Shown piece after piece: positions 1 to 64,000 of a stretch of 64,000 bases of DNA. The first letter of the stretch is position 1. Every line of letters starts with the position of its first letter. The notes beneath the pieces were generated by a model, which made no database searches, was not told where the DNA came from, and saw nothing but the letters and a program-made list of their open reading frames with translations. The position numbers were made by a program, and so were the translations under genes. This DNA comes from a virus, in the IMG/VR virus record IMGVR_UViG_3300037424_001177, positions 95,229 to 159,228 of that record; one strand, 5' to 3'.

Positions 1-1
1 G

Positions 2-1384
2 TTGCCTCCGATCTATGATTTTGCGATCTCCGACTTTGGTTCGATGATCACCGATACGCCGGTCGACGCGATACTTGGAGAACCGATCGATGTTTCACGT
101 GGAGGGTTTCTCAACGATCCTCGTTTCGTGACATTTGGCTCCCAGAACGTCGCACAAGTGTCTGGCACGAACGTCACCGTCGACAACACGCTGCTGGCTC
201 TCGACGCGGTCACTGTCGAGCGTATTACTCCGAGCTTCACGACTGTGTGGGCAGGAGCACTGCCTCAATCGTTTCGAGCCCTCGACAATCTAACGCCAGT
301 TGGTCCTGGACCGACGGTAACGCAACGGCTCTACTGGCCGGACATTCGTCATTTGTACGACGATGTAGCAGTCGACGATCAAGTGGTCATCAACATCTTG
401 GAATCCTTTGCACAAGATACGATTTCGATGGTCGACCAGACGACAGTCCTCTCTTCGGGCGCAATTGTCGTTGAAGTAGAAGACGTCGTCAGCATTGTAG
501 ATAGTGTCGTCGCAGGGTTGACTTTGTTGGTTAGTGTCTCCGACACATTGTCCGTAACAGACACAGTCGCCGCTGGCCGGGAGATTGGGGCCACACTCAC
601 GGACACGATTGCGCTCACAGACACCGTGATCAGGGGCTTCGAGTACGACAGATCCAACAATGACACAGCAGTGGTTGTGGACTTTACGTGGACGCAGGCA
701 CCTGTTCAGTTGCACGACACAACGTTCAGTCCAGTCGGGTTGTGGCAGTTCCAGAATGACCTCACTGACAGTAGCGGCAACGGTTTCAGCCTAACTGTCG
801 AGACCGGTAGCGAGCGTTACACAGATATCTTCCCAGGGGTCCGCGGTTTCAAATTCGATGACTTGACGGGTCTAATTTACAACGTCGCGGAAGCAACGCT
901 TGCGATCACAGGGGATCTCACGATTGAGATGTTGTTGAATCTACAGGCTTACACGAGTCTTCGGAATTTGGTGAGCCACGCAGGTACTTTCGGTAGCGGG
1001 GCATCAGCTGACAATGCTTTCTACTGCATGCAGGTTTTGGACGCGACAGGAGAGTTTGGATACCTCCAAGAGTCTGGGTCAGGGGCAGACTCCGCCGTCA
1101 CGTACAGTACGGATCGTCCGCCTTTGAACAATCTGTGTCATCTGGCGTTAACTAGAATATCCCAGGTCATACGCCTCTACATTGACGGAGTTTTGATCGC
1201 TACGTCTGGGACGTTGACGACACCGGATGGTGGAACGAGTGGGCGTTTCCGTGTGGGTGTCTCGACGCAACGAGCCCCTGATTGCGATGTCGCGTCCTTA
1301 AAGGTGATCGCGTCCGGGTTGTCAGGACCGGACATCGTGTCCGAGTACAACAGAACACTTGGTCGATTCTACGGAGAGATTTGA
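2..1384 (+). CDS. Virion/tail-associated protein with C-terminal LamG/concanavalin A-like domain (5' end probably outside window)
   Basis: C-terminal ~220 aa has LamG pattern (GLWQF..DLTDSSGNG, LTIE, HLALTR, LYIDG); repetitive V/T/D-rich N-terminal stalk. Confidence 0.7.
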   Translation: MPPIYDFAISDFGSMITDTPVDAILGEPIDVSRGGFLNDPRFVTFGSQNVAQVSGTNVTVDNTLLALDAVTVERITPSFTTVWAGALPQSFRALDNLTPVGPGPTVTQRLYWPDIRHLYDDVAVDDQVVINILESFAQDTISMVDQTTVLSSGAIVVEVEDVVSIVDSVVAGLTLLVSVSDTLSVTDTVAAGREIGATLTDTIALTDTVIRGFEYDRSNNDTAVVVDFTWTQAPVQLHDTTFSPVGLWQFQNDLTDSSGNGFSLTVETGSERYTDIFPGVRGFKFDDLTGLIYNVAEATLAITGDLTIEMLLNLQAYTSLRNLVSHAGTFGSGASADNAFYCMQVLDATGEFGYLQESGSGADSAVTYSTDRPPLNNLCHLALTRISQVIRLYIDGVLIATSGTLTTPDGGTSGRFRVGVSTQRAPDCDVASLKVIASGLSGPDIVSEYNRTLGRFYGEI

Positions 1385-2083
1385 GTGGCCGGCGCAGTCA
1401 ATCTACACACAACGCTCCACAGTCCTGCGGGCCTGTGGCAGTTGCAAAACGATCTCCTCGACAGCTCAGGTAATGGGCTGACTTTGACAGCCATTGCAGG
1501 CACGGCGCGTTACACAGACATTTTCCCAGGAGTTCGTTGCTTGTTTTTGGATGCCTTAACGACTTTTGGGCGAAGTGCTTTCACAGCGTCCTTGAATATC
1601 TTGGGGGATCTGACGATTGAGTGCCTGCTCTACGTTATCACGAACAATGTGACTACTGGCGTTGTGTCACACGGCGCTTCTGGAGAGACGGAAGCGACGA
1701 ACTATTCTTATGCAACGCAGTTCACCACAACTACCTTCCAGTACCTTCACGAGTTCAGTGCAGGGACCAACCAAACATTGGTCACCACAAATTTACCGCC
1801 CCGCAGACTCTCTCATCTGGCTCTTGTCAGAGCGTCCAACGTTGTTCAGTTTTACTTAAACGGCCGTACATTTGGAGCTGCGTCTGGCACTCTTACAGCA
1901 CCAACGGGCAGTACGAGCGGTCGATTTCGAATTGGGGCTTCCGAGGGTTTAGGCACTCCTGGCGGTACAGGAGTGCCTAACATGATTTCATCCGTCAAGG
2001 TGATTGCAAGCGCTCTTACTGAGGCACAGATCAAGGCTGAATACAACCTGACATTGGGATCTTTTTTTGGGTTCGTAAACTGA
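1385..2083 (+). CDS. LamG/ConA-like domain tail protein (paralog 2)
   Basis: GLWQL..DSSGNG, HLALVR, FYLNG; clearly paralogous to neighbours; abuts upstream stop. Confidence 0.75.
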   Translation: MAGAVNLHTTLHSPAGLWQLQNDLLDSSGNGLTLTAIAGTARYTDIFPGVRCLFLDALTTFGRSAFTASLNILGDLTIECLLYVITNNVTTGVVSHGASGETEATNYSYATQFTTTTFQYLHEFSAGTNQTLVTTNLPPRRLSHLALVRASNVVQFYLNGRTFGAASGTLTAPTGSTSGRFRIGASEGLGTPGGTGVPNMISSVKVIASALTEAQIKAEYNLTLGSFFGFVN

Positions 2084-2095
2084 TTCGGTGGTCAT

Positions 2096-2779
2096 GTGGC
2101 GTTGATACAGAGACACGGCTTACACCACAACCCCGTTGGGTTGTGGCAGTTCGACGGGGACTTGAATGACAGTTCTGGAAATGGTTTTACGCTAACTGTT
2201 GAGTTTGGAGCAGTTCGTTACACCAATATCTTCCCTGGGATTCGGGCTCTTCTGATTATCAATCCTCTTGGATTGATTTACAACGTTGCTGAACCTGTGT
2301 TGCGGATTACAGGCAATCTTACGATCGAGATGTTGTTGCAACTGGCACCTGCGTATGAAACTGCAAAAGTGATTTGCTCACATGGCGCGGCTGGTGAGAC
2401 CGCTGAGACGAACTTTGCTTACCAAATCGACATGATGGCGGTGACGACGGCTAATATGGGTCTTTTCAGTGAGTCTGGGGCCGGTGTGAATGCCCTTTAT
2501 GCGATCACGCCACGGCCGCCTTTGGCGCTTTGCCATTTAGCCGTGACCAGGATCTCCAATGTTGTTCAGTTTTACTTGAACGGAAGAACATTGGGGGCTG
2601 CTTCGGGCACGCTTACCACTCCGACTGATAGTACCAGCGGTAGGTTCAGAGTCGGTACTACGTCGTCAGGATTCGCTCCTTCGAGCGTATTGTCTTCACT
2701 GAAAATCTTGAGTGCTGGGTTGACTTCTGCGCAAATTCTTGACGAGTTCAACCGCACTTTGGGGACCTTCAGCCCATGA
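2096..2779 (+). CDS. LamG/ConA-like domain tail protein (paralog 3)
   Basis: GLWQFDGDLNDSSGNG, HLAVTR, FYLNG. Confidence 0.75.
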   Translation: MALIQRHGLHHNPVGLWQFDGDLNDSSGNGFTLTVEFGAVRYTNIFPGIRALLIINPLGLIYNVAEPVLRITGNLTIEMLLQLAPAYETAKVICSHGAAGETAETNFAYQIDMMAVTTANMGLFSESGAGVNALYAITPRPPLALCHLAVTRISNVVQFYLNGRTLGAASGTLTTPTDSTSGRFRVGTTSSGFAPSSVLSSLKILSAGLTSAQILDEFNRTLGTFSP

Positions 2780-2829
2780 AGGGTGGTGTCTTGTTGCTTG
2801 AGACCAATTAAGCCTCTTATGCCCGACGC

Positions 2830-3489
2830 TTGCCAGAAGGTGAGGACGATTTGAAAGGCTCGGAAAGTCTTAGGGAACCGACGGAGCAAGTAGGGTTCTC
2901 GTTCGCGGTTCGAGCTGCGGATCAGGGTCCTCACATTCGTGGGGAAGTCTTTCTCTGTTTGCGTGACGGAGAGACTGGGGAGATCCAGGAGGAACGCCAC
3001 CTCGAAAACTTGGTTGTTCTGGACGCGTCGATTTTGCTAGCCCGTTTGGCCCGCGACAACCAAGAACCACCGCATGGCATTTTCGCTTTAGCCATCGGTA
3101 CTGGAGACACAGGTTGGGACCCAATGTCTCCGCCAGCACCGACCAATACGCAACGGGCTCTCTACGGTGAGATCACACGCAAGACCTTTGCGTCTGTCCA
3201 GTTCGTCGACGGGTCGGGTGCGCCTGTTGCTTACCCGACGCGAGTCGTGGACTTCAACACGATCTACACGGAGTCCGAAGCCGTGGGACCCTTGGTCGAG
3301 ATGGGGCTTATCGGAGGAAACATCTCGTCCAACATGTCCATACGGAACCCTGTGACACCTCCCAACGGCCCCTACGATCCGACGGTGGACCTCACAGCGT
3401 TCGAGACTTTATTCAATTTCCTCACGTTCGCAGTTGTGAACAAGCCCCCTACGTCAACGCTAGCGATCACGTGGCGCCTTTCATTCTGA
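2830..3489 (+). CDS. Phage tail-collar/baseplate-type structural protein
   Basis: NLVV...AIGTG...L.GEI.RK...E+GL...ITWRLSF pattern typical of tail-collar-fibre/baseplate proteins; start uncertain. Confidence 0.6.
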   Translation: MPEGEDDLKGSESLREPTEQVGFSFAVRAADQGPHIRGEVFLCLRDGETGEIQEERHLENLVVLDASILLARLARDNQEPPHGIFALAIGTGDTGWDPMSPPAPTNTQRALYGEITRKTFASVQFVDGSGAPVAYPTRVVDFNTIYTESEAVGPLVEMGLIGGNISSNMSIRNPVTPPNGPYDPTVDLTAFETLFNFLTFAVVNKPPTSTLAITWRLSF

Positions 3490-3501
3490 GTTTATACTTG
3501 C

Positions 3502-6129
3502 ATGGCAATCAAGGACTATGGGCCGGCCACGTCCGGGTATTTGGACCCTGCGGATCGTGCTTGGGAAACAGTCGTAATTCAGGCTGGAAAACCGATCCTT
3601 GATAAGGAACTCAACCTTGTACAAGATGTTGAGCAAGAAGCGGAGCTAGTCACCCGTCGCCGCTCCTTTCCTTCAGGGTGGATGTCGGACCAGTTTCTCA
3701 ATGTAACTCAATCCGGTCTCTTGAACGCGCTCGTTACGACAGCCAACACGATCCAGCTCGCGACACAGCGTGCGCACGTCAATGGCTGGCTTGTCCACGT
3801 TGCCGATACAGGCGATGCGACAGAGTTGAACGTTTTGAGTCTTGGTGCAGGACCTGTCGGTGCTGGGACCAAACGGACTGACCTCATCATTCTGGAGGTC
3901 TGGCGTCGTCTTATTCCTGCTGCTCCTACAGCGACCGGGAAGAGTCCAGCAGCGAGGATCTGGCGCTACGGAAACGTCAAGATCCCGTCGGCTAGCGACT
4001 TGGCGCTGAACTTCGCTGACGACATCTTGGACGGAGCTGTAGGGTCTGAAACCACGAAGCGCGTTCAGATCCAGTATCGACTCCGCGTCATCAGTGCAGT
4101 CGATCTGTTCACCTTTCCTAACGGTATCGACGATCCGACTGTCGTGGCTAACACTGTGCCGGCCACGGCTGCGGCTCCTGACGGAACGGCTACGATCTAC
4201 ACGTATACGAATCAGTCTTCGCTGGGCGACCCTGGTCTTTGGCGAACCGGCAATGGAGACCCAACCAACACACTAGGCACGGTCGACGGTTACATGTACG
4301 CGTTGCCTTTGTGCGCTGTGTTTCGACGCAACACGACGGCTTTTGCAAGAAACACAAACCACAACGGCGGTGTAGCGTTTCCTGGTCCTTCGGACCGTCC
4401 GGACAGTTTGTTCAGCGACAACATCGTTGCCAGGGACATTCTCGACTTGCGGTTTGGTACGTCGCCAACTGGTTGGGATCTGCAAGAGGTAGCGCAACGT
4501 AACTTGCACCTCTTGCTCGACAACCAAATCCAAACTGAGATTGGTGCAACGTTGTTGGGTGGGGGTCTTCACGGGCACACTGTCATGTGGGCCGATGAAA
4601 TCGGAGTGTCGAACGCGAACGGCGGTGACGGAACGACGACGGGTGACACCCCGGGCGCAGAATTCATTGGCGAGTTTGACGCCGTACGCCGAACATTTTC
4701 GGACCGCACGATCTACGAAACGATCGTTTTGAGGTTTACGCCGGCAGACGGCTCGGGCGGTGGCCCTAGCTGGGCGGACGGAGACACCATCACTATCTCG
4801 CCGTCTGCGCTGCCCATTTGGCCATACACAGCATTCAACTGGACAGCTTTTGCCCCATCCACGATTTCGTTCGTAGACATCGTCCGTGTTGCGTACCTTG
4901 GTGAATCATTGGGACAGAATTCCGTCAATGTTACGACGGACACAACGTCGCCTCGTTGGAGCATTGAGGGCCTCGGTAGTGTTCCACAGGGCGCTCTGAC
5001 GTTTCGGATTCACACAACGATCGGTGGGGCATCACCCATCTACATTTCGGTTCTCATCGCGTATCCGTCCGGAGCCGGCCTTTTTCGTACACCAACAGCT
5101 ATTTTTGCAAACAATGCTGTTCTTCCAACTTTGCAAGGTGTGTTCATCAACAACCCTGCACAACTTCCAGCTGGATCTCCGATTCTTTACAGTGCTCTCC
5201 AGATCCCGACTTTCAACACACCGAACCGTGAAGTGTCGTTGTCCTATACGACTGTTTCGCATTCTAGGACGTTCTTCTCGACTTCAACCACGACAACGAT
5301 CGCCCTGCCTGAGCGTGCAATCACAGGCACGGTTTCCATCTCACAAGCTCCGGGCGGTCCTTACGGTGGTTCCATCACGGTCTCGAGTGATGGGTACCTT
5401 CTGACATTGAGCCCTGCGGTTGGCGGGGGTGGCGTCACTGTCACCGTCACCTACCAGTCGATCCGTCCATTGCCGCAGAATGACGAGCAGCTGACCGTCT
5501 ACTACGAGGCGCGTTTGCCGCAAACAGTACGCGAAGCTCTGCTCGGTACGAGTTTGAGTTTGATCCCTCGACTGGTCACACAAGATGTCTACGCGTTGAC
5601 TGCGGGGAGTGGTAGTGATGGCCAAGGTTACCCGTTTCCGTCTGCGTACGTCCAATCAGGGGGCGTTTACCCGACATCCGGCGGCACGTTTACAGGGGAT
5701 CACGAACTTGACGGCGCTCTGCGTGTATCCGTAACCACGTTGTTTGCGGATACGGGTTTTCTACGTCTCCCTGCACACGTGCCCGTTGTTCCCTTGCCTG
5801 ACGACTTTGTGTTCAGCCGCGTCCCAGGGGATGTCGACGCAGAAGGACGTACCTTTTTCAAGGCTTTGACTAGCGCGTATAAGCCGTTGGGCGTCGCGCA
5901 GCCACTGAGCGACCCGAAGCGTCACAAGAACTTTTTGCCAATCCTTTGTGAGTTGTCCGTCGACACTCCGTTTGGGTTCAAGGGCGAACTTGTGCTGCTC
6001 TTGCTTACGAGATGGGCTTCTTTCGATGACGAAAACACGATCGCTTTCATGTCGAGTCTTGTATCGAACCGTTCGAGCGCCAGCGTGTACAAGCTCAAGG
6101 GACAACTGCTAGGCAATCGTAGGAGCTAG
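3502..6129 (+). CDS. Large baseplate wedge/tail structural protein (DUF4815-like N-terminus)
   Basis: N-terminal VVIQAGKPILDKELNLVQD motif; paralog of 8769..12824. Confidence 0.6.
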   Translation: MAIKDYGPATSGYLDPADRAWETVVIQAGKPILDKELNLVQDVEQEAELVTRRRSFPSGWMSDQFLNVTQSGLLNALVTTANTIQLATQRAHVNGWLVHVADTGDATELNVLSLGAGPVGAGTKRTDLIILEVWRRLIPAAPTATGKSPAARIWRYGNVKIPSASDLALNFADDILDGAVGSETTKRVQIQYRLRVISAVDLFTFPNGIDDPTVVANTVPATAAAPDGTATIYTYTNQSSLGDPGLWRTGNGDPTNTLGTVDGYMYALPLCAVFRRNTTAFARNTNHNGGVAFPGPSDRPDSLFSDNIVARDILDLRFGTSPTGWDLQEVAQRNLHLLLDNQIQTEIGATLLGGGLHGHTVMWADEIGVSNANGGDGTTTGDTPGAEFIGEFDAVRRTFSDRTIYETIVLRFTPADGSGGGPSWADGDTITISPSALPIWPYTAFNWTAFAPSTISFVDIVRVAYLGESLGQNSVNVTTDTTSPRWSIEGLGSVPQGALTFRIHTTIGGASPIYISVLIAYPSGAGLFRTPTAIFANNAVLPTLQGVFINNPAQLPAGSPILYSALQIPTFNTPNREVSLSYTTVSHSRTFFSTSTTTTIALPERAITGTVSISQAPGGPYGGSITVSSDGYLLTLSPAVGGGGVTVTVTYQSIRPLPQNDEQLTVYYEARLPQTVREALLGTSLSLIPRLVTQDVYALTAGSGSDGQGYPFPSAYVQSGGVYPTSGGTFTGDHELDGALRVSVTTLFADTGFLRLPAHVPVVPLPDDFVFSRVPGDVDAEGRTFFKALTSAYKPLGVAQPLSDPKRHKNFLPILCELSVDTPFGFKGELVLLLLTRWASFDDENTIAFMSSLVSNRSSASVYKLKGQLLGNRRS

Positions 6130-6131
6130 AG

Positions 6132-7913
6132 ATGCCGAGTACCGCTGACCCTAGTACTATTACGACCGGCCCTGGAAAGCTTCACAACGATGTTGTGAAC
6201 GCTGCGGCGGACTTGTACGCACAGACCAGCTCGGCTGTTCTAGGTGTATTGGTAGGCGTCCTCAATCAACCGTTGGCGGCCCCTAGTGTAACGGCCTCGT
6301 TTGCTTCAGGTTCTTCAGCTGACGCAACGCTGCTGTTGGTCAACACAACTTACGGGCCTTTCTACGTTGGGGATTCCGGTGGAGACCAATTGCAGGACCT
6401 GTTTCGTGTTGTCAATGCCGCTGACGACACAGAAATTTTTGATCCGGTCAGTCGAACTTACGTTGCAGTTACTGCCATTTCTCCAGCAGCAATTGGTGCG
6501 GGGTTCTTTGCAGCGAACTTGACGCTGACATTCACGCCCTCAATCCCACAGAACGTCACTTACAAGGTCTACTACGGAAAGCAAGCTTTGGTCGGTAGTT
6601 TGCCGATCGAGTTGGCAAGTCACCCAACGATACGTCGTTCGCCCGACCGTGTACGTTTTCCTGAGTACCTGCGTAGTGGTATTGCACCGACGGTCATCGT
6701 CAATACAGCAACAGATCTGGGTCTTTATTTAGACCCCTACAAATCACACTGGCGTGCCCATCTACGAGGCGCGACTGTGCACCCCACGACCGGCGCGTCC
6801 AGTGGCTCTACCGGATACGTCTACGTTGGACGAAAAAAGAACGTTGCTGACGCCAACGACCGAGGACTTGTCGGTCACCAAGCGGCCGGATTCCTAGCCG
6901 TCTACGAAAAAGACATCGCATCAGGAACTCTTGGCGGTGCAACTGCGTGGACTAGGGTCAATGCTTCTTCAGTTGGGACGGTTTCGGCAACTGATGAATT
7001 GGAGCTGGCGGCCTCAGACTACTGGTACCTTTCAGGACCGTTCCGCACGGCGGTCAGAGTGGGTGTTGATCTCGCTGAAATCACGTACACGACGGGCACC
7101 AAGATCGGAACAAGGGAAGTCTACATCATACGTTCCCTTGACCCCCTGAACTCGAGACAATGCTCCGTGAATGTGTTGGGCGGGGAGTCTTCAGGCTCTG
7201 CTGTGCTTCCGGATGTTGGGGAGTCCGTGAACATTCGTTGGATTCGCACAGGGTTCTTTGCTGGGGGTGACACGGATCAATTTGGGGACGCAGAAAATCG
7301 ACTAAATGGTTTCGGGCATTTGGTGCCAGGCGCCATAACCGCGACGCCGACTTCCGAGATTGCCCAAACCCCACCGTTCTGGTCAGCTGGAACGCTTGAC
7401 ACAGCTCGTGGGGGGACAAGCGATTGGAACTTGCGTGCTTTGGAGTGGGGCGCGTACACTGAGCAAGGGGCTGCCGTAACTGATCTCGGACGCAAGACCG
7501 TCAAAGGTGAGCTTTGGGGTGACGGATCTATTGAAAGTCGTGGAGGTCGAGTTCGAGGCCTCTTGAGCAGCCGATCACAATCTACGATTGCCATTGGCTC
7601 CACACAGACTCAGACTTTTGACCCGAGAGTCGTCAGCACGATCTATTTCGGGTTCACGGGCGCCAGCAGTTTTGTGCTGACGGTCGCTCTGGACGGGACG
7701 TACACTCCTGAGTTTGGGGACCGCATCACAATCTATGTTGCTTACAACGTCACCGCTGGTAGCTTCGGTGAGTTGTCGTCTGTTGTTTGGCCCTTAGACT
7801 TTCGGTTTTCCGGAACTGACGCCACAACGCCAAGTTCGGCAGGGACGGTGTTGAAGTTCGAGGCTCAGTACATACTTGAGTGGTTCTTGACGAGAACTGA
7901 TTACGGACCGTAA
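6132..7913 (+). CDS. Putative tail/fibre structural protein
   Basis: 593 aa, G/T/S/A-rich beta-type composition, inside structural operon. Confidence 0.5.
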   Translation: MPSTADPSTITTGPGKLHNDVVNAAADLYAQTSSAVLGVLVGVLNQPLAAPSVTASFASGSSADATLLLVNTTYGPFYVGDSGGDQLQDLFRVVNAADDTEIFDPVSRTYVAVTAISPAAIGAGFFAANLTLTFTPSIPQNVTYKVYYGKQALVGSLPIELASHPTIRRSPDRVRFPEYLRSGIAPTVIVNTATDLGLYLDPYKSHWRAHLRGATVHPTTGASSGSTGYVYVGRKKNVADANDRGLVGHQAAGFLAVYEKDIASGTLGGATAWTRVNASSVGTVSATDELELAASDYWYLSGPFRTAVRVGVDLAEITYTTGTKIGTREVYIIRSLDPLNSRQCSVNVLGGESSGSAVLPDVGESVNIRWIRTGFFAGGDTDQFGDAENRLNGFGHLVPGAITATPTSEIAQTPPFWSAGTLDTARGGTSDWNLRALEWGAYTEQGAAVTDLGRKTVKGELWGDGSIESRGGRVRGLLSSRSQSTIAIGSTQTQTFDPRVVSTIYFGFTGASSFVLTVALDGTYTPEFGDRITIYVAYNVTAGSFGELSSVVWPLDFRFSGTDATTPSSAGTVLKFEAQYILEWFLTRTDYGP

Positions 7914-7915
7914 CC

Positions 7916-8584
7916 ATGGGAACCATTTATCTCGTTGATGCACATTCCACGGTTCTCGGCACGTCGAGGATTCGCGATACTGTGAACTTGCAGAGTGGAG
8001 CGTTGAATTTGCGGGGCAGCTTTCCTGTCAATGTGCCGTTTGACGTTCCGGTTGATGGCGTGCCTTCAGACCTTACTGATCTGGTGACCAAGAAATACAC
8101 AGGTCTCTTGTCGTTGTACCCTGGCTACACGACCATCTTGTACGACGAGCAGATTGACGGCATTGGATGGGATGAGGCTACTTCAATCACACTCGGCAAT
8201 GGTATTGGCGGCTTCTTCATTGGTGAACGACAGACGACAGGGGTTGTGCCTGTTGGTTCAAGCGGGGACGGTCTTCTTGCCACTGATTTACACGTTCTTA
8301 CGTCGACCCCGACTTCGTGTATCGTGCGTTACGAAGCTTTCCGTTACGGACTCACGGATCCAATCAGCGGCATTGCGGCTCGTACCTACCAAGAGACGAT
8401 TGATTCAAATTTCCAAGTGTACGTTACGTTCAACAACGACCCAGATCCGTCTGCTTGGTTGTTGGTCACCAATGGTGCGATGTTGACCATACCGCTAGTA
8501 AATCAAGGAAATCAATTCAGGTTGTCATTGTTCAACGAAACAACTCAGAAGACGTGGTTGGGTTCATGGGCCTTGATTTACTAA
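7916..8584 (+). CDS. Putative structural protein
   Basis: 222-aa ORF tightly coupled within structural operon. Confidence 0.5.
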   Translation: MGTIYLVDAHSTVLGTSRIRDTVNLQSGALNLRGSFPVNVPFDVPVDGVPSDLTDLVTKKYTGLLSLYPGYTTILYDEQIDGIGWDEATSITLGNGIGGFFIGERQTTGVVPVGSSGDGLLATDLHVLTSTPTSCIVRYEAFRYGLTDPISGIAARTYQETIDSNFQVYVTFNNDPDPSAWLLVTNGAMLTIPLVNQGNQFRLSLFNETTQKTWLGSWALIY

Positions 8585-8768
8585 CTAAGCCGCCTTACTG
8601 GGGGTGGCCACAAAATTGGGCACCGCCTGTGGACAAGCTACACCCTGAGCGTGAAGTGTCTGAGTGGGATCTTTTCGTGTTGCGCCGTGAGATCCAGGAA
8701 ATATGTCGCAAGTTTAGAACCCAAAATCAAACCGGTGTTGAGGTTCATCGTATCGTGGAGATTGATCA

Positions 8769-11700
8769 GTGACTGATTACCTTGGACCTGGAGTTTCGAG
8801 AGTCCTCTCTGCAAAGCAGAGTGGCTTCAATACTGTGATTTGGCAGTCCGGAAAACCTCCGCTTGATGCGGAATACAATTTGATGCAGTCGATTTCAACG
8901 GAGGGTGAGAGAAATCTTGCGCTTCGAGCGGCGCCTAGCGGCTTTTTGGGAGACGCCGCAAACCCAATCGACTCGTTCGTGACGAACAGGATCTGGTCCA
9001 ATTGGTTCAAGTTTGGTCCACAGTTTGCCGGTGAGAAGCAAGCGATCATGTGGTCCAATGTCAACGGTTGGCTGATACCAGTGACAGGCACCTTGACAGG
9101 CACGCCTCCTGGGTCGCCCAATGACGCGGATACGTGGAACAGAATCACCCTTCCACCGCCACCTGCGAACACAGGGGACGCAAGGATCGACTTCGTGTTT
9201 CTGGAGGTTTGGCAGGCTCGCGTACCACCGAACCCTTCGACGCTCAACAAACCGGGTTCGTCAGCGCTCTACCGCTACGGCAATGTGGAAGGCGGATATA
9301 CCTTTCTAGCTGACGACTTGCAGGACCCTACGATCGGATTTGAAACCACGCAACGGGTCCAGTTGCAGTACCGGATTCGTGTTGTCTCCAACGTCGGTCT
9401 TGCGAGCTACCCTGACGGGTTTGATCCTGCAACCGTCAAAGGGCAGGGGGCGAGTGCGACGGCGACTAGCTTCGTCTTCACGAATATGCGGATCGAGCTT
9501 GGGGATGTTGGCCTCTGGCGTGCAGGTGATGGAACACAGAGCACGCTAGGCTCGGTCGACGGCTACACCTACGCGGTTCCTATCGCAGTTGTCTTTCGTC
9601 GAAATCGTGTTTCGTGGACGGGGGACCCTGGACAGAATCTGAACGGTGCCTTCGATCGCAATCCGACTGCTGTCGATCGGACAGGTTACAAGACGTTTTC
9701 TACAATCCCGTCGCTGGCGAGTGCGTTGACGAGTAGCGCCCTGACGCTGACTTTGGCGACAGTGGTCAACATACCGCTTCCGTTGACGCCAGCGACTCCT
9801 GTAGCCATTCAAATCGGTGACGAGATTCTGACCTACTCGTCCATTACAGGGACGACAATGACTCTCGCAGCCCGAGGACAGTTTGGGTCTTTGGCTGAGG
9901 CCCACGTATCAGGGTCGATAGTCACAGTGCTTTCAGGCCGACCTGATGGACTGTTTGCGGATCAAATCATCAAGGACGATATCCTGGATTTGCGACACTT
10001 GACTGGGCCATCGTTGGACTACGAGGCACTGTTGCGAGGAAACCTGGACCGTCTCCTGCGAGGTCGCCTCAGGGCAACGTGGAAGCGTACAGGTGGAGGT
10101 CCACAAGGTTCGTTCGTATTCTACCAAGACAAGATTTCGGCCTCTCCAGGAGCACTTGGAGTCACGAAGTTAGACGCACCTGACGGGATTCGACAAGTTT
10201 GGGGTGATCCCGTGCTTTTGCAGGCCGTTGTGATCCCTATCAATACACCTAGCACCACTACAGGTTCGGTTTCAATAGGCGGCACATTAGGCGCCCCATT
10301 TAGCAGTGTTGTATTGAATCATCCAGCCCCGGCCGCAGGCTTCCAAGTTGGGGACATAATCACGGTTCCTAAAAGCTTGTTCATAGGCTCACTGCCTGGA
10401 TCAGACGTTGACCAAATCACGCTTGTTGCGGTTCAATCGTACGTCAAGTTACGGTTCCTTGGCGAATCCGCCGATTTGTCGCTAGCGCAATACAGTGTTG
10501 CCAACAACGGGTCTGGCGACCTGCTCATTACTTTCACAGGGTCATTTGTCGTACGCACTGTTGGGGCATTCATCACGATGCATGTGTTGTACGGTGCCGG
10601 ACGCGGGCTTTCACGTCGACCTGACGCGATACATAGCCTTGCGTATTTGTCAGGCCATCCAGATATCCTGTTACAAATTCAAGGTCTCCCTGCCGACAAT
10701 CAAAGCTTGCGTACTACGTGGCTTGCGCAGTGGAGTCGGTACCGCAACGCCATGTTCAATGGAGGCCTGCCTTCGACCTGCGAATCGTACGCCGATCCGG
10801 GGAGCAAGACTGTTGTGTTGACTCCCTTTCGACGGATTCCGTACACAGCGGGTTCTGGTGGAACCCCGGCAAACTCTACTTTCAAAACGGCCCAAAAAAC
10901 AGCTGGAGCGACTCTTGGTGCTATGCCCGCTAACACGCCTGCGGGAGGCGTGAAATGGGTAGCCACAGATCCTCTTGCTTTGTTTTCGAATTATCTTGAT
11001 GTGTCCGCTGGCGGAAACATGGTTGTTGTCGTCCCTCGACGACTGCTCCCCGGTTGGGGTGAAGTGAGAGTCCCCATCTTACCAGTTGATTCAGGATCTT
11101 TCGCTCAAGGAATTAACTTCTGTATCGAAGCGAAAAAAGGATCTGCCCCGCTACCAGCTGTCGTCGCGAATTACGTACCGCAGACATCCGGTAGTGGTTC
11201 GGCGAGCTATCAAATATTTTCGACGACGGACAACTTCACTACGTTCACGTCCGCTGTGTACAACACGTCATTTATAGGCGTAGGAAACAAGATGGCGGGG
11301 ATGCGGTTTTTTACGGATGGCCGAGGTCTGGGACGTCAGGGATTAGAGTTACCACCTTTTTACGGTATTGCGCGGTTGTTCGCTGTGTATGAAGCGCAGG
11401 ACTACGGCACCAATAACAGTGCGTTTGATCCTACAACTCGTGAACCTTTGGTATCGGGAGGTGCAAAAAACCTCTTGCGTCAAAATTTCTCTGGTCCTAC
11501 ATTTTGGATTGAATCAGATGTTGACGGAGATCCAACGTTCATTTTGAACGCTGATGTGATCGACATTACGAAGAGTCCAAATCCTATTGCGTCGTTCAGT
11601 GCCGCAGACTATGTGATCGAGGCCTCAATCTTTGGGTGTGATCGTGGGTTTTTTGACTTCAACCAGGATGCACGCATCGTACTTAATCGTGGATGGATCC

Positions 11701-12824
11701 CCACTGATTTAAGCGCACAAGGTGCAGGAAAACATATTGTCAATCCTGTGTTCATTCTTCCTGGTGCGCCTCAAGTTGGAGACGAGATCGCGATCAACTA
11801 CAGCCGGACTCCGTACCAGGGAGATGTTTGGGGCAGCCAAAGCACCCAATCGGATCTTGGGTACAAGCCGGGAACACTCACGACAGCGATCCGCTACCAG
11901 CTGTTGAACACCGAGTTGACTTACTCGAACCTCACACGACCAAATCAAAAGGTTCTCGAGGTCCTGGCTAGTGTCAAATTCGTAACCACTCTCGGCACGG
12001 GACGGCTTTCAGGCGACGTCCCAGCCAACGACGAAGACGTTCGTGTGCCAGGATACGAGCCGTGGCTGATCCCGGCGACTGCCGTTGTTCCACGTGCAAC
12101 GCCAACCCCTGAGGCCCTGTCTACGTCTGAGAAAGGTCTCCCGATCGGAAACGATTACCTGGGGATGACCGAGCGACTCCCGTTGGGAGCGCTCTTTCGG
12201 GACAAGGACTTCCGGGGGAACTACATCGGAGACATTGGGCCGTTTTCGGTCGATTACAGTGCGCCTGGGATCCAAGCAGCTTCAGTTGCACCGGTCCAGA
12301 ATCTCGAATACGAAACCGTACCCGTCCACACAGGTTCGGTGACTGGCGGGAGTGCTGGGGAGACCGTGGTCCATGTGGACGGTAACGACGGCAACTACTC
12401 GGTCCTGACCAACTACCGCACCAATCGAGGCGGTAGCGCGTTTTCCGTGTTCGGGCACTCCGGTGGGGACGTGGGGGCGATCACCCCTCCCAGCGCCAGC
12501 CACACGACCTCTGGAGGGGTTTTGGCGGGTCTTGCTATGTTGGTTCGGAATGTGCCGACGAACGTTGGAGCCAACGAGGTGTCGGCGGGTGATGAGCTGT
12601 TGTTGCTCATTGCGACGACAGCACGACCTATGGACAGCGGGGCGGACAACATCAATGCCGTCCAGGTGAGTACGTCAGGTACGGGTGAGGGTTACGGGGC
12701 CGCCGATTTGTACCGGCTGACAGGTCACCCAATCACCAACAATCCGGCACGTTCAACGATTGACCCGTCGACAGTCGTACTGGCACGCGCCTCCGACTTG
12801 TTGTTGACTAACGAAGTGCTCTAG
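8769..12824 (+). CDS. Very large baseplate wedge/tail structural protein (DUF4815-like N-terminus)
   Basis: VIWQSGKPPLDAEYNLMQ; shares NGWL, LEVW, YGNV, ETT.RVQ.QYR.RV, G.VDGY.YA, RPD.LF.D blocks with 3502..6129. Confidence 0.65.
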   Translation: MTDYLGPGVSRVLSAKQSGFNTVIWQSGKPPLDAEYNLMQSISTEGERNLALRAAPSGFLGDAANPIDSFVTNRIWSNWFKFGPQFAGEKQAIMWSNVNGWLIPVTGTLTGTPPGSPNDADTWNRITLPPPPANTGDARIDFVFLEVWQARVPPNPSTLNKPGSSALYRYGNVEGGYTFLADDLQDPTIGFETTQRVQLQYRIRVVSNVGLASYPDGFDPATVKGQGASATATSFVFTNMRIELGDVGLWRAGDGTQSTLGSVDGYTYAVPIAVVFRRNRVSWTGDPGQNLNGAFDRNPTAVDRTGYKTFSTIPSLASALTSSALTLTLATVVNIPLPLTPATPVAIQIGDEILTYSSITGTTMTLAARGQFGSLAEAHVSGSIVTVLSGRPDGLFADQIIKDDILDLRHLTGPSLDYEALLRGNLDRLLRGRLRATWKRTGGGPQGSFVFYQDKISASPGALGVTKLDAPDGIRQVWGDPVLLQAVVIPINTPSTTTGSVSIGGTLGAPFSSVVLNHPAPAAGFQVGDIITVPKSLFIGSLPGSDVDQITLVAVQSYVKLRFLGESADLSLAQYSVANNGSGDLLITFTGSFVVRTVGAFITMHVLYGAGRGLSRRPDAIHSLAYLSGHPDILLQIQGLPADNQSLRTTWLAQWSRYRNAMFNGGLPSTCESYADPGSKTVVLTPFRRIPYTAGSGGTPANSTFKTAQKTAGATLGAMPANTPAGGVKWVATDPLALFSNYLDVSAGGNMVVVVPRRLLPGWGEVRVPILPVDSGSFAQGINFCIEAKKGSAPLPAVVANYVPQTSGSGSASYQIFSTTDNFTTFTSAVYNTSFIGVGNKMAGMRFFTDGRGLGRQGLELPPFYGIARLFAVYEAQDYGTNNSAFDPTTREPLVSGGAKNLLRQNFSGPTFWIESDVDGDPTFILNADVIDITKSPNPIASFSAADYVIEASIFGCDRGFFDFNQDARIVLNRGWIPTDLSAQGAGKHIVNPVFILPGAPQVGDEIAINYSRTPYQGDVWGSQSTQSDLGYKPGTLTTAIRYQLLNTELTYSNLTRPNQKVLEVLASVKFVTTLGTGRLSGDVPANDEDVRVPGYEPWLIPATAVVPRATPTPEALSTSEKGLPIGNDYLGMTERLPLGALFRDKDFRGNYIGDIGPFSVDYSAPGIQAASVAPVQNLEYETVPVHTGSVTGGSAGETVVHVDGNDGNYSVLTNYRTNRGGSAFSVFGHSGGDVGAITPPSASHTTSGGVLAGLAMLVRNVPTNVGANEVSAGDELLLLIATTARPMDSGADNINAVQVSTSGTGEGYGAADLYRLTGHPITNNPARSTIDPSTVVLARASDLLLTNEVL

Positions 12825-13456
12825 AGGTCACTCCAGTCCTTCTGGGGTGATCGTTGGTCTTTCCTGGTGTTGCGCAAGAACTGTTGTTTGTACGAGCCCA
12901 TGTAGCCGTCGGGTCGCTTGTGCTTTTGGTACTTCTTGTGCAAGAAGTTGATCATCGGAATTGTCTCTTCGTCGACGGATGACCAGATGTCGAACCAAAT
13001 CGTACTCCATTTTCGCTTGTACGGTTTCCATTCAGTAATGTCTGCGTGAACGAAGCCGAGTTTCCGTTGGGCGTCGGGCAACTTTTTGAGAACGTCTCCG
13101 ACAACACGAAGGACTTCAGCATCGGATTCGACGACGGTGACCGTGCGCACTGTTGGTTTTTGTAAGATCGCGACCGTAGTCATGCCGATTCCGAGTCCTG
13201 CGATGAGCACGTCGCCAAAGGCCTCCGACACAACTTGACGGTTTGCTAGTTGCTCAGCAGGTGAATCTTGTGCGAGCAACTTGGGCAGCAAGATCGCTGT
13301 ACGATAGAGGCGGCAACAACATGCCTTAGGGAATTTGACTTCCGTTCCTTTACCGTCAGGCGTGTCGATGTAGTGGGTTTCCTCGACCTCCTCGTGCTTG
13401 ATTTCTATGTGTCCACTGATGGTGGGGCGGAAAACGGAAATCATGGGAACGAACAT
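12821..13456 (-). CDS. SAM-dependent methyltransferase/spermidine-synthase-like protein
   Basis: VLIAGLGIG motif I, VTVVE, HAD, IWFDIW. Confidence 0.7.
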   Translation of the reverse strand: MFVPMISVFRPTISGHIEIKHEEVEETHYIDTPDGKGTEVKFPKACCCRLYRTAILLPKLLAQDSPAEQLANRQVVSEAFGDVLIAGLGIGMTTVAILQKPTVRTVTVVESDAEVLRVVGDVLKKLPDAQRKLGFVHADITEWKPYKRKWSTIWFDIWSSVDEETIPMINFLHKKYQKHKRPDGYMGSYKQQFLRNTRKDQRSPQKDWSDL

Positions 13457-13462
13457 TTTTGA

Positions 13463-13777
13463 TCAAACTCCGGTGAGTTCCTTGGCTACAGCTAACCAAG
13501 CGAGGCGTTCGTCGTCCAACACGAGGTATGGTTTGATTCCCACAGTGCGCCTGGCGATGATTTCCGGCTTTGTCAGATGCTTGCCTTGAAGGAACTCGTC
13601 GCTGACGCCTACGGTCGGGTGTGTGTCCGAAATGCTGAATGTCTTTTTGCATTCGAGGCACAGATGCTTCTTGTGTAGCCGCGTCAACCAGGGCCCTATG
13701 TCGAGGTGCCTTGCTTCACAAGATGGACAGAATATGGGGCAGGGATAGGGTGGAACGATGTCAGAAAGACCCGACAT
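13463..13777 (-). CDS. Small zinc-finger protein
   Basis: CPSC..H and H.CLEC; likely ATG at 13777, because the longer ORF-track version runs through repeat cassettes. Confidence 0.55.
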   Translation of the reverse strand: MSGLSDIVPPYPCPIFCPSCEARHLDIGPWLTRLHKKHLCLECKKTFSISDTHPTVGVSDEFLQGKHLTKPEIIARRTVGIKPYLVLDDERLAWLAVAKELTGV

Positions 13778-13790
13778 GAAGTCTACCCAC

Positions 13791-13850
13791 GTTTCAATTT
13801 TTATTGGCCATTCGAAGGATGACGGATAAAGCTTAACCACTTTTAGCACC
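13791..13850 (-). repeat. Degenerate copy of the promoter + CRISPR-like repeat cassette (A3)
   Basis: Minus strand TGCTAAAAG...CTTTATCCGTCATCCTTCGAATGGCCAATAAAAATTGAAAC. Confidence 0.6.
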
Positions 13851-13855
13851 TGTTT

Positions 13856-13876
13856 TTTCAATTTATCCGCTGTCCT
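13856..13876 (-). repeat. Partial repeat copy (A2), 3' 21 nt
   Basis: TTTCAATTTATCCGCTGTCCT identical to 13953-13973. Confidence 0.9.
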
Positions 13877-13877
13877 T

Positions 13878-13952
13878 GTCACCGGGGCCCGATAAAGCGT
13901 CTGAGGAGTCACCACGTCAGGACCGTCTATCCGATATTGGTACTCGTTCCAG
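13878..13952 (-). repeat. 75-bp diverged duplicate of the 3' end of the Cys-rich lipoprotein gene (spacer-like segment)
   Basis: 67/75 identical to 14052-14126, ungapped. Confidence 0.95.
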
Positions 13953-14032
13953 TTTCAATTTATCCGCTGTCCTAAGACCAACGGAAAGACCAATTTAGCA
14001 GAGTGGTCTTTCCGTTGCAAGTGTTGAACACT
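13952..14032 (-). CRISPR. Promoter + single CRISPR-like repeat cassette (A1), heading a mini-array
   Basis: TTGCAA(14020-14015)-17 nt-TAAATT(13997-13992) with TG extension, then CTTTCCGTTGGTCTTAGGACAGCGGATAAATTGAAAC (37 nt, hairpin + ATTGAAAC end). CRISPR nature is inferred. Confidence 0.6.
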
Positions 14033-16570
14033 CTAGAACGCCTGGTACGTAGTCACTGGGGCCCGATACAGCGTCTGAGGAGTCACCACGTCAGGACCGT
14101 CTACCTGATACGGGTATTGGTTCCAGTAGCCCCAGCTCAGCCAGTACACGTAGTCGTCGTCAGCGACATCGGCAATGACCGCGTAGGCTTGGTGCGAATA
14201 CCCTGTCCAATAGCCGCTCGTGAAGTTTCTCGTGTCCAGGTATTGATAGTTTGTGTAGATCAGGTCGCCTTTGCTGAACTGGTACTCGCTACCGACCCCG
14301 AGGCTTCCTGTGGTTTGAAAATGCAACAGATCGGCTGTCGCGTCCTCGGGGTAGGCGCCGAAGATGAAGTATTTGTTGTCGGAGGTCGCGATGATTTGGC
14401 CCGACTCCATTCTGATCAAGTCGACAGGCCAGTGCAGAGGTTGACCTGTAACAAGGAAACCATTTTCGTTGATGTATGTGGCGGAGAACGCTAACGAGGT
14501 CTCGTTTTCGATGGTTGACGGTATCGGCGAGGGGCCCGTCGTCGAGTGCTTCAACAACCCTGCGACGTAGGAAGGTTGGACGTTCCAGTAGTAGATGAAG
14601 TCTTCGTCGACGACAATTTTTGGTGGTATCCACCAAGTACCTGTGATTGCGAAGACGACTTCTCCGTACGACAGTGAATCAATTGGCGCACGGTAGAACG
14701 TCACGGTTCTGAACGGGTAGCCGATCGGATCGCAGCCATTGCCAACCCCGTAACACGGTCCTTCCTGGTCCTCGTTGTGCCAGTAAACGTGTGTCGAGTT
14801 CTTCGTGAGGCGCTGGACTAAGCGTCCACTATAGACTTGCGTGCAGTTGAGCGGATCTGGAATCGTTGTCGCGCAGCGTATGATTTCGGACGTATTGGCG
14901 CCGTTAGAGACTGATCCTTTGATGATGTACAGGTGTTGCCCAGCCGCTAATATGCCGCCGATGCCAGTGTTGATGTCGAAACTCGTGATGAGTTCGGACG
15001 CGCTTCCGTCCTTGGGCATTTTTCGAACAATGGCTTGATTTGCGTCGTAGTCGTATTCGGAGGTGTAGAGGTTGTTCTCGTCTTGGGTCAGACCTTGCCA
15101 TCCACTGCTCCCCCCACCTGGATGGACCGCAATCGGTTCGATCCCCGGGTACTCGCAGGTCCCGTTGAGGCATTGGCCGCCGTTGCACGCGAGCCCACAC
15201 ACGCCGCAGTTCGTGTCGTCGTTCTGGATGTTTGTTTCACATCCGGGAGCGGCCGTGCAGTCAGCGAAACCTTGGATGCAGGTGAAGCCGCATCCTTCGA
15301 CGGCGCCGACACAAATTGGATCAGCGTTCTCGGGTGTCGCCGTGCAAGCGTCGCCACACGACGTGCAGTTGGTCGAAGAGCCGAACGTGGTTTCACATCC
15401 TGGAGCAGCCGTACAGTCGGCGAAGCCAGTCACACAGGCGGTGCTACACACGCCAGCCCCTGAGCAGATTGGCGCCGTGTTCGGATCGACCGGACACGAG
15501 ACGATCGAGCCCCATTCTCCCGTAGCGTCGCAAGTCTCAGTCGCAGAGCCACTGCAACGCATCGTCCCTGGCTCACAGTTGCCCGTACAGGCTCCGTTCA
15601 GGCAGGCGTAGGGGCAAGTTGTCGTTGGCGGCTGCCAAGCCCCCTGGGTGTCACAAGATTCGATTCCGAGCCCGGAGCAACGTAGGTCTCCTGGCTCACA
15701 CGTCCCGGCACAGACGCCGTCACCGTCGCAAGCGAATTCACAGTCAGTGTCCGGGATCCATTCCCCGTTCGAGTCACAAACTTCGACGGTCGGCCCTCCG
15801 ACACATCGCTTGGTTCCGGGGATGCATTCCCCGGTACAGGAGGCCGTGCCCGATTCCTCTTTGCACACGAAGTCACAAATGTTGGTCTGGACAAATAGAC
15901 CTTGTCCGTCACACAAGGCAGTGATCAGGGTCATGGTCAGGTCGGGAACTTGTAGGCACGCGTTGGTCCCAGGCACACATACGCCTGTACATGCACCGTT
16001 TTCGCAGCCGAAGGGACATGATTCAGTAGACCATTGTCCGAAGGCGTCGCAGATCTCGTGTTCCCCTGTGTTGAGCGTACAGCGAGCGTCTTCGGGAACA
16101 CACTCACCGATGCATCCGAATTCGTTGTCACAGGCGAACGGACACGTTTCGGTTGGGATCCATTCCGAGCCGTCTTGGCGACAGGATTCGAACGCGGAGC
16201 CGTTGCACTGGGTCGTGCTTGGTTCGCAAAATGTCGTCGCAGGTGAGCCAGCTGTTCCTGTTCCTCCGATGCCAGTCACTCCTGCGCTTCCGCCAGGGGA
16301 GCTGCCACCAGATCCACCAGAACCGCCTAGGTTATCGGCACCCGCGTCTGGCTCAGGTGTGGTGACGGGATCCGTTCCACTTTGAGAGCCTCCAGAACTT
16401 GCGTTTATAGCGGGCTCGAGTTCGGGCGGAATAGGGGCGGAACCCGGTATGCCGATTTGCTTCGGCCCGTAGAGGCTTTCTCCGCAACCTGCGACAGCGA
16501 GCAAGATCGCGAATAATGTGCCAAATCTGGACGGGCAGGTCTTCCGGTTACCTTTGAAGTCGTGTACCAT
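14033..16570 (-). CDS. Cys-rich lipoprotein with Gly/Ser linker, tandem Cys repeats and C-terminal beta-propeller (myxobacterial type)
   Basis: Lipobox LAVAG-C; repeated CPFAC..G.C.G.C.PG..RC units; CETN...D..NCG.CG..C; C-terminal VYW/IYY blade motifs. Confidence 0.75.
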   Translation of the reverse strand: MVHDFKGNRKTCPSRFGTLFAILLAVAGCGESLYGPKQIGIPGSAPIPPELEPAINASSGGSQSGTDPVTTPEPDAGADNLGGSGGSGGSSPGGSAGVTGIGGTGTAGSPATTFCEPSTTQCNGSAFESCRQDGSEWIPTETCPFACDNEFGCIGECVPEDARCTLNTGEHEICDAFGQWSTESCPFGCENGACTGVCVPGTNACLQVPDLTMTLITALCDGQGLFVQTNICDFVCKEESGTASCTGECIPGTKRCVGGPTVEVCDSNGEWIPDTDCEFACDGDGVCAGTCEPGDLRCSGLGIESCDTQGAWQPPTTTCPYACLNGACTGNCEPGTMRCSGSATETCDATGEWGSIVSCPVDPNTAPICSGAGVCSTACVTGFADCTAAPGCETTFGSSTNCTSCGDACTATPENADPICVGAVEGCGFTCIQGFADCTAAPGCETNIQNDDTNCGVCGLACNGGQCLNGTCEYPGIEPIAVHPGGGSSGWQGLTQDENNLYTSEYDYDANQAIVRKMPKDGSASELITSFDINTGIGGILAAGQHLYIIKGSVSNGANTSEIIRCATTIPDPLNCTQVYSGRLVQRLTKNSTHVYWHNEDQEGPCYGVGNGCDPIGYPFRTVTFYRAPIDSLSYGEVVFAITGTWWIPPKIVVDEDFIYYWNVQPSYVAGLLKHSTTGPSPIPSTIENETSLAFSATYINENGFLVTGQPLHWPVDLIRMESGQIIATSDNKYFIFGAYPEDATADLLHFQTTGSLGVGSEYQFSKGDLIYTNYQYLDTRNFTSGYWTGYSHQAYAVIADVADDDYVYWLSWGYWNQYPYQVDGPDVVTPQTLYRAPVTTYQAF

Positions 16571-16626
16571 GACATAGCTAAATACGGTTGAGGGCCTTCA
16601 AAACTTGAAAATGAAAGTGTGAATTT

Positions 16627-17379
16627 GTGAGCAGAAAAGTCACAATCGGAGCAGCGTCCAAGACGGTCCCGATCAAACGAGGCGTGACGTTTGGTCACTG
16701 GACCGTAATGTCAGCACCGTATCGGCAAGGTCGCAAACCGTACGTCAAATGTCGTTGCGCTTGTGGCACACAACGAGGTGTCCAAGTTGACAGTTTGTGT
16801 GCAGGTCGCAGCAAGGGCTGTGGTTGTCGTTTAAGTGGACGCGGGCGTCCCGCACGACACGGTTTCGCCTGTAAAGGGAACCCTCAAAATAACACGTATC
16901 AGTCTTGGGCGCACATGCGTTATTTTGTTGAGAAGCGAGGAGTTCGAGTAGCCCCTCGGTGGCAAGTGTTCGAAGAATTCCTGGCGGACATGGGACCTTG
17001 CCCGGTTGGCAAGATGCTAGGGCGCTTACATCCGAGCCGGGGGTATCACGTCAATAATTGTGTGTGGACTCAACACGAACGATTCAACAATCGGAAGCGA
17101 ACGACTTTTTGGGTGACGTGGAAAGGGCGATCGCAAAGTCTGGCGGATCTCGCACGACTTGAAAACGTGAACTACGAAAAGTTGCGAGGTCGGCTGAGGA
17201 AGACATCGATTGAAGCCCTGCGAGAAATTGTTCAGCAGTTGAGAGCGGAAGGATCTACTTACGTTCCCTACATCGACCGCCGTCCTGGACGTCGTCGCCC
17301 CAAATCATGGCGTCATGAAATTCGAGGGGACGAACGACGATCAATGCCTGTCGGTGTTCCAGTTTTGGATGTCGCGTAG
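16627..17379 (+). CDS. Free-standing HNH-type homing-endonuclease-like protein
   Basis: G.WTV..CRCACG, SKGCGC, TY.SW.HM, RW..FEEFLADMG.CP, RGY...NCVW: common phage HNH/AP2 family layout. Confidence 0.7.
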   Translation: MSRKVTIGAASKTVPIKRGVTFGHWTVMSAPYRQGRKPYVKCRCACGTQRGVQVDSLCAGRSKGCGCRLSGRGRPARHGFACKGNPQNNTYQSWAHMRYFVEKRGVRVAPRWQVFEEFLADMGPCPVGKMLGRLHPSRGYHVNNCVWTQHERFNNRKRTTFWVTWKGRSQSLADLARLENVNYEKLRGRLRKTSIEALREIVQQLRAEGSTYVPYIDRRPGRRRPKSWRHEIRGDERRSMPVGVPVLDVA

Positions 17380-17421
17380 CACCATAGGACTGCGCCCATT
17401 TTTCAGTTACTACGGCGGCAA

Positions 17422-17688
17422 ATGGCGGGAAACTCTGAAACTCCCGCAGTGGTCTACACGGTAGCTGCTGGCGCTTCTGTTGACAAGTATAAGACCTGGC
17501 TGAAGTCGATGTTGCGTGACAAGAAGACGGTCTCACAGTGGTCAAGGGACGTTTTGTCCGCTGCTCGTGTTCACGCGGCCACACGTACAGATGAGACTCT
17601 TCGGCTTTTGGGTGATGCTGCTTGTGCAGAGGCCCCTATCGCACACTCCTCTGTCGATACTTGGCTGGAGGACTTTGGGTTTATCTGA
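17422..17688 (+). CDS. Hypothetical protein
   Basis: ATG-start ORF co-oriented with neighbours. Confidence 0.5.
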   Translation: MAGNSETPAVVYTVAAGASVDKYKTWLKSMLRDKKTVSQWSRDVLSAARVHAATRTDETLRLLGDAACAEAPIAHSSVDTWLEDFGFI

Positions 17689-17712
17689 TTTTGTTTATCA
17701 CCACAGTTGTGT

Positions 17713-17913
17713 ATGGCAGCGCGAACACTGACCTACCTCGATATTCCACCTAATCGCCGACAAGCGATGGCGGTGAAACATCACGCGAAGCTCTTGGAAC
17801 GTTTGGCGGATCCAAGTAACACGCTAAGTCAAGCTCAGGAGCTAGTACAACAGTTGACGCGCCTCAACCAGTGGGCAAATGGTGTGTTGCCGGTTCCAGC
17901 TTCGGAGAATTGA
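17713..17913 (+). CDS. Hypothetical protein
   Basis: Short ORF coupled to next gene. Confidence 0.45.
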   Translation: MAARTLTYLDIPPNRRQAMAVKHHAKLLERLADPSNTLSQAQELVQQLTRLNQWANGVLPVPASEN

Positions 17914-17914
17914 C

Positions 17915-18334
17915 ATGGATGATGTAGTCTCTCAGTTTCTGAGTCGCGGAACCGCGATCATTGCGGTTTCTGTTGTCATATTTGTGTTCTTCACTCGACG
18001 CCTTGTCGAGATCGCATTTCCCTCTCTGAAGCCTCTTGCACGTGAAATGGATCACGGGCCCATGTACACGAGTCGGGGTTCCCTGTTATGGAACCAAGTC
18101 GGGCTCTACGCACTACCTGTCATTGCAGGCGCTCTGTTCGGGATGTTCGTCAAAGAGCCTGCCATTTACGGCGGGACCGAGATCACTACGACCTCTGGTC
18201 GCATCTTTTACGCAATGGTGGTCGGGTGGTTCTCCGACTTCTTGTACGAGGTCGTGCAGAAAACGCTGTACAAGAGTACGGGTATTGCGCTACCAGATCC
18301 AACTCCCAGTGTCCCCCCAACCGAACGAAACTAA
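17915..18334 (+). CDS. Membrane protein, holin-like
   Basis: About three hydrophobic segments in 139 aa; GGAG upstream of ATG. Confidence 0.5.
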   Translation: MDDVVSQFLSRGTAIIAVSVVIFVFFTRRLVEIAFPSLKPLAREMDHGPMYTSRGSLLWNQVGLYALPVIAGALFGMFVKEPAIYGGTEITTTSGRIFYAMVVGWFSDFLYEVVQKTLYKSTGIALPDPTPSVPPTERN

Positions 18335-18827
18335 GGCTCAGAAGGTCTGGGCCTGGATCCGTCGTTGGATCCTTGCACCGTTACCTGCGCTCTTGCTCGT
18401 CATTGGGGCGATCGTCCTGGTCATGTTGGGCGTCAAGAACTTGCAAATCGGTGGTCTCTTGGCCCGTTTGCTTGGCAGGTCCGGTAGCGACAAGAAAGCC
18501 GTCGACGTTGCCAACACTATACCGAAGGACCGTGTCGACAAGGACGGTAAGTTGATACCCATTGGGGTGCCTGATGAGCACGGGATCACGCAAGCCAAGG
18601 TAGTGGCGATTGAGCCCCCAGGTTTATTTTCGAACCCGAAACAAGTAACAATCAAAGCGGAAGACGGCACCAAGCACGTCGTTGATCTGCCTACAGGTGT
18701 CAGGGCGCGAGATGTCGACAAGGTCGTGATCGTGAAGCCTGAAATTTTCGCAGTGACCGTTACCGACTCTTCGAAGGTTCCGAAGAAGACTGTGGACGAT
18801 CTTCTGAAGCGATACGGCGGCAGCTGA
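18309..18827 (+). CDS. Single-pass membrane protein
   Basis: N-terminal TM (ILAPLPALLLVIGAIVLVMLGV); GTG start inferred. Confidence 0.5.
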   Translation: MSPQPNETKAQKVWAWIRRWILAPLPALLLVIGAIVLVMLGVKNLQIGGLLARLLGRSGSDKKAVDVANTIPKDRVDKDGKLIPIGVPDEHGITQAKVVAIEPPGLFSNPKQVTIKAEDGTKHVVDLPTGVRARDVDKVVIVKPEIFAVTVTDSSKVPKKTVDDLLKRYGGS

Positions 18828-18866
18828 CGTTCGGTGTTGTGATCATCGTCCTAGGTGGAGGCCTGG

Positions 18867-19466
18867 ATGTTGATTCGCACATTGTCTTTTTTGTTGGCGT
18901 TCGGATTCGTACGGACATCGTACGGCGCTGAGTGTGACGCGGGTTCGACTTGTGTCGCGGAGCCAGATTTGCACACGATGATCGAGATCGTTCGTGAGAA
19001 GCAGTGTCTCAGTCAAACCGTTCCAACTTTTGAACTCGACCCTGTGATCATCACAGTGGACCGAGCCGGGAGGATCTTTTACTCGACGAAAGGTCCTCAG
19101 CCGTACAAGCTGCGAATGAAGTGGTGTGTGTACGACATCGAAGCCCAGGGCAAACTCAATGTCGTCGCTGCCGTGCAGGAGCCACCCTGGATTGGGTTTC
19201 GGTTTCGTCCCAAAGCGTACTTGGGCGCGTTGCTTGCTGAGCCACTCCAAGAAGGACGCAGGTTTCGGGATGCCTGGGATGCAGGCGCCATGATTGACGT
19301 GTTTTACGTACGAGACTTCAATCTCAATGCACACATTGGATTTCGAGCCGTTGGTTTAGGCCTCGGTGTTGATCTGGTCAAGAACTTTGGAGTTTACGTA
19401 GGCTACGCCTACGGTTGGACGGCGAAACACAATCCTGAAGCTGCTGTGTGGTTCGCGTTTTTCTGA
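18867..19466 (+). CDS. Secreted protein with outer-membrane beta-strand-like C-terminus
   Basis: GGAGG RBS, signal peptide, alternating aromatic strands, terminal F. Confidence 0.5.
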   Translation: MLIRTLSFLLAFGFVRTSYGAECDAGSTCVAEPDLHTMIEIVREKQCLSQTVPTFELDPVIITVDRAGRIFYSTKGPQPYKLRMKWCVYDIEAQGKLNVVAAVQEPPWIGFRFRPKAYLGALLAEPLQEGRRFRDAWDAGAMIDVFYVRDFNLNAHIGFRAVGLGLGVDLVKNFGVYVGYAYGWTAKHNPEAAVWFAFF

Positions 19467-19478
19467 TCTTGGTGTTAC

Positions 19479-19829
19479 GTGAAGCCGATCGTGATCATTG
19501 AATCACCTTACGGTTCAGGCTCCGGACCAAATGGCCGGGCGACGCAAAAGGACCTTGCGCGCAACAAGGAATATTTGGAGCGTGCCATACGAGATTCACT
19601 TCTTCGTGGAGAAGCGCCGTTTGCTTCTCATCGGATGTATCCTGGAGCGCTAGATGACCACATACCCGAAGAACGAAAGCTCGGAATAGAGGTCGGTTTG
19701 GTGTTCTACGAAGTCGCGGACATGGTAGCTGTCTACACGGATTACGGGATCACTGAAGGTATGAAGAAGGGGATTGAGCACGCCAAGATCAATTACTTGG
19801 GGATTGAGTACAGAAACCTCAACGACTGA
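19479..19829 (+). CDS. Nucleoside deoxyribosyltransferase-like (DUF4406-type) protein
   Basis: VIIESPY, GEAPFASH, GI+EGM..GIE motifs. Confidence 0.6.
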   Translation: MKPIVIIESPYGSGSGPNGRATQKDLARNKEYLERAIRDSLLRGEAPFASHRMYPGALDDHIPEERKLGIEVGLVFYEVADMVAVYTDYGITEGMKKGIEHAKINYLGIEYRNLND

Positions 19830-21610
19830 TGGAGGCCCCGACTAAATCGAACCCGTTGCTGGAGAAGCTGCGGGTTATCAGGTCTCGAAAAGACTTGAAG
19901 CCATTGCCGCCGACGCCTCTGTTGAAAACGGAGATTCGAGGACTCGACGGAGAGTTGACACCGCTTCAGATCCGGTACTACCAGATCCAAGCTATCCTCA
20001 CCATGCTCGCGATGAAGCGCATGGTGCTTGGTGATGATACTGGGATCGGGAAGACGTTTGAAACTTTAGCGACACTTTGTTATCTGTGGGGGAAGCACCC
20101 AAATACAAAAGTCGTGGTCGTCGCACCGAAGAGTGCGCTTCGCCAGTGGGCGAGTGAGATCGCCAAATTCACACAAGGTGTCAAGTCCTTCGTCGTCGCG
20201 GATCAAAAGATCAAAGACAAGCCACCGGCTGAAGCGCGCCGCCTAGTTTACGAGGAATGGCTTCGAACAGACCAGTCTGTTCTCATCTTGAGTTACAAGA
20301 CGCTGATCATCGACTGGAACTACGACGGCTATCGACCGTTGTTGCCTGGTACGGCACGCCCCGATCCCAAGCAACCTGTGATACCAGGAATGCTCGATCG
20401 ACTTTTCAAGTCTTCCGGTCCGAACCTTGTCCTCATTTACGACGAGTGCACAGCATTCAAGGAGACCCGCACGAAGACGTGGGAGATTTGCCGATACGCT
20501 GCGCAGTCAGCTGATCGTGTGTACGGCCTCACCGCAACCTTGCTCAAAAATCGCCTCTTCGAGGGGTACGGTATTTACAAGGTCATCGTGCCTACTTTAT
20601 TCCGCACGAAGACCGGTTTCATGAAGGACTTCTGTTACGTCGAGTTGTTGGAGGTGCAGCGTGGTAGAAAGATCCCAATCATCAAGGGTTACAAGAATCT
20701 AGACCAGTTTCGACGGACGATCGAACCTGTCTACCTCGGTCGGGCTAAGCATACGGTCACGACTGACCTTCCTGTCCTCACTACTCGGGAGTTTTTGATC
20801 GAGCTCAATCGCGCTGAACGGATCAAGTACCAGGAGGCGTTGCGAGGCTTGATTGAACTTGGCGACGGCGATTTGAAGTCCTTCAGTGAGACCAAGGCTT
20901 TGACCAGCCTCATTTACTGTCAACAGGTTGTGAACTCCCTCGCACTGCTGAAGTTTCAAGAAGGCGACGACGTAGGAGATTTCAGCGATGTTTTGAGCGG
21001 GGACACCGCTAAGGTTGGCAGTTTGAGCAGCAAGGAAGCCGCTCTGATCGATCTTTTGACGGATGAGTTGGATGGGGCCAAGGTCATCGTCTACACGCGT
21101 TTCGCGAGCCACACCACGCGGTTGTGTGAGATCTTAGCAAAGCACAAAATCAGGGCCGTAAAAATCACAGGGGCTGAAAACACACGACAGCGTGATGAGG
21201 CGCAAGCTGCGTTTCAAGACCTGAAGTCCGACGTGCGTGTTGTCGTGATCACGAACGCGGGTTCTGAAGCCATCAACCTGCAAGCTGGGGCAGCTCTCAT
21301 TTACTTCGACATGCCGTGGTCGTGGGGGGACTTCGTTCAGATCCTAGGACGCATGGTCCGGATCGGATCCCCTCACCGCGGTGTCTTAGTGTACTTGTTC
21401 TTGGCTGAGCTGGACGGTGAGGGCAAAGCCAGGAAGACGATCGACCATCACGTACTGACCTTGTTGCGAAAGAAGAAGCGCTTGATCGAACAAGTTCTGT
21501 CGGCAGACAAAGTGGGAGCGATCGAACTGGAGAAGGACAAAGATGGCAGTACCCGCGACTTATTCCGTCTGATGAGAGAGTCACAGAAGGTCGTGAGGGG
21601 AGAAGTCTAG
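19829..21610 (+). CDS. SNF2-family helicase/ATPase
   Basis: DDTGIGKT, DEC, GLTAT, GSEAINLQ, Q..GR..RIG. Confidence 0.9.
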   Translation: MEAPTKSNPLLEKLRVIRSRKDLKPLPPTPLLKTEIRGLDGELTPLQIRYYQIQAILTMLAMKRMVLGDDTGIGKTFETLATLCYLWGKHPNTKVVVVAPKSALRQWASEIAKFTQGVKSFVVADQKIKDKPPAEARRLVYEEWLRTDQSVLILSYKTLIIDWNYDGYRPLLPGTARPDPKQPVIPGMLDRLFKSSGPNLVLIYDECTAFKETRTKTWEICRYAAQSADRVYGLTATLLKNRLFEGYGIYKVIVPTLFRTKTGFMKDFCYVELLEVQRGRKIPIIKGYKNLDQFRRTIEPVYLGRAKHTVTTDLPVLTTREFLIELNRAERIKYQEALRGLIELGDGDLKSFSETKALTSLIYCQQVVNSLALLKFQEGDDVGDFSDVLSGDTAKVGSLSSKEAALIDLLTDELDGAKVIVYTRFASHTTRLCEILAKHKIRAVKITGAENTRQRDEAQAAFQDLKSDVRVVVITNAGSEAINLQAGAALIYFDMPWSWGDFVQILGRMVRIGSPHRGVLVYLFLAELDGEGKARKTIDHHVLTLLRKKKRLIEQVLSADKVGAIELEKDKDGSTRDLFRLMRESQKVVRGEV

Positions 21611-22480
21611 TTGTCTTGCGATCGTTGTGGCTTGACGCCTTATGATGGGTGTAAGGACGGGGAAATCTCGGTCAACGACATCACAGTACGTCGCTGCCCG
21701 AACATCTGTGTCCGCGAAGCCGTTGATTCCATCCATCGGCGTTTGGGCTCTGAAATAGCCTCTGCTGCTAATATTTTGGAGAGTCCATTCTATCGACCGC
21801 GTAAAGACGAGTCAGCAACATCTGAGGTCGACTGCACAACAAAAAACGTTCGTATCCGAGGCACAACTTGGTCCGAATTCCTTCCTCATCTCAAGTTAGT
21901 GTTGGTTTGTCATCCGACACTGACTTTCAAGATAGTTGACGACGGCCGTTTGCGTGACGTGTTCGTCGGAGGAGAAGCCTACAGGTCGACGGCTGTTTCA
22001 AAGCGTGACCAGCGTGAAACACATAACGTGATCCGAGAGTTGGTAGGACAGGAATTCGGTTTGGTCATTCTTCGTCTAGGACATCTTGGTTGGAGGAACG
22101 TGGCCGCGAGCGGTGTCCTAGAAGAGGCTCTCAAAATCCGTGAAACAGACAATCAGCCTACGTGGGTATTTGAGTCCTGTGACCCGGCTTACGTGTGGAA
22201 ACATTCACACAGTATTGAGGTGGAGTCCTACATTGAGTCCCGTTACGAAGAGGTGCATTTGACTTCTGAATTGGGCGTGGAAGTCGCGTCTGGCGATATC
22301 GGTCTTGATTCACCGGAGACCTCGGAAGACTTGTTTGTGGATGTGGAGACCGCGCCGGTTGAACATTCGTCTTTCGTGCCGGAAACGGCTCAAGGCAGTT
22401 TCGGGGAACCCTCTGACGAGAGCGACAGGTTGGATGTTATGTTGGGCGGAGGTTCGAAACGTCCTAAGTACAGACGTTGA
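21611..22480 (+). CDS. Replication-associated protein (possible degenerate helicase loader)
   Basis: N-terminal Cys cluster, position directly before DnaB; no intact Walker A. Confidence 0.4.
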   Translation: MSCDRCGLTPYDGCKDGEISVNDITVRRCPNICVREAVDSIHRRLGSEIASAANILESPFYRPRKDESATSEVDCTTKNVRIRGTTWSEFLPHLKLVLVCHPTLTFKIVDDGRLRDVFVGGEAYRSTAVSKRDQRETHNVIRELVGQEFGLVILRLGHLGWRNVAASGVLEEALKIRETDNQPTWVFESCDPAYVWKHSHSIEVESYIESRYEEVHLTSELGVEVASGDIGLDSPETSEDLFVDVETAPVEHSSFVPETAQGSFGEPSDESDRLDVMLGGGSKRPKYRR

Positions 22481-22486
22481 TCCACT

Positions 22487-23959
22487 ATGTCCAAACGGCT
22501 TTTACGTGGCATCATCGATTTCGGTGATGCCAAGCTCACGATCGAGCAAATAGACGGCAACTATCGTCGTCTATTGAGGTCAGGGTTTGAGTGGTACAAC
22601 CCTGATGAGACCAAGATCTGGACCTACGTACAAGAGTACGTTCAACAGAATCTTGAACCTCCGGACTGGGCGTCGATACGCGACTACTTCGAGCGAAATA
22701 ATGAAATAACGGTTGTCGAAAAACTTGCCGACATCAAAACAGTCGAAGCCTACACTCGCAGTAACTACGGCACGCTGCTCAAAACGCTACGTGAGGAGCA
22801 GGCCCAAAACAAGGTTCGAAAACTGCTACGCGATGTCGAAGAGATCATCACGAAGGGGCGCGTCGAAGGCAAGACACAGCTGAAAGGTGTCACACATGCC
22901 CTACAGTACTTCAACCAACACATCTACGAGGAGGTCCCTCGAGACCACAATATTCAAATTGAAGGGGACATCGTACACGATACAGAGCGTGTGTGGGCAG
23001 AGTACCAAGATGCCAAGTCACAAAAAGACAAGGCTTATGGGAAATTCACAGGCATTGATCACATTGACAAAACCTGCCACGGTATCAAGAAAGGCGAACT
23101 GTGGGTTCACGCTGCCGCGACCGGCGAATTGAAATCTTCATTTGCGATCAATTGGTGCTATAACCTGGCGACACGCTATCGCACACACAGCTTGTACGTC
23201 AGCCTTGAAATGCGATACGAGCATTTGCGGCGTCTCTTGGCGGTGATGCACACGTCCAATGGGAAGTTTGTGGCTCAGGGGCGCCAACCCCTGGACTATC
23301 GCAAGGTGCGCGACGGGGAGCTGACCAAAGAGGAAGAAGCCTTCTACAAAGAAGCTCTGCACGATCTCGAGAACAATCCTGAATACCACAAGATTCGGGT
23401 TTACTCACCTGATCGGAAAGTCGGTATCGATGACATTCGTGTGTACGCGGAGTCCGTCCATCGATCGATGGATGTAGGTCTATTAGTTGTCGATCATAGC
23501 GGTCTTGTCAAAGCCGCTCGGGCACACAAGGACTACACCGTTGAGCACAACACGGTAATCGTTGACGCTAAGCTTCTTGCACTACACTTCAATGGTGGAA
23601 CTGGCTTACCGGTTTTGCTGTTGCATCAGATCAACCGCCAGGGCAAGGACGCAGCGGACAAGCAGGAGGGGACTGAGAAGGAGGGCGTGTATCGGTTCAG
23701 CAATCTAAGTTACGCAAATGAAGCAGAACGCTCCGCTGACTACGTGACGACGTCGTATTTGTGTGACTCCTTGCGGGCCGCAGGAGAGACCATTTTTTGC
23801 AATCTGAAGAATCGTGACAACGACTTGTTCAGCAAGGTGAAGGTGAAGGTCGACTTCGCGAACGCTCGAAGGTTGCGTAACCTGGAAGGTCAGGAATCCT
23901 TCAACAACAAGGAGCTGACCAAAGAGGATTTGCGCCTGTTGAACGAGGCTGGACTGTGA
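22487..23959 (+). CDS. dnaB: Replicative DnaB-like helicase
   Basis: TGI..ID...GIKKGEL, AATGELKS, VSLEM, LVVDH, QINR, ERSAD. Confidence 0.85.
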   Translation: MSKRLLRGIIDFGDAKLTIEQIDGNYRRLLRSGFEWYNPDETKIWTYVQEYVQQNLEPPDWASIRDYFERNNEITVVEKLADIKTVEAYTRSNYGTLLKTLREEQAQNKVRKLLRDVEEIITKGRVEGKTQLKGVTHALQYFNQHIYEEVPRDHNIQIEGDIVHDTERVWAEYQDAKSQKDKAYGKFTGIDHIDKTCHGIKKGELWVHAAATGELKSSFAINWCYNLATRYRTHSLYVSLEMRYEHLRRLLAVMHTSNGKFVAQGRQPLDYRKVRDGELTKEEEAFYKEALHDLENNPEYHKIRVYSPDRKVGIDDIRVYAESVHRSMDVGLLVVDHSGLVKAARAHKDYTVEHNTVIVDAKLLALHFNGGTGLPVLLLHQINRQGKDAADKQEGTEKEGVYRFSNLSYANEAERSADYVTTSYLCDSLRAAGETIFCNLKNRDNDLFSKVKVKVDFANARRLRNLEGQESFNNKELTKEDLRLLNEAGL

Positions 23960-24576
23960 GTGACGAGCTTCGCGCGTGGTACAAACAACGGGTTGCGAAA
24001 ATTCACGACCAGGTGTCTGTGCACAGCGTTCTACGCCAACACGGCATTAAGCTTTCAAGCCACGACAAGGAAGAGCAAATTTCTTGCCCCTTTCATGGCA
24101 AGGACGAGAAGCCGAGTGCTCGAGTCTACCTTTCGTCTTCAGGGGGACCCAGCGGAGCCTGGTGTTTCGTCTGTCGCGAGCGTTGGGATGTCATTGCTCT
24201 TTGGCGAAAGTTCAACGACTCAGAGCAACCATTCGGGAAAACTCTTTCGGAAATTGAGCGCGCCTACCAGATCACGACGCCTCCAGTTCCTGAAGGTGTT
24301 GATGTCGTAAAAGAGGTTTCTGATCGTCGACACGAGTCGTGGTCAGAGTTTCAGGAGCAAGTAGAGACTAGGTTGCGCAGCACGCGAGACGATTTTCTTC
24401 GGGCCGACAACTTCAAGAGCTACGCCGCTGCGGGCATCGTATTGGATCGCATCGATTACGCGGTTCGACACGGAACTTTGAGCTACGAGGAAGCCAAAAA
24501 ATCTCTCAACGCTTTGCTGAACAAGATCGGTGAGAGAGTTCGTCATGGCCCGGCAAGTCAAAATCCCGACACATGA
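23956..24576 (+). CDS. CHC2 zinc-finger protein (primase Zn-binding domain only)
   Basis: CPFH.KDEKPS...WCFVC...DVI. Confidence 0.8.
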   Translation: MSDELRAWYKQRVAKIHDQVSVHSVLRQHGIKLSSHDKEEQISCPFHGKDEKPSARVYLSSSGGPSGAWCFVCRERWDVIALWRKFNDSEQPFGKTLSEIERAYQITTPPVPEGVDVVKEVSDRRHESWSEFQEQVETRLRSTRDDFLRADNFKSYAAAGIVLDRIDYAVRHGTLSYEEAKKSLNALLNKIGERVRHGPASQNPDT

Positions 24577-24973
24577 GCGAGGCGAAATCTCAGCGTTGTT
24601 GGTTCAGTCCCACAACGGTATTTGGGAGTCAGAGTGGGATTCATTGCGTGGGACTATCTACGAAGGCTTGGTCACCAAGGTCGATTTTGAAATCTTAGAG
24701 CAAGCTCTTCAGGGGTGGAGTCGCCCCTTGTCAGAGGCCCTCGGTTTGCCGCCAGTCGGATCGATCAAAAAGTTACCTATTGAAGCGAAACAGTGCTCAC
24801 AAAAACAAACCTGTCCGTTTCACGACAAGCATTGCCAAGCTGAGCATCGACAACGCCCGCCATGTTACATGCCCGGCGGTGTTGTAGGAGACGTGCAGGA
24901 GACATTGACGCGGGCTCTCGACCTCTGGAAGCTAGACGTCTACATTTTGGTGGTCGAACGCGATGGCATCTGA
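24545..24973 (+). CDS. Hypothetical Cys-containing protein
   Basis: ORF overlapping both neighbours in replication operon. Confidence 0.55.
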   Translation: MARQVKIPTHERGEISALLVQSHNGIWESEWDSLRGTIYEGLVTKVDFEILEQALQGWSRPLSEALGLPPVGSIKKLPIEAKQCSQKQTCPFHDKHCQAEHRQRPPCYMPGGVVGDVQETLTRALDLWKLDVYILVVERDGI

Positions 24974-27887
24974 AGACGACGACCTCTTGAGTTTTTTGGG
25001 ACTCGTCGAAACTCCCAAAAAATCCGAACCAAAAAAGGCAATGACTCCTATTGCGGTGGGAGGTAACGCCGAAGCATTTCTAGCGTTGCAGAACGACATT
25101 GCGGACAAGGTCAAAGAAACTTCTCTACGTAAACGGTGGATGAAGTTTCATCGTTTCACTTTGGTGAAGACGGTCGAGGAAGTTCGTGCTTTGGTAGACC
25201 GTGCGCTAGCACATGGCCGCTGTTCCCTGGATCTTGAAACTGGAGGATTCGACAACCGCATTGACTACGTCGACGGGCGTCCGAGAACCAAACATCAAAT
25301 TGTAGGGTACGCCATTTCAGTTCGCGGACACGGACACTACATTCCGGTGCGTCACCACTACGACGCCAATTACGAGGAGCGTGACCCAAACGTTCCTGTT
25401 GAGTCCGTGGAGCAAGAGATCACACGACTTTGCCGAGCATCCCAACCTGTCTTGACTCCGGAAGGGTTAGCCGACGATCCGTTAGGATCAAAGGCAATAC
25501 AAGAACCTGGAAAGGTCATCGTCTATTTCGCCAATGCCAAGTTCGACCAGGAGTTTCTGTACCCTGTTACCGGCATCGACTTCTGGCATCCGTCGAGCTT
25601 TGAAGACGCGGAGCTTGCGATTTATGCTGTGCACTCTGACGCTGATCTCGGCTTGAAGGACAACGCTCTACGGTTTCTCAAGATCAAAGACCCTGAGACG
25701 AAGGAATACGTCCCGTATGAGATGATCAACTACGACGAGCTGTTTCCTCCCAACACGCCTCGTAGGGAGCGCAAGATTGCCACGCGCTATCCTGACGACG
25801 ACAGTGACATCGTCGTCTACGGCTGCTCGGATGCTATTTGCACCGAATTGCTTTGCGAGCATCGCAAGACGGATTGGGAACACACGCAGCCCGGTCTGGA
25901 GTATGATTATCGGGAGGTCGTCAGCGCTGTCATCGAGTCCAAGTACACGTTCACGTATCGTCTGGAGAAACAGACTGTACAGGTGATTCGTGTCATGGAG
26001 CGAAACCGCTCCAAGATTGATCGGGCAGAAATCCAAAGACTGTTAACTGAGGCTGAGGCCGAACTAGCGACGTTACTGACGGAAATACGAAAGGTTGGGA
26101 TAGCGCGTGACAGGACCTTGTTCGCGGAACTGAACCCAGGATCGCCGAAGCAATTGTCGGATTTCTTGTTCTCGGAAAGAGGACTTGATCTAAAACCGAA
26201 ACCGAATTTCACGGAGGCTAAGCAGCAATACGAGACCAACGCCAAGGTCCTCGAGAAGCTCGGTGACGCCCCAGGGGCCTCTAAGGTCCTGACCGACATC
26301 ATCAAGTACAAGCAAATCGACAAGATCAAGGGCACCTATCTACAGGGGATGTTGGATACGTGTGATGACCAGGACCAACTGAGGTACAAGTTCAATCAGT
26401 TGGGGGCCATCACAGGTCGATTTACTGCACCCCAAGGTGATACTAGCGACGGCTACGCGGGAATCCCAATTCAGGGGATCCCTGTTCGAGACGATCCCAA
26501 AAAACCCAAGGTCGCACATTCGCTGCGGCGAGCCTTCATCGCACGTGACGGCTACACCTTGGTGAAGTGCGACTACTCAGGGCAAGAGCTTCGAATTTCC
26601 ACCAATCTGTCTGGCGAGGACGTGTGGATCAATGAGTTTTTGCACGGCACTGGCGATATCCATACGATCACAGCCAAGAACATCTTCGGTCCACACATCA
26701 CCAAGAAAGATGAAGTCGAGCGAGACAAAGGCAAGCGCGTCAACTTCTCCATCTTGTATGGAGGTGGGATCAAGGCTGTTCAACGGAACGCAGGATGTGC
26801 GGAGCATGACGCTGCTCGCTGGATCGAACAGTTCCTAGCGGGGGTGCCCAAGATAGAGCAATGGATCAAGAAGCAACACGCGTTTGTCAAAGCCAACAAG
26901 GGTGTCTATTCGGCATTCCGTCGTTGGATTGAGGTTCCTGGTGCGGCCATCAAAGAGGGGGATCTTTCGTGTCAACGGTGTGGGCACTGTTTTACCCCGA
27001 AGAAAGCTGAGACAGAACCTTGTTCAAATTGCGGAGAGAAAATACGTCTAGCCGTAATTGACAAGAAAGAAGCCTGGTCAAGAAAGGGCTCAGCCGAACG
27101 CGAGTCCGTTAACTACCCTGTGCAGGCCACAGGAGCTGACATCATGAAAGTTGCTTTGGTGCTCCTCACTAAAGCATTTCGCAAGCTCAATTGGGACCGG
27201 TATTACGATCAGAATTGGAACCAACTCGGAGACGACCGGGTTCGTATGATTCTGACAGTGCACGACGAAATCGTGTTCGAGATCAAGCATCAACATTTGA
27301 TGGAGGTGATTCCTGTCGTCATTGAGCTCATGGAATATCCGAGTCAGCTGCTACAATGGAAAGTCCCTTTAGTTGTCGATGTCTCACTGGGCCTGAACTG
27401 GGGCAGCAAGATCGCGTGGGACAAGGTGATTTCCAAGAAGACCCCTGTGCCAGAGTGGCTGGTGGAGTTCGTGACTCCAGACGCTTTGCCTGAGAAGATA
27501 CCAGCCGGTCTACCACTGGTCCCGACGATTTCGTCAACTGCGACGACTTTTACTCCGCCTGCTGCTTCTGTCTCGACGGTTCGTGCCGCGTCGCCGGTAG
27601 ACCCCTTGCCAAAGACCGCGACAAATGGTATCCAAAAACCAGTCGCGAAAAAAATTGCTCGATTCGTACTGTGCCAGACGTACCTCACAGAAGCTTCTGT
27701 GAGACTGACCTATGAGGCGGTGGCTGGATCGCTCCAACCTGGAGGGGATGTGTTATTGTGTCTGGTCGATCAGCACGATAACGTGCTGATCGACCCTTTG
27801 GAGAAACCGATACCGATTGACCCTGTATGTTTTGGTCACAAGATGGCGGATCGCGGGTTGGGTCCTGTAACTTACGTGCTGACTTGA
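24963..27887 (+). CDS. polA: Family A DNA polymerase with 3'-5' exonuclease
   Basis: ExoI DLETGG; TGRF; motif A CDYSGQELR; motif B KRVNFSILYG; motif C TVHDEI. Confidence 0.93.
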   Translation: MASEDDDLLSFLGLVETPKKSEPKKAMTPIAVGGNAEAFLALQNDIADKVKETSLRKRWMKFHRFTLVKTVEEVRALVDRALAHGRCSLDLETGGFDNRIDYVDGRPRTKHQIVGYAISVRGHGHYIPVRHHYDANYEERDPNVPVESVEQEITRLCRASQPVLTPEGLADDPLGSKAIQEPGKVIVYFANAKFDQEFLYPVTGIDFWHPSSFEDAELAIYAVHSDADLGLKDNALRFLKIKDPETKEYVPYEMINYDELFPPNTPRRERKIATRYPDDDSDIVVYGCSDAICTELLCEHRKTDWEHTQPGLEYDYREVVSAVIESKYTFTYRLEKQTVQVIRVMERNRSKIDRAEIQRLLTEAEAELATLLTEIRKVGIARDRTLFAELNPGSPKQLSDFLFSERGLDLKPKPNFTEAKQQYETNAKVLEKLGDAPGASKVLTDIIKYKQIDKIKGTYLQGMLDTCDDQDQLRYKFNQLGAITGRFTAPQGDTSDGYAGIPIQGIPVRDDPKKPKVAHSLRRAFIARDGYTLVKCDYSGQELRISTNLSGEDVWINEFLHGTGDIHTITAKNIFGPHITKKDEVERDKGKRVNFSILYGGGIKAVQRNAGCAEHDAARWIEQFLAGVPKIEQWIKKQHAFVKANKGVYSAFRRWIEVPGAAIKEGDLSCQRCGHCFTPKKAETEPCSNCGEKIRLAVIDKKEAWSRKGSAERESVNYPVQATGADIMKVALVLLTKAFRKLNWDRYYDQNWNQLGDDRVRMILTVHDEIVFEIKHQHLMEVIPVVIELMEYPSQLLQWKVPLVVDVSLGLNWGSKIAWDKVISKKTPVPEWLVEFVTPDALPEKIPAGLPLVPTISSTATTFTPPAASVSTVRAASPVDPLPKTATNGIQKPVAKKIARFVLCQTYLTEASVRLTYEAVAGSLQPGGDVLLCLVDQHDNVLIDPLEKPIPIDPVCFGHKMADRGLGPVTYVLT

Positions 27888-27895
27888 CGCCATGG

Positions 27896-27981
27896 TTTCA
27901 ATTTATCCCCCATCTAACGAAGACGACGGAAAACTCAACTTAGCAGAAGTAATCTTTCGTCACAAGCAACTCCTTACTTTC
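27896..27981 (-). mobile_element. Promoter + single CRISPR-like repeat cassette (B), 11-bp flanking duplication
   Basis: TGACGCCATGG at 27885-27895 and 27982-27992; TTGTGA-17 nt-TAAGTT; TTCCGTCGTCTTCGTTAGATGGGGGATAAATTGAAAC. Confidence 0.75.
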
Positions 27982-27988
27982 TGACGCC

Positions 27989-28513
27989 ATGGCGAAGCAA
28001 GACTACCTCCGGCTCTGCAACGACCACAATGTCTCTCACGAGGACTTCACGTTGCAGTTCTGTTCTCGTTGTCAGCAGGCGGAGTGCTCTCGCAGTCAGC
28101 ATGGAAGATCCAGATTTGATCAGCGCGTCCTCTCCTGGGAGAGTCGTCTCTTTACGGGGGTGTCTCGCATGTCCCAAGACGACAGCCGGTACTCTGAAAT
28201 CACGGCCAAGCATTTTGTCGAGGTCGAGCAGCCCAGATCAGAGTGGGTGGATCCTAGGGAAGTCCCTTCCACGACGACTATCTCGATTCCTGCGCCCAAT
28301 GTACATACTGACGTTTCGGAACCTGAACCGGTTGTACAGGTGACCGACCTTGACCCGGTTGCACGGATCCCCAGTTACAACACACCTGTGCGCCAAGGCC
28401 AAATGATCGGCACGCCGATAACAACGCCGAGCGTCAAGGCTGATCCGTGGGAAGCCCCAATCAAGAGCAATGAGCGGATTGTGAAGCCTGGAGCCAAGAT
28501 TAGGTTTCAGTGA
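27989..28513 (+). CDS. Hypothetical protein with N-terminal Cys motif
   Basis: C..F...FCSRC...EC.RS; ATG lies in the duplicated 11-mer. Confidence 0.6.
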   Translation: MAKQDYLRLCNDHNVSHEDFTLQFCSRCQQAECSRSQHGRSRFDQRVLSWESRLFTGVSRMSQDDSRYSEITAKHFVEVEQPRSEWVDPREVPSTTTISIPAPNVHTDVSEPEPVVQVTDLDPVARIPSYNTPVRQGQMIGTPITTPSVKADPWEAPIKSNERIVKPGAKIRFQ

Positions 28514-28538
28514 TTCGGTGTTTCGTAAAATCGGCCTC

Positions 28539-30188
28539 ATGACCACTAGCTTGTCAGCGGATTTGGACTTCCACCGATGTGCGGGAAACCGGTTCCTCTA
28601 CTACGTGACGGACGAAGAAGATCGTTTCCTGTTAGACCTCGGGAAACTCTTCAAGGATAGGCCTGAGCTAGTCAATCTCTATTCTCCGGCGATGGGTCTC
28701 GTCAACTTGGTGTCAGCGCTCAAAAGTTGGCATGATCCGACGATCAAGGCTGAGCCGACCACAAAGGACGCGGACAAGGCTCTCAGAAAGATCCGCCCTT
28801 TGGTTCAGGAGGAGTGTTGCTGGGTATTCACCGATCCTGAGCGGCTGTTTCGAGATGCCCTAATTGTTCGGCTGATCCTGGATCTCATTCACGTTTGCAA
28901 CCACGCACCGAAGGTTGGTGTGACAGTGATCTTTCTTGGGCCAAGGATCACGATCCCGGCCTCTTTGGAAAGGTACCTTCAAGTCGTTCGTGATCCGGGG
29001 ATCAGCAAGCGGCGACTGGAAAACCTCGTGGGTCGCATCTGTCGAGAGTACAAGGTCGAACCACCTGCGGATCTTTCTTTGTTTCGCGACATGTCGACGT
29101 ACGAGATCCGTTCCGCCATTGGACAAAGCGCTGCTTCTACGGTACCTGAGTCACGTGTTGATCCGCAATACGTGACTCAGCTGAAGAGTCGCCGCCTTCT
29201 GGCGACTGGACTTGTGACGTTGGTCAAAGACGTTGCGTCTTTGGATGATTTAGGCGGAGCCGATCGGTTCAAGTCGTGGGCTCAGGATCAGAAAGCAACC
29301 TGGTCGCCTGAAGGACAGAAACAAAGACTTGTTCCGCCTCGCGGGTTGATCCTGCTTGGCTTCTGGGGGTGTGGCAAAAGCCTATCTGCGCGTGCTCTTG
29401 CAGGATGTTGGCAACTTCCCCTGTTCGAACTCGATTTCGGACGTCTAAGAGAACGAGGTCTTGGGGACTCTGAAGGTAACGTTCGCAAGGCAATTGATAT
29501 TCTGGAAGCGTCTGCGCCTGCTTTGGTTTGGATCGATGAAGCCGAAAGAAACCTGTCAGGTGACCCGTCATCGACGTACAGTGATGCAGGTACTACCTCG
29601 CGTATGCATGCTCGGTTCGCTACCTGGCTACAAGAGACTAAAGCCTCGCTGTGCTTCGTATTCACTGTCAACAACATGGCTGCCCTTCCTGTTGCTTTCG
29701 TTCGACGCAGTAATGAGCGGTTTTTCTTTGGTCCGCCAACTCCTGCTGAGTGTTTGGAGATCCTGAAGATCCATCTTCGCAAACATACATCTTCGAAGCT
29801 CACGAACATAGAATGCAGCGAACTGATGCAGGCTGCACACGGCCTTGTCGGTAGTGAAATCGAGCAATCGATCAACGACGCCTTGTTGCAGTCCTACCTA
29901 AAGCAGTCCTACCTCATTTATGAGGTAGGAGTGGCGTTGACCAACAGACCAAGGCTGCTACGCGCCTTTTCTCGTGAGGCTGAGGCACTGCACGATTGGA
30001 TCGGGTACGATCCGATTGCAAGAGACGGCGTTCGAGCCAGATACGCGTCGTCGCTAGAAGGAGACAGTAATGGATCAATTGTCGAAAGAACCACCGATAC
30101 GATCCCTTGCGATGACTGTCCGGCCGATTCCTCCGGATTTGTTGGCAGCCCGATTGATACTCAAGGCGCGTCCGGACCTTCTGTATGA
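28539..30188 (+). CDS. AAA+ ATPase (Ycf46-like)
   Basis: DLGG, Walker A GFWGCGKS, G.SE.N+R, Walker B VWIDE, TVN. Confidence 0.85.
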   Translation: MTTSLSADLDFHRCAGNRFLYYVTDEEDRFLLDLGKLFKDRPELVNLYSPAMGLVNLVSALKSWHDPTIKAEPTTKDADKALRKIRPLVQEECCWVFTDPERLFRDALIVRLILDLIHVCNHAPKVGVTVIFLGPRITIPASLERYLQVVRDPGISKRRLENLVGRICREYKVEPPADLSLFRDMSTYEIRSAIGQSAASTVPESRVDPQYVTQLKSRRLLATGLVTLVKDVASLDDLGGADRFKSWAQDQKATWSPEGQKQRLVPPRGLILLGFWGCGKSLSARALAGCWQLPLFELDFGRLRERGLGDSEGNVRKAIDILEASAPALVWIDEAERNLSGDPSSTYSDAGTTSRMHARFATWLQETKASLCFVFTVNNMAALPVAFVRRSNERFFFGPPTPAECLEILKIHLRKHTSSKLTNIECSELMQAAHGLVGSEIEQSINDALLQSYLKQSYLIYEVGVALTNRPRLLRAFSREAEALHDWIGYDPIARDGVRARYASSLEGDSNGSIVERTTDTIPCDDCPADSSGFVGSPIDTQGASGPSV

Positions 30189-31170
30189 AGCCGCGGCCAA
30201 ATCACTTGAACAGCTCACGACCGAAATACACGAACGTCTGAAGCTGTGTGAGGACATTCACGATCCTCAAATCACAGCTCAGTACTTAGCCGAAGAAGTT
30301 TTGCAGGCCGGCGATCGGATCATCCTCTCGTCAACCGAGACAGGTTACGCAATCGGGGCACTAGATCCGTCCTGTCTCGAGGAACAGCCTCGAGTCATGC
30401 GTGAGGACGGTAGGCTCGGAATCGGGCTTCCGAGGCTGAAACCAGAGGTAGAGGCAGCCCTCACCCTCTGGTTCTCTGAGCGGGGGCGGGAGAAGGAGGC
30501 GATTGACTTATTTTCCGCCCGTCTTGGAATTTCTGCTCTCGACACCAGCCTACTCGTGCTCTCGAGGTCTGGTCGACAAGCTATCGCCACAGCCATTGGA
30601 CAGTTGGACCCGACTACCCTCCTAGACTCCGCCAGAGGCATTTTGAGGGAGTTCTGGTCTAGACTCCAACCGGTAACGACGGAGCCTGACACAATGCCTT
30701 CTGTGAGCGGCCAGACCGTCTCCGGCACGGATATCGGGATCAGCGACTTACGTGGCTTGTCTGTCGTGCACCAGCACGCGTCCAACACACGGGCCAGCTT
30801 AGCTGCTGGTGTGTTGCGGGAGATGGCGCGTTTGATCTCGGGCATATCTGGCAAACCTCACGTAAGTTCGGATTCCGGCCCCGGATTCTGGATTGCTCCG
30901 CCGGAAGCGGTTGGAGCCTTGCTACAGAAAAATCCGCTGAACCGTGTATTGCCGGTAGTTGGCGCGAAAACTGTCTCGCTTTCCCCGAGTGCAGGCCGTG
31001 TGAAGATCGATTCCTACTCGGTATCTTCCAGAGAGTCCGGCGGTTCTTGGTCGGTTTACGCCAGAGTCCATTGGCGGGTTTGGTTACACGGGCCTACTTC
31101 TGTACGCGCCTATCTATTGGATGTTGACCCGGATACGCAAGTGGTTCACAGCTCGCCGTTTGAGACGTGA
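30070..31170 (+). CDS. Hypothetical protein
   Basis: 366-aa ORF in operon. Confidence 0.55.
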   Translation: MDQLSKEPPIRSLAMTVRPIPPDLLAARLILKARPDLLYEAAAKSLEQLTTEIHERLKLCEDIHDPQITAQYLAEEVLQAGDRIILSSTETGYAIGALDPSCLEEQPRVMREDGRLGIGLPRLKPEVEAALTLWFSERGREKEAIDLFSARLGISALDTSLLVLSRSGRQAIATAIGQLDPTTLLDSARGILREFWSRLQPVTTEPDTMPSVSGQTVSGTDIGISDLRGLSVVHQHASNTRASLAAGVLREMARLISGISGKPHVSSDSGPGFWIAPPEAVGALLQKNPLNRVLPVVGAKTVSLSPSAGRVKIDSYSVSSRESGGSWSVYARVHWRVWLHGPTSVRAYLLDVDPDTQVVHSSPFET

Positions 31171-31549
31171 GAACGCAGTGACTTACGCGGCTGTCGAGAT
31201 CAGGTCTTACGAAACACCACACAAGGTGGTGGAGCACATTATGATACACGCCGCTAACGCGGAACAGCGATTCCTAGGGTTGTACGTTTACGGAATCACT
31301 TCGCTGTCGACGACCAATTTCGTGCGTTTCCGTTCCGACGTTTCGCTTGACGTTTTGGAAACTATGCTTCACCAAGAGGGTCGCGCGATCATTGTGTGGA
31401 AAGATGATCACTACGAGGTCAAGTACCGCGACAGTATTAGGCCCAAGCAAGTCCCAACGTATGTGATGCTAGCGGCGGAAACACCCATCACGCATCGACG
31501 GTACAAAGGCCCAAAAATCAAGACTTGGGAGCAGCAATTTCTTCTGTGA
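31121..31549 (+). CDS. Hypothetical protein
   Basis: ORF in operon; start uncertain. Confidence 0.45.
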   Translation: MLTRIRKWFTARRLRRENAVTYAAVEIRSYETPHKVVEHIMIHAANAEQRFLGLYVYGITSLSTTNFVRFRSDVSLDVLETMLHQEGRAIIVWKDDHYEVKYRDSIRPKQVPTYVMLAAETPITHRRYKGPKIKTWEQQFLL

Positions 31550-31552
31550 CTC

Positions 31553-32299
31553 TTATGGGATGTCTGCTGTCACAACACACGGCTGGTTCCACTTCAGTCC
31601 CCGACAGGAGACTTGTCCTTCTGGGCTGACGATGCAGATCCCGCCGTGCCCAAAGTCATTGTTCTGCTCGAGTCCGTAGCGATTCGAGACGAGAAGCCAC
31701 ACCTTGTTGTTCTTGGCAAACCGGATCCAACTGACCGCAGGAAAGCCTCCCTTGCCAAAGTTGGAACTGAAACAAACGATGTCGGCGTCACCCTTTTCGT
31801 AGAAGCTATCCACGTCGTCAGATCTGTCTCGGATATCTCGACAGATCAACGTTCCGACTCTTCGCTCACAAAATTCGAGAATGGAAGGCGGTTCCGATCC
31901 CTCCGTTGCCCAAAGGTAGTCATTGGCCCACATATTGGCCTTCCGGTACACACACCAGAGATTCGGCGTGATCAAGACCTGGCTGTTGTAGAGCTTGTGC
32001 GTCCCAGGATCTCGTTCTGGGGTGCCGTAAGCGATAGCGACTTCATAGCGGTGGCAGATCTCTTTGAAAATCGCCATGGAGCTTGAGGTCTCAGGTCCGG
32101 ACAAGTCCTCCGCAAATCTAGCTGCATGTTCGTAGTCCATGAAGCTGTAGCCTGTTGTGCACAGTTCAGGCAACGTGATGAGCCTTGCACCTTCACGGAT
32201 GGCTTGAGTAACCAACTGGACAGCTGTCGTGAGATTCCGGCTCGATCGTTCGAAGGCCGGCGCAAACTGGACGGCCGCAACGCGGAGACTTGCTGTCAC
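31553..32299 (-). CDS. Carbon-nitrogen hydrolase (nitrilase superfamily)
   Basis: RVAAVQF, LPEL..TGY, YNS, YRK, LICRD: E-K-C triad. Confidence 0.88.
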   Translation of the reverse strand: MTASLRVAAVQFAPAFERSSRNLTTAVQLVTQAIREGARLITLPELCTTGYSFMDYEHAARFAEDLSGPETSSSMAIFKEICHRYEVAIAYGTPERDPGTHKLYNSQVLITPNLWCVYRKANMWANDYLWATEGSEPPSILEFCERRVGTLICRDIRDRSDDVDSFYEKGDADIVCFSSNFGKGGFPAVSWIRFAKNNKVWLLVSNRYGLEQNNDFGHGGICIVSPEGQVSCRGLKWNQPCVVTADIP

Positions 32300-32329
32300 A
32301 TTGAGCGTGTGTTATGAGAGGATCCACCC

Positions 32330-32740
32330 ATGTCGCTACCCACGCTCGAAGACTGCAACACGTTACCTACGCTTGAAGACTCGATCCCAACTGATTGTTG
32401 CCTTCCTGAAGAAGACCCAGGTCCTCAGCCGACGAAGTGTGACCTGGACCGCAACAACAACGTCTGGGTCGAAGGGATAGCCCCCGACGGCACTGGGGGG
32501 ATTTGCACTCTCGACAATCTGTGTGACGATACGATCGTCTTCATTTTGCAGAGGGACGAGCACGCGAGAGAAGATCTTTTACGTGTGACAAGCGACGCAC
32601 ATTTGCGAACACTCGCCGCAACGACCCCGCGTCTCCCAACGACGTATCAAGGGGATGAGGAGATGGCCCAGATAAACCAAATGCCTGCGAGCATTCCGTT
32701 CTATACAGCATTTCGCGGACAACCGCCGTTTGCGCAATGA
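32330..32740 (+). CDS. Hypothetical acidic protein
   Basis: GAGG RBS; short N-terminal repeat LPTLED x2. Confidence 0.55.
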   Translation: MSLPTLEDCNTLPTLEDSIPTDCCLPEEDPGPQPTKCDLDRNNNVWVEGIAPDGTGGICTLDNLCDDTIVFILQRDEHAREDLLRVTSDAHLRTLAATTPRLPTTYQGDEEMAQINQMPASIPFYTAFRGQPPFAQ

Positions 32741-33813
32741 TCGACAAGAATCGACTACAAGACGTCAGACGCATCATTACACACGCGTACTGTTCGGACG
32801 GGGTAGCGTCTGCCATGATCCTCCTCGACGCGTTGCCTGAAGCGACAGTGGAGTTCGTTCAGTACGGTACAAAACAGCACAAAGAACTCGAGGCCACGCC
32901 CAACACGATCTTTTGCGACTTCTCTCCGCCTAGGGATCGTATCGATGAGTTTTTGGCGCCTGTAGAACGCTTCGTGGAAGCAGGGCTGGGGAAATTCGTT
33001 CCAGAAACCCCAGGAGTTTCTGGAGCTAGTCTTGCCTACGCGGACGTTTGGATGCCCCTCCACGTTTCTGAGCCTGGGTCTTCGTTGAGTCCGTTCTTTG
33101 CTGCACGCCTGGCAGTGCTCGCTGCGACCTACGACACTTGGCAAACAGACAGCCAAGACTGGAGTGCAGCCTGTGATGTGGCTGAATGCTTGAGATTCTG
33201 GCCGTGGGCGTATATCGAAGATAAAGTCAAAAAAAAGACGCTGACATGGGGGGATCTGTTCGAGGTCGGGCCTCATCTCAGCAAACTGTCAGATTCGGAC
33301 TCTGCGACACTGGCCAAAAACGCTTTTCGCTTCACCAGCAAACGAGGACGACGGGTCGCCATCATCCCAACGACAGGTGCCAAGTTAAACAAGGTGGCAC
33401 ATCACGATCAAGGCAATGCAGATCTCGTCATAGGCTTCAAATACAGTGTCGAACCGGACTCCGTAACGCAAATCTGCTCATGCCGGACCAAAGCAGATTT
33501 CGATTGTCACGCGTTCGCACTTGCCATGGGCGGTGGAGGCCACACCAAAGCCGCAGGGTTTTCAATACCTGTGGATGTAACCCATAAAGACCCGATAACT
33601 GTCATCCGACGCATGTTGGGACTCTACGAAGAAATTGAAGACCTGTGGAAGTCCAAGATCAAAGAACCGTACTTCACAGAAAATTACCCAAGACCACAGC
33701 AAGCTTTCGCACACCTGCTACTAGAGCAGATGCCGGGACTCCGGAATGCACCAGAAGTGCTCAAACTGTTTTTCCCAGGGGGAACTCCCGATCCAAGTCA
33801 CCAGAACAAATGA
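32737..33813 (+). CDS. DHH/DHHA1-family phosphoesterase-like protein (DHH motif missing)
   Basis: H..C.DG, DFS, SGA.L, D.W, GGGH.KAAGF. Confidence 0.7.
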   Translation: MIDKNRLQDVRRIITHAYCSDGVASAMILLDALPEATVEFVQYGTKQHKELEATPNTIFCDFSPPRDRIDEFLAPVERFVEAGLGKFVPETPGVSGASLAYADVWMPLHVSEPGSSLSPFFAARLAVLAATYDTWQTDSQDWSAACDVAECLRFWPWAYIEDKVKKKTLTWGDLFEVGPHLSKLSDSDSATLAKNAFRFTSKRGRRVAIIPTTGAKLNKVAHHDQGNADLVIGFKYSVEPDSVTQICSCRTKADFDCHAFALAMGGGGHTKAAGFSIPVDVTHKDPITVIRRMLGLYEEIEDLWKSKIKEPYFTENYPRPQQAFAHLLLEQMPGLRNAPEVLKLFFPGGTPDPSHQNK

Positions 33814-33951
33814 TAGAGAGACGGCGGAGCACCCGATCTGTCTTTCCCTGTTGCAGTGCTTCTTGCAACATCCTTTGCCGAGGATCATTGGTCTTGCGGG
33901 CACGCTCGAGTGCTTGTCGAGCGAGACGGTTCCAATCAATGCTTCGTGTCA

Positions 33952-34257
33952 TCAGTTGCTGTTCCTCCGCATCAATTTGTAGAGTTTGTCTCGGTATGCG
34001 TTGGCGTGCTCCTCGGGCTTAGAAACACCCATTGCTGTCACGAGCTTTTGGAAGTGGTTTGTGAAAAACTGTATCCCGGTCACAGGATCAGACATGACAC
34101 GCCAACAGGGCTGACAATAAATGAAACTGGCGGGCGGCGTCATGCCCGTGGATTTTTTGAGGTACACTTGTTCGTCGTACGTGAGATTGACGACGCGGGC
34201 TTCAGGTCCTCGACAAGCCCGCAGACAGATGCAACACTGATCGAGGTCATGATTCAT
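33952..34257 (-). CDS. Small Cys-motif protein
   Basis: CCIC...YCQPC; coupled to neighbours. Confidence 0.5.
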   Translation of the reverse strand: MNHDLDQCCICLRACRGPEARVVNLTYDEQVYLKKSTGMTPPASFIYCQPCWRVMSDPVTGIQFFTNHFQKLVTAMGVSKPEEHANAYRDKLYKLMRRNSN

Positions 34258-34753
34258 GGGAATGGCGATTGTCTGCGATCAAAAGAGCTGCTGCAAGCGG
34301 CAGCCTCGTCGAGATGTTCTGGTAATTCCCAGCATCAGTTTCTAGCTTCTCAAGCTTCTCGAGGATTTCGCGCTTTGGTATCAAGCCAGGACCGAGAACC
34401 GTCGGTTCACAGTCCCGTCGATCGCGTGAGAATGTGACGGCGCATTGAAAGGGCCGTTTTGGGTAGACAGTACAAAGATCGTTACCGTCCAGTAGGGGAC
34501 ACTGAATCTCTGCTAACAGCCAGACCTCGAAACTCAAACCAGCAGTGAGCTTCGAGACCTGTTCAAGACTGGTCTTCAATTCCGCTGTCCAGAGCCTTCT
34601 GCTACGCAGAAACTCGTAGATCTCGTCAGCTTCGTCAAGCGTGACGATGACAGGGTGACTACAACACGCGGAGCAGCTTCTTCGGCAATCTACGCGTGTT
34701 GTACGTCGGACGCTCTCTCCATACTCAGCCGCGAGTGTGAGTCGCCTTTTCAT
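34247..34753 (-). CDS. YkgJ-family CxxxCxxCC putative Fe-S/Zn protein
   Basis: CRRSCSACC...CPLL...C.VY..RP..C. Confidence 0.8.
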   Translation of the reverse strand: MKRRLTLAAEYGESVRRTTRVDCRRSCSACCSHPVIVTLDEADEIYEFLRSRRLWTAELKTSLEQVSKLTAGLSFEVWLLAEIQCPLLDGNDLCTVYPKRPFQCAVTFSRDRRDCEPTVLGPGLIPKREILEKLEKLETDAGNYQNISTRLPLAAALLIADNRHSHES

Positions 34754-34868
34754 ACAGCGTAAGGATCATCTTTCGCTGGTTCTTCCCCGCCACCGACGCC
34801 CCACATAGACATCGCTTCGTCGATTGTGAGGGGCGTCGGTTTGGGTTCTAGATCGGTGGATGGCAGGG

Positions 34869-35468
34869 TTACGCCTCCGCCGACCTCGCCCCTTTTTTTG
34901 CTTGATAGACTCCGTGCGAGACCTTGGTGAACAGGTCTTCTCGCTTCGACAAAAGAAAGCTCACGTAGTTACGCGGGTTGCTAGCCGTGACCTTGTTGCC
35001 CTGTCTTGCAAGAGCCTCGAGGACATCCGTGGCTTTCATGGGCTTGTTGCCCTCAGCCAACATGGCTTGCACCATCAGGTTGTACAACGCTCCCGGTTTC
35101 TTCTTTGAGTGACCATTCGTTTCAGGATCGACTGCGCGCTTTCGACCTGGAGTTTTTGACGTAGCGGACCCTGCAATATCGGACAGCTTGCGACCACGTT
35201 TGCGACCGTCTGGTTTCGCTACAACTGAAGGCGCTGCCGCTACGGCCTTTGTTTTTGGCCTTCCGGGACCACGTTTGACAGCTTCTCCGCTTTCTGAGGC
35301 GTCAGGGGAAGCAGTTGCTATCGCGCTCCCGATCTTTTTTCGTCCGCGACGTTGGACAGGCTTTGCTTCTTGTGAGGCTTCTTGGCTTGCTGTCGCAGAC
35401 GAACCGGTGAAACGTCTCAACAATTCGTCTACGATTGCGACTGCGAGTTTTTCATGACCTTTCGACAT
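34869..35468 (-). CDS. Basic nucleoid-type DNA-binding protein (AT-hook-like motifs + C-terminal winged helix)
   Basis: RRGRKK, KRGPGRPK, RKRGRK, PGRKR; C-terminal L.E...PM...+L..L...F.KV.HGVY. Confidence 0.6.
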   Translation of the reverse strand: MSKGHEKLAVAIVDELLRRFTGSSATASQEASQEAKPVQRRGRKKIGSAIATASPDASESGEAVKRGPGRPKTKAVAAAPSVVAKPDGRKRGRKLSDIAGSATSKTPGRKRAVDPETNGHSKKKPGALYNLMVQAMLAEGNKPMKATDVLEALARQGNKVTASNPRNYVSFLLSKREDLFTKVSHGVYQAKKGARSAEA

Positions 35469-35498
35469 TTATTTTCTCTTCCCTGGAACTCCAGGGAG

Positions 35499-35535
35499 TT
35501 TCGGACCGCGTTCGAGTCTTGAACGCGGTCCGAAA
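35499..35535. repeat. Perfect 15-bp inverted repeat
   Basis: TTTCGGACCGCGTTC-7 nt-GAACGCGGTCCGAAA between Ku and the DNA-binding gene. Confidence 0.85.
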
Positions 35536-35558
35536 AATAGACATGTTGTCGTCAGGTG

Positions 35559-36446
35559 TCAAGTCGTACGCGCGTGTGATTTTGATTTTTTGGTTGATTT
35601 AGGTTTGTTGGTGTTCTTGTCATGAGACGATGAGGAGCCGTTGATTTTTTCAGACGGTGTCCCGTTTGCGAGTTTCGGGGTATTTTGCGCCGAACCTTCG
35701 AGGCTTCGTTTGAGCGCTTCGAAAAGGTCGAGAATTGCGGGTTGTCCGGAGGCTTGGGGGATTTCGATTTCACGACCGGCGACTTTGGCGTCGACAAGTC
35801 GCATCAGCGCCGCAGTGTACTCGTCTGTGTACTGACTGATGTCGGAGGATGGTTTTGTCAGGCGCTCTACGAGTTGGTTGGCCAAGTCACGTTCAGCTGG
35901 TGAGATTTCGACCTTGGCGGCCTTGACCTCCTCGAAGTCCCGTACTTCACTTGAGTAAAAGAGCACCTGGAGTGCTAGCCCGCCACGATAGGCTCGGACG
36001 GTGACCAGGTGTTGCTTGCTGCGGTTGGTCCATCTGGCGATTGCTTGCACGGCCTGTACTGCCAAGGTTTCCGCGAGTAATGTGTAGCCCTTGTCTCCGC
36101 CCTTGTCAGGACTGAGGTAGTAGGTCTTCTCAGTCTGTACGAAGTCCACGTGTCCAATGGGCACGAACTCCAAGATCTCGACAACCTGGTTGGCCTTGGT
36201 CTCGAGCGACGCAAGCTCTTCTTTGGTGATTCGGACGAACTGTCCCTTGCTGACTTCGTAACCGCGATCCAACTCACTGTGTTCGACAGGTAGGTTTGTT
36301 TCCGCGTCGAGCATCGGTTGTTTGACGCGGTGCCCGTCCTTGGTGAGCATGTTGAGGTGTGGTCGATCGTCCGAGGCCGAGACGTAAAATTTGACGGGGA
36401 TCGAGACGAGGCCGAATGTGATTGAGGATGATGCAAAAGCGCGCAT
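35559..36446 (-). CDS. ku: Ku DNA end-binding protein
   Basis: I.FGLVSIPVK, RGYE.SKG.+V.+T.EEL, EFV, YYL.PD, D.Y, +DL.EALKRSL. Confidence 0.92.
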   Translation of the reverse strand: MRAFASSSITFGLVSIPVKFYVSASDDRPHLNMLTKDGHRVKQPMLDAETNLPVEHSELDRGYEVSKGQFVRITKEELASLETKANQVVEILEFVPIGHVDFVQTEKTYYLSPDKGGDKGYTLLAETLAVQAVQAIARWTNRSKQHLVTVRAYRGGLALQVLFYSSEVRDFEEVKAAKVEISPAERDLANQLVERLTKPSSDISQYTDEYTAALMRLVDAKVAGREIEIPQASGQPAILDLFEALKRSLEGSAQNTPKLANGTPSEKINGSSSSHDKNTNKPKSTKKSKSHARTT

Positions 36447-36473
36447 TGGTGGGTTCTTTCGTGTTTGGGATTT

Positions 36474-36878
36474 TCAGAGGTATTTGGGTTGAAGCGGTAG
36501 AACGTAGGTCCACCAATATTTTGACTCGATGTAGGCGTCCATGCCCGTACCTGTGAGGTGGACCGCAAAGAGGGGAAAGCCTATCACAGGTCCTTTGAAG
36601 CGCAGCAGTGCACCACAAGTAAAGCGGGTGTCTGTCATGGCGACGAGCTTGCCCGCTTCTTCGTTGAAAATGAACTCGTTGGTCACGGCAACGACCCCGG
36701 AGTCAATCCTCGGTCCTTGGTCGCCGTAACTGTTCCAAGCCAGTTTGGCGAGGTCGTACAACTCGACGTATCGGCGTGCAGAGTAGGTTTGTGACAAGAA
36801 CCCTGGAGGTCGGCTGATGTCGATTTCGCTAGCGAGGAGCATGAACTCCCGAAAGTTCGGGAAGCGTGAAGTGTCCAT
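36474..36878 (-). CDS. Hypothetical protein
   Basis: ATG at 36878 coupled to upstream stop. Confidence 0.45.
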   Translation of the reverse strand: MDTSRFPNFREFMLLASEIDISRPPGFLSQTYSARRYVELYDLAKLAWNSYGDQGPRIDSGVVAVTNEFIFNEEAGKLVAMTDTRFTCGALLRFKGPVIGFPLFAVHLTGTGMDAYIESKYWWTYVLPLQPKYL

Positions 36879-36882
36879 CAAC

Positions 36883-37326
36883 TTAACGCCTTTCGCCAGT
36901 AATGGGGTCAAAGATCGGGGGAGGAGGTCTCGGACTGATGCGTGCGAAGTTCTCACGTGCATCAGACTCGTCCTGAAATATGCAGCAGCCACCAACAGCA
37001 AGTCCGTCGTCAGTCACACCCAAACGGACACACCAAACATTGCGTTGGCGCCTCGGTCTCCCACAGAGCAACCTGTCGCGACTTAGCCAGGATCTCCCAT
37101 CGACGGTAACCGCGATGAGTTCAAAGTCGTCGTTTGGCTCCGGCTGGAAACGAGCTCGTCTGGTAGCGCGCTCTTCATTCCGTATTTTAGCTCGTTGTTC
37201 CGCTTCGCCGATATCGCAGTACGACTCAAAAGCGTGTCCGCCCTTCTCTGTGTGAAATACACAATATAGCCCAGTTTCTTCGTCCAAGTCAGCGTAGTAC
37301 TCGCCAGTGTGGTGTGTATTTTCCAT
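36883..37326 (-). CDS. Hypothetical protein
   Basis: 147-aa ATG ORF. Confidence 0.5.
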   Translation of the reverse strand: MENTHHTGEYYADLDEETGLYCVFHTEKGGHAFESYCDIGEAEQRAKIRNEERATRRARFQPEPNDDFELIAVTVDGRSWLSRDRLLCGRPRRQRNVWCVRLGVTDDGLAVGGCCIFQDESDARENFARISPRPPPPIFDPITGERR

Positions 37327-37461
37327 TTTCGTGGGCTCCTGTACTTCTTACTACCCTTCAATTCCCAGTCGGCGAATACGCCTGATCTTACTACGAATCA
37401 CGAGGTCTCAAAATCGAGTGAAATCGTTAGCGGCGTTTCTTCCTATTGTTTCGCTTTGATA

Positions 37462-39123
37462 GTGACCTCTTCTGCTCGCGTTGCGGCCCGGTACAAGTCC
37501 AAAAAGGAGCTGGATACCGGAACGGTCGTCTATCAGTACTCGGAGCGACAGATCGCGCGTCGAAACAACGAAAAGGCAGCGCGACTCGAGAAATTGCGCG
37601 GTAAAATCAAAGGCTTACGAAGCCAGGTACGGAAGGATCTGAAGTCGAGTGATCCTGATACGGCTCTGACTTCACTGGCCGTGGCTTTGATAGACCACAC
37701 TTTTGAGCGTGTCGGGAATGCGACAAGTGCCGACGACGGGCATGTGGGCGTCACCGGGTGGCAGAAGAGTCACATCAGCTTTGGCCGCAACAAGGCGACG
37801 ATCAAGTACGTCGGGAAGTCGGGCGTCAAACAGAAGAAGATCGTGAGCGACAAAGCTATTCTGGCCGCTCTCCGAGACGCTTACGAGGGCTGTGACGAGG
37901 ATTCGATTTTCTGTCACGGCTCCGGCAAGATCACTGCCAGTCACGTCAACGCGTACCTCAAGAAGTTCGAGATCACAGCGAAAGATTTACGCGGATTTCA
38001 TGCAAACCGCCGGATGCAAGATGAACTCCGCACAGTTCGTTCAAAAAGTGGCGAACTGTCGGAAGACAAGAAGAAGCGGGATGCACAGCTCAAGAAGGAG
38101 TTCGAACACGCACTTGATGAGACAGCTAAAGCTGTCGGTCACGAAGCGGCGACTCTGAAGTCTATGTACTTGGTTCCGGGGCTCGAGGAGACGTTCCTCA
38201 AAGACGGGTCTGTCTATTCCAAGATGAAGTTGGCAGAACTCGTGATGCGGTTCGCAGGTTTGACCGATTCGGACAAGCGTGTTGTTGACGCGTTCATCAA
38301 GAAAGAGACCGCAGATGGCCGGATGCTTTCGACAGACGGACATTCATTGTACAAGTCTGGAATGGGCAGTGAAAAGGTCGCTGTTTGGCGCGGCAACAAG
38401 ATCGCTATCGTGTCGACTGAGTCCGCCAAAAGTGACGAGGTGATTCTGCGCTACCTAGTCAAGGTTGGCGGGAAGAGCCTCATCACGTGGGCCTATGATC
38501 GACCGGGCTTCGAGAAGTCATTGCATTTCGAAACCGGTAGCGACTCCGTCGCTCGGGGCCAGCACGATGGGTGGATTTCCGTTTGGATTCCTGGCCGCGA
38601 TGAGCGTGTTGGTTGGCTCAGCTGGTCACTCTACCAAGGTCGCTACCAAATCAAAATGGTTCATGTGGAACCTGAGTTTCGCCGATCCGGAATTGCGACG
38701 GCTCTTTACAGAAAACTCTTCCGCGACGAGCACATCACCAAAAACGATTTGGACCCTACATGGCAGACAGATGAGGGACAAGCTTTACGCCGCTCACCGT
38801 TGAGTGCTACACAACGAGTGGTGGCTCGCTACCTCAACGCCAAAAAGACGCCGTCGCAGATGTCGGCGGGAGAAATCAACCGCGAACTCGACCGACTAGA
38901 TCGAGCACATTCGAAGCTCATATCCCAATTCATTGAGGCCGGACGTGGCCACGAAAGATCTTCGGAGACGATGACCAAGAGTGACCCTCTTGCACGTGCC
39001 TACCAAGAAAGCACTGACCGTTTTCGAGCTTTGAGGAACGAGATCGAAAGACGTATGGGTCCTGGTGCTACGTCACGGTTGCCCAGAGGCTTTGGACCGA
39101 TTCGCGGATTGTCAGGAGCTTGA
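37462..39123 (+). CDS. Polyvalent protein: type IB topoisomerase + unknown domain + GNAT-like domain + small helical domain
   Basis: ERVGN, YVGKSG, TAKDLR, GH, SMY (TopIB pentad); VHVEPEFRRSGIATALY (GNAT motif A); GTG start inferred. Confidence 0.8.
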   Translation: MTSSARVAARYKSKKELDTGTVVYQYSERQIARRNNEKAARLEKLRGKIKGLRSQVRKDLKSSDPDTALTSLAVALIDHTFERVGNATSADDGHVGVTGWQKSHISFGRNKATIKYVGKSGVKQKKIVSDKAILAALRDAYEGCDEDSIFCHGSGKITASHVNAYLKKFEITAKDLRGFHANRRMQDELRTVRSKSGELSEDKKKRDAQLKKEFEHALDETAKAVGHEAATLKSMYLVPGLEETFLKDGSVYSKMKLAELVMRFAGLTDSDKRVVDAFIKKETADGRMLSTDGHSLYKSGMGSEKVAVWRGNKIAIVSTESAKSDEVILRYLVKVGGKSLITWAYDRPGFEKSLHFETGSDSVARGQHDGWISVWIPGRDERVGWLSWSLYQGRYQIKMVHVEPEFRRSGIATALYRKLFRDEHITKNDLDPTWQTDEGQALRRSPLSATQRVVARYLNAKKTPSQMSAGEINRELDRLDRAHSKLISQFIEAGRGHERSSETMTKSDPLARAYQESTDRFRALRNEIERRMGPGATSRLPRGFGPIRGLSGA

Positions 39124-39124
39124 A

Positions 39125-40342
39125 ATGGGCGTGACAACGTCTGCGCGCAAAGTCCTTGCCCGGTACAAACTTGCGCTTGCTGGCGTCATCACGAAACGCG
39201 AAATCGATCAGTGGCGAAAAGACCTACGCCAGATGACCAAGATTTACAAATCGGTCAATCCGGACGATTTGGAGACGTGGCAAGAAGCTAGGAAGTTGTT
39301 CCAAGCTTTTCGGGATAACTACAGCAAGTGGGTCTACAAGACTGTACTCCCTAAAGTCTCGAAGGATGAAGAAACGTATTTACATAGGACGGTAGCCAAG
39401 GAAGCGTGGGATGCATACCTCGCTATCGACACCAGCCAGCTTTTTCCTACAACGTGGGATGCGGAGGGACGTACACAAATTGCCGCCCCTTGGCAGTTGA
39501 AGAGTGTCCAAGATCGCAACATTCAAAAATACCAACGAGCCTTCAGCCGTGCCTTCAAAGCTTTGGAGGAATACGTTGATTCTCGTCAAGGGGAGATTAC
39601 ACGTCACCAAGATGAAGAGTATCAAATTTCTGGAATGCATGTCTCGGTTTCAGGGTACGGGCGCACCGAGTCTGACGCAGAAGATGATCTTGAGAGGTAT
39701 TTGAGGTCACTCAAAGACTATGCGGTTCGAATTTCGAAAGCCGGATTTCGTGACGCTGTTGCAGGCTTGCACGTCGTCGTCTCCTTTGAATCCAAAGAAT
39801 CGTTGACCAACGCAATCTATCAACCGGGTTCGGATACGATGACGGTTTACCCTTTGGGTCTCGCTGGGAGCCAGCACGGAACTTTTGTCCACGAAGTTGG
39901 TCACCGATATTGGTTCAGACGGATGACTCAACAGGCACGCGCCCATTGGATCGACGTGATGGATCGTCGAGGCGCCAAGCTTGAAAAGACTGATGTCGAC
40001 GCCTTCTATGCCTTCATCCAGAAAACCGAGAAAAATGGCTTCTACCCCGACGACCGCGAACTGGAAGCAATGATCGGACGTCTCCCAATTTCTGAAATCG
40101 ACAAGGCCAAGTACCGCGACCTTTCGGGCGTTTCACTCTATGTCCTGAAGGAGCGTCCTAGCGACTATCGTCGGGCGCTGGACGGACAGGTCGGAGACGT
40201 TGTACCTCTCGAGGACGTTTCTGAGTACGCCACCTCTGGGGGCCCTATCGAGGCTTTCGCCGAGGTGTTTCGTGTCTATGTCAACGCTGGCCCAGAGACT
40301 TTAGGTCCTTTCACGCGTGAGCTTTTCCAAACAGTCGTGTAG
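39125..40342 (+). CDS. Zincin-like metallopeptidase domain protein with N-terminal tag
   Basis: HEVGH and distal SEYA....EAFAE. Confidence 0.7.
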   Translation: MGVTTSARKVLARYKLALAGVITKREIDQWRKDLRQMTKIYKSVNPDDLETWQEARKLFQAFRDNYSKWVYKTVLPKVSKDEETYLHRTVAKEAWDAYLAIDTSQLFPTTWDAEGRTQIAAPWQLKSVQDRNIQKYQRAFSRAFKALEEYVDSRQGEITRHQDEEYQISGMHVSVSGYGRTESDAEDDLERYLRSLKDYAVRISKAGFRDAVAGLHVVVSFESKESLTNAIYQPGSDTMTVYPLGLAGSQHGTFVHEVGHRYWFRRMTQQARAHWIDVMDRRGAKLEKTDVDAFYAFIQKTEKNGFYPDDRELEAMIGRLPISEIDKAKYRDLSGVSLYVLKERPSDYRRALDGQVGDVVPLEDVSEYATSGGPIEAFAEVFRVYVNAGPETLGPFTRELFQTVV

Positions 40343-40391
40343 ACACAACTAACACTAATCCTGTTTTTGAATCCTACGAGAGAGCCTGACC

Positions 40392-41633
40392 ATGCCGGAA
40401 CTACACCAGATCAATCTGCGGAGCCCCAGTTACCTACAGGCAGCGCTCAATTGGCGGTTCGCCGGTCATTTGGACTTTGGAGCTGAGACTGTCGGTATTG
40501 ACGGTTCAGACCTAAGACGCGGCACCGTCTTTGTGGGAGCTGGACGGCGTCTCGTTCGAGTTATGTTTCGTGGTGAGGGTAACAAGGGGTTGGCCATAAG
40601 TGGTGGCACTTTCACAGATGCCACTAGCTATCTCAATACGCTGTGTCGTTTCAACGAGGCGACGATCTTTCCGACGAAAACAACCGGTGCCATCACGTAC
40701 ACCCATGTGTCTTCCGCACACTACTACAACAGCTCTTTGTGGGTACTTGGAAAAAGCTCAGTGTCGGTCCCTCGCATTATGGCTTTGCCTTACAGCGCTG
40801 ACATACCAACAGGAAGCTCGGATAACTGGATTGCGCCTCCACCCGGACACGCAATTACAAGCGGAGTGGCTCTTGCCTTACGTAGGACTGCCAATGTCTT
40901 CTATTATTTGGTGAACAACAACACAGGCGCAACAGCTACTATTTACAGCGCCCCAGCTTCGTCGGCAACCGCAGGCTTCACCTCTATCACGACAACGCCG
41001 ATTCCAAGTTTTGAAGTCGTCAACTACCAAATCGATGACACAGGTACGGTCCAGATGGCGGGTACGTCATTTGGTGCAACGTATCGTTCTTTGGATGGAG
41101 GCGTCACTTGGTCTGCCATGGCGCTTTTCTTGGCTCCCTCACCATTTGTGGAGATTCAGTACTCGTCGATGTTCAACCGATGGATCATGGGATCCGATGC
41201 TGATGGGGAGGAACAGTACTACTCCGACGATAGCGGTGCCTCATGGACTACGTGCCGCGTGTTGGACCCTCTTGGCCCAACGATAGCTACGACGCCTGTA
41301 GGGCTGGCTTTCAACGTCATCGAGAAAGTTGATCCTGAAGGGCAAATCATGCTGGGCATGTACGGTACACCGCCACAGGTTTTCATCAGTCGCAATGGGG
41401 GACGCCTCTGGCAGTTCCTAACTTCCTTGACTGCTCCCTTTTTCGATCAATCAGACTATCCGTTCACGGACAACGACTCGAATCCGAATCCCGTCTCGTT
41501 GTTGAATGACGGGTCTCGAATTCACGCCTACTATCCGGGCGTGAACGACCCAGCTGTATTCGCAAGTGATGCCTACGCCATACCTGCGTACGGAGCCACA
41601 AACCCCGTCGATCCTCGTATGTGGTTGCCTTAA
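40392..41633 (+). CDS. BNR/Asp-box beta-propeller protein (putative receptor-binding)
   Basis: SLDGGVTW, SDDSGASW, SRNGGRLW Asp-boxes. Confidence 0.7.
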   Translation: MPELHQINLRSPSYLQAALNWRFAGHLDFGAETVGIDGSDLRRGTVFVGAGRRLVRVMFRGEGNKGLAISGGTFTDATSYLNTLCRFNEATIFPTKTTGAITYTHVSSAHYYNSSLWVLGKSSVSVPRIMALPYSADIPTGSSDNWIAPPPGHAITSGVALALRRTANVFYYLVNNNTGATATIYSAPASSATAGFTSITTTPIPSFEVVNYQIDDTGTVQMAGTSFGATYRSLDGGVTWSAMALFLAPSPFVEIQYSSMFNRWIMGSDADGEEQYYSDDSGASWTTCRVLDPLGPTIATTPVGLAFNVIEKVDPEGQIMLGMYGTPPQVFISRNGGRLWQFLTSLTAPFFDQSDYPFTDNDSNPNPVSLLNDGSRIHAYYPGVNDPAVFASDAYAIPAYGATNPVDPRMWLP

Positions 41634-41642
41634 GGGCGACGG

Positions 41643-42863
41643 CTAGAAGTTGTAGAACAACTCCGAGCGCGGCTGACCCACTTGTACGTTTCCGAAGTCG
41701 TATGTCGGCATGGCGAACTTCACAGAACCGGACAAGAAGACACCGTATTGGTTCCACACAGCGAATCCGTCTCTCCAAGGTTTGATCCCACGAAGATGGT
41801 ATGAACTGCCGTTGACAGGGTTACCAAATGCCGAGAAGTTCCATCGTCTGCCTGCGTTTACAGTCCAAAGAGCGCCGCGCACGAACAGGTCGCCAGAAAG
41901 CCCCTTAGTGTTTGCTGCTAGACAGAACACGGGACCATTTGCAGCTAAGAGCCTTCCGCGATCCACACCTGTCGGCTCAATGATGTCTGCGTAGGTTGCC
42001 GCAGCTGCTCCAGGTATGACAGTCCAGTTCAGGCCGTCTGGTGAAACTGCCATCTGCAAAGATCCGTCCAGTAGTAGGAACTGATTCCAGACGGAATTCC
42101 AAGCAACTTGATATGTATCCCAACTGAAAAAACTGCTCGAGAACTCAGAAGGCAGAGTGACAGACGACCAAGTTGTCCCGTTGTCTGTCGACCTGAGAAT
42201 GGAACCCAACAGACTGCCTGTGGCCAAAACGGTTTGGCCACTGTGGGTGGGTATGATGTGAAAGATGTGGCTTGCATTCCAAGCGGCAGGCACTGTTCGC
42301 AGTGACCAAGACGACCCACCGTTGTCACTCGTAGCGATACGACTCGTGGTGACTCCGGTTCCGTGCACACCAGCTAAAATGCGACCCGGAAAAACGTATC
42401 GAGATAGGGCCAGGGCTGAAAGTCCATGCGATGTTGGTGCGACGTTTGTGATTGCCGAAAATGTGGTAGAGTTGCTGGTGCGGTAAACATCCTGACTCCC
42501 GTGCAATACGGCGAGTGACACTCCCTGGTATTCACCGAGCACAGTTAGAGTGTTTGTACCTCCTCCTGCGAAGGCTGAAATCTCTGGCAAGATATGCCAG
42601 GCACTGGATGCTGTGAATCCGGCGTCGACATTCCAGCCTCCTCCGTCCCCGCCGATGATGATTTCTGCACCAAACGTGTTACCGAATCGTCCCGCCAACA
42701 AGATCTCGTGAGCTGGATAAACGAAGGAATCGTCAGCGATGTTTACGATGTACGGTGACAGGGTTTCGACCGGGAATGTCTGTCCACCGAAAGACTGAAA
42801 CCGCCAGTGTGCCATTGCACCGCTGATGATGCCGTCTGAGACTAAGGTTTTGAAACGTGCCAT
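41643..42863 (-). CDS. BNR/Asp-box beta-propeller protein (putative receptor-binding)
   Basis: SDNGGSSW, STDNGTTW, SPDGLNW, TVNAGRRW. Confidence 0.7.
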   Translation of the reverse strand: MARFKTLVSDGIISGAMAHWRFQSFGGQTFPVETLSPYIVNIADDSFVYPAHEILLAGRFGNTFGAEIIIGGDGGGWNVDAGFTASSAWHILPEISAFAGGGTNTLTVLGEYQGVSLAVLHGSQDVYRTSNSTTFSAITNVAPTSHGLSALALSRYVFPGRILAGVHGTGVTTSRIATSDNGGSSWSLRTVPAAWNASHIFHIIPTHSGQTVLATGSLLGSILRSTDNGTTWSSVTLPSEFSSSFFSWDTYQVAWNSVWNQFLLLDGSLQMAVSPDGLNWTVIPGAAAATYADIIEPTGVDRGRLLAANGPVFCLAANTKGLSGDLFVRGALWTVNAGRRWNFSAFGNPVNGSSYHLRGIKPWRDGFAVWNQYGVFLSGSVKFAMPTYDFGNVQVGQPRSELFYNF

Positions 42864-42903
42864 CCTTCAGTTCCTAGACACCTGCGGAGGGTAGCGGGAG
42901 AGA

Positions 42904-43380
42904 TCATTTCGCGGGCGTGACAGGAACCGGGCAAGGCTCCACCTTCAACATCGAGCAGAGCTTGTCCGCTTGAGCGCCGAGAGTGATAGCCTGTTCCCGG
43001 ATGGCAGGCACAGCATCGGTGATTTTGGTGACGGTTGGACAGACGTCGTTCATGAGCGTTCGGATCGTCTTGTCGTCTTGTTTGAACAGCGGGAGGATGG
43101 CGCAGGCTGTCTGCACGAGGGCACCAGCGGCGATGGCCGCCTCACCGGACTGGGTGATAGACTTGACCATTCCTTGGACCTTGGCACAGCCGCCGGGCTG
43201 TTTCAGGGCTTCTGAGGCCTCCTGGAAGGTCGTCTTGGCGGATTCGACCAAGGCTGTCGTAGTGGCGACGCCGTTGGTCACCGTGTCCCGAAGGTTATTG
43301 AGGTCTTCTGGCGTCGGAGTGCGTTCGCAACCGAAGACGAGAGTGGATACGACACAAAGAGCGATTAGATTTTTCATCAT
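42904..43380 (-). CDS. Helical lipoprotein
   Basis: MMKN-hydrophobic-LVFG-C lipobox. Confidence 0.65.
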   Translation of the reverse strand: MMKNLIALCVVSTLVFGCERTPTPEDLNNLRDTVTNGVATTTALVESAKTTFQEASEALKQPGGCAKVQGMVKSITQSGEAAIAAGALVQTACAILPLFKQDDKTIRTLMNDVCPTVTKITDAVPAIREQAITLGAQADKLCSMLKVEPCPVPVTPAK

Positions 43381-43440
43381 GGGCTTCACCTGACAGGGGC
43401 GAGGCCACAAGAGCTTTCACTGGGGGGAAGGCTTGCTCGG

Positions 43441-43809
43441 CTAAACGTTGGTCCACTTTTTCAGTGTTTCGGCAAACACGCGACCATTTGGACTGCTGGT
43501 TTGGACGATGCCTACTGGGTCCTCAGGAACCAGTAGTAAGTCGATTTCCACCTTGAGCCACGCTGCGAAGAGTTTCAAGGGACCTTCTGTGAATTGCTTG
43601 TGAACTTCGAGGAGGACTTCGAGCCGGACTGAACTCCGCTTGTCTGACACAGCCGCTTTGTATCGTGAAGCCGCAAGAGTCTTGTCAACAGGTGTTCCAA
43701 CAAGGTCGGATTTACGACGTGCGCGATACCTCAGCCAAGTCTTGGGCCGCAATCCAGTTGCCCAGATATTCAGATGACTGTCGGCGTAGGAGGGCATTTT
43801 CATGTTCAA
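43441..43809 (-). CDS. Hypothetical protein
   Basis: 122-aa ORF; start uncertain. Confidence 0.4.
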   Translation of the reverse strand: MNMKMPSYADSHLNIWATGLRPKTWLRYRARRKSDLVGTPVDKTLAASRYKAAVSDKRSSVRLEVLLEVHKQFTEGPLKLFAAWLKVEIDLLLVPEDPVGIVQTSSPNGRVFAETLKKWTNV

Positions 43810-43862
43810 GGTTTGCGATACGTTCCTCGAGTTGTAGGTTTCTCGCTCTCAGCGTCTTGATC

Positions 43863-43933
43863 TTGTCTTCTTCCACGCAGGCATGATAGCTTACCTGTTC
43901 CGACAACTCAAATGGCTGCGAATAAATTGAAAC
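43863..43933 (+). repeat. Degenerate promoter + CRISPR-like repeat cassette (D)
   Basis: TTGTCT-18 nt-(TGa)TAGCTT then GTTCCGACAACTCAAATGGCTGCGAATAAATTGAAAC. Confidence 0.6.
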
Positions 43934-44472
43934 AATGGGGGACACTCTCGGAGAAACAACTCCAAATCTTGCGACCGTATCTCCGAGGTCGTGTCGTACA
44001 CGACCTCGGAGCCGGCAACTTGGCTCTCGCCAACGTCTTGCTGGACCATGGCGCCAAGAGAGTCATCGCGATCGATGAAAAGCAACCTCGTCCGCCGAAC
44101 GACAATGCACGGATCGAATTCGTACGTACGAAGTTTGAGAACTACAAAGCCAACATCAGGACGGCGTTCGTGTCTTGGCCGACTAACACTGTGTACTGGC
44201 CCGACCACAACACACAGCCGGCACTCGTGCATTTGATCAGTTGTGCGAGTAGGATCATCTACTTGGGCAAAAACACGAGCGGCGTGTTGTGTGGAACCCC
44301 TGCCTTGTATAGGTTCCTGTCGAAACGGGAAGTCCTGGAACACTGGCCGGAGGACGCCAACACGCTTGTCGTCTACGGACCGACAAGCGTGGACTCTATA
44401 GACAGACCCCTACTCCTTGTCGAGCGCGCGGGTATCGACCACACAAGAGTCTACCATTCCGATTTTACTTGA
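43912..44472 (+). CDS. SAM-dependent methyltransferase-fold protein
   Basis: VHDLGAG, VIAID, FVSWP, IYLG. Confidence 0.6.
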   Translation: MAANKLKQWGTLSEKQLQILRPYLRGRVVHDLGAGNLALANVLLDHGAKRVIAIDEKQPRPPNDNARIEFVRTKFENYKANIRTAFVSWPTNTVYWPDHNTQPALVHLISCASRIIYLGKNTSGVLCGTPALYRFLSKREVLEHWPEDANTLVVYGPTSVDSIDRPLLLVERAGIDHTRVYHSDFT

Positions 44473-44507
44473 CGGGCTAGGTAGTCCCTGTCAGGATTCG
44501 ATCCATC

Positions 44508-44750
44508 ATGCCTCGTGAACTGTGGCCCACACCAGCGGTGACCTACCTTGACGGTCCCAGGAAACCGCTCGCGGACCTTCGAGCGTCAGATGTCCCGCGT
44601 GGTCTTGATAGCGATACCGTCATCACGTTGTCTGCTGAGGCGTTTACGACAGTAATGGGACTCATCGAAAATCCCCCGCAGCCAAGTCAACGCCTACGAG
44701 AAGCAGCGAAGCGGCATATGAATTCGGAGACGTATTGTCGAGGCGGCTGA
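44508..44750 (+). CDS. DUF1778/TacA-like antitoxin C-terminal fragment
   Basis: ITLSAEAF..+..++ENPP.PS.RLR.A resembles DUF1778 C-terminus. Confidence 0.55.
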   Translation: MPRELWPTPAVTYLDGPRKPLADLRASDVPRGLDSDTVITLSAEAFTTVMGLIENPPQPSQRLREAAKRHMNSETYCRGG

Positions 44751-44778
44751 GAAAGAACTCACCAAACTTTGTTCTTTG

Positions 44779-44808
44779 AAGCCGCCCGGGACCCCCGAGG
44801 CGGCTTTT
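44779..44808 (+). terminator. Intrinsic terminator-like hairpin
   Basis: AAGCCGCC...GGCGGCTT followed by short T run. Confidence 0.55.
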
Positions 44809-44817
44809 GACATTTCT

Positions 44818-44900
44818 GGGTCCGGGGTTCGTCGTCGGAACGCGACTCACGCTGTAAACGTGGGGCCATTGGCTAAGAAGTTCAACTCTTCACGGACCCA
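44818..44900 (+). tRNA. trnY: tRNA-Tyr(GTA)
   Basis: GGGTCCG/CGGACCC acceptor, loop CTGTAAA, variable arm, GTTCAA; atypical D arm. Confidence 0.75.
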
Positions 44901-44962
44901 CAAAGAAAGACACGATCATGAAAACAGTGAAACACAAGCCCGTGAAGGCGGGCACAACGAAT

Positions 44963-45034
44963 GGAGGTGTAGCTAAATGGTAATGCAACGTGCTTTTAAC
45001 ACGTAGATTGCAGGTTCGAGCCCTGTCACCTCCA
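44963..45034 (+). tRNA. trnK: tRNA-Lys(TTT)
   Basis: Cloverleaf, loop CTTTTAA. Confidence 0.9.
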
Positions 45035-45040
45035 CTTGAT

Positions 45041-45113
45041 GGGTTGCTAACTCAACAGGTAGAGTAGCAGGTTCTTAACCTGAAAGTTCCGAGTTCGATT
45101 CTCGGGCAGCCCA
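45041..45113 (+). tRNA. trnK: tRNA-Lys(CTT)
   Basis: Cloverleaf, loop TTCTTAA. Confidence 0.9.
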
Positions 45114-45122
45114 CAGTTCGTA

Positions 45123-45196
45123 TTCCAGGATCGGCTAATTGGTAGGCCACGTCGCTCTGAACGACGGAACGCTGGTTCGATTCCAGCTCCTGGAAC
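45123..45196 (+). tRNA. trnQ: tRNA-Gln(CTG)
   Basis: Cloverleaf, loop CTCTGAA. Confidence 0.88.
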
Positions 45197-45312
45197 TGAG
45201 ACTTCAGGTCTCTTCAAAAGTCCTTTCGAGGACCTTGCTTTTTGACAATTCGTGTTTTTTCACTCGTGTGGCAGATCGGTGCCCACCCAGGTACCGATCT
45301 GCCCACAAACTT

Positions 45313-45388
45313 GTCCCATTAGTCTAGTGGCTCAGGACGCTGCCTTCTCAAGGCGGTAGCGACGGTTCGAATCCGTCATGGGACGCCA
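45313..45388 (+). tRNA. trnE: tRNA-Glu(CTC)
   Basis: Cloverleaf, loop TTCTCAA, CCA end. Confidence 0.92.
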
Positions 45389-45389
45389 T

Positions 45390-45473
45390 TGTAGGGTCGC
45401 GTAACGGTAGCGCACTCGGCTGTTAACCGAGCGAGGAAAACCTCATTTGCAGGTTCGAGTCCTGCCCCTACAG
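45390..45473 (+). tRNA. trnN: tRNA-Asn(GTT) with long variable arm
   Basis: Loop CTGTTAA; extra GAGG-AAAA-CCTC arm. Confidence 0.85.
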
Positions 45474-45917
45474 CTAGACCTTGCCCTTCTTCCAAACGAG
45501 TTTTTGTGCCGCCTCCCGAATGATGCGGAGCGTTGTGTCAGCTTGCTCTATCCGACCGTCGGACCGGAGTTCTTGCTCGGCCCGTTTCAAGTAGTTGACT
45601 TGGGCTTGAGCCAGCTTGGCCCGAACGTTAGCTCCTGAGTCATCCGTTCTGATTTGTGTTTCCTGCAAAATGCTCTTGGGCAGGACAGTGACGACCGTGT
45701 CGTACTTTTTGAGAACGGTTTCAAGCTGCGGCATTTCGTAGGCTACGAGATCCAAATTCTCCCCGAACCCTCGTGTAGTCGGGATGATCGATCCGTCGGC
45801 CGTTTCCTCGATTCTCCACTTAGTTTTGTTCCAGAGGAGCGAGAACCTACTTCCGTTGACTGCGTTGTCCCAACGAGCTGTTTTATAGCGCTGAACGACG
45901 CGGGCCGGGCTGTCCAT
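45474..45917 (-). CDS. Hypothetical protein with RVxxRY N-terminal tag
   Basis: MDSPARVVQRYKTA; AAGGAAG RBS. Confidence 0.6.
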   Translation of the reverse strand: MDSPARVVQRYKTARWDNAVNGSRFSLLWNKTKWRIEETADGSIIPTTRGFGENLDLVAYEMPQLETVLKKYDTVVTVLPKSILQETQIRTDDSGANVRAKLAQAQVNYLKRAEQELRSDGRIEQADTTLRIIREAAQKLVWKKGKV

Positions 45918-45944
45918 ACTTCCTTGGTTTTGACAAGTATTTTC

Positions 45945-46020
45945 GCGGGTGTCACCTCAATGGCGAGGTCGTTGCCTTCCAAGCAAATGTCGGCCGGTTC
46001 GATTCCGGTCACCCGCTCCA
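45945..46020 (+). tRNA. trnG: tRNA-Gly(TCC)
   Basis: Loop CTTCCAA, TCCA end. Confidence 0.9.
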
Positions 46021-46096
46021 AAATGTAAAATATTGACTTGATCGTGTTTTGGATCGTAGGTTTCCATTTTGGGGAAAACCAAATGAGATACCACAC

Positions 46097-47353
46097 ATGA
46101 AAACCATCCAAATCACACTCGCCGTCGCCCTACTTTTTGCGTGCTCAGGCGCACCTAACCAACGAGTCCCACAAGATGTCGAGGTGGTCACACAGGCACT
46201 CAGCGACTACGCTATCACTGCCACGGTGATCGACAATCCTGCGGCCGGGCTCACACGGACCAAGCACACCGTCCAGCAGGGGACAGATCCTCTGAACGTG
46301 TTTGGCGTGACCCGCGTCAAGTCTTCGTACTCACACAAGCCGGTCATTCTTCACGGACCATTTGGATACGACTACCGATGGTACGAGCTCACAGAGACGA
46401 CCAACTACCGGAAGTCCTTTCTAGGCTCCCTCGCGACGTTAGGGTTCGATGTTTGGGTGATCGACGACAGGTTGTCGAAGCAAGCCCCAGGGACTTGCGA
46501 AGTCACTGGTTGCCTAGCGATGGGCGACTGGACTGTGCAGACTAGGGTCGACGACGCAGAGTTCGTGAGAGGCCTTGTTCTTGGTGCCTACGGCTTGAAC
46601 CAGAAGGTCGTGATCGGGGGCTACGTCGGTGGCGCCATGTTCGCACAAGCGACCGTCAACGCGTTCCCTGACCACTACGCGGGCTTGTTCCTTTGGGAGG
46701 GCTCGATGGTGGCGGATTCCGCCCAACAGGCGTTCTCGGCACCCAACTGTGGGCTCCTACAGTTCGTCACCTCTCTCGGGATCTACTCTGATCCGACTCC
46801 CCAAATCTTCGCGTTACTGTTCCAACTGAAGCAAGCTGACCCAACAGGGATCTCGCCAGTGCCTGGGATCCCTGGACTTGAGTTCCTAGCTGCCAAACTC
46901 GCTGAGCTGGGGATCGTGAACGCGACGAATGATCAGGTCTTCTACGTGGTCAGCACGCAACATTTGAACAATCCCAACTGGCCGACGCCAAGCTTTCACT
47001 TCCTCGCCGGTGACTCAACCGGTGTCGACTTCGCTTCAGAGCCTCGCTACCTCAAGATTGGTGGCATCGTGGACGCCTATGCCAGCCTGACCACAATCCG
47101 GGACATCACGTGCGGCCTGGCAGGCGATACGACGTACACGGACAACCTAGCGGCCTTCGAGGGCAAAGTCTTGGCGCTTGGTGCGCATGGCGGGTTCGGT
47201 GCTGAGCTTGAGTTCACGGAAGCCGCTTACGAAAACGCGGACTACGACGTGTTCGTGAACGAGGACTTCGGCGAGAGCGATCGCTTCTTCAATCCACATC
47301 GCTTCTTGCTCGCAGACGTTCCCTTTGCTATTTGGGCATCGACAGTTTTTTAA
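46097..47353 (+). CDS. Alpha/beta-hydrolase-fold lipoprotein
   Basis: Lipobox LLFA-C; ILHG, GFDVW.ID.R; elbow reads GYVGG. Confidence 0.65.
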   Translation: MKTIQITLAVALLFACSGAPNQRVPQDVEVVTQALSDYAITATVIDNPAAGLTRTKHTVQQGTDPLNVFGVTRVKSSYSHKPVILHGPFGYDYRWYELTETTNYRKSFLGSLATLGFDVWVIDDRLSKQAPGTCEVTGCLAMGDWTVQTRVDDAEFVRGLVLGAYGLNQKVVIGGYVGGAMFAQATVNAFPDHYAGLFLWEGSMVADSAQQAFSAPNCGLLQFVTSLGIYSDPTPQIFALLFQLKQADPTGISPVPGIPGLEFLAAKLAELGIVNATNDQVFYVVSTQHLNNPNWPTPSFHFLAGDSTGVDFASEPRYLKIGGIVDAYASLTTIRDITCGLAGDTTYTDNLAAFEGKVLALGAHGGFGAELEFTEAAYENADYDVFVNEDFGESDRFFNPHRFLLADVPFAIWASTVF

Positions 47354-47406
47354 CCGTCAGACGTTGAGAGGCTACCAGGTTGCCCTACCGTTAGGGCTAA
47401 TTGACC

Positions 47407-47865
47407 CTAGTCGACGATCCCCATCAGGAAAGCTTCCTCTTCCGACTCCTCGACAACAATCACAGGCTGAGTGTTTGGGATCCCATAGTCCAGGGTCCCA
47501 GCTCTCAGCTCCGTGAGGAGCTGAATTCTCCCCATGTGGTTGCCGAGAAGATCTCGGATTCGCCGCGCCTCAGGCGTTCCGCGTTCGAGGGCATTCTCTT
47601 TGGCTACTTTAGTCAACATCACCCAAGTCGTGGCAGGACCGTCCCCGTCGGCTGTCGTGAATCCCACGTCTCGGTCCTTGACTGAATTGATGGGAAGAAA
47701 GCACTCTTTGGGTCCGAGCCTGTGCTGACGCACAGCTTCCAGAAGCTCGAAAATGTTGTCGTATTTCAATTTTATCCGCCACCCAATGAAGGCGATGGAA
47801 AACAACTTAGCAGAAGGAATCTTGTGTCACAAGTGTTCTCACTCGAAAATGTTGTCGTAGATCAT
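47407..47865 (-). CDS. Hypothetical protein interrupted after codon 8 by cassette C (may restart at an in-frame TTG in the cassette)
   Basis: Removing cassette plus one duplication gives MIYDNIFELLEAV..., with ATG 1 nt after the upstream gene's TAG. Confidence 0.6.
47764..47841 (-). mobile_element. Promoter + single CRISPR-like repeat cassette (C), 18-bp flanking duplication
   Basis: CTCGAAAATGTTGTCGTA at 47746-47763 and 47842-47859; TTGTGA-17 nt-TAAGTT; TTCCATCGCCTTCATTGGGTGGCGGATAAAATTGAAA. Confidence 0.78.
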
Positions 47866-47866
47866 C

Positions 47867-48175
47867 CTAGCGTGGGCCCGGTAGCTTAGGCGCCTTCCGA
47901 GAGTAGTCGCGAGTGTCTTGGGCCGACCAAGTCTGGTTAACGATGCCCGCAGCGTGGTAGAGAGCTGAGGATACCCTCATTTCTTGACCCATCTTTTCCG
48001 CAGCGGTTCCAAGACTCCAAACCGCTGAAAACAAGAGACGCTTCGGGTTGCCGCTACCTTTAGCGATCCTCTTGAGAGCTTCGATCGCCGCTTGAATGTC
48101 TTCGACAGCTTCGGCCGACGGCTTCGCGGCCTCTTTCAAGGAGCGGAACCGGGCTACGACTCGTTTGGCTTCCAT
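47867..48175 (-). CDS. Small protein with RVxxRF tag
   Basis: MEAKRVVARFRSLKEAA; GAGGT RBS. Confidence 0.65.
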   Translation of the reverse strand: MEAKRVVARFRSLKEAAKPSAEAVEDIQAAIEALKRIAKGSGNPKRLLFSAVWSLGTAAEKMGQEMRVSSALYHAAGIVNQTWSAQDTRDYSRKAPKLPGPR

Positions 48176-48477
48176 GTCTTTAGTACCTCAAAATGTCCCA
48201 TCAGATCTTCTTCGCGTACCAGTAGGCCTTCACAAAGTCCCCGAGGTCGGAGCCACTCCACAGCAGATTGCCACTCGGTGCGCGGGGTGTAGAACCTGGG
48301 TCCCTTCGCGCTGACCACAACCGTCGTGTTTTTCTCGCCCTTCAAAATCTCGTCGTTCGAATTCAAGCCGTAACCGTACACAGCTAATTGTTTTTCAGCC
48401 AAGGCCATTTTTTGGGGAGCCAGCTTGGTAGCGGCAACCAATGCCTGAAATCGGGCTACGACTCGTTTGGCTTCCAT
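48154..48477 (-). CDS. Small protein with RVxxRF tag
   Basis: MEAKRVVARFQALVAA; first 26 nt identical to next gene. Confidence 0.6.
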   Translation of the reverse strand: MEAKRVVARFQALVAATKLAPQKMALAEKQLAVYGYGLNSNDEILKGEKNTTVVVSAKGPRFYTPRTEWQSAVEWLRPRGLCEGLLVREEDLMGHFEVLKTWKPNES

Positions 48478-48479
48478 AC

Positions 48480-49079
48480 CTAGCACTTCCGATAAACACT
48501 ATGGACGAGGCCCTCAAGCATCGACGCCTTGAAGTCTGCGTTCCGGACAAGTATGGAGGTCTTTTCTGGGTGAGCGGCATCGAATCGCACGTAGTCGCCT
48601 TCCTTGCGGTAGTACCTGACGCTGATCTCATCACCAACGCGTAAGCAAACCAAGCACCCAGAAGTAATGAAGGCACCGCGTCGTTGAACGAGCAAATAGT
48701 CTCCATCTAGAATCCCTGATCTTTCGAGTGCGTCTCCGCGCATCAGGAACCCGACGACAGGCTTGTTGATCATTGAGGAACTGACTTGGATAGTATCGAC
48801 AACGTTCCCTTCTTCGAAAGTTCGCGAATAAACTTTGACCGTTTGAGTTTCCGACACTGTGGTGCTTTCAATGAGCTTGATCCCGCGACTCGCGCCTTGA
48901 CGTGTACGCTGGATGTGGCCTTTGCGTTCGAGTGCGTCCAGGTGTTGACTGATGCCGTGCGTGGAGTGTAAATCTAAAGCGACACAAAGTTCTCGCAGGG
49001 AAGGCGGGTAACCGAATTCCCTGATACGATCCCGAACGACGTTCAGGACCATTTCTTGTCGCCTGGTGAGTCCGATCAT
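48480..49079 (-). CDS. lexA: LexA-family repressor lacking autocleavage residues
   Basis: LT.RQ, GYPPS.REL, HL.ALERKG.I, SRGI; S24-like domain GDAL/GI.DGD. Confidence 0.85.
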   Translation of the reverse strand: MIGLTRRQEMVLNVVRDRIREFGYPPSLRELCVALDLHSTHGISQHLDALERKGHIQRTRQGASRGIKLIESTTVSETQTVKVYSRTFEEGNVVDTIQVSSSMINKPVVGFLMRGDALERSGILDGDYLLVQRRGAFITSGCLVCLRVGDEISVRYYRKEGDYVRFDAAHPEKTSILVRNADFKASMLEGLVHSVYRKC

Positions 49080-49113
49080 GCGATATCGTCAGGTGTAACA
49101 CCGTGTTTCAAAT

Positions 49114-49184
49114 GCTGCGTGACGCGATTGGATCGCGACCTCTCTGTCTAAGAGGCGAAACGGGTTCGATTCCCGTACGCAGCG
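49114..49184 (+). tRNA. trnD: tRNA-Asp(GTC)
   Basis: Loop CTGTCTA, GTTCGA. Confidence 0.82.
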
Positions 49185-49186
49185 CC

Positions 49187-49279
49187 GGCCTAGGATCCCG
49201 GGGTGGCGACCGGGTGTGATATTGCTGACGTGCGCACGGTAGGCAGTAGAGCAGGGCGTAGAAGCTACGCAGGGCCACA
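49187..49279 (+). ncRNA. Putative structured, tRNA-sized RNA
   Basis: Closing GGCC/GGCC stem plus three hairpins; no canonical tRNA motifs. Confidence 0.35.
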
Positions 49280-49384
49280 ATATTTTACGTGATTCCCAGG
49301 TTTTGGGAGCAAAAACAGGAGGTATCTATGATGTTGATGATTTTCTGAATACCGGCCCTTGGGGGAGGGCCCCGGTCGGTGTAA

Positions 49385-49792
49385 GTGGCGTACATGCTCA
49401 CAACAGCTGACCAGTTGGTACTGCACGGACTAGGAGACTACGTTCTCCAAAGCCAGTGGATGGCGAACGAGAAGTCAAAACAATCACTCGTAGCCTTCGT
49501 GCACGCGCTCACCTACACGTTGCCGTTCTTTTTGGTGAGCCAGAATCCGTCGGCACTTTTTGCGATCTGCGGCACACACTTCGTGATCGATCGATGGCGC
49601 CTCGCCAAGTACGTGTGTTGGACCAAAAACTTCTTGGCACCACCGGGCTCCAATCGCCCTTGGTCTGAGTGTCGCAGTACGGGCTACCCAGACGACAGCC
49701 CTCCTTGGTTGAGTGTGTGGTTGTTCATCATTGCAGACAACCTCATGCACGTGGTGTGTAACGGACTGGCTCTCAAGTATCTCAACTTTTAG
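49385..49792 (+). CDS. DUF3307-family membrane protein
   Basis: H.LGDYVLQS.WMA..K, HAL.Y, THFVID, DN.MH. Confidence 0.8.
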   Translation: MAYMLTTADQLVLHGLGDYVLQSQWMANEKSKQSLVAFVHALTYTLPFFLVSQNPSALFAICGTHFVIDRWRLAKYVCWTKNFLAPPGSNRPWSECRSTGYPDDSPPWLSVWLFIIADNLMHVVCNGLALKYLNF

Positions 49793-49861
49793 AGGTGAGG
49801 CTAAGGTAGCCGGGGAGCCTCCAAAACTCCTGCCGAGACGGTTCAATTCCGTCCACCTCTG
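49791..49861 (+). tRNA. trnW: tRNA-Trp(CCA)
   Basis: Loop CTCCAAA, GTTCAA. Confidence 0.8.
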
Positions 49862-49862
49862 C

Positions 49863-50093
49863 TTAGGGACACAACTCCAATCTTTTGGCACAAGACAGGT
49901 CTTCGTTGTGCGGACCTTCACACACGTCTTGTAAACGGTACTTGAATTGTTCTGCTCGTACAACACAGCGCACGTCGACCTTGTCTTCTTGGGCTCGGTA
50001 GGTGTGGATGCAATAGGCCACAATGCCGGCATCGGCAAGGAGGACGAGGCCCCACAACATGAGCGTCAGGGTCTTTGGGCTGACAATGGGCAT
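49863..50093 (-). CDS. Small membrane-anchored Cys protein
   Basis: N-terminal TM, Cys-rich tail. Confidence 0.4.
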   Translation of the reverse strand: MPIVSPKTLTLMLWGLVLLADAGIVAYCIHTYRAQEDKVDVRCVVRAEQFKYRLQDVCEGPHNEDLSCAKRLELCP

Positions 50094-50115
50094 GACAAAT
50101 TGTAGCACAAGTTTC

Positions 50116-50188
50116 GGTGCTCGACGGTCGGGTTGACCTGATTCGTCTGATAAGCGGATCGTGCAGAGTTCAAGTCTCTGGAGCACTA
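50116..50188 (+). tRNA. trnI: tRNA-Ile(GAT)
   Basis: Loop CTGATAA, GTTCAA; atypical D arm. Confidence 0.75.
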
Positions 50189-50227
50189 CTACTGGAGGTC
50201 ATCGCCTTGCCGCCACGCACTGTCTAC

Positions 50228-50614
50228 TTACAGTTTCACGAGTCCGTCGAGCATCTGCCGAGTCGAAATCTCGTTTCGCCAGTATTGAAGCAAGATCACC
50301 CTGTTCAAGTTGACGAAGTCGATGACCTGCTTTTTCAGCTTGCCGGGAAGAGTGCCGATAACCCTCGGAGGTTTTGTGATCGTGACCGAAGCCGCGTCCG
50401 ACAACCCCTCTTTGGTGATTTTCGTGCCCGGAATGATCTTGACCCTAGGACCGTGCTGACTCTTGGTTCCGACAAACTCACCGGAGGATACCCAAATAAC
50501 CGCATCCGCCACGCCGGTGTCAACCGGAGGAAGGTTGGACATCGCTTCGAGCAGGAATCGAGCGACGATCTTCTTAGGGTTGGGCTTACTTTGTACTGGT
50601 TTCTTGGCGGCCAT
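50228..50614 (-). CDS. DUF4160-like protein with KIxxRF tag
   Basis: KKIVARFLLEA then MSNL...TG...IWVS...HGPRVK...F+.LN...+L.YW. Confidence 0.6.
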   Translation of the reverse strand: MAAKKPVQSKPNPKKIVARFLLEAMSNLPPVDTGVADAVIWVSSGEFVGTKSQHGPRVKIIPGTKITKEGLSDAASVTITKPPRVIGTLPGKLKKQVIDFVNLNRVILLQYWRNEISTRQMLDGLVKL

Positions 50615-50677
50615 CGCGTCCTTGTAGGATCACACACTTTGAGCTGGTGAGCTAGCTCATTTTCATCTTCTCTCAGT

Positions 50678-51418
50678 TCACGTGGACGACGTGTCGGGAT
50701 GGTAGAAATCTCCAAGAGCCTGCAAGTAGATGTCGTGGTGCTCTGTGTCGAGTAACGCCTTGTCGTAGAATGTGATGCTCGCAACGTCGGCTTTCAAGAA
50801 GTTACCCATACCCCAAGGCCAACCACAGGATGCGCCGACACGAAAGTGTCCGTATTCGCCACCTGTTGGCGTCGCAGTGATGTGGTCGATCCAGTTGTCA
50901 CATGTAACGAGCTTGCCATTCACGTAGAAGTTGTTGATCTCTACTCCCGGTTTGTTCGGCCACATGCTGCGTGTCCAACCGAGTACGCAAGGCAGCGACG
51001 GCAAGATGGTTTTAGCCTTGGTAATTGAGTTGGTCCCCATCCCGTATTCAACGAACATCCCCAATTCGTTTTGGCCGACTTCAAAATGGTATTGTGTATT
51101 GGTCGCCTCGACTTCGCCGAGACCTGCGTGTGACACCAGGCACTGTTTGCGAGACCGATTGTGGTTTTTGATCAGACAAGCGAACGCACAGTTTGTTGCC
51201 CGATTCAAATCCGGGATCATGTTCGGGATCCAGAGACATGTGTCCCCGCCAAACCTAAACCAAGTGATCCCGCCGTCGTCGACGTATTGTTCTTTTCCGG
51301 TCTCGACTACGAGGTCTCTTGGTAGGTCTTTACGTCGACCACTAGTATCGACAAGTGATCCGTTCAGGACGTTGAGCACAGGCTCGTGACTGTTGTCGAT
51401 GTAGCGAATTCGACCCAC
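50678..51418 (-). CDS. Divergent LamG-like paralog
   Basis: L.DTSG, LVVETG.E.Y, LVSHAG.GE.EATN..Y, FYVNG, TPTGG..G.FRVG shared with the genes at 1-2779. Confidence 0.65.
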   Translation of the reverse strand: MGRIRYIDNSHEPVLNVLNGSLVDTSGRRKDLPRDLVVETGKEQYVDDGGITWFRFGGDTCLWIPNMIPDLNRATNCAFACLIKNHNRSRKQCLVSHAGLGEVEATNTQYHFEVGQNELGMFVEYGMGTNSITKAKTILPSLPCVLGWTRSMWPNKPGVEINNFYVNGKLVTCDNWIDHITATPTGGEYGHFRVGASCGWPWGMGNFLKADVASITFYDKALLDTEHHDIYLQALGDFYHPDTSST

Positions 51419-51450
51419 CGCCGCATTTTAACACAACTAATGACAGCGTG

Positions 51451-51891
51451 TCAAACCGTTGTGTCCATGCTCTTTTCGAATTCGGAAACGAACGTTTTCA
51501 ACTCCGAAACGGTTTTTCGTAGACCGCGCTCGTCTTTTTTCTTGATCACACCTTCAATCTTGGAAGCGATATTTTCCAAGTCACGTTTCAACAGCGGTGC
51601 ATCGGCTTGAAGTGCTTCCCAGTCAGGTTCAGTGAACGCAGAGGTTCGATCATAACTGTACATTTTGCGGACCCTTTCTACCGGCCTCAAATCCCTGATT
51701 AGTAGCCAGCGGTGGGTGCCCGAGACGTGAAGTCCTCTTGACTTAGCCTCTACAGTTATCTGATTTATCTGCTCTTTTGTGTACCCGTCAACGTCTATTG
51801 TTACTTCGCTCTTTCCTGGCTTCACGCTGTCTAAAATCCGGTCCAAGAGTGTGACCTGTCTTCCTCCGCCCGCGGCGTTGATTTGCGTCAT
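51451..51891 (-). CDS. Fused pair of small proteins; second starts at 51663 with MYSYDR tag
   Basis: Near-identical leaders TAGAAAGG(A/G)TC(T/C)GCAAAATG precede both ATGs, in frame. Confidence 0.55.
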   Translation of the reverse strand: MTQINAAGGGRQVTLLDRILDSVKPGKSEVTIDVDGYTKEQINQITVEAKSRGLHVSGTHRWLLIRDLRPVERVRKMYSYDRTSAFTEPDWEALQADAPLLKRDLENIASKIEGVIKKKDERGLRKTVSELKTFVSEFEKSMDTTV

Positions 51892-51936
51892 TTTGCAGAT
51901 CCTTTCTACTGAGGGTCTAGCCAATAACAAATTTTT

Positions 51937-52011
51937 CGGGGATAAGGCTCAAGGTGGGCCACTAGTCTTGGGAACTAGCGTCGGCGGGTTCGATTCCCGC
52001 ATCCCCGACCA
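51937..52011 (+). tRNA. trnP: tRNA-Pro(TGG)
   Basis: Loop CTTGGGA, ACCA end. Confidence 0.9.
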
Positions 52012-52019
52012 ACACCTTT

Positions 52020-52095
52020 GCCGGCGTAGCACTCTAGGGAGCGCACTTGCCTCGTAAGCAAGACCAGATCGGTTCGAATCCGTTCGCCGGCTCCA
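52020..52095 (+). tRNA. trnT: tRNA-Thr(CGT)
   Basis: Loop CTCGTAA, TCCA end. Confidence 0.9.
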
Positions 52096-52097
52096 CT

Positions 52098-52176
52098 GCT
52101 CCGTTCGTCTACGTTGGTTTAGGACAACTGCCCTTTCAAGGCGGAGAAGCGGGATCGTCGCCCGCACGGAGCACCA
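52098..52176 (+). tRNA. trnE: tRNA-Glu(TTC)
   Basis: Loop CTTTCAA, ACCA end; T-loop ATCGTCG. Confidence 0.85.
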
Positions 52177-52187
52177 AACATTTTCTT

Positions 52188-52263
52188 GGGGCCGTAGCTC
52201 AAATGGGAGAGCACTTGTCTTGCACACAAGGGGTTGAGAGTTCGAGTCTCTCCGGTTCCACCA
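52188..52263 (+). tRNA. trnA: tRNA-Ala(TGC)
   Basis: Loop CTTGCAC, G3:U70, ACCA. Confidence 0.92.
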
Positions 52264-52265
52264 AT

Positions 52266-52338
52266 GCCCCTGTAGCGCAATGGATAGCGCAGCACGCTTC
52301 GAACGTGTAGGTTGGGAGTTCGAGTCTCTCCAGGGGCG
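52266..52338 (+). tRNA. trnR: tRNA-Arg(TCG)
   Basis: Loop CTTCGAA. Confidence 0.9.
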
Positions 52339-52343
52339 CTTTA

Positions 52344-52430
52344 GTCGCTGTGGCGGAATTTGGCAGACGCACTTGCCTTAGAAGCAAGCGCCCTTGTGGT
52401 GTGGAGGTTCAAGTCCTCTCAGCGACACCA
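52344..52430 (+). tRNA. trnL: tRNA-Leu(TAG)
   Basis: Loop CTTAGAA, variable arm, ACCA. Confidence 0.92.
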
Positions 52431-52434
52431 ACTT

Positions 52435-52510
52435 TGCGGGGTAGGCTGACTGGTGAGGCACCGGTCCTACAAACCGGCTTAGGTTGGGGTTCGATTCCCA
52501 CACCCCGTAC
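52435..52510 (+). tRNA. trnV: tRNA-Val(TAC), atypical
   Basis: Loop CCTACAA (C33), C discriminator. Confidence 0.65.
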
Positions 52511-52583
52511 GAGCCTGATCCATCCGGTCGGTGGGCGCGATCTGCAAAATCGTGTGCACTGGGTTCAACTCCCAGCAGGCTCT
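52511..52583 (+). tRNA. trnC: tRNA-Cys(GCA)
   Basis: Loop CTGCAAA, U discriminator. Confidence 0.8.
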
Positions 52584-52832
52584 CTAGTTCTTTGGCGGCC
52601 TCAGGTCCTCGACTTTGGTCAAGGGTCCAATAAACTTCTTCATCGTTTCTTGGAGATCGTCTTCCGACTCTTTTGCAAACAGTAGGACGGAAGGCCCTCC
52701 TTCGATACCCAATTGTGTTCGTGTGTCGATTTTGATGGGTTGGTCCTCGAGCAGCTTCTCACAATTCATGCGAGACAGTCCGAGGATAATCAATGTCTGC
52801 CCATCGTCAGTACCCGCAACAGCTTTGATCAT
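52584..52832 (-). CDS. Hypothetical protein
   Basis: 82-aa ATG ORF between tRNAs. Confidence 0.5.
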   Translation of the reverse strand: MIKAVAGTDDGQTLIILGLSRMNCEKLLEDQPIKIDTRTQLGIEGGPSVLLFAKESEDDLQETMKKFIGPLTKVEDLRPPKN

Positions 52833-52854
52833 GTCGACTATCGTACGTCTTTCC

Positions 52855-52970
52855 GCCCTCGTAGCACAACTGGATTGTGCACCCGGCTACCCTTCCTTCA
52901 ATTCCCGCCCGGTTTCTACTGTTACTTGTCCGGACAATCAACAAAAATCTGTACTCCGAGGGGGACACCA
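52855..52970 (+). pseudogene. Disrupted tRNA-Arg(ACG)
   Basis: Good 5' half GCCCTCGTAGCACAACTGGATTGTGCACCCGGCTAC stops in the anticodon; CGAGGG..ACCA about 65 nt later. Confidence 0.55.
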
Positions 52971-52991
52971 AATCTTGGTGTCATTGTCGGC

Positions 52992-53312
52992 ATGGCCGAA
53001 ACTGCCCTCACGCTACCGGATCGTGAAGAGATGCTTGCACGTCTACTGAAGATCAACGATCTATCGCATTTTCGGCAGTATCTTTATCCACGGTTGTTGA
53101 CAAGTGCCGGTAAACAAATAACGGCTCCAAGCGGTGTCGCCATGATGTTGGTACTTGCTATGTACGACTACGTGAAAGAGTGTGGATTACCGTCTATCGC
53201 GACCCGTGCGTTGTACTTGCAGGCTCCTGTGTTTGTCGATGCGCTAGTCAGTGACGTTGAGCTAATCAACGCAACAAAAGAGTTTCTCAGGGAAGCTCTT
53301 AGACGAAACTAG
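52992..53312 (+). CDS. Hypothetical protein
   Basis: ATG at 52992 inferred. Confidence 0.45.
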   Translation: MAETALTLPDREEMLARLLKINDLSHFRQYLYPRLLTSAGKQITAPSGVAMMLVLAMYDYVKECGLPSIATRALYLQAPVFVDALVSDVELINATKEFLREALRRN

Positions 53313-53790
53313 GACCCGGTCCTTACGTCGGGTTTTCCGAGTCAGGTCAGAGCATCACAACTGGTTCTCCGGAGAGAAGGCGCGGAGCGCTCCGGGGAGT
53401 CTCGTTGGAAGTTGCGGTGTTCCTGGTACGACGCGGGTTGACAGTTACCGTGCCTGAGCAAGCTGTCGTCGGCGAACAAACCCGCTGCCTCGTGGTGGTT
53501 CTTGAGCTTTGGGTTTGTTGTAGGAAGGGCGGCCTGGTCCCTTGCCAAAACCAGGCACGTATAGCAAAGTGGAAAGTCGAAATGGTGAAGCATCGCAGGA
53601 TCACTAACAAGCCGCTGACGGCGGCAAGGAGATCCTGTGCACCACAAACGCAAGAAACGAAAAAACGCTCGAGGCGGTTGTCTGTTTTGTAAGCCTCACA
53701 AGGCAACCGGGTCGAAAGACTCGTGGAATCATCAGACGAGACAAGAACAACGGTCTCGTGTCTCAATGAGCGAACAGCTCAAGGTCTTTT

Positions 53791-53870
53791 GGAGAGGTGG
53801 CTAATGGTGGCAAACCGTTTTGAAAACGGTCGCGGTAATTCCGTAGCGGGTTCGATTCCTGTCCTCTCCG
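53791..53870 (+). tRNA. trnS: tRNA-Ser(TGA)
   Basis: Loop TTTGAAA, variable arm, G discriminator. Confidence 0.85.
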
Positions 53871-53880
53871 CAAAATTAAT

Positions 53881-53966
53881 GGAGGTTGATGATCACTGGG
53901 TGATCCGCAGTTCGCTAAACTGATGGCACTTTCGGGTGTGGCGTTCGATTCGTCCGACCTCCGCCA
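53881..53966 (+). tRNA. trnS: tRNA-Ser(GCT)
   Basis: Loop TCGCTAA (C33), variable arm, GCCA. Confidence 0.8.
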
Positions 53967-53972
53967 ATTTTT

Positions 53973-54046
53973 TGGGGTGTCGTCTAAAGGTAGGACGGCT
54001 GGCTTTGGACCAGTTGATCCAGGTTCGATCCCTGGTGCCCCAACCA
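53973..54046 (+). tRNA. trnQ: tRNA-Gln(TTG)
   Basis: Loop CTTTGGA, ACCA. Confidence 0.9.
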
Positions 54047-54048
54047 AT

Positions 54049-54119
54049 GGCGAGCTTGGTCCAGGGAGGACCAGTGCTTTCATACGGCGCCGGAGAGGGT
54101 TCGAGTCCCTCGCTCGCTA
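54049..54119 (+). tRNA. trnM: tRNA-Met(CAT) (Met or Ile2)
   Basis: Loop TTCATAC, GTTCGA. Confidence 0.8.
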
Positions 54120-54125
54120 CAATGT

Positions 54126-54440
54126 TCAGTTGTCGTCGATGTTCACGAATGCTGTGATCTTGAGGCTCTTCAACCCATCATTCTGGGCCCGTAGGATGAC
54201 CGTTCCGGAGCCGACACCGTTGCTCTTTTCGGTGTCTTTGCCGGCCAACTTGTAGAAGAAGTCCACGTGAACAGTGTCGCGGTGTGTAGTGGCCGGTCTG
54301 AACACCAAAGACCCCTTCTCGAGTTCGTAGTGCTTGGCACACATCTTCTCAACTTGTTCGGTCGTGAGATCCAGGCTGAACTTGTTGAAGATTTGAACTT
54401 TGTCCACAGCCGCAGTCTTGCGTCGGTCGTAGGAATACAT
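54126..54440 (-). CDS. Small protein with MYSYDR tag
   Basis: MYSYDRRKTAA; ATG at 54440. Confidence 0.55.
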   Translation of the reverse strand: MYSYDRRKTAAVDKVQIFNKFSLDLTTEQVEKMCAKHYELEKGSLVFRPATTHRDTVHVDFFYKLAGKDTEKSNGVGSGTVILRAQNDGLKSLKITAFVNIDDN

Positions 54441-54475
54441 AAGCCTTGTCTCTTGAAGGGCCACAAATGAATTTT

Positions 54476-54552
54476 GTCCCAGCAGCACGACTGGACCGTG
54501 CGGCGAGCTTCTAACTCGACGGCTGGTGGTTCGAATCCATCCTGGGACGCCA
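54476..54552 (+). tRNA. trnR: tRNA-Arg(TCT)
   Basis: Loop CTTCTAA, GCCA. Confidence 0.88.
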
Positions 54553-54560
54553 AATGATCT

Positions 54561-54636
54561 GGACTGTGAGCTAGTACGGTTATAGCAGGCTGCTGAAAAC
54601 GGCCAGAACCCCGTTCGACTCGGGGACAGTCCACCA
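54561..54636 (+). tRNA. trnF: tRNA-Phe(GAA)
   Basis: Loop CTGAAAA, ACCA. Confidence 0.88.
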
Positions 54637-54642
54637 ATTTAT

Positions 54643-54719
54643 GGTGAGCGTAGCCTTCTGGTGAGGGCACTTGGATGTGGCCCAAGTTTAGGCGGGTTCA
54701 ATTCCCGTCGCTCACCCCA
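54643..54719 (+). tRNA. trnH: tRNA-His(GTG)
   Basis: G-1, loop ATGTGGC, CCCA end. Confidence 0.88.
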
Positions 54720-55072
54720 ATTCCTAATTCTCGAAAGACTCGGGCTAGCAGCTCGTTTTTGTCGAACGGTTTTGTGATCCAACAACTCTCCAGAGACTTG
54801 TCACTGGCGGCGTAGCCCGATATGTAGAGGACTTTCACGTTGGGGATCAATTTCTTGGCTTCCTCTGCTAGTGTCAAGCCACTCATGTCTTGCAGTGACC
54901 AATCGAGCAGCATGAGCTTGATGGACTCGCCCAAGTGGCTTCTGATTAGTTTGAGCGCGGCCTCACCACTCTTTGCCGTCACGATCTTGTAGTCGTCACA
55001 AGACAGACTCTTCACCAGAGCACGAAGCAAGAATTGTTCGTCGTCGACGATTAGCACAACAGTGGTCGTCAC
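54698..55072 (-). CDS. Stand-alone response-regulator receiver domain
   Basis: LIVDDE, LLDW.L..MSG, ISGY, TKPF; GTG start inferred. Confidence 0.85.
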   Translation of the reverse strand: MTTTVVLIVDDEQFLLRALVKSLSCDDYKIVTAKSGEAALKLIRSHLGESIKLMLLDWSLQDMSGLTLAEEAKKLIPNVKVLYISGYAASDKSLESCWITKPFDKNELLARVFRELGIGVSDGN

Positions 55073-55121
55073 AGCTAGGTCGGCACACAAGTCCTTTCTT
55101 TTTATCGAAACGCCACCTGTC

Positions 55122-56351
55122 GTGACAGATATCATCGCTGCCATCGTAATCCGGTACAAGCGTGGGGACGCAATCGCTGACCCAACGCAACTGTCCAACA
55201 CGATAGGTCAGCATCTCAACGACTTCGCCAAGTTGGAGCGGGATGCACAGAAACTCCAGCAACTGGCTTCCAAGATCAAAGCCATCCGTGCACGAGACCC
55301 CGAATCTGAGGAGCAGAAGCCTTTTTGGAATGAAATTTACTCGATGGAGCCTGTTTTCAGGGAGATGCTCAGGGCTTCGGCTTTCCACTACTACGCTCAG
55401 TTTCGCGATATTTGGGACCTTGCGCTTGCTATTCTTCAACAGTTCAATCTGCCTACGCCTCTTCGTCGAAAAATCGAGCAGATGAGTCGATACTGGGCTT
55501 CCAAACAAAAGCCAAAAAACATCCGGTTGCGTGGCAGCCCTCTCGACCAATACGACGCAGCAGCCGCTAACTATTTGAGTCAGCTGTCCGAGATTCGCGG
55601 CCAGCACGCAACGATCCTTGAAGCTTTGTCCAAGGGCAAGCCCATAGACGAGTCTCACAAGATCAAGGCCGGACCGTTCTCTCTAGTCAACACAGGTGGA
55701 TTCAAAGAATCCGTCATGTTGGAAGCAGCGGACACGGTTCAGAAGGCTGCGACCTTGCTCACGAGCAAGGGTTTTGGCAAGGTTTGCTACGGTGATGTTC
55801 TCGTCAGCCGCAAGGTAGGCAAAAGCAATGTGCTCGCTTTCTACTTAGGATCCAAAGACGAGTTCTTCGTTCGTGCGGGAATCCGAATGAGCGTTGACTC
55901 TGTGCAAACCGTACTTCACGAACTCTTTCATCGTTTGCACCGGAAGTTCTTGTCTGGGAAGGATCAAAAGATCAAGGAGCTTTACCGAAAATGTAGTCAA
56001 GCTTCAGAAAGCGTCGAGGATGCTAAGCGCGATCGTTTGCCCATACCGTCAATAGGTGACGAGGTCAAGTACAAGGGGGAGACGCTCGTGGTCAAAACGG
56101 TCGACTACAGGTCTCGTGCCGTACATCTTGTCGTGAAGGGTGAACCCAAATTCATACTCAAGATTCCCATTGAAACCTACGCGGAGAACTACCTAGGTGT
56201 CCAAAAAACTGTTGTTGACACTTCAGGGTTCGTCACCTCGTATGCCCGCACGGGCGGCCCTGATGAGAACTTCGCAGAGATGGGGTCTTTTTACTGTTTG
56301 AACAAACTGTCGGAGGAACAGGTAGCCAACTTTGAGGAGGTCCTGACCTGA
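55122..56351 (+). CDS. Zincin-like metallopeptidase domain protein with N-terminal tag
   Basis: HELFH and TSYARTGGPDENFAE; paralog of 39125..40342. Confidence 0.7.
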   Translation: MTDIIAAIVIRYKRGDAIADPTQLSNTIGQHLNDFAKLERDAQKLQQLASKIKAIRARDPESEEQKPFWNEIYSMEPVFREMLRASAFHYYAQFRDIWDLALAILQQFNLPTPLRRKIEQMSRYWASKQKPKNIRLRGSPLDQYDAAAANYLSQLSEIRGQHATILEALSKGKPIDESHKIKAGPFSLVNTGGFKESVMLEAADTVQKAATLLTSKGFGKVCYGDVLVSRKVGKSNVLAFYLGSKDEFFVRAGIRMSVDSVQTVLHELFHRLHRKFLSGKDQKIKELYRKCSQASESVEDAKRDRLPIPSIGDEVKYKGETLVVKTVDYRSRAVHLVVKGEPKFILKIPIETYAENYLGVQKTVVDTSGFVTSYARTGGPDENFAEMGSFYCLNKLSEEQVANFEEVLT

Positions 56352-56452
56352 TTTTTATTGCTCGTAGGATCGAGTGATAGTAGGGATCGGGTTGACTGGG
56401 AACTGAAGGAAGTAGTAGCGAATGGTCCTCTAAAACCGAAAGGAGGATCGTC

Positions 56453-57040
56453 ATGTCCTACGCACAAACACTAGTACTGAACCAGCACTACCGGCCACAC
56501 GAGATCGTTGATTGGAAAGACGCCGTCACCAAGATGTTCAAGGGGACTGTCACAGTCCTCGCACAGTATGACGAAGTCCTTGCCCACATTGATCGACAGA
56601 CGCTTCGTACTTTTCCGGAGTTGAGACGTGCTCTCAGTCAAGTGATTGGGACCGACGCTGAAAGCCTCGTGATCAAGGTTCCTGCGGTTGCCGTCTTGCG
56701 CCGCAAGGTTCAAGCGATGAAGTCGGGGATCAAATTTTCGAAAATCAACGTCTTTCAACGTGATGGTTGGCGTTGTTCGTACTGCGACAAGAAGCTTCCG
56801 ATGTCGGAGTTGAACTACGACCACGTCGTGCCGCGATCGAAGGGCGGAAAAACTGAGTGGTGCAACATTGTAACTGCGTGTCGCGCGTGCAATGAGAAGA
56901 AGGCCGACCTGTCGTTGGAGGAGTCGGGAATGACACTTCTTGTCGTTCCTCACCGGCCTCGAGTTCTGCCTCTTCACGGGCCTCGTGTCGATATCAGGAG
57001 TGCCCCGCTTGAATGGCACCCGTACATTGAAGCCGCTTGA
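56453..57040 (+). CDS. HNH endonuclease (McrA-like HNH family)
   Basis: AGGAGG RBS; TLVLN, RDG..CSYC, DHVVPRSKGG...W.NIV.AC..CN.KK. Confidence 0.88.
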   Translation: MSYAQTLVLNQHYRPHEIVDWKDAVTKMFKGTVTVLAQYDEVLAHIDRQTLRTFPELRRALSQVIGTDAESLVIKVPAVAVLRRKVQAMKSGIKFSKINVFQRDGWRCSYCDKKLPMSELNYDHVVPRSKGGKTEWCNIVTACRACNEKKADLSLEESGMTLLVVPHRPRVLPLHGPRVDIRSAPLEWHPYIEAA

Positions 57041-57070
57041 GGTTCTCTTGCTCTCCAAGCAACACACAAC

Positions 57071-57508
57071 TCAACGTGTTGCTTGGAGAGCATCCTCAGC
57101 AATGACATTGACGCGTTTCCAAAAGTTCGCCGTGTCTACGGCTTCGAGGCCTTGCTTGAGTCTTCTCAAACCGTAATCGCGTTTGACAGTGTTCTCCGCG
57201 TAGCGTCGGTAGCTTCGATCGCTTTCTTTGATCTCTGTTACGGCTTCAGCAAAAGCTTTGGACCGGTCTTTGAACCCTCGAATAGGATGAAGAATTGCAA
57301 CAACAAGTTCACTGCCTATGAGTCGGTTGACTTCACCTTCCCAGTGAGAAACCCATTTGGTCTGGCCGTTTTTCTTGGCGAGTGTTGCTTTGTAGTGCTC
57401 GACAATCGCGCCCGTTAAGTGCGATTCAATCTTGTTTTTGAAGTCGTCACGCTTGTAGGCCATCGCGGTCAAGTAGCGCTTCGCGATCCTTTGGGACGCC
57501 TTAGACAT
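57071..57508 (-). CDS. Helical (DUF29-like) protein with RIxxRY tag
   Basis: MSKASQRIAKRYLTA then MAY...IESHL...EH.K...HW..E. Confidence 0.55.
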   Translation of the reverse strand: MSKASQRIAKRYLTAMAYKRDDFKNKIESHLTGAIVEHYKATLAKKNGQTKWVSHWEGEVNRLIGSELVVAILHPIRGFKDRSKAFAEAVTEIKESDRSYRRYAENTVKRDYGLRRLKQGLEAVDTANFWKRVNVIAEDALQATR

Positions 57509-57604
57509 GATTTCAGTTTACCTCTGTGGCCTCAAGGTGTCAAACTGTGATGAAAAACCCGATACCAACACCAGAAGATCCCTTTATGAGGTGTCTGAAT
57601 CAGG

Positions 57605-58336
57605 ATGTCTTTTTCCTCCTGGCTTGGCACTTTTAACAAGAGTCAGTTCGATCGATTTCTCAATTTCGCTCGAAGCCAGCTGCCACTCATCGACGGGCGG
57701 ATCCAGCACCTAGATGCTGAACTGAGAAGAGTCGGTCGGATCACATTCCAGTACAAGAACGGGATCTCGCAAGGTTACTCTGCGGATCCGACCGATTCCT
57801 ACCTTGGGAAGCTGTTTCAGACTTACTTGGTACTGGGTGGCAACCCGAATGTTGATCTCAGGATCCGTCTCTTTGAAGACCCTGTCTTTCTTGTCAGGGG
57901 CACGGAGACGGTCTCAGCGCAGTACATGAGCAATGGGGAGGTGGTCGGTGCAAAAGGCCTCTCTGACGCCCCTACAGGTGCTTTGGTACGCCAAGCCAGA
58001 TCCTGGCTTGAACCTACGTTGGACTACCGGTTCGACGCTCTAGAGCGCAAGATTCGACGAGCAACCGATTATGCCGACCAGTTGAATCTGGAGAAGTCCA
58101 ACTTACTGACGATTCGGGAGGCGGTCTCGACGACCAATTCGCTCGAGAACGTGGCGCAACAGATCCAACAGTTTATTTCCGATCCCAATTACAGGGCCAT
58201 CTTCGACGATCACGGGGCCGATCCGTTGGGTCAAACGGTCTACGCGCCCTTCAGCTCATACGACTCTGGACCTGGCCGAACCAATGAGTCGGCCCAACGA
58301 CAGAACACAGGCTTTGTTCCTCCGAGTAGTACATGA
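57605..58336 (+). CDS. Putative structural protein
   Basis: First gene of baseplate operon, coupled to next. Confidence 0.55.
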   Translation: MSFSSWLGTFNKSQFDRFLNFARSQLPLIDGRIQHLDAELRRVGRITFQYKNGISQGYSADPTDSYLGKLFQTYLVLGGNPNVDLRIRLFEDPVFLVRGTETVSAQYMSNGEVVGAKGLSDAPTGALVRQARSWLEPTLDYRFDALERKIRRATDYADQLNLEKSNLLTIREAVSTTNSLENVAQQIQQFISDPNYRAIFDDHGADPLGQTVYAPFSSYDSGPGRTNESAQRQNTGFVPPSST

Positions 58337-59472
58337 GCTACGATCGGGCCATTGAGCAAGTTTGTCCTCACGGAGTTGTCGAGGAGCCCTTGTTTCTGTC
58401 GTCGGACCGTCAAACGGTTCGACCTCTACGACCAATTGCGAGTTCGAGGTCCGTTCGCGTTCGAGTCAATGGGGAAGCGGAAGCAAATCCGACCGGGCTA
58501 TTTACGGCGGCAACTGCTTCTGGCTCGATCTCTGGCCCCTTTCAGATCCAAGGCGGCGTCAACGACACCCTCGTCGTCAAGATCAACGGCGGATCCGAGC
58601 AGACATTGTCGGCGCCTTCAGGCAACCGTGTCTCGTCACAACAAGTCATAGATGTCTTGAACACACAGATTCGCGACGCCTACTTCGTGATCGCGCCACA
58701 TCAGCGGCTTAGACTCTTGACTGCACGAGACGGGGAGTCCTCCACAATCTTCGTGAAGACGACGGGTAGTACTTTAGCCGCGACCGTCGGACTTTACACG
58801 AATCGGTTTTGGCGCGGGAAAACCATCATACCTGCTTGGACGTTGGTCAACGATCCCAATACCTTGAGTGATCGACCCACACGACTTGTGATCTTCGACG
58901 AACCGCTACAGGGCTATCGCGATTACGTCGAACTCGATTACATCACGATCAGAGAAGAGTGTCGACGTTGTGGCGGACTCGGAGTTGAAAATGATTGGAG
59001 ATACGATTCATCCGGAGAGATCGTTACTCTCGTCAACGAAGACCTACTGTTGCAAGAGTTCACCAAAGCTCTTTGGACCGTCCAAGGATCCAACGTTTTT
59101 CACACGTGGTACGGCACACGGATCACTGAAAGCGTAGGACGAAAGCAAACAGGGCTCATTCAAAACCTCATCGTCTCTGACATACACGAATCATTTCGTC
59201 GATGGCAGAGCATCAAGCGACAACAAGAAGAGAACGTCGGGCAAATCGTGACGGACGAGGAATACCCGTTCCGTCTTCTCTCTGTGACGCTCGAACAAAG
59301 CGACGAAGATCCGACCGTCATCATGATCAACTCTGTCGTTCAAAATCGTTCGCAGAAGCCCATACAGCTTTCTCGTGGAATACGTGCCCCTCTACCGGTT
59401 GATCTACTTGGATCCACACAACAGCGAGAGCTTGTTCAAGCGTCCCTACCCAACTACCAACTCGTCAGCTAA
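58333..59472 (+). CDS. Baseplate protein with C-terminal gp25/GPW-like domain
   Basis: L.Q...K.L.T..GSN.FH.WYG pattern; precedes baseplate J. Confidence 0.7.
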   Translation: MSYDRAIEQVCPHGVVEEPLFLSSDRQTVRPLRPIASSRSVRVRVNGEAEANPTGLFTAATASGSISGPFQIQGGVNDTLVVKINGGSEQTLSAPSGNRVSSQQVIDVLNTQIRDAYFVIAPHQRLRLLTARDGESSTIFVKTTGSTLAATVGLYTNRFWRGKTIIPAWTLVNDPNTLSDRPTRLVIFDEPLQGYRDYVELDYITIREECRRCGGLGVENDWRYDSSGEIVTLVNEDLLLQEFTKALWTVQGSNVFHTWYGTRITESVGRKQTGLIQNLIVSDIHESFRRWQSIKRQQEENVGQIVTDEEYPFRLLSVTLEQSDEDPTVIMINSVVQNRSQKPIQLSRGIRAPLPVDLLGSTQQRELVQASLPNYQLVS

Positions 59473-59475
59473 CCT

Positions 59476-62400
59476 ATGGCCACAGCTCCGCAGATCGCGC
59501 TCAGAGACGGTACAGGGTACACCCAGGAGCTGATCCTCTCGACCAATCTCGAGGCCATCAGCTTGACTGGCACGATCGACATCAACACTGTCGACGTTCA
59601 GGTCTCAGTCAACGGGGGTGCGTTCATTTCGGATTCGACTCTCATTTTTTTGAACGGTTTGAATTTTGAAGTACCGAACCCATCATCTTTGCCGGACGGC
59701 CTACCGCTAGCACTTGGACAGAATACGATTGCGTTGAGGTCCATCGACATCGTAGGTGGAGTTTCGGCGGCTTCGGTTGCCAGAATCACGCGTGTGTCTC
59801 AGGCAGGGAATTTGGATCTCCTGATCCCAACAGGTGTGCGTGTTCGTCGATCAAGGGATGCCGTCAACATCTTGGCCGAGAAGCCTGATTTGTCGACTTT
59901 GACAGGGCCTATCGACAACCCACAGAACTTTGAGTTTCGCGGGTTCAATTTCTATGCTTCTACGGCTCCCGCAGGCACGACAGGATACTTCAAGATCAAT
60001 AATCAGCCGGTTACGGTGGAGTCAACGGAGTTCGAAGAAGACACACAAGATCTTCCCAGCACGTCTTACAATGCGGTTTTCGCTTCTCTCGAGAACACCC
60101 TACGGATTCGTGTCACGCAGGAAGACGAGTTTGGAGCGGAGATTGGTCAGGTCATCGACTCAACGGTTGCTGTTATTTCATACGGCGGAGACTTGAAGTT
60201 CACAGGACAGTTCGAGACTCGAGCACTGACTGAGTTCATTACCTTTCAGCACGTTCGCGGTACAGGACTCAACGCGGATCAGTTCCTGGACGTCGATGTA
60301 ACGTCCCCGCTCTACTACGTCGTCACAGGGATCTATTTTGATCCCCTCCAGGGCTCCGAATTCGAGTCTCCATACAGCCAAGAGGTTTTGGGGACGCCGC
60401 TTACCATCGATACTGCGATTCGCGATCTACCTGGTAGGACACAAATCCAAGTCGTGCTCGATTACGTTGCAGCCATACAACGTGTCAATCGAGAGATTTC
60501 CCTGGTTCCGGGATCTGTTACACGTGACGTCGACATCGATCCATTTTCGAGCGAGATCGAACGTGTCTGGTTCATTGTCGACTTCGTCCATCGATCAAGC
60601 AGTTTTCTCACGTTGCTAGCCATCGACGACGCCGACGGCGACGGTACATCAGATCCAGTCTCGGGCAGCGCCTACAAGACAGCGCTTCGTGCAGCGCTAG
60701 GTCTCCGCTCGGACACAGCAGTCCAAACACTCATCGACACTCAGTTCGACAAGTTGGCCGCCAACTTCCAGCGAACGAGACTTCCAGGACGTCCTTCTGT
60801 TGGGCAAGTTGTGTTCTTCACAGCGACACGTCCAGCAACTGACGTCACCATACCGTCTGGTACAATCGTCTCGACCAATGCGGATACAGAGAATGGTCTT
60901 CCGGCTGTTCGGTTTCTGTCCGGCGGTACTTTCGTACTTCCTGCCGCTCAAGCCGACGCCTTTTACAACTTCACGACTCGAAGGTATGAAATAACTGTTG
61001 ACGTTGTTGCGGAGAGTCCGGGTTCGAATGGCAATCGTCCCGCTGGTCCATCTGGCATTGTCAACATCGGTTCTTCCGTATCTGGCGGCCTCAGTGTCGT
61101 TCAAAATGAACGCACCGTCTTCGGCACGGATGTGGAGAGCAATGCAGACCTGGCAGCTCGCGCCATGCTCGGCTTCGTCTCTGTCGATACAGGCACAGAA
61201 GGTGGGTACGCGGCCACGGCAGCGAAACAGATCGGCGTCATAAAAACCAAGATCGTGAAGTCCGGCGACCCCCTGATGATGCGGGACTTCGACGAAATCC
61301 GAATGAAACACATCGGTGGAAAGGTCGATGTTTGGATTCAAGGCTTACGTGAACGCACAGTCACTGAGAACTTCTCGTTCACGTTCGAGATCGCAAGAGA
61401 TGTTCGCTGTCAAATCATCGATGCTGTGAATCTCATTTTCAGGGTCCTCGACAGTCGAGTCACACCAACGACGCCGATCATTGAAATCCTCAACAACCCA
61501 GTTCAGAGTCTCGGTGTTCGGAATGCGACCGTTGGTGCCGACTATGACCTCACGGGCGTCACGCTGATCGACTACCAAACGTTCCAAGTCAACAACCTGA
61601 TCCCGCAGCCTGCTACAGCACTCGACGACATTGTCATCGCGGACTATCGGTTCCGATCCGTGAACCAATTCCGGTTTACGCTGCAACCTGTTCGTCGGGT
61701 CGTCTCCGTTGTAGGAGAGGCTTCAGGAGCACTCAACATCACGACAGGGTTTACACTCTTCAAGACGGACGACCCGTTGCTCGACGGTGAGTCGACCATC
61801 GCGAACGACTACCTAGTCATCAACCAAATCTTGGGCGTTCCGAGTGGCGCCATCATTACAGTCAACGACGAGCAACACATTCTGATCGGATTCTTTGAAG
61901 AGCCCCTCCTCAGCATTGGAATCAACACGGCAACGGTTCGAGTCTTCGACGAAACTCGGACTATCGAATACCTTGGCCCATCCTCACCAACCCCTGACTT
62001 CGACATCTTGGCGGGAACAGCAACGACGCCAGCTAAGATCGTGCGGACCAACCCGAGCACCATCGTGAGTGGCCAGACAGTGTCCGTCGACTACGATCAT
62101 GACGAGAACTTCACAGTGACTTACGTGATCAACGACTTGTTGCAGCAGATGCAGCGGTCTTTGGACACACAACGCCACGTCACTGCCGACGTTCTCGCAA
62201 AACAAGCGATCCAGAACGAGGTCGACATTGAAACGACCGTACAACTCAAGAATGGAGCAGCACGTGCGAAAGTCGACCCCGCAACTCGTGACGCCGTCAG
62301 TCTCGAGCTAAACCAACATCTCATTGGACAAGGAACGGCTCAGAGCGACATCATCAACGCCGTTGATTCAACCCCTGGCGTCGACTTTCAAGTCGTGCCT

Positions 62401-62931
62401 CTTGCCAGAATGGGGTATGCGGAGGGTTCCAGAAGAATCCGAGAAGCCATTACGAATACCAATCAGCGTGTGCAGTCTCTCGACATTGGAGGCAACCGTG
62501 TCTACGTGCTGTCGAGTGCCTTGGAGTATCCTACGACCGACGGAGGAGGACTCCAGACTGAGCACCGTGGAGTCTTTCAGGATGACGTCGCCATGGGGCT
62601 CAGTGACACACTAGCGAACGTTGGGTTAGTCCATCGACAAGCATACATCGTTGGCGCGGGAGGCGCTGTAATCGCCGGCTACAGCGACGACGCCACTTTG
62701 ATAGTTGCCGGGTTCGTCACAGCAGCCGACATCTCAGAGGAGCGCCTTAGAAGGACAGCTAATCGCGTCTTTTTGAGTCTCTCAGCTAGCGGGATCCCGC
62801 CCGACAGTCCTACTGATCACCAGTACAGAGTCAGCTACATCGTTCGGATCGACATCGGCCCACACGATATCGAGGCTCAACAGGTGGAGTTCCTTGAACT
62901 CGGCAATTTGACGCTCACACTCCGGAGTTGA
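59476..62931 (+). CDS. Baseplate J-like wedge protein
   Basis: PGSVTRD, D.LA.N....R, G.V.F, IPSGT.V, A..PG..GN, G.D.ES+ADL..R, GG.VD+W. Confidence 0.85.
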   Translation: MATAPQIALRDGTGYTQELILSTNLEAISLTGTIDINTVDVQVSVNGGAFISDSTLIFLNGLNFEVPNPSSLPDGLPLALGQNTIALRSIDIVGGVSAASVARITRVSQAGNLDLLIPTGVRVRRSRDAVNILAEKPDLSTLTGPIDNPQNFEFRGFNFYASTAPAGTTGYFKINNQPVTVESTEFEEDTQDLPSTSYNAVFASLENTLRIRVTQEDEFGAEIGQVIDSTVAVISYGGDLKFTGQFETRALTEFITFQHVRGTGLNADQFLDVDVTSPLYYVVTGIYFDPLQGSEFESPYSQEVLGTPLTIDTAIRDLPGRTQIQVVLDYVAAIQRVNREISLVPGSVTRDVDIDPFSSEIERVWFIVDFVHRSSSFLTLLAIDDADGDGTSDPVSGSAYKTALRAALGLRSDTAVQTLIDTQFDKLAANFQRTRLPGRPSVGQVVFFTATRPATDVTIPSGTIVSTNADTENGLPAVRFLSGGTFVLPAAQADAFYNFTTRRYEITVDVVAESPGSNGNRPAGPSGIVNIGSSVSGGLSVVQNERTVFGTDVESNADLAARAMLGFVSVDTGTEGGYAATAAKQIGVIKTKIVKSGDPLMMRDFDEIRMKHIGGKVDVWIQGLRERTVTENFSFTFEIARDVRCQIIDAVNLIFRVLDSRVTPTTPIIEILNNPVQSLGVRNATVGADYDLTGVTLIDYQTFQVNNLIPQPATALDDIVIADYRFRSVNQFRFTLQPVRRVVSVVGEASGALNITTGFTLFKTDDPLLDGESTIANDYLVINQILGVPSGAIITVNDEQHILIGFFEEPLLSIGINTATVRVFDETRTIEYLGPSSPTPDFDILAGTATTPAKIVRTNPSTIVSGQTVSVDYDHDENFTVTYVINDLLQQMQRSLDTQRHVTADVLAKQAIQNEVDIETTVQLKNGAARAKVDPATRDAVSLELNQHLIGQGTAQSDIINAVDSTPGVDFQVVPLARMGYAEGSRRIREAITNTNQRVQSLDIGGNRVYVLSSALEYPTTDGGGLQTEHRGVFQDDVAMGLSDTLANVGLVHRQAYIVGAGGAVIAGYSDDATLIVAGFVTAADISEERLRRTANRVFLSLSASGIPPDSPTDHQYRVSYIVRIDIGPHDIEAQQVEFLELGNLTLTLRS

Positions 62932-62940
62932 AGACAAGTT

Positions 62941-63750
62941 TTGGCGCGCTTCACCCTGGATCCCAACCGTGTAAACTACAATGTAGTTCGACGCGGTAAA
63001 GAGTACAACCTGAGGTTGTTACAAAGATCTCAGGCGGTATTTTCTGCGTTACTCGACCTATTGCCCAGCAATTACGTTTCGGCGATTCAGGGACCGAATT
63101 ACACGAATGAGCTCAAGGCCGTTGCTGTCGAGATCGCGCGAATCGAGCTTGCACTAGAAGACGTTGATACAGATCGGGACTACACGAAAACGAGGAGCGA
63201 GTTCCTCTACAGCATGATCGGGTACCTCGTTTTCCTCAACAACCAACTGCCTCCAATCGAGTTCGACGATCAGGCTTTCCGTACCTTTCTGCTGAACTTG
63301 ATCCGGATCTATTTTCAGGGCTCCGTGCCCAAGTCAATGGCGGACGCGACAGCACTCTTCATCCAAGAAGACTTCACGATCCTTGAGAACTTCCTTTTGG
63401 TTCGTGCCGGCGCATCAGGCCTCGACATCTCGGACCAATTCGGGTTTCAGATCAACATCGAGTTGACGAGCGGGTTCCCTCCAGAAATCTTTGATCTTCA
63501 GTCGAGCCTGCGAATCATTCTTGACGTCATCCGGCCCGCACACACGTTGTTTCAGATCCGGTTCATTTTCCGTGATGATTACCGGCCCAACGATCCGATC
63601 AATCGGATCCTCGACACAATGAAGTGGAAGCTGTCCACGTACTACTACGAGGATTACCGATCGTACTGGGACGGCGTCCAGGACCGTGACCGACTCGGCA
63701 AAAAAACCAACCGGCAGATTGTTGGTGAAGATCACTCAGCTGATTTTTGA
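62941..63750 (+). CDS. Baseplate/tail protein I-like wedge subunit
   Basis: LP..Y, D..+R.+L......+.G, ++.PAH; follows baseplate J. Confidence 0.65.
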   Translation: MARFTLDPNRVNYNVVRRGKEYNLRLLQRSQAVFSALLDLLPSNYVSAIQGPNYTNELKAVAVEIARIELALEDVDTDRDYTKTRSEFLYSMIGYLVFLNNQLPPIEFDDQAFRTFLLNLIRIYFQGSVPKSMADATALFIQEDFTILENFLLVRAGASGLDISDQFGFQINIELTSGFPPEIFDLQSSLRIILDVIRPAHTLFQIRFIFRDDYRPNDPINRILDTMKWKLSTYYYEDYRSYWDGVQDRDRLGKKTNRQIVGEDHSADF

Positions 63751-63762
63751 CTGCGCACGCAG

Positions 63763-63999
63763 TTACCGAATTTCCCAATGAATCCCGCAACCATTTTCGT
63801 CAGTTGTCACCCACAAGAACCCGTCCTTGTAAGTCCACTGCCACACGTTATTGTGGTCGGAATTGGTGCCGACTTCAGGTTTTTGGCCCAGCTCAGACAT
63901 TAGGTTTGTAACTATTTGCTCGGGATCGAGGCATTGCCAAATGTGCGCGACTTCTTTGATGATGTCCTTCTTGTACGCGAAGACTAGGTGGTGTTTTCG
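63763..63999 (-). CDS. 3' part of a hypothetical gene entering from the right edge
   Basis: Open frame RKHHLVFAYKKD...IHWEIR-stop read manually. Confidence 0.45.
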   Translation of the reverse strand, partial: RKHHLVFAYKKDIIKEVAHIWQCLDPEQIVTNLMSELGQKPEVGTNSDHNNVWQWTYKDGFLWVTTDENGCGIHWEIR

Positions 64000-64000
64000 G

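Follow-up and report, generated by a model that had tools for sequence, protein, structure and literature searches.

A mobile cassette at the start of a huge-phage gene, and the start codon that it probably donates

Introduction

How can a gene be kept when an insertion has cut its start codon and first eight codons off from the rest of its reading frame? The question is raised by a minus-strand locus, hereafter locus C, in a 64,000-nucleotide stretch of viral DNA (the window), which makes up the final 64 kb of an IMG/VR record of 159,228 bp and 33% CheckV completeness. The gene content of the window (21 tRNA genes, a family-A DNA polymerase and a LexA-like gene) indicates that the record, which originates from a sediment metagenome, is a fragment of a huge phage. 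The nearest Atlas clusters of the LexA-like protein, in Planctomycetota and Acidobacteriota, might hint at the host and are taken as a lead only. The 21 tRNA genes lie on the plus strand (44963–54719) in four clusters, with minus-strand protein genes, including the split-gene locus, in between.

A close relative, G001, was found via the split gene and its whole record compared; it is 301,550 bp long, with direct terminal repeats, and its plus strand corresponds to the minus strand of the window. As developed below, we consider it probable (roughly 0.7) that a mobile cassette inserted in the gene start and donates an in-phase TTG, the gene being retained.

Results

Anatomy of the split gene start

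The features of locus C are the following.

47867–48175, minus strand: upstream gene of 102 aa, with its stop TAG at 47869–47867 and an orthologue in G001.
47839–47865, minus strand: remnant of the presumed ancestral start, composed of ATG (47865–47863), ATC and six codons (47859–47842), then TGA (47841–47839); encodes the 8-residue MIYDNIFE.
47842–47859, unstranded: first copy of an exact 18-nt duplication (family D19), on the side of the old ATG.
47764–47841, minus strand: cassette C, 78 nt (nhmmer E 3e-18), one of five full copies in the record.
47804–47832, minus strand: promoter-like block, a candidate promoter kept in copies A–D, with TTGTGA (47832–47827), 17 nt and TGC-TAAGTT, the −10-like box being at 47809–47804.
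47775–47799, minus strand: hairpin of about 9–10 bp with a 5-nt loop and a Shine-Dalgarno (SD)-like GGCGGA in its 3′ arm.
47764–47774, minus strand: A/U-rich tail past the stem, 11 nt, holding TTG (47769–47767) and AAA (47766–47764); with T 47763 it reads ATTGAAAT.
47746–47763, unstranded: second copy of the duplication, exact over 18 nt, equal to codons 3–8 of the presumed working gene.
47407–47769, minus strand: presumed working gene, 120 aa, from TTG 47769 to the stop at 47409–47407, encoding a small alpha/beta protein.

As the initial annotation had described, the upstream TAG is followed, after a single base (G, 47866), by ATG ATC, and the gene is split after codon 8 by a TGA that lies in the cassette. 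The in-frame insertion of 78 + 18 = 96 nt, with TTG-AAA taking the place of the first two codons, is also borne out by the sequence: the 18-nt direct repeat is exact and its copies are 96 nt apart start-to-start, with a chance expectation of about 9e-5 such pairs in 64 kb. The TTG AAA of the cassette (47769–47764) directly abuts TAC GAC and shares the frame of the ORF that runs to 47407. A second in-frame TGA (47829–47827) lies past the first, and only two in-frame start candidates follow it: TTG 47805, which opens the longest ORF (132 aa, also on record as predicted protein P0001), and TTG 47769 (120 aa). The arrangement is found again in a 7880-nt Logan contig, made by another assembler from the same source sample, which matches 47300–48300 without difference.

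The upstream gene belongs to a tandem of small paralogous genes (110 and 102 aa; window 47867–48486, minus strand), the first 22 codons or so of which are common to both (MEAKRVVARF...). These common codons form a 66-nt repeat with copies 302 nt apart; G001 and one contig of another sample have a single copy.

The uninterrupted gene start is ancestral

Homologues lacking the insert are found at four distant metagenome loci (51–57% amino acid identity), which all have an uninterrupted ATG-x-[Y/F]-D start. At three of them (L143–L145) the ATG overlaps the upstream stop (TGATG), and at the fourth (L146) the layout stop-G-ATG-x-Tyr-Asp is identical to that of the remnant at 47869–47863. Among 1.84 billion representative proteins, 31 matches were obtained, about 27 of which are small and begin with M-x-[YF]-[DE]-[DN]-[IV]-[FY]-E-L-L; read from TTG 47769, the working gene has this native N-terminus of the homologues (M-x-[YF]-[DE]-[DN]). 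The initial annotation would have been refuted by homologous proteins natively carrying the extension, but the N-terminal extension of the 132-aa ORF (14 residues, FSIAFIGWRIKLK) is absent from all of the approximately 27 homologue clusters, so that the refutation fails. Taken together, the outgroup layout, with its ATG at the upstream stop, and the extension-free homologues indicate that the gene formerly started at the ATG ATC remnant, the insertion being the derived state.

These comparisons also bear on the 132-aa protein (beginning with MFSIAF) as the real product, the cassette then being translated as its 14-residue extension. Although it corresponds to the longest ORF and to a predicted protein, we hold it to be highly improbable, as no homologue has the extension and G001 lacks that DNA altogether; in addition, TTG 47805 is located within the −10-like box with no SD ahead, and the extension is encoded by the promoter and hairpin blocks that are common to cassette copies outside genes. 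Gene callers would here add to the split gene 12 codons that are non-coding cassette DNA.

The gene is conserved in a sister phage behind the same TTG

The G001 gene is 90% identical at the amino acid level, and only 26 nt, which align to the 3′ arm and tail of the cassette, are found between its upstream stop and its codons His3-Asp4. This allele, in which 18 nt stand in place of 95 nt of locus C and the last approximately 20 nt of the cassette are kept, is also present on contigs from two further sediment samples. The same cassette TTG is, in G001, the first in-frame start after a stop and the sole possible one. As the junction between the cassette tail and codon 3 is common to both phages, the simplest history is a single insertion before their split followed by a deletion in the G001 line. 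This order of events rests on parsimony and is not thereby proven, the upstream genes of the outgroup loci being different ones.

The split gene and its G001 counterpart have a dN/dS of 0.058/0.420 = 0.14, a ratio covering the whole path between both phages. As judged from these substitutions, the gene has been under purifying selection since the split at dS 0.42, although such a whole-path value would also be compatible with a function lost only recently in this phage. That the gene could be inactivated here, by a recent insertion that has so far left the ORF undecayed, is nonetheless quite unlikely. A TTG start, a weak and possibly occluded SD and the loss of translational coupling are in its favor, but the cassette-gene junction common to G001 at dS 0.42 points to an old insertion, and the ORF is intact at a dN/dS of 0.14.

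In the AF2 model of the 120-aa protein (mean pLDDT 86.6), residues 1–10 are at pLDDT 96 and a helix spans residues 6–15; any later start would thus truncate the folded part. The shared junction, the sole start of G001, the purifying selection and the fold model all point to TTG 47769 as the working start, its use in this phage being deduced from them. The initial proposal that the cassette end supplies the start is thus strengthened by the outgroup loci with ATG at the stop, by the sole TTG of G001 and by the purifying selection. TTG is a weak start, and the SD-like GGCGGA inside the 3′ arm of the hairpin may be occluded; a clear SD is found in only about a third of the long ORFs of these phages.

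The identity of the product is less informative: it has no Pfam or PHROG family, its best Foldseek E-value is 0.26, and its best VIA-align hit (Z 4.2, SRP9/14-like chains) is too weak for naming the fold. Pfam families are likewise absent from the two genes upstream of cassette C and from the neighbors of copies A and B.

A last way of expressing the gene would be programmed ribosomal bypassing, with take-off at GAG-TGA (47844–47839), landing at GAG 47748–47746 and 96 nt skipped. The initial annotation had already ranked it as the less likely option, and we find it scarcely credible. The take-off and landing codons match and a stop follows the take-off codon, but this is an automatic consequence of the duplication; bypassing of the T4 gene 60 type also relies on a hairpin at take-off and on a signal in the nascent peptide. 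G001 has neither take-off site nor gap and yet keeps the gene; no helix is predicted over GAG-TGA, the nearest one being just downstream, and the fold of the region compared to shuffles gives a z of −0.18. The gap would be about twice that of T4 gene 60, which also counts against bypassing, and no such event is needed to explain expression of the gene.

The cassette belongs to a mobile family with a conserved hairpin

A profile search reveals five full cassette copies in the record, all on the minus strand, plus hairpin-and-tail fragments, and three full copies in G001. Those of the record are located as follows.

Window 13951–14026, 27894–27972 and 47765–47839, minus strand: full copies within the window.
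Record 75640–75720 (L147:640–720) and 7124–7197 (L148:624–697), minus strand: full copies upstream of the window.

Cassette C is 73–76% identical to copies B, D and G1_5. From 5′ to 3′, a full copy is composed of TTG-N3, 17 nt and TGC-TAA[AG]TT, then of a hairpin of about ten pairs, and finally of 11 nt ending in ATTGAAA, followed by C or T. The tail, which ends in ATTGAAAC, is 11 nt long in ten copies, copy C being one longer if T 47763 is counted. In an alignment of 11 copies, the hairpin has 10 pairs with 89% of cells paired, versus 30–52% when the partner is slid; compensatory changes are observed in 3 pairs, and covariation exceeds that of 498 out of 500 shuffles and of all slid controls. 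Depending on the copy, the loop has 5 to 11 nt. The frequent G-U pairs, which would be A-C on the opposite strand, indicate that the hairpin is strand-specific and hence most simply formed by RNA.

The initial annotation had credited the cassette with a promoter. A sigma-70 scan of 47300–48600 gives no promoter, the −10-like hexamer of the cassette fitting the consensus at 3 of 6 positions, and the promoter-like motif occurs at chance level outside cassettes and is thus not general in these phages; the cassette might be transcribed from this block, but this part of the proposal is not sustained by the scans. No terminator is detected in the cassette, whose hairpin has no T run behind it, and an Rfam scan of 47600–48000 (E up to 10) gives no match to the cassette. 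Beside these scans of locus C, a near-consensus sigma-70 promoter (TTGACG, 17 nt, TATCAT) is found directly behind cassette E (L148:540–625, minus strand; record 7040–7125). Behind this promoter comes a strong GC hairpin without ORF, 96% conserved in G001, and the two could possibly constitute a small RNA gene.

At the places of the copies located behind the polymerase gene and at 75.7 kb of the record (B and D), G001 has clean empty sites, each with one copy of the 10–11-nt and approximately 20-nt flank, respectively. Reciprocally, two G001 copies are absent from this record, where short unrelated filler is found in their place. Comparison of the two phages, in which the sites mostly differ, therefore indicates that the cassette moves or is exchanged. 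The duplications flanking the copies are of 10–11, 18, about 20 and 76 nt; the two copies of the 76-nt one are 89% alike, the downstream one being closer to the G001 allele (93%). A transposon-type MITE was considered and rejected, as terminal inverted repeats are absent (the cassette ends are unrelated) and the duplication lengths are not fixed. The variable duplications could reflect either staggered joins at insertion or scars of illegitimate recombination between cassette-bearing and cassette-free alleles.

Only some copies are connected to genes. The SD and start of a downstream gene are found at the cassette end at locus C (47769), in its G001 allele and at locus A, where a second cassette tail (13856–13876, 21 nt) is in phase with the real ORF of 132 codons that it opens. 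The tail TTG of copies B, D, E, G1_2 and G1_5 opens just 3–65 codons and no gene, and five of the nine strong copies have no gene following in their own direction. Several copies read GGAG-8 nt-ATG.

With respect to orientation, the strong copies are all on one genome strand, while 81% of the long-ORF length of the record is on the other; two weak copies are on that other strand. The profile-significant copies share this strand whatever the direction of the local genes, and four of them point into the 3′ end of an opposite-strand gene; replication-linked insertion may be a reason for the common strand. Finally, a degenerate cassette-like stretch is present on the plus strand of the window (43880–43935), with its tail forming codons 4–7 of a 186-aa ORF starting at 43912. 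It may be another cassette end built into a gene start, in a part of the locus that is not conserved in G001.

Discussion

Proposed history of locus C

In the ancestor, the ATG would have been located one base past the upstream stop, so that the two genes were translationally coupled. A mobile cassette of about 80 nt would then have entered 24 nt into the gene, with 18 nt of the gene 5′ end becoming duplicated around it. The old ATG would now yield only an 8-residue peptide, and the full protein would be made from the cassette TTG, which is in phase at the position of the old ATG, with residue 2 alone altered (Ile to Lys). A start at TTG 47769 would give the peptide MKYDNIFELLEAVR, versus forms beginning with MIYDNIFE or MFSIAF for the other starts. 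The mRNA could come from read-through of the upstream genes, plus the cassette's own transcript should the promoter-like block be active. A deletion that came later in the sister lineage would have taken the old start together with the duplicate and the cassette half bearing the promoter-like block, leaving the 3′ arm, the tail and the TTG as sole start.

The locus would thus offer a dated series of three states, i.e., a coupled ATG, an insertion with duplication and a trimmed remnant, in which the gene start is taken over and the gene stays alive. Such takeovers of gene starts by small regulatory cassettes would usually be invisible once the scar has decayed.

Could the cassette derive from a CRISPR repeat?

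A CRISPR-repeat origin of the cassette and a plain regulatory cassette have roughly equal odds, and both fit the main conclusion for locus C. The question bears on the spread of RNA mimics of CRISPR repeats in huge phages. It is raised by the cassette 3′ end: after the stem comes an 11-nt tail, the last 8 nt of which equal the conserved type I-C handle. Type I-C repeats of the same overall build exist in Acidobacteriota, whose arrays also contain the last eight bases of the overhang. Moreover, G001 itself encodes Cas5c, Cas8c, Cas7c and a helicase together with an array of at least 30 repeats.

The G001 type I-C locus (L010:2668–10900, 2.7–10.9 kb) comprises, besides Cas5c (L010:2668–3333), Cas8c and Cas7c, a 793-aa helicase without detected nuclease domain, and no Cas6; Cas1, Cas2 and Cas4 were not found among the seven ORFs of at least 130 aa on the strand of the array. 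In the array, 11 identical 36-nt repeats give way to about 19 degenerate ones, the stems of which covary. Its spacers have no match beyond 11–16 nt in either phage genome, and its leader has no likeness to the promoter block of the cassette. The array model also detects, at 39.9 bits, one solitary repeat of the G001 array type (L024:18020–18055, i.e., 298,020–298,055, minus strand), which is distant from the array in the linear record and about 12 kb away across the terminal repeat.

On this basis, locus C could be imagined as a CRISPR-coupled switch. The cassette would be a solitary type I-C-like repeat, the hairpin of which is cut at its 3′ base by a host or phage Cas5c, parting the SD-like arm from the TTG; the first 35 nt or so of the mRNA would perhaps be loaded into Cascade, so that gene expression, or the targeting of cassette-free rivals, would be tied to CRISPR status. 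The initial annotation had proposed a related scheme with cleavage by Cas6. With a I-C architecture, Cas5c would be the enzyme if any, not Cas6; a cut at the stem base, should it occur, would indeed part the SD-like arm from the TTG, in line with the removal of the ribosome-binding leader proposed initially. That five of the nine strong copies have no same-direction gene would also be more in keeping with a small-RNA unit than with a gene-start module.

We nevertheless regard this switch as unlikely. Arrays with the cassette repeat were not found in 185,579 species genomes (one per species), where 117 stretches have a single match apiece. In IMG/VR, pattern scans for the repeat and for arrays with its tail gave chance single matches, and 401 Acidobacteriota genomes yielded no array with this repeat. 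All cassette copies are solitary, the second tail of 21 nt at locus A being the exception. When the G001 array repeat is used as a covariance model, it misses every cassette (E up to 10), the repeat tail and stem being different; the loop length of 5–11 nt across copies and the missing Rfam match also argue against a CRISPR repeat, and the GGAG-8 nt-ATG tails of some copies are equally well explained as a translation start region. With no matching array and cassettes that the G001 repeat model misses, the link to CRISPR status put forward initially stays conjectural.

A further variant is very unlikely in our view: the cassette would be a cas-less mobile type I-C guide unit consisting of a promoter, one repeat and the DNA behind it as spacer. 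At locus C, one and the same RNA would then serve as mRNA or as Cascade guide against phages with the uninterrupted allele, the guide being made by Cas5c cleavage and Cascade loading and the gene start codon lying six bases into the handle. If true, a single RNA would tie the expression of the gene to homing or to competition between phages. Homing with the flank as guide and a I-C PAM was examined in this respect and rejected: the bases preceding the would-be protospacers are ATC (locus C, in its own ATG ATC remnant) and CGA (copy B, in the G001 empty site), which have no motif in common and are not the I-C motif TTC, a finding that also counts against the switch.

Comparison with known systems

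Correia elements of Neisseria and insertion sequences with outward promoters are small mobile DNAs that bring a promoter and an RNase-cleaved hairpin 5′ of a gene and thereby rewire its expression. Those elements end in inverted repeats and make short target duplications of fixed length, whereas the cassette lacks such ends and is flanked by duplications of 10–11, 18, about 20 or 76 nt.

The similarity to type I-C repeats is structural. These consist of a stem with an 11-nt 3′ overhang, and Cas5c, not Cas6, cuts them at the stem base (PMC8524198); a I-C repeat ending in the same 8 nt as the cassette tail has been described (PMC8406640). The cassette similarly has a GC-rich stem, an 11-nt overhang with the last 8 nt identical, and a I-C operon in the sister phage. 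It differs in being solitary, in having a 10-bp stem with a mismatch and loops of 5–11 nt (7 bp and 5 nt in I-C repeats), and in the first three bases of its tail.

Viral solitary repeat units and RNA anti-CRISPRs, or Racr (Camara-Wilpert et al., 2023, PMC10651486), have a single repeat-like hairpin with a predicted promoter within 250 bp upstream, no adjoining cas gene and several copies per phage, and are expressed as small RNAs that bind Cas proteins and inhibit interference. The cassette likewise is present in several copies and has a repeat-like hairpin, here directly behind a candidate promoter, with no Pfam-recognized cas gene beside copies A, B and C. However, Racr candidates were picked by their likeness to the real repeat of a known system, whereas no array matching the cassette was found. 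The cassette has no terminator bounding a small RNA, and two or three of its copies double as gene starts.

PeSLs (promoter-early stem-loops) of T4-type phages (Arbiol et al., 2010, PMC2839356; Comeau et al., 2014, PMC4122927) are composed of a promoter, a stem-loop, a Shine-Dalgarno sequence and the start codon of the gene that follows. Their presence varies between closely related phages and they are recombination sites (PMC2839356, PMC4122927). The cassette resembles them in having a stem-loop, in carrying an SD and a start codon at the 3′ end of some copies, and in its place, which differs between sister phages. It differs in several respects: (i) PeSL promoters have a strong sigma-70 consensus and a shown activity, whereas that of the cassette fails the consensus scan; (ii) PeSL stem-loops are terminators, while the cassette hairpin has no U-tract; (iii) most cassettes oppose the local genes and the strong copies are on one genome strand; and (iv) PeSLs are intergenic and flank ORFans, whereas cassette C interrupts a coding region, the 5′ end of the gene being duplicated around it. 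Locus C is not a new kind of system, and its reading as a mobile element donating a start codon is well supported.
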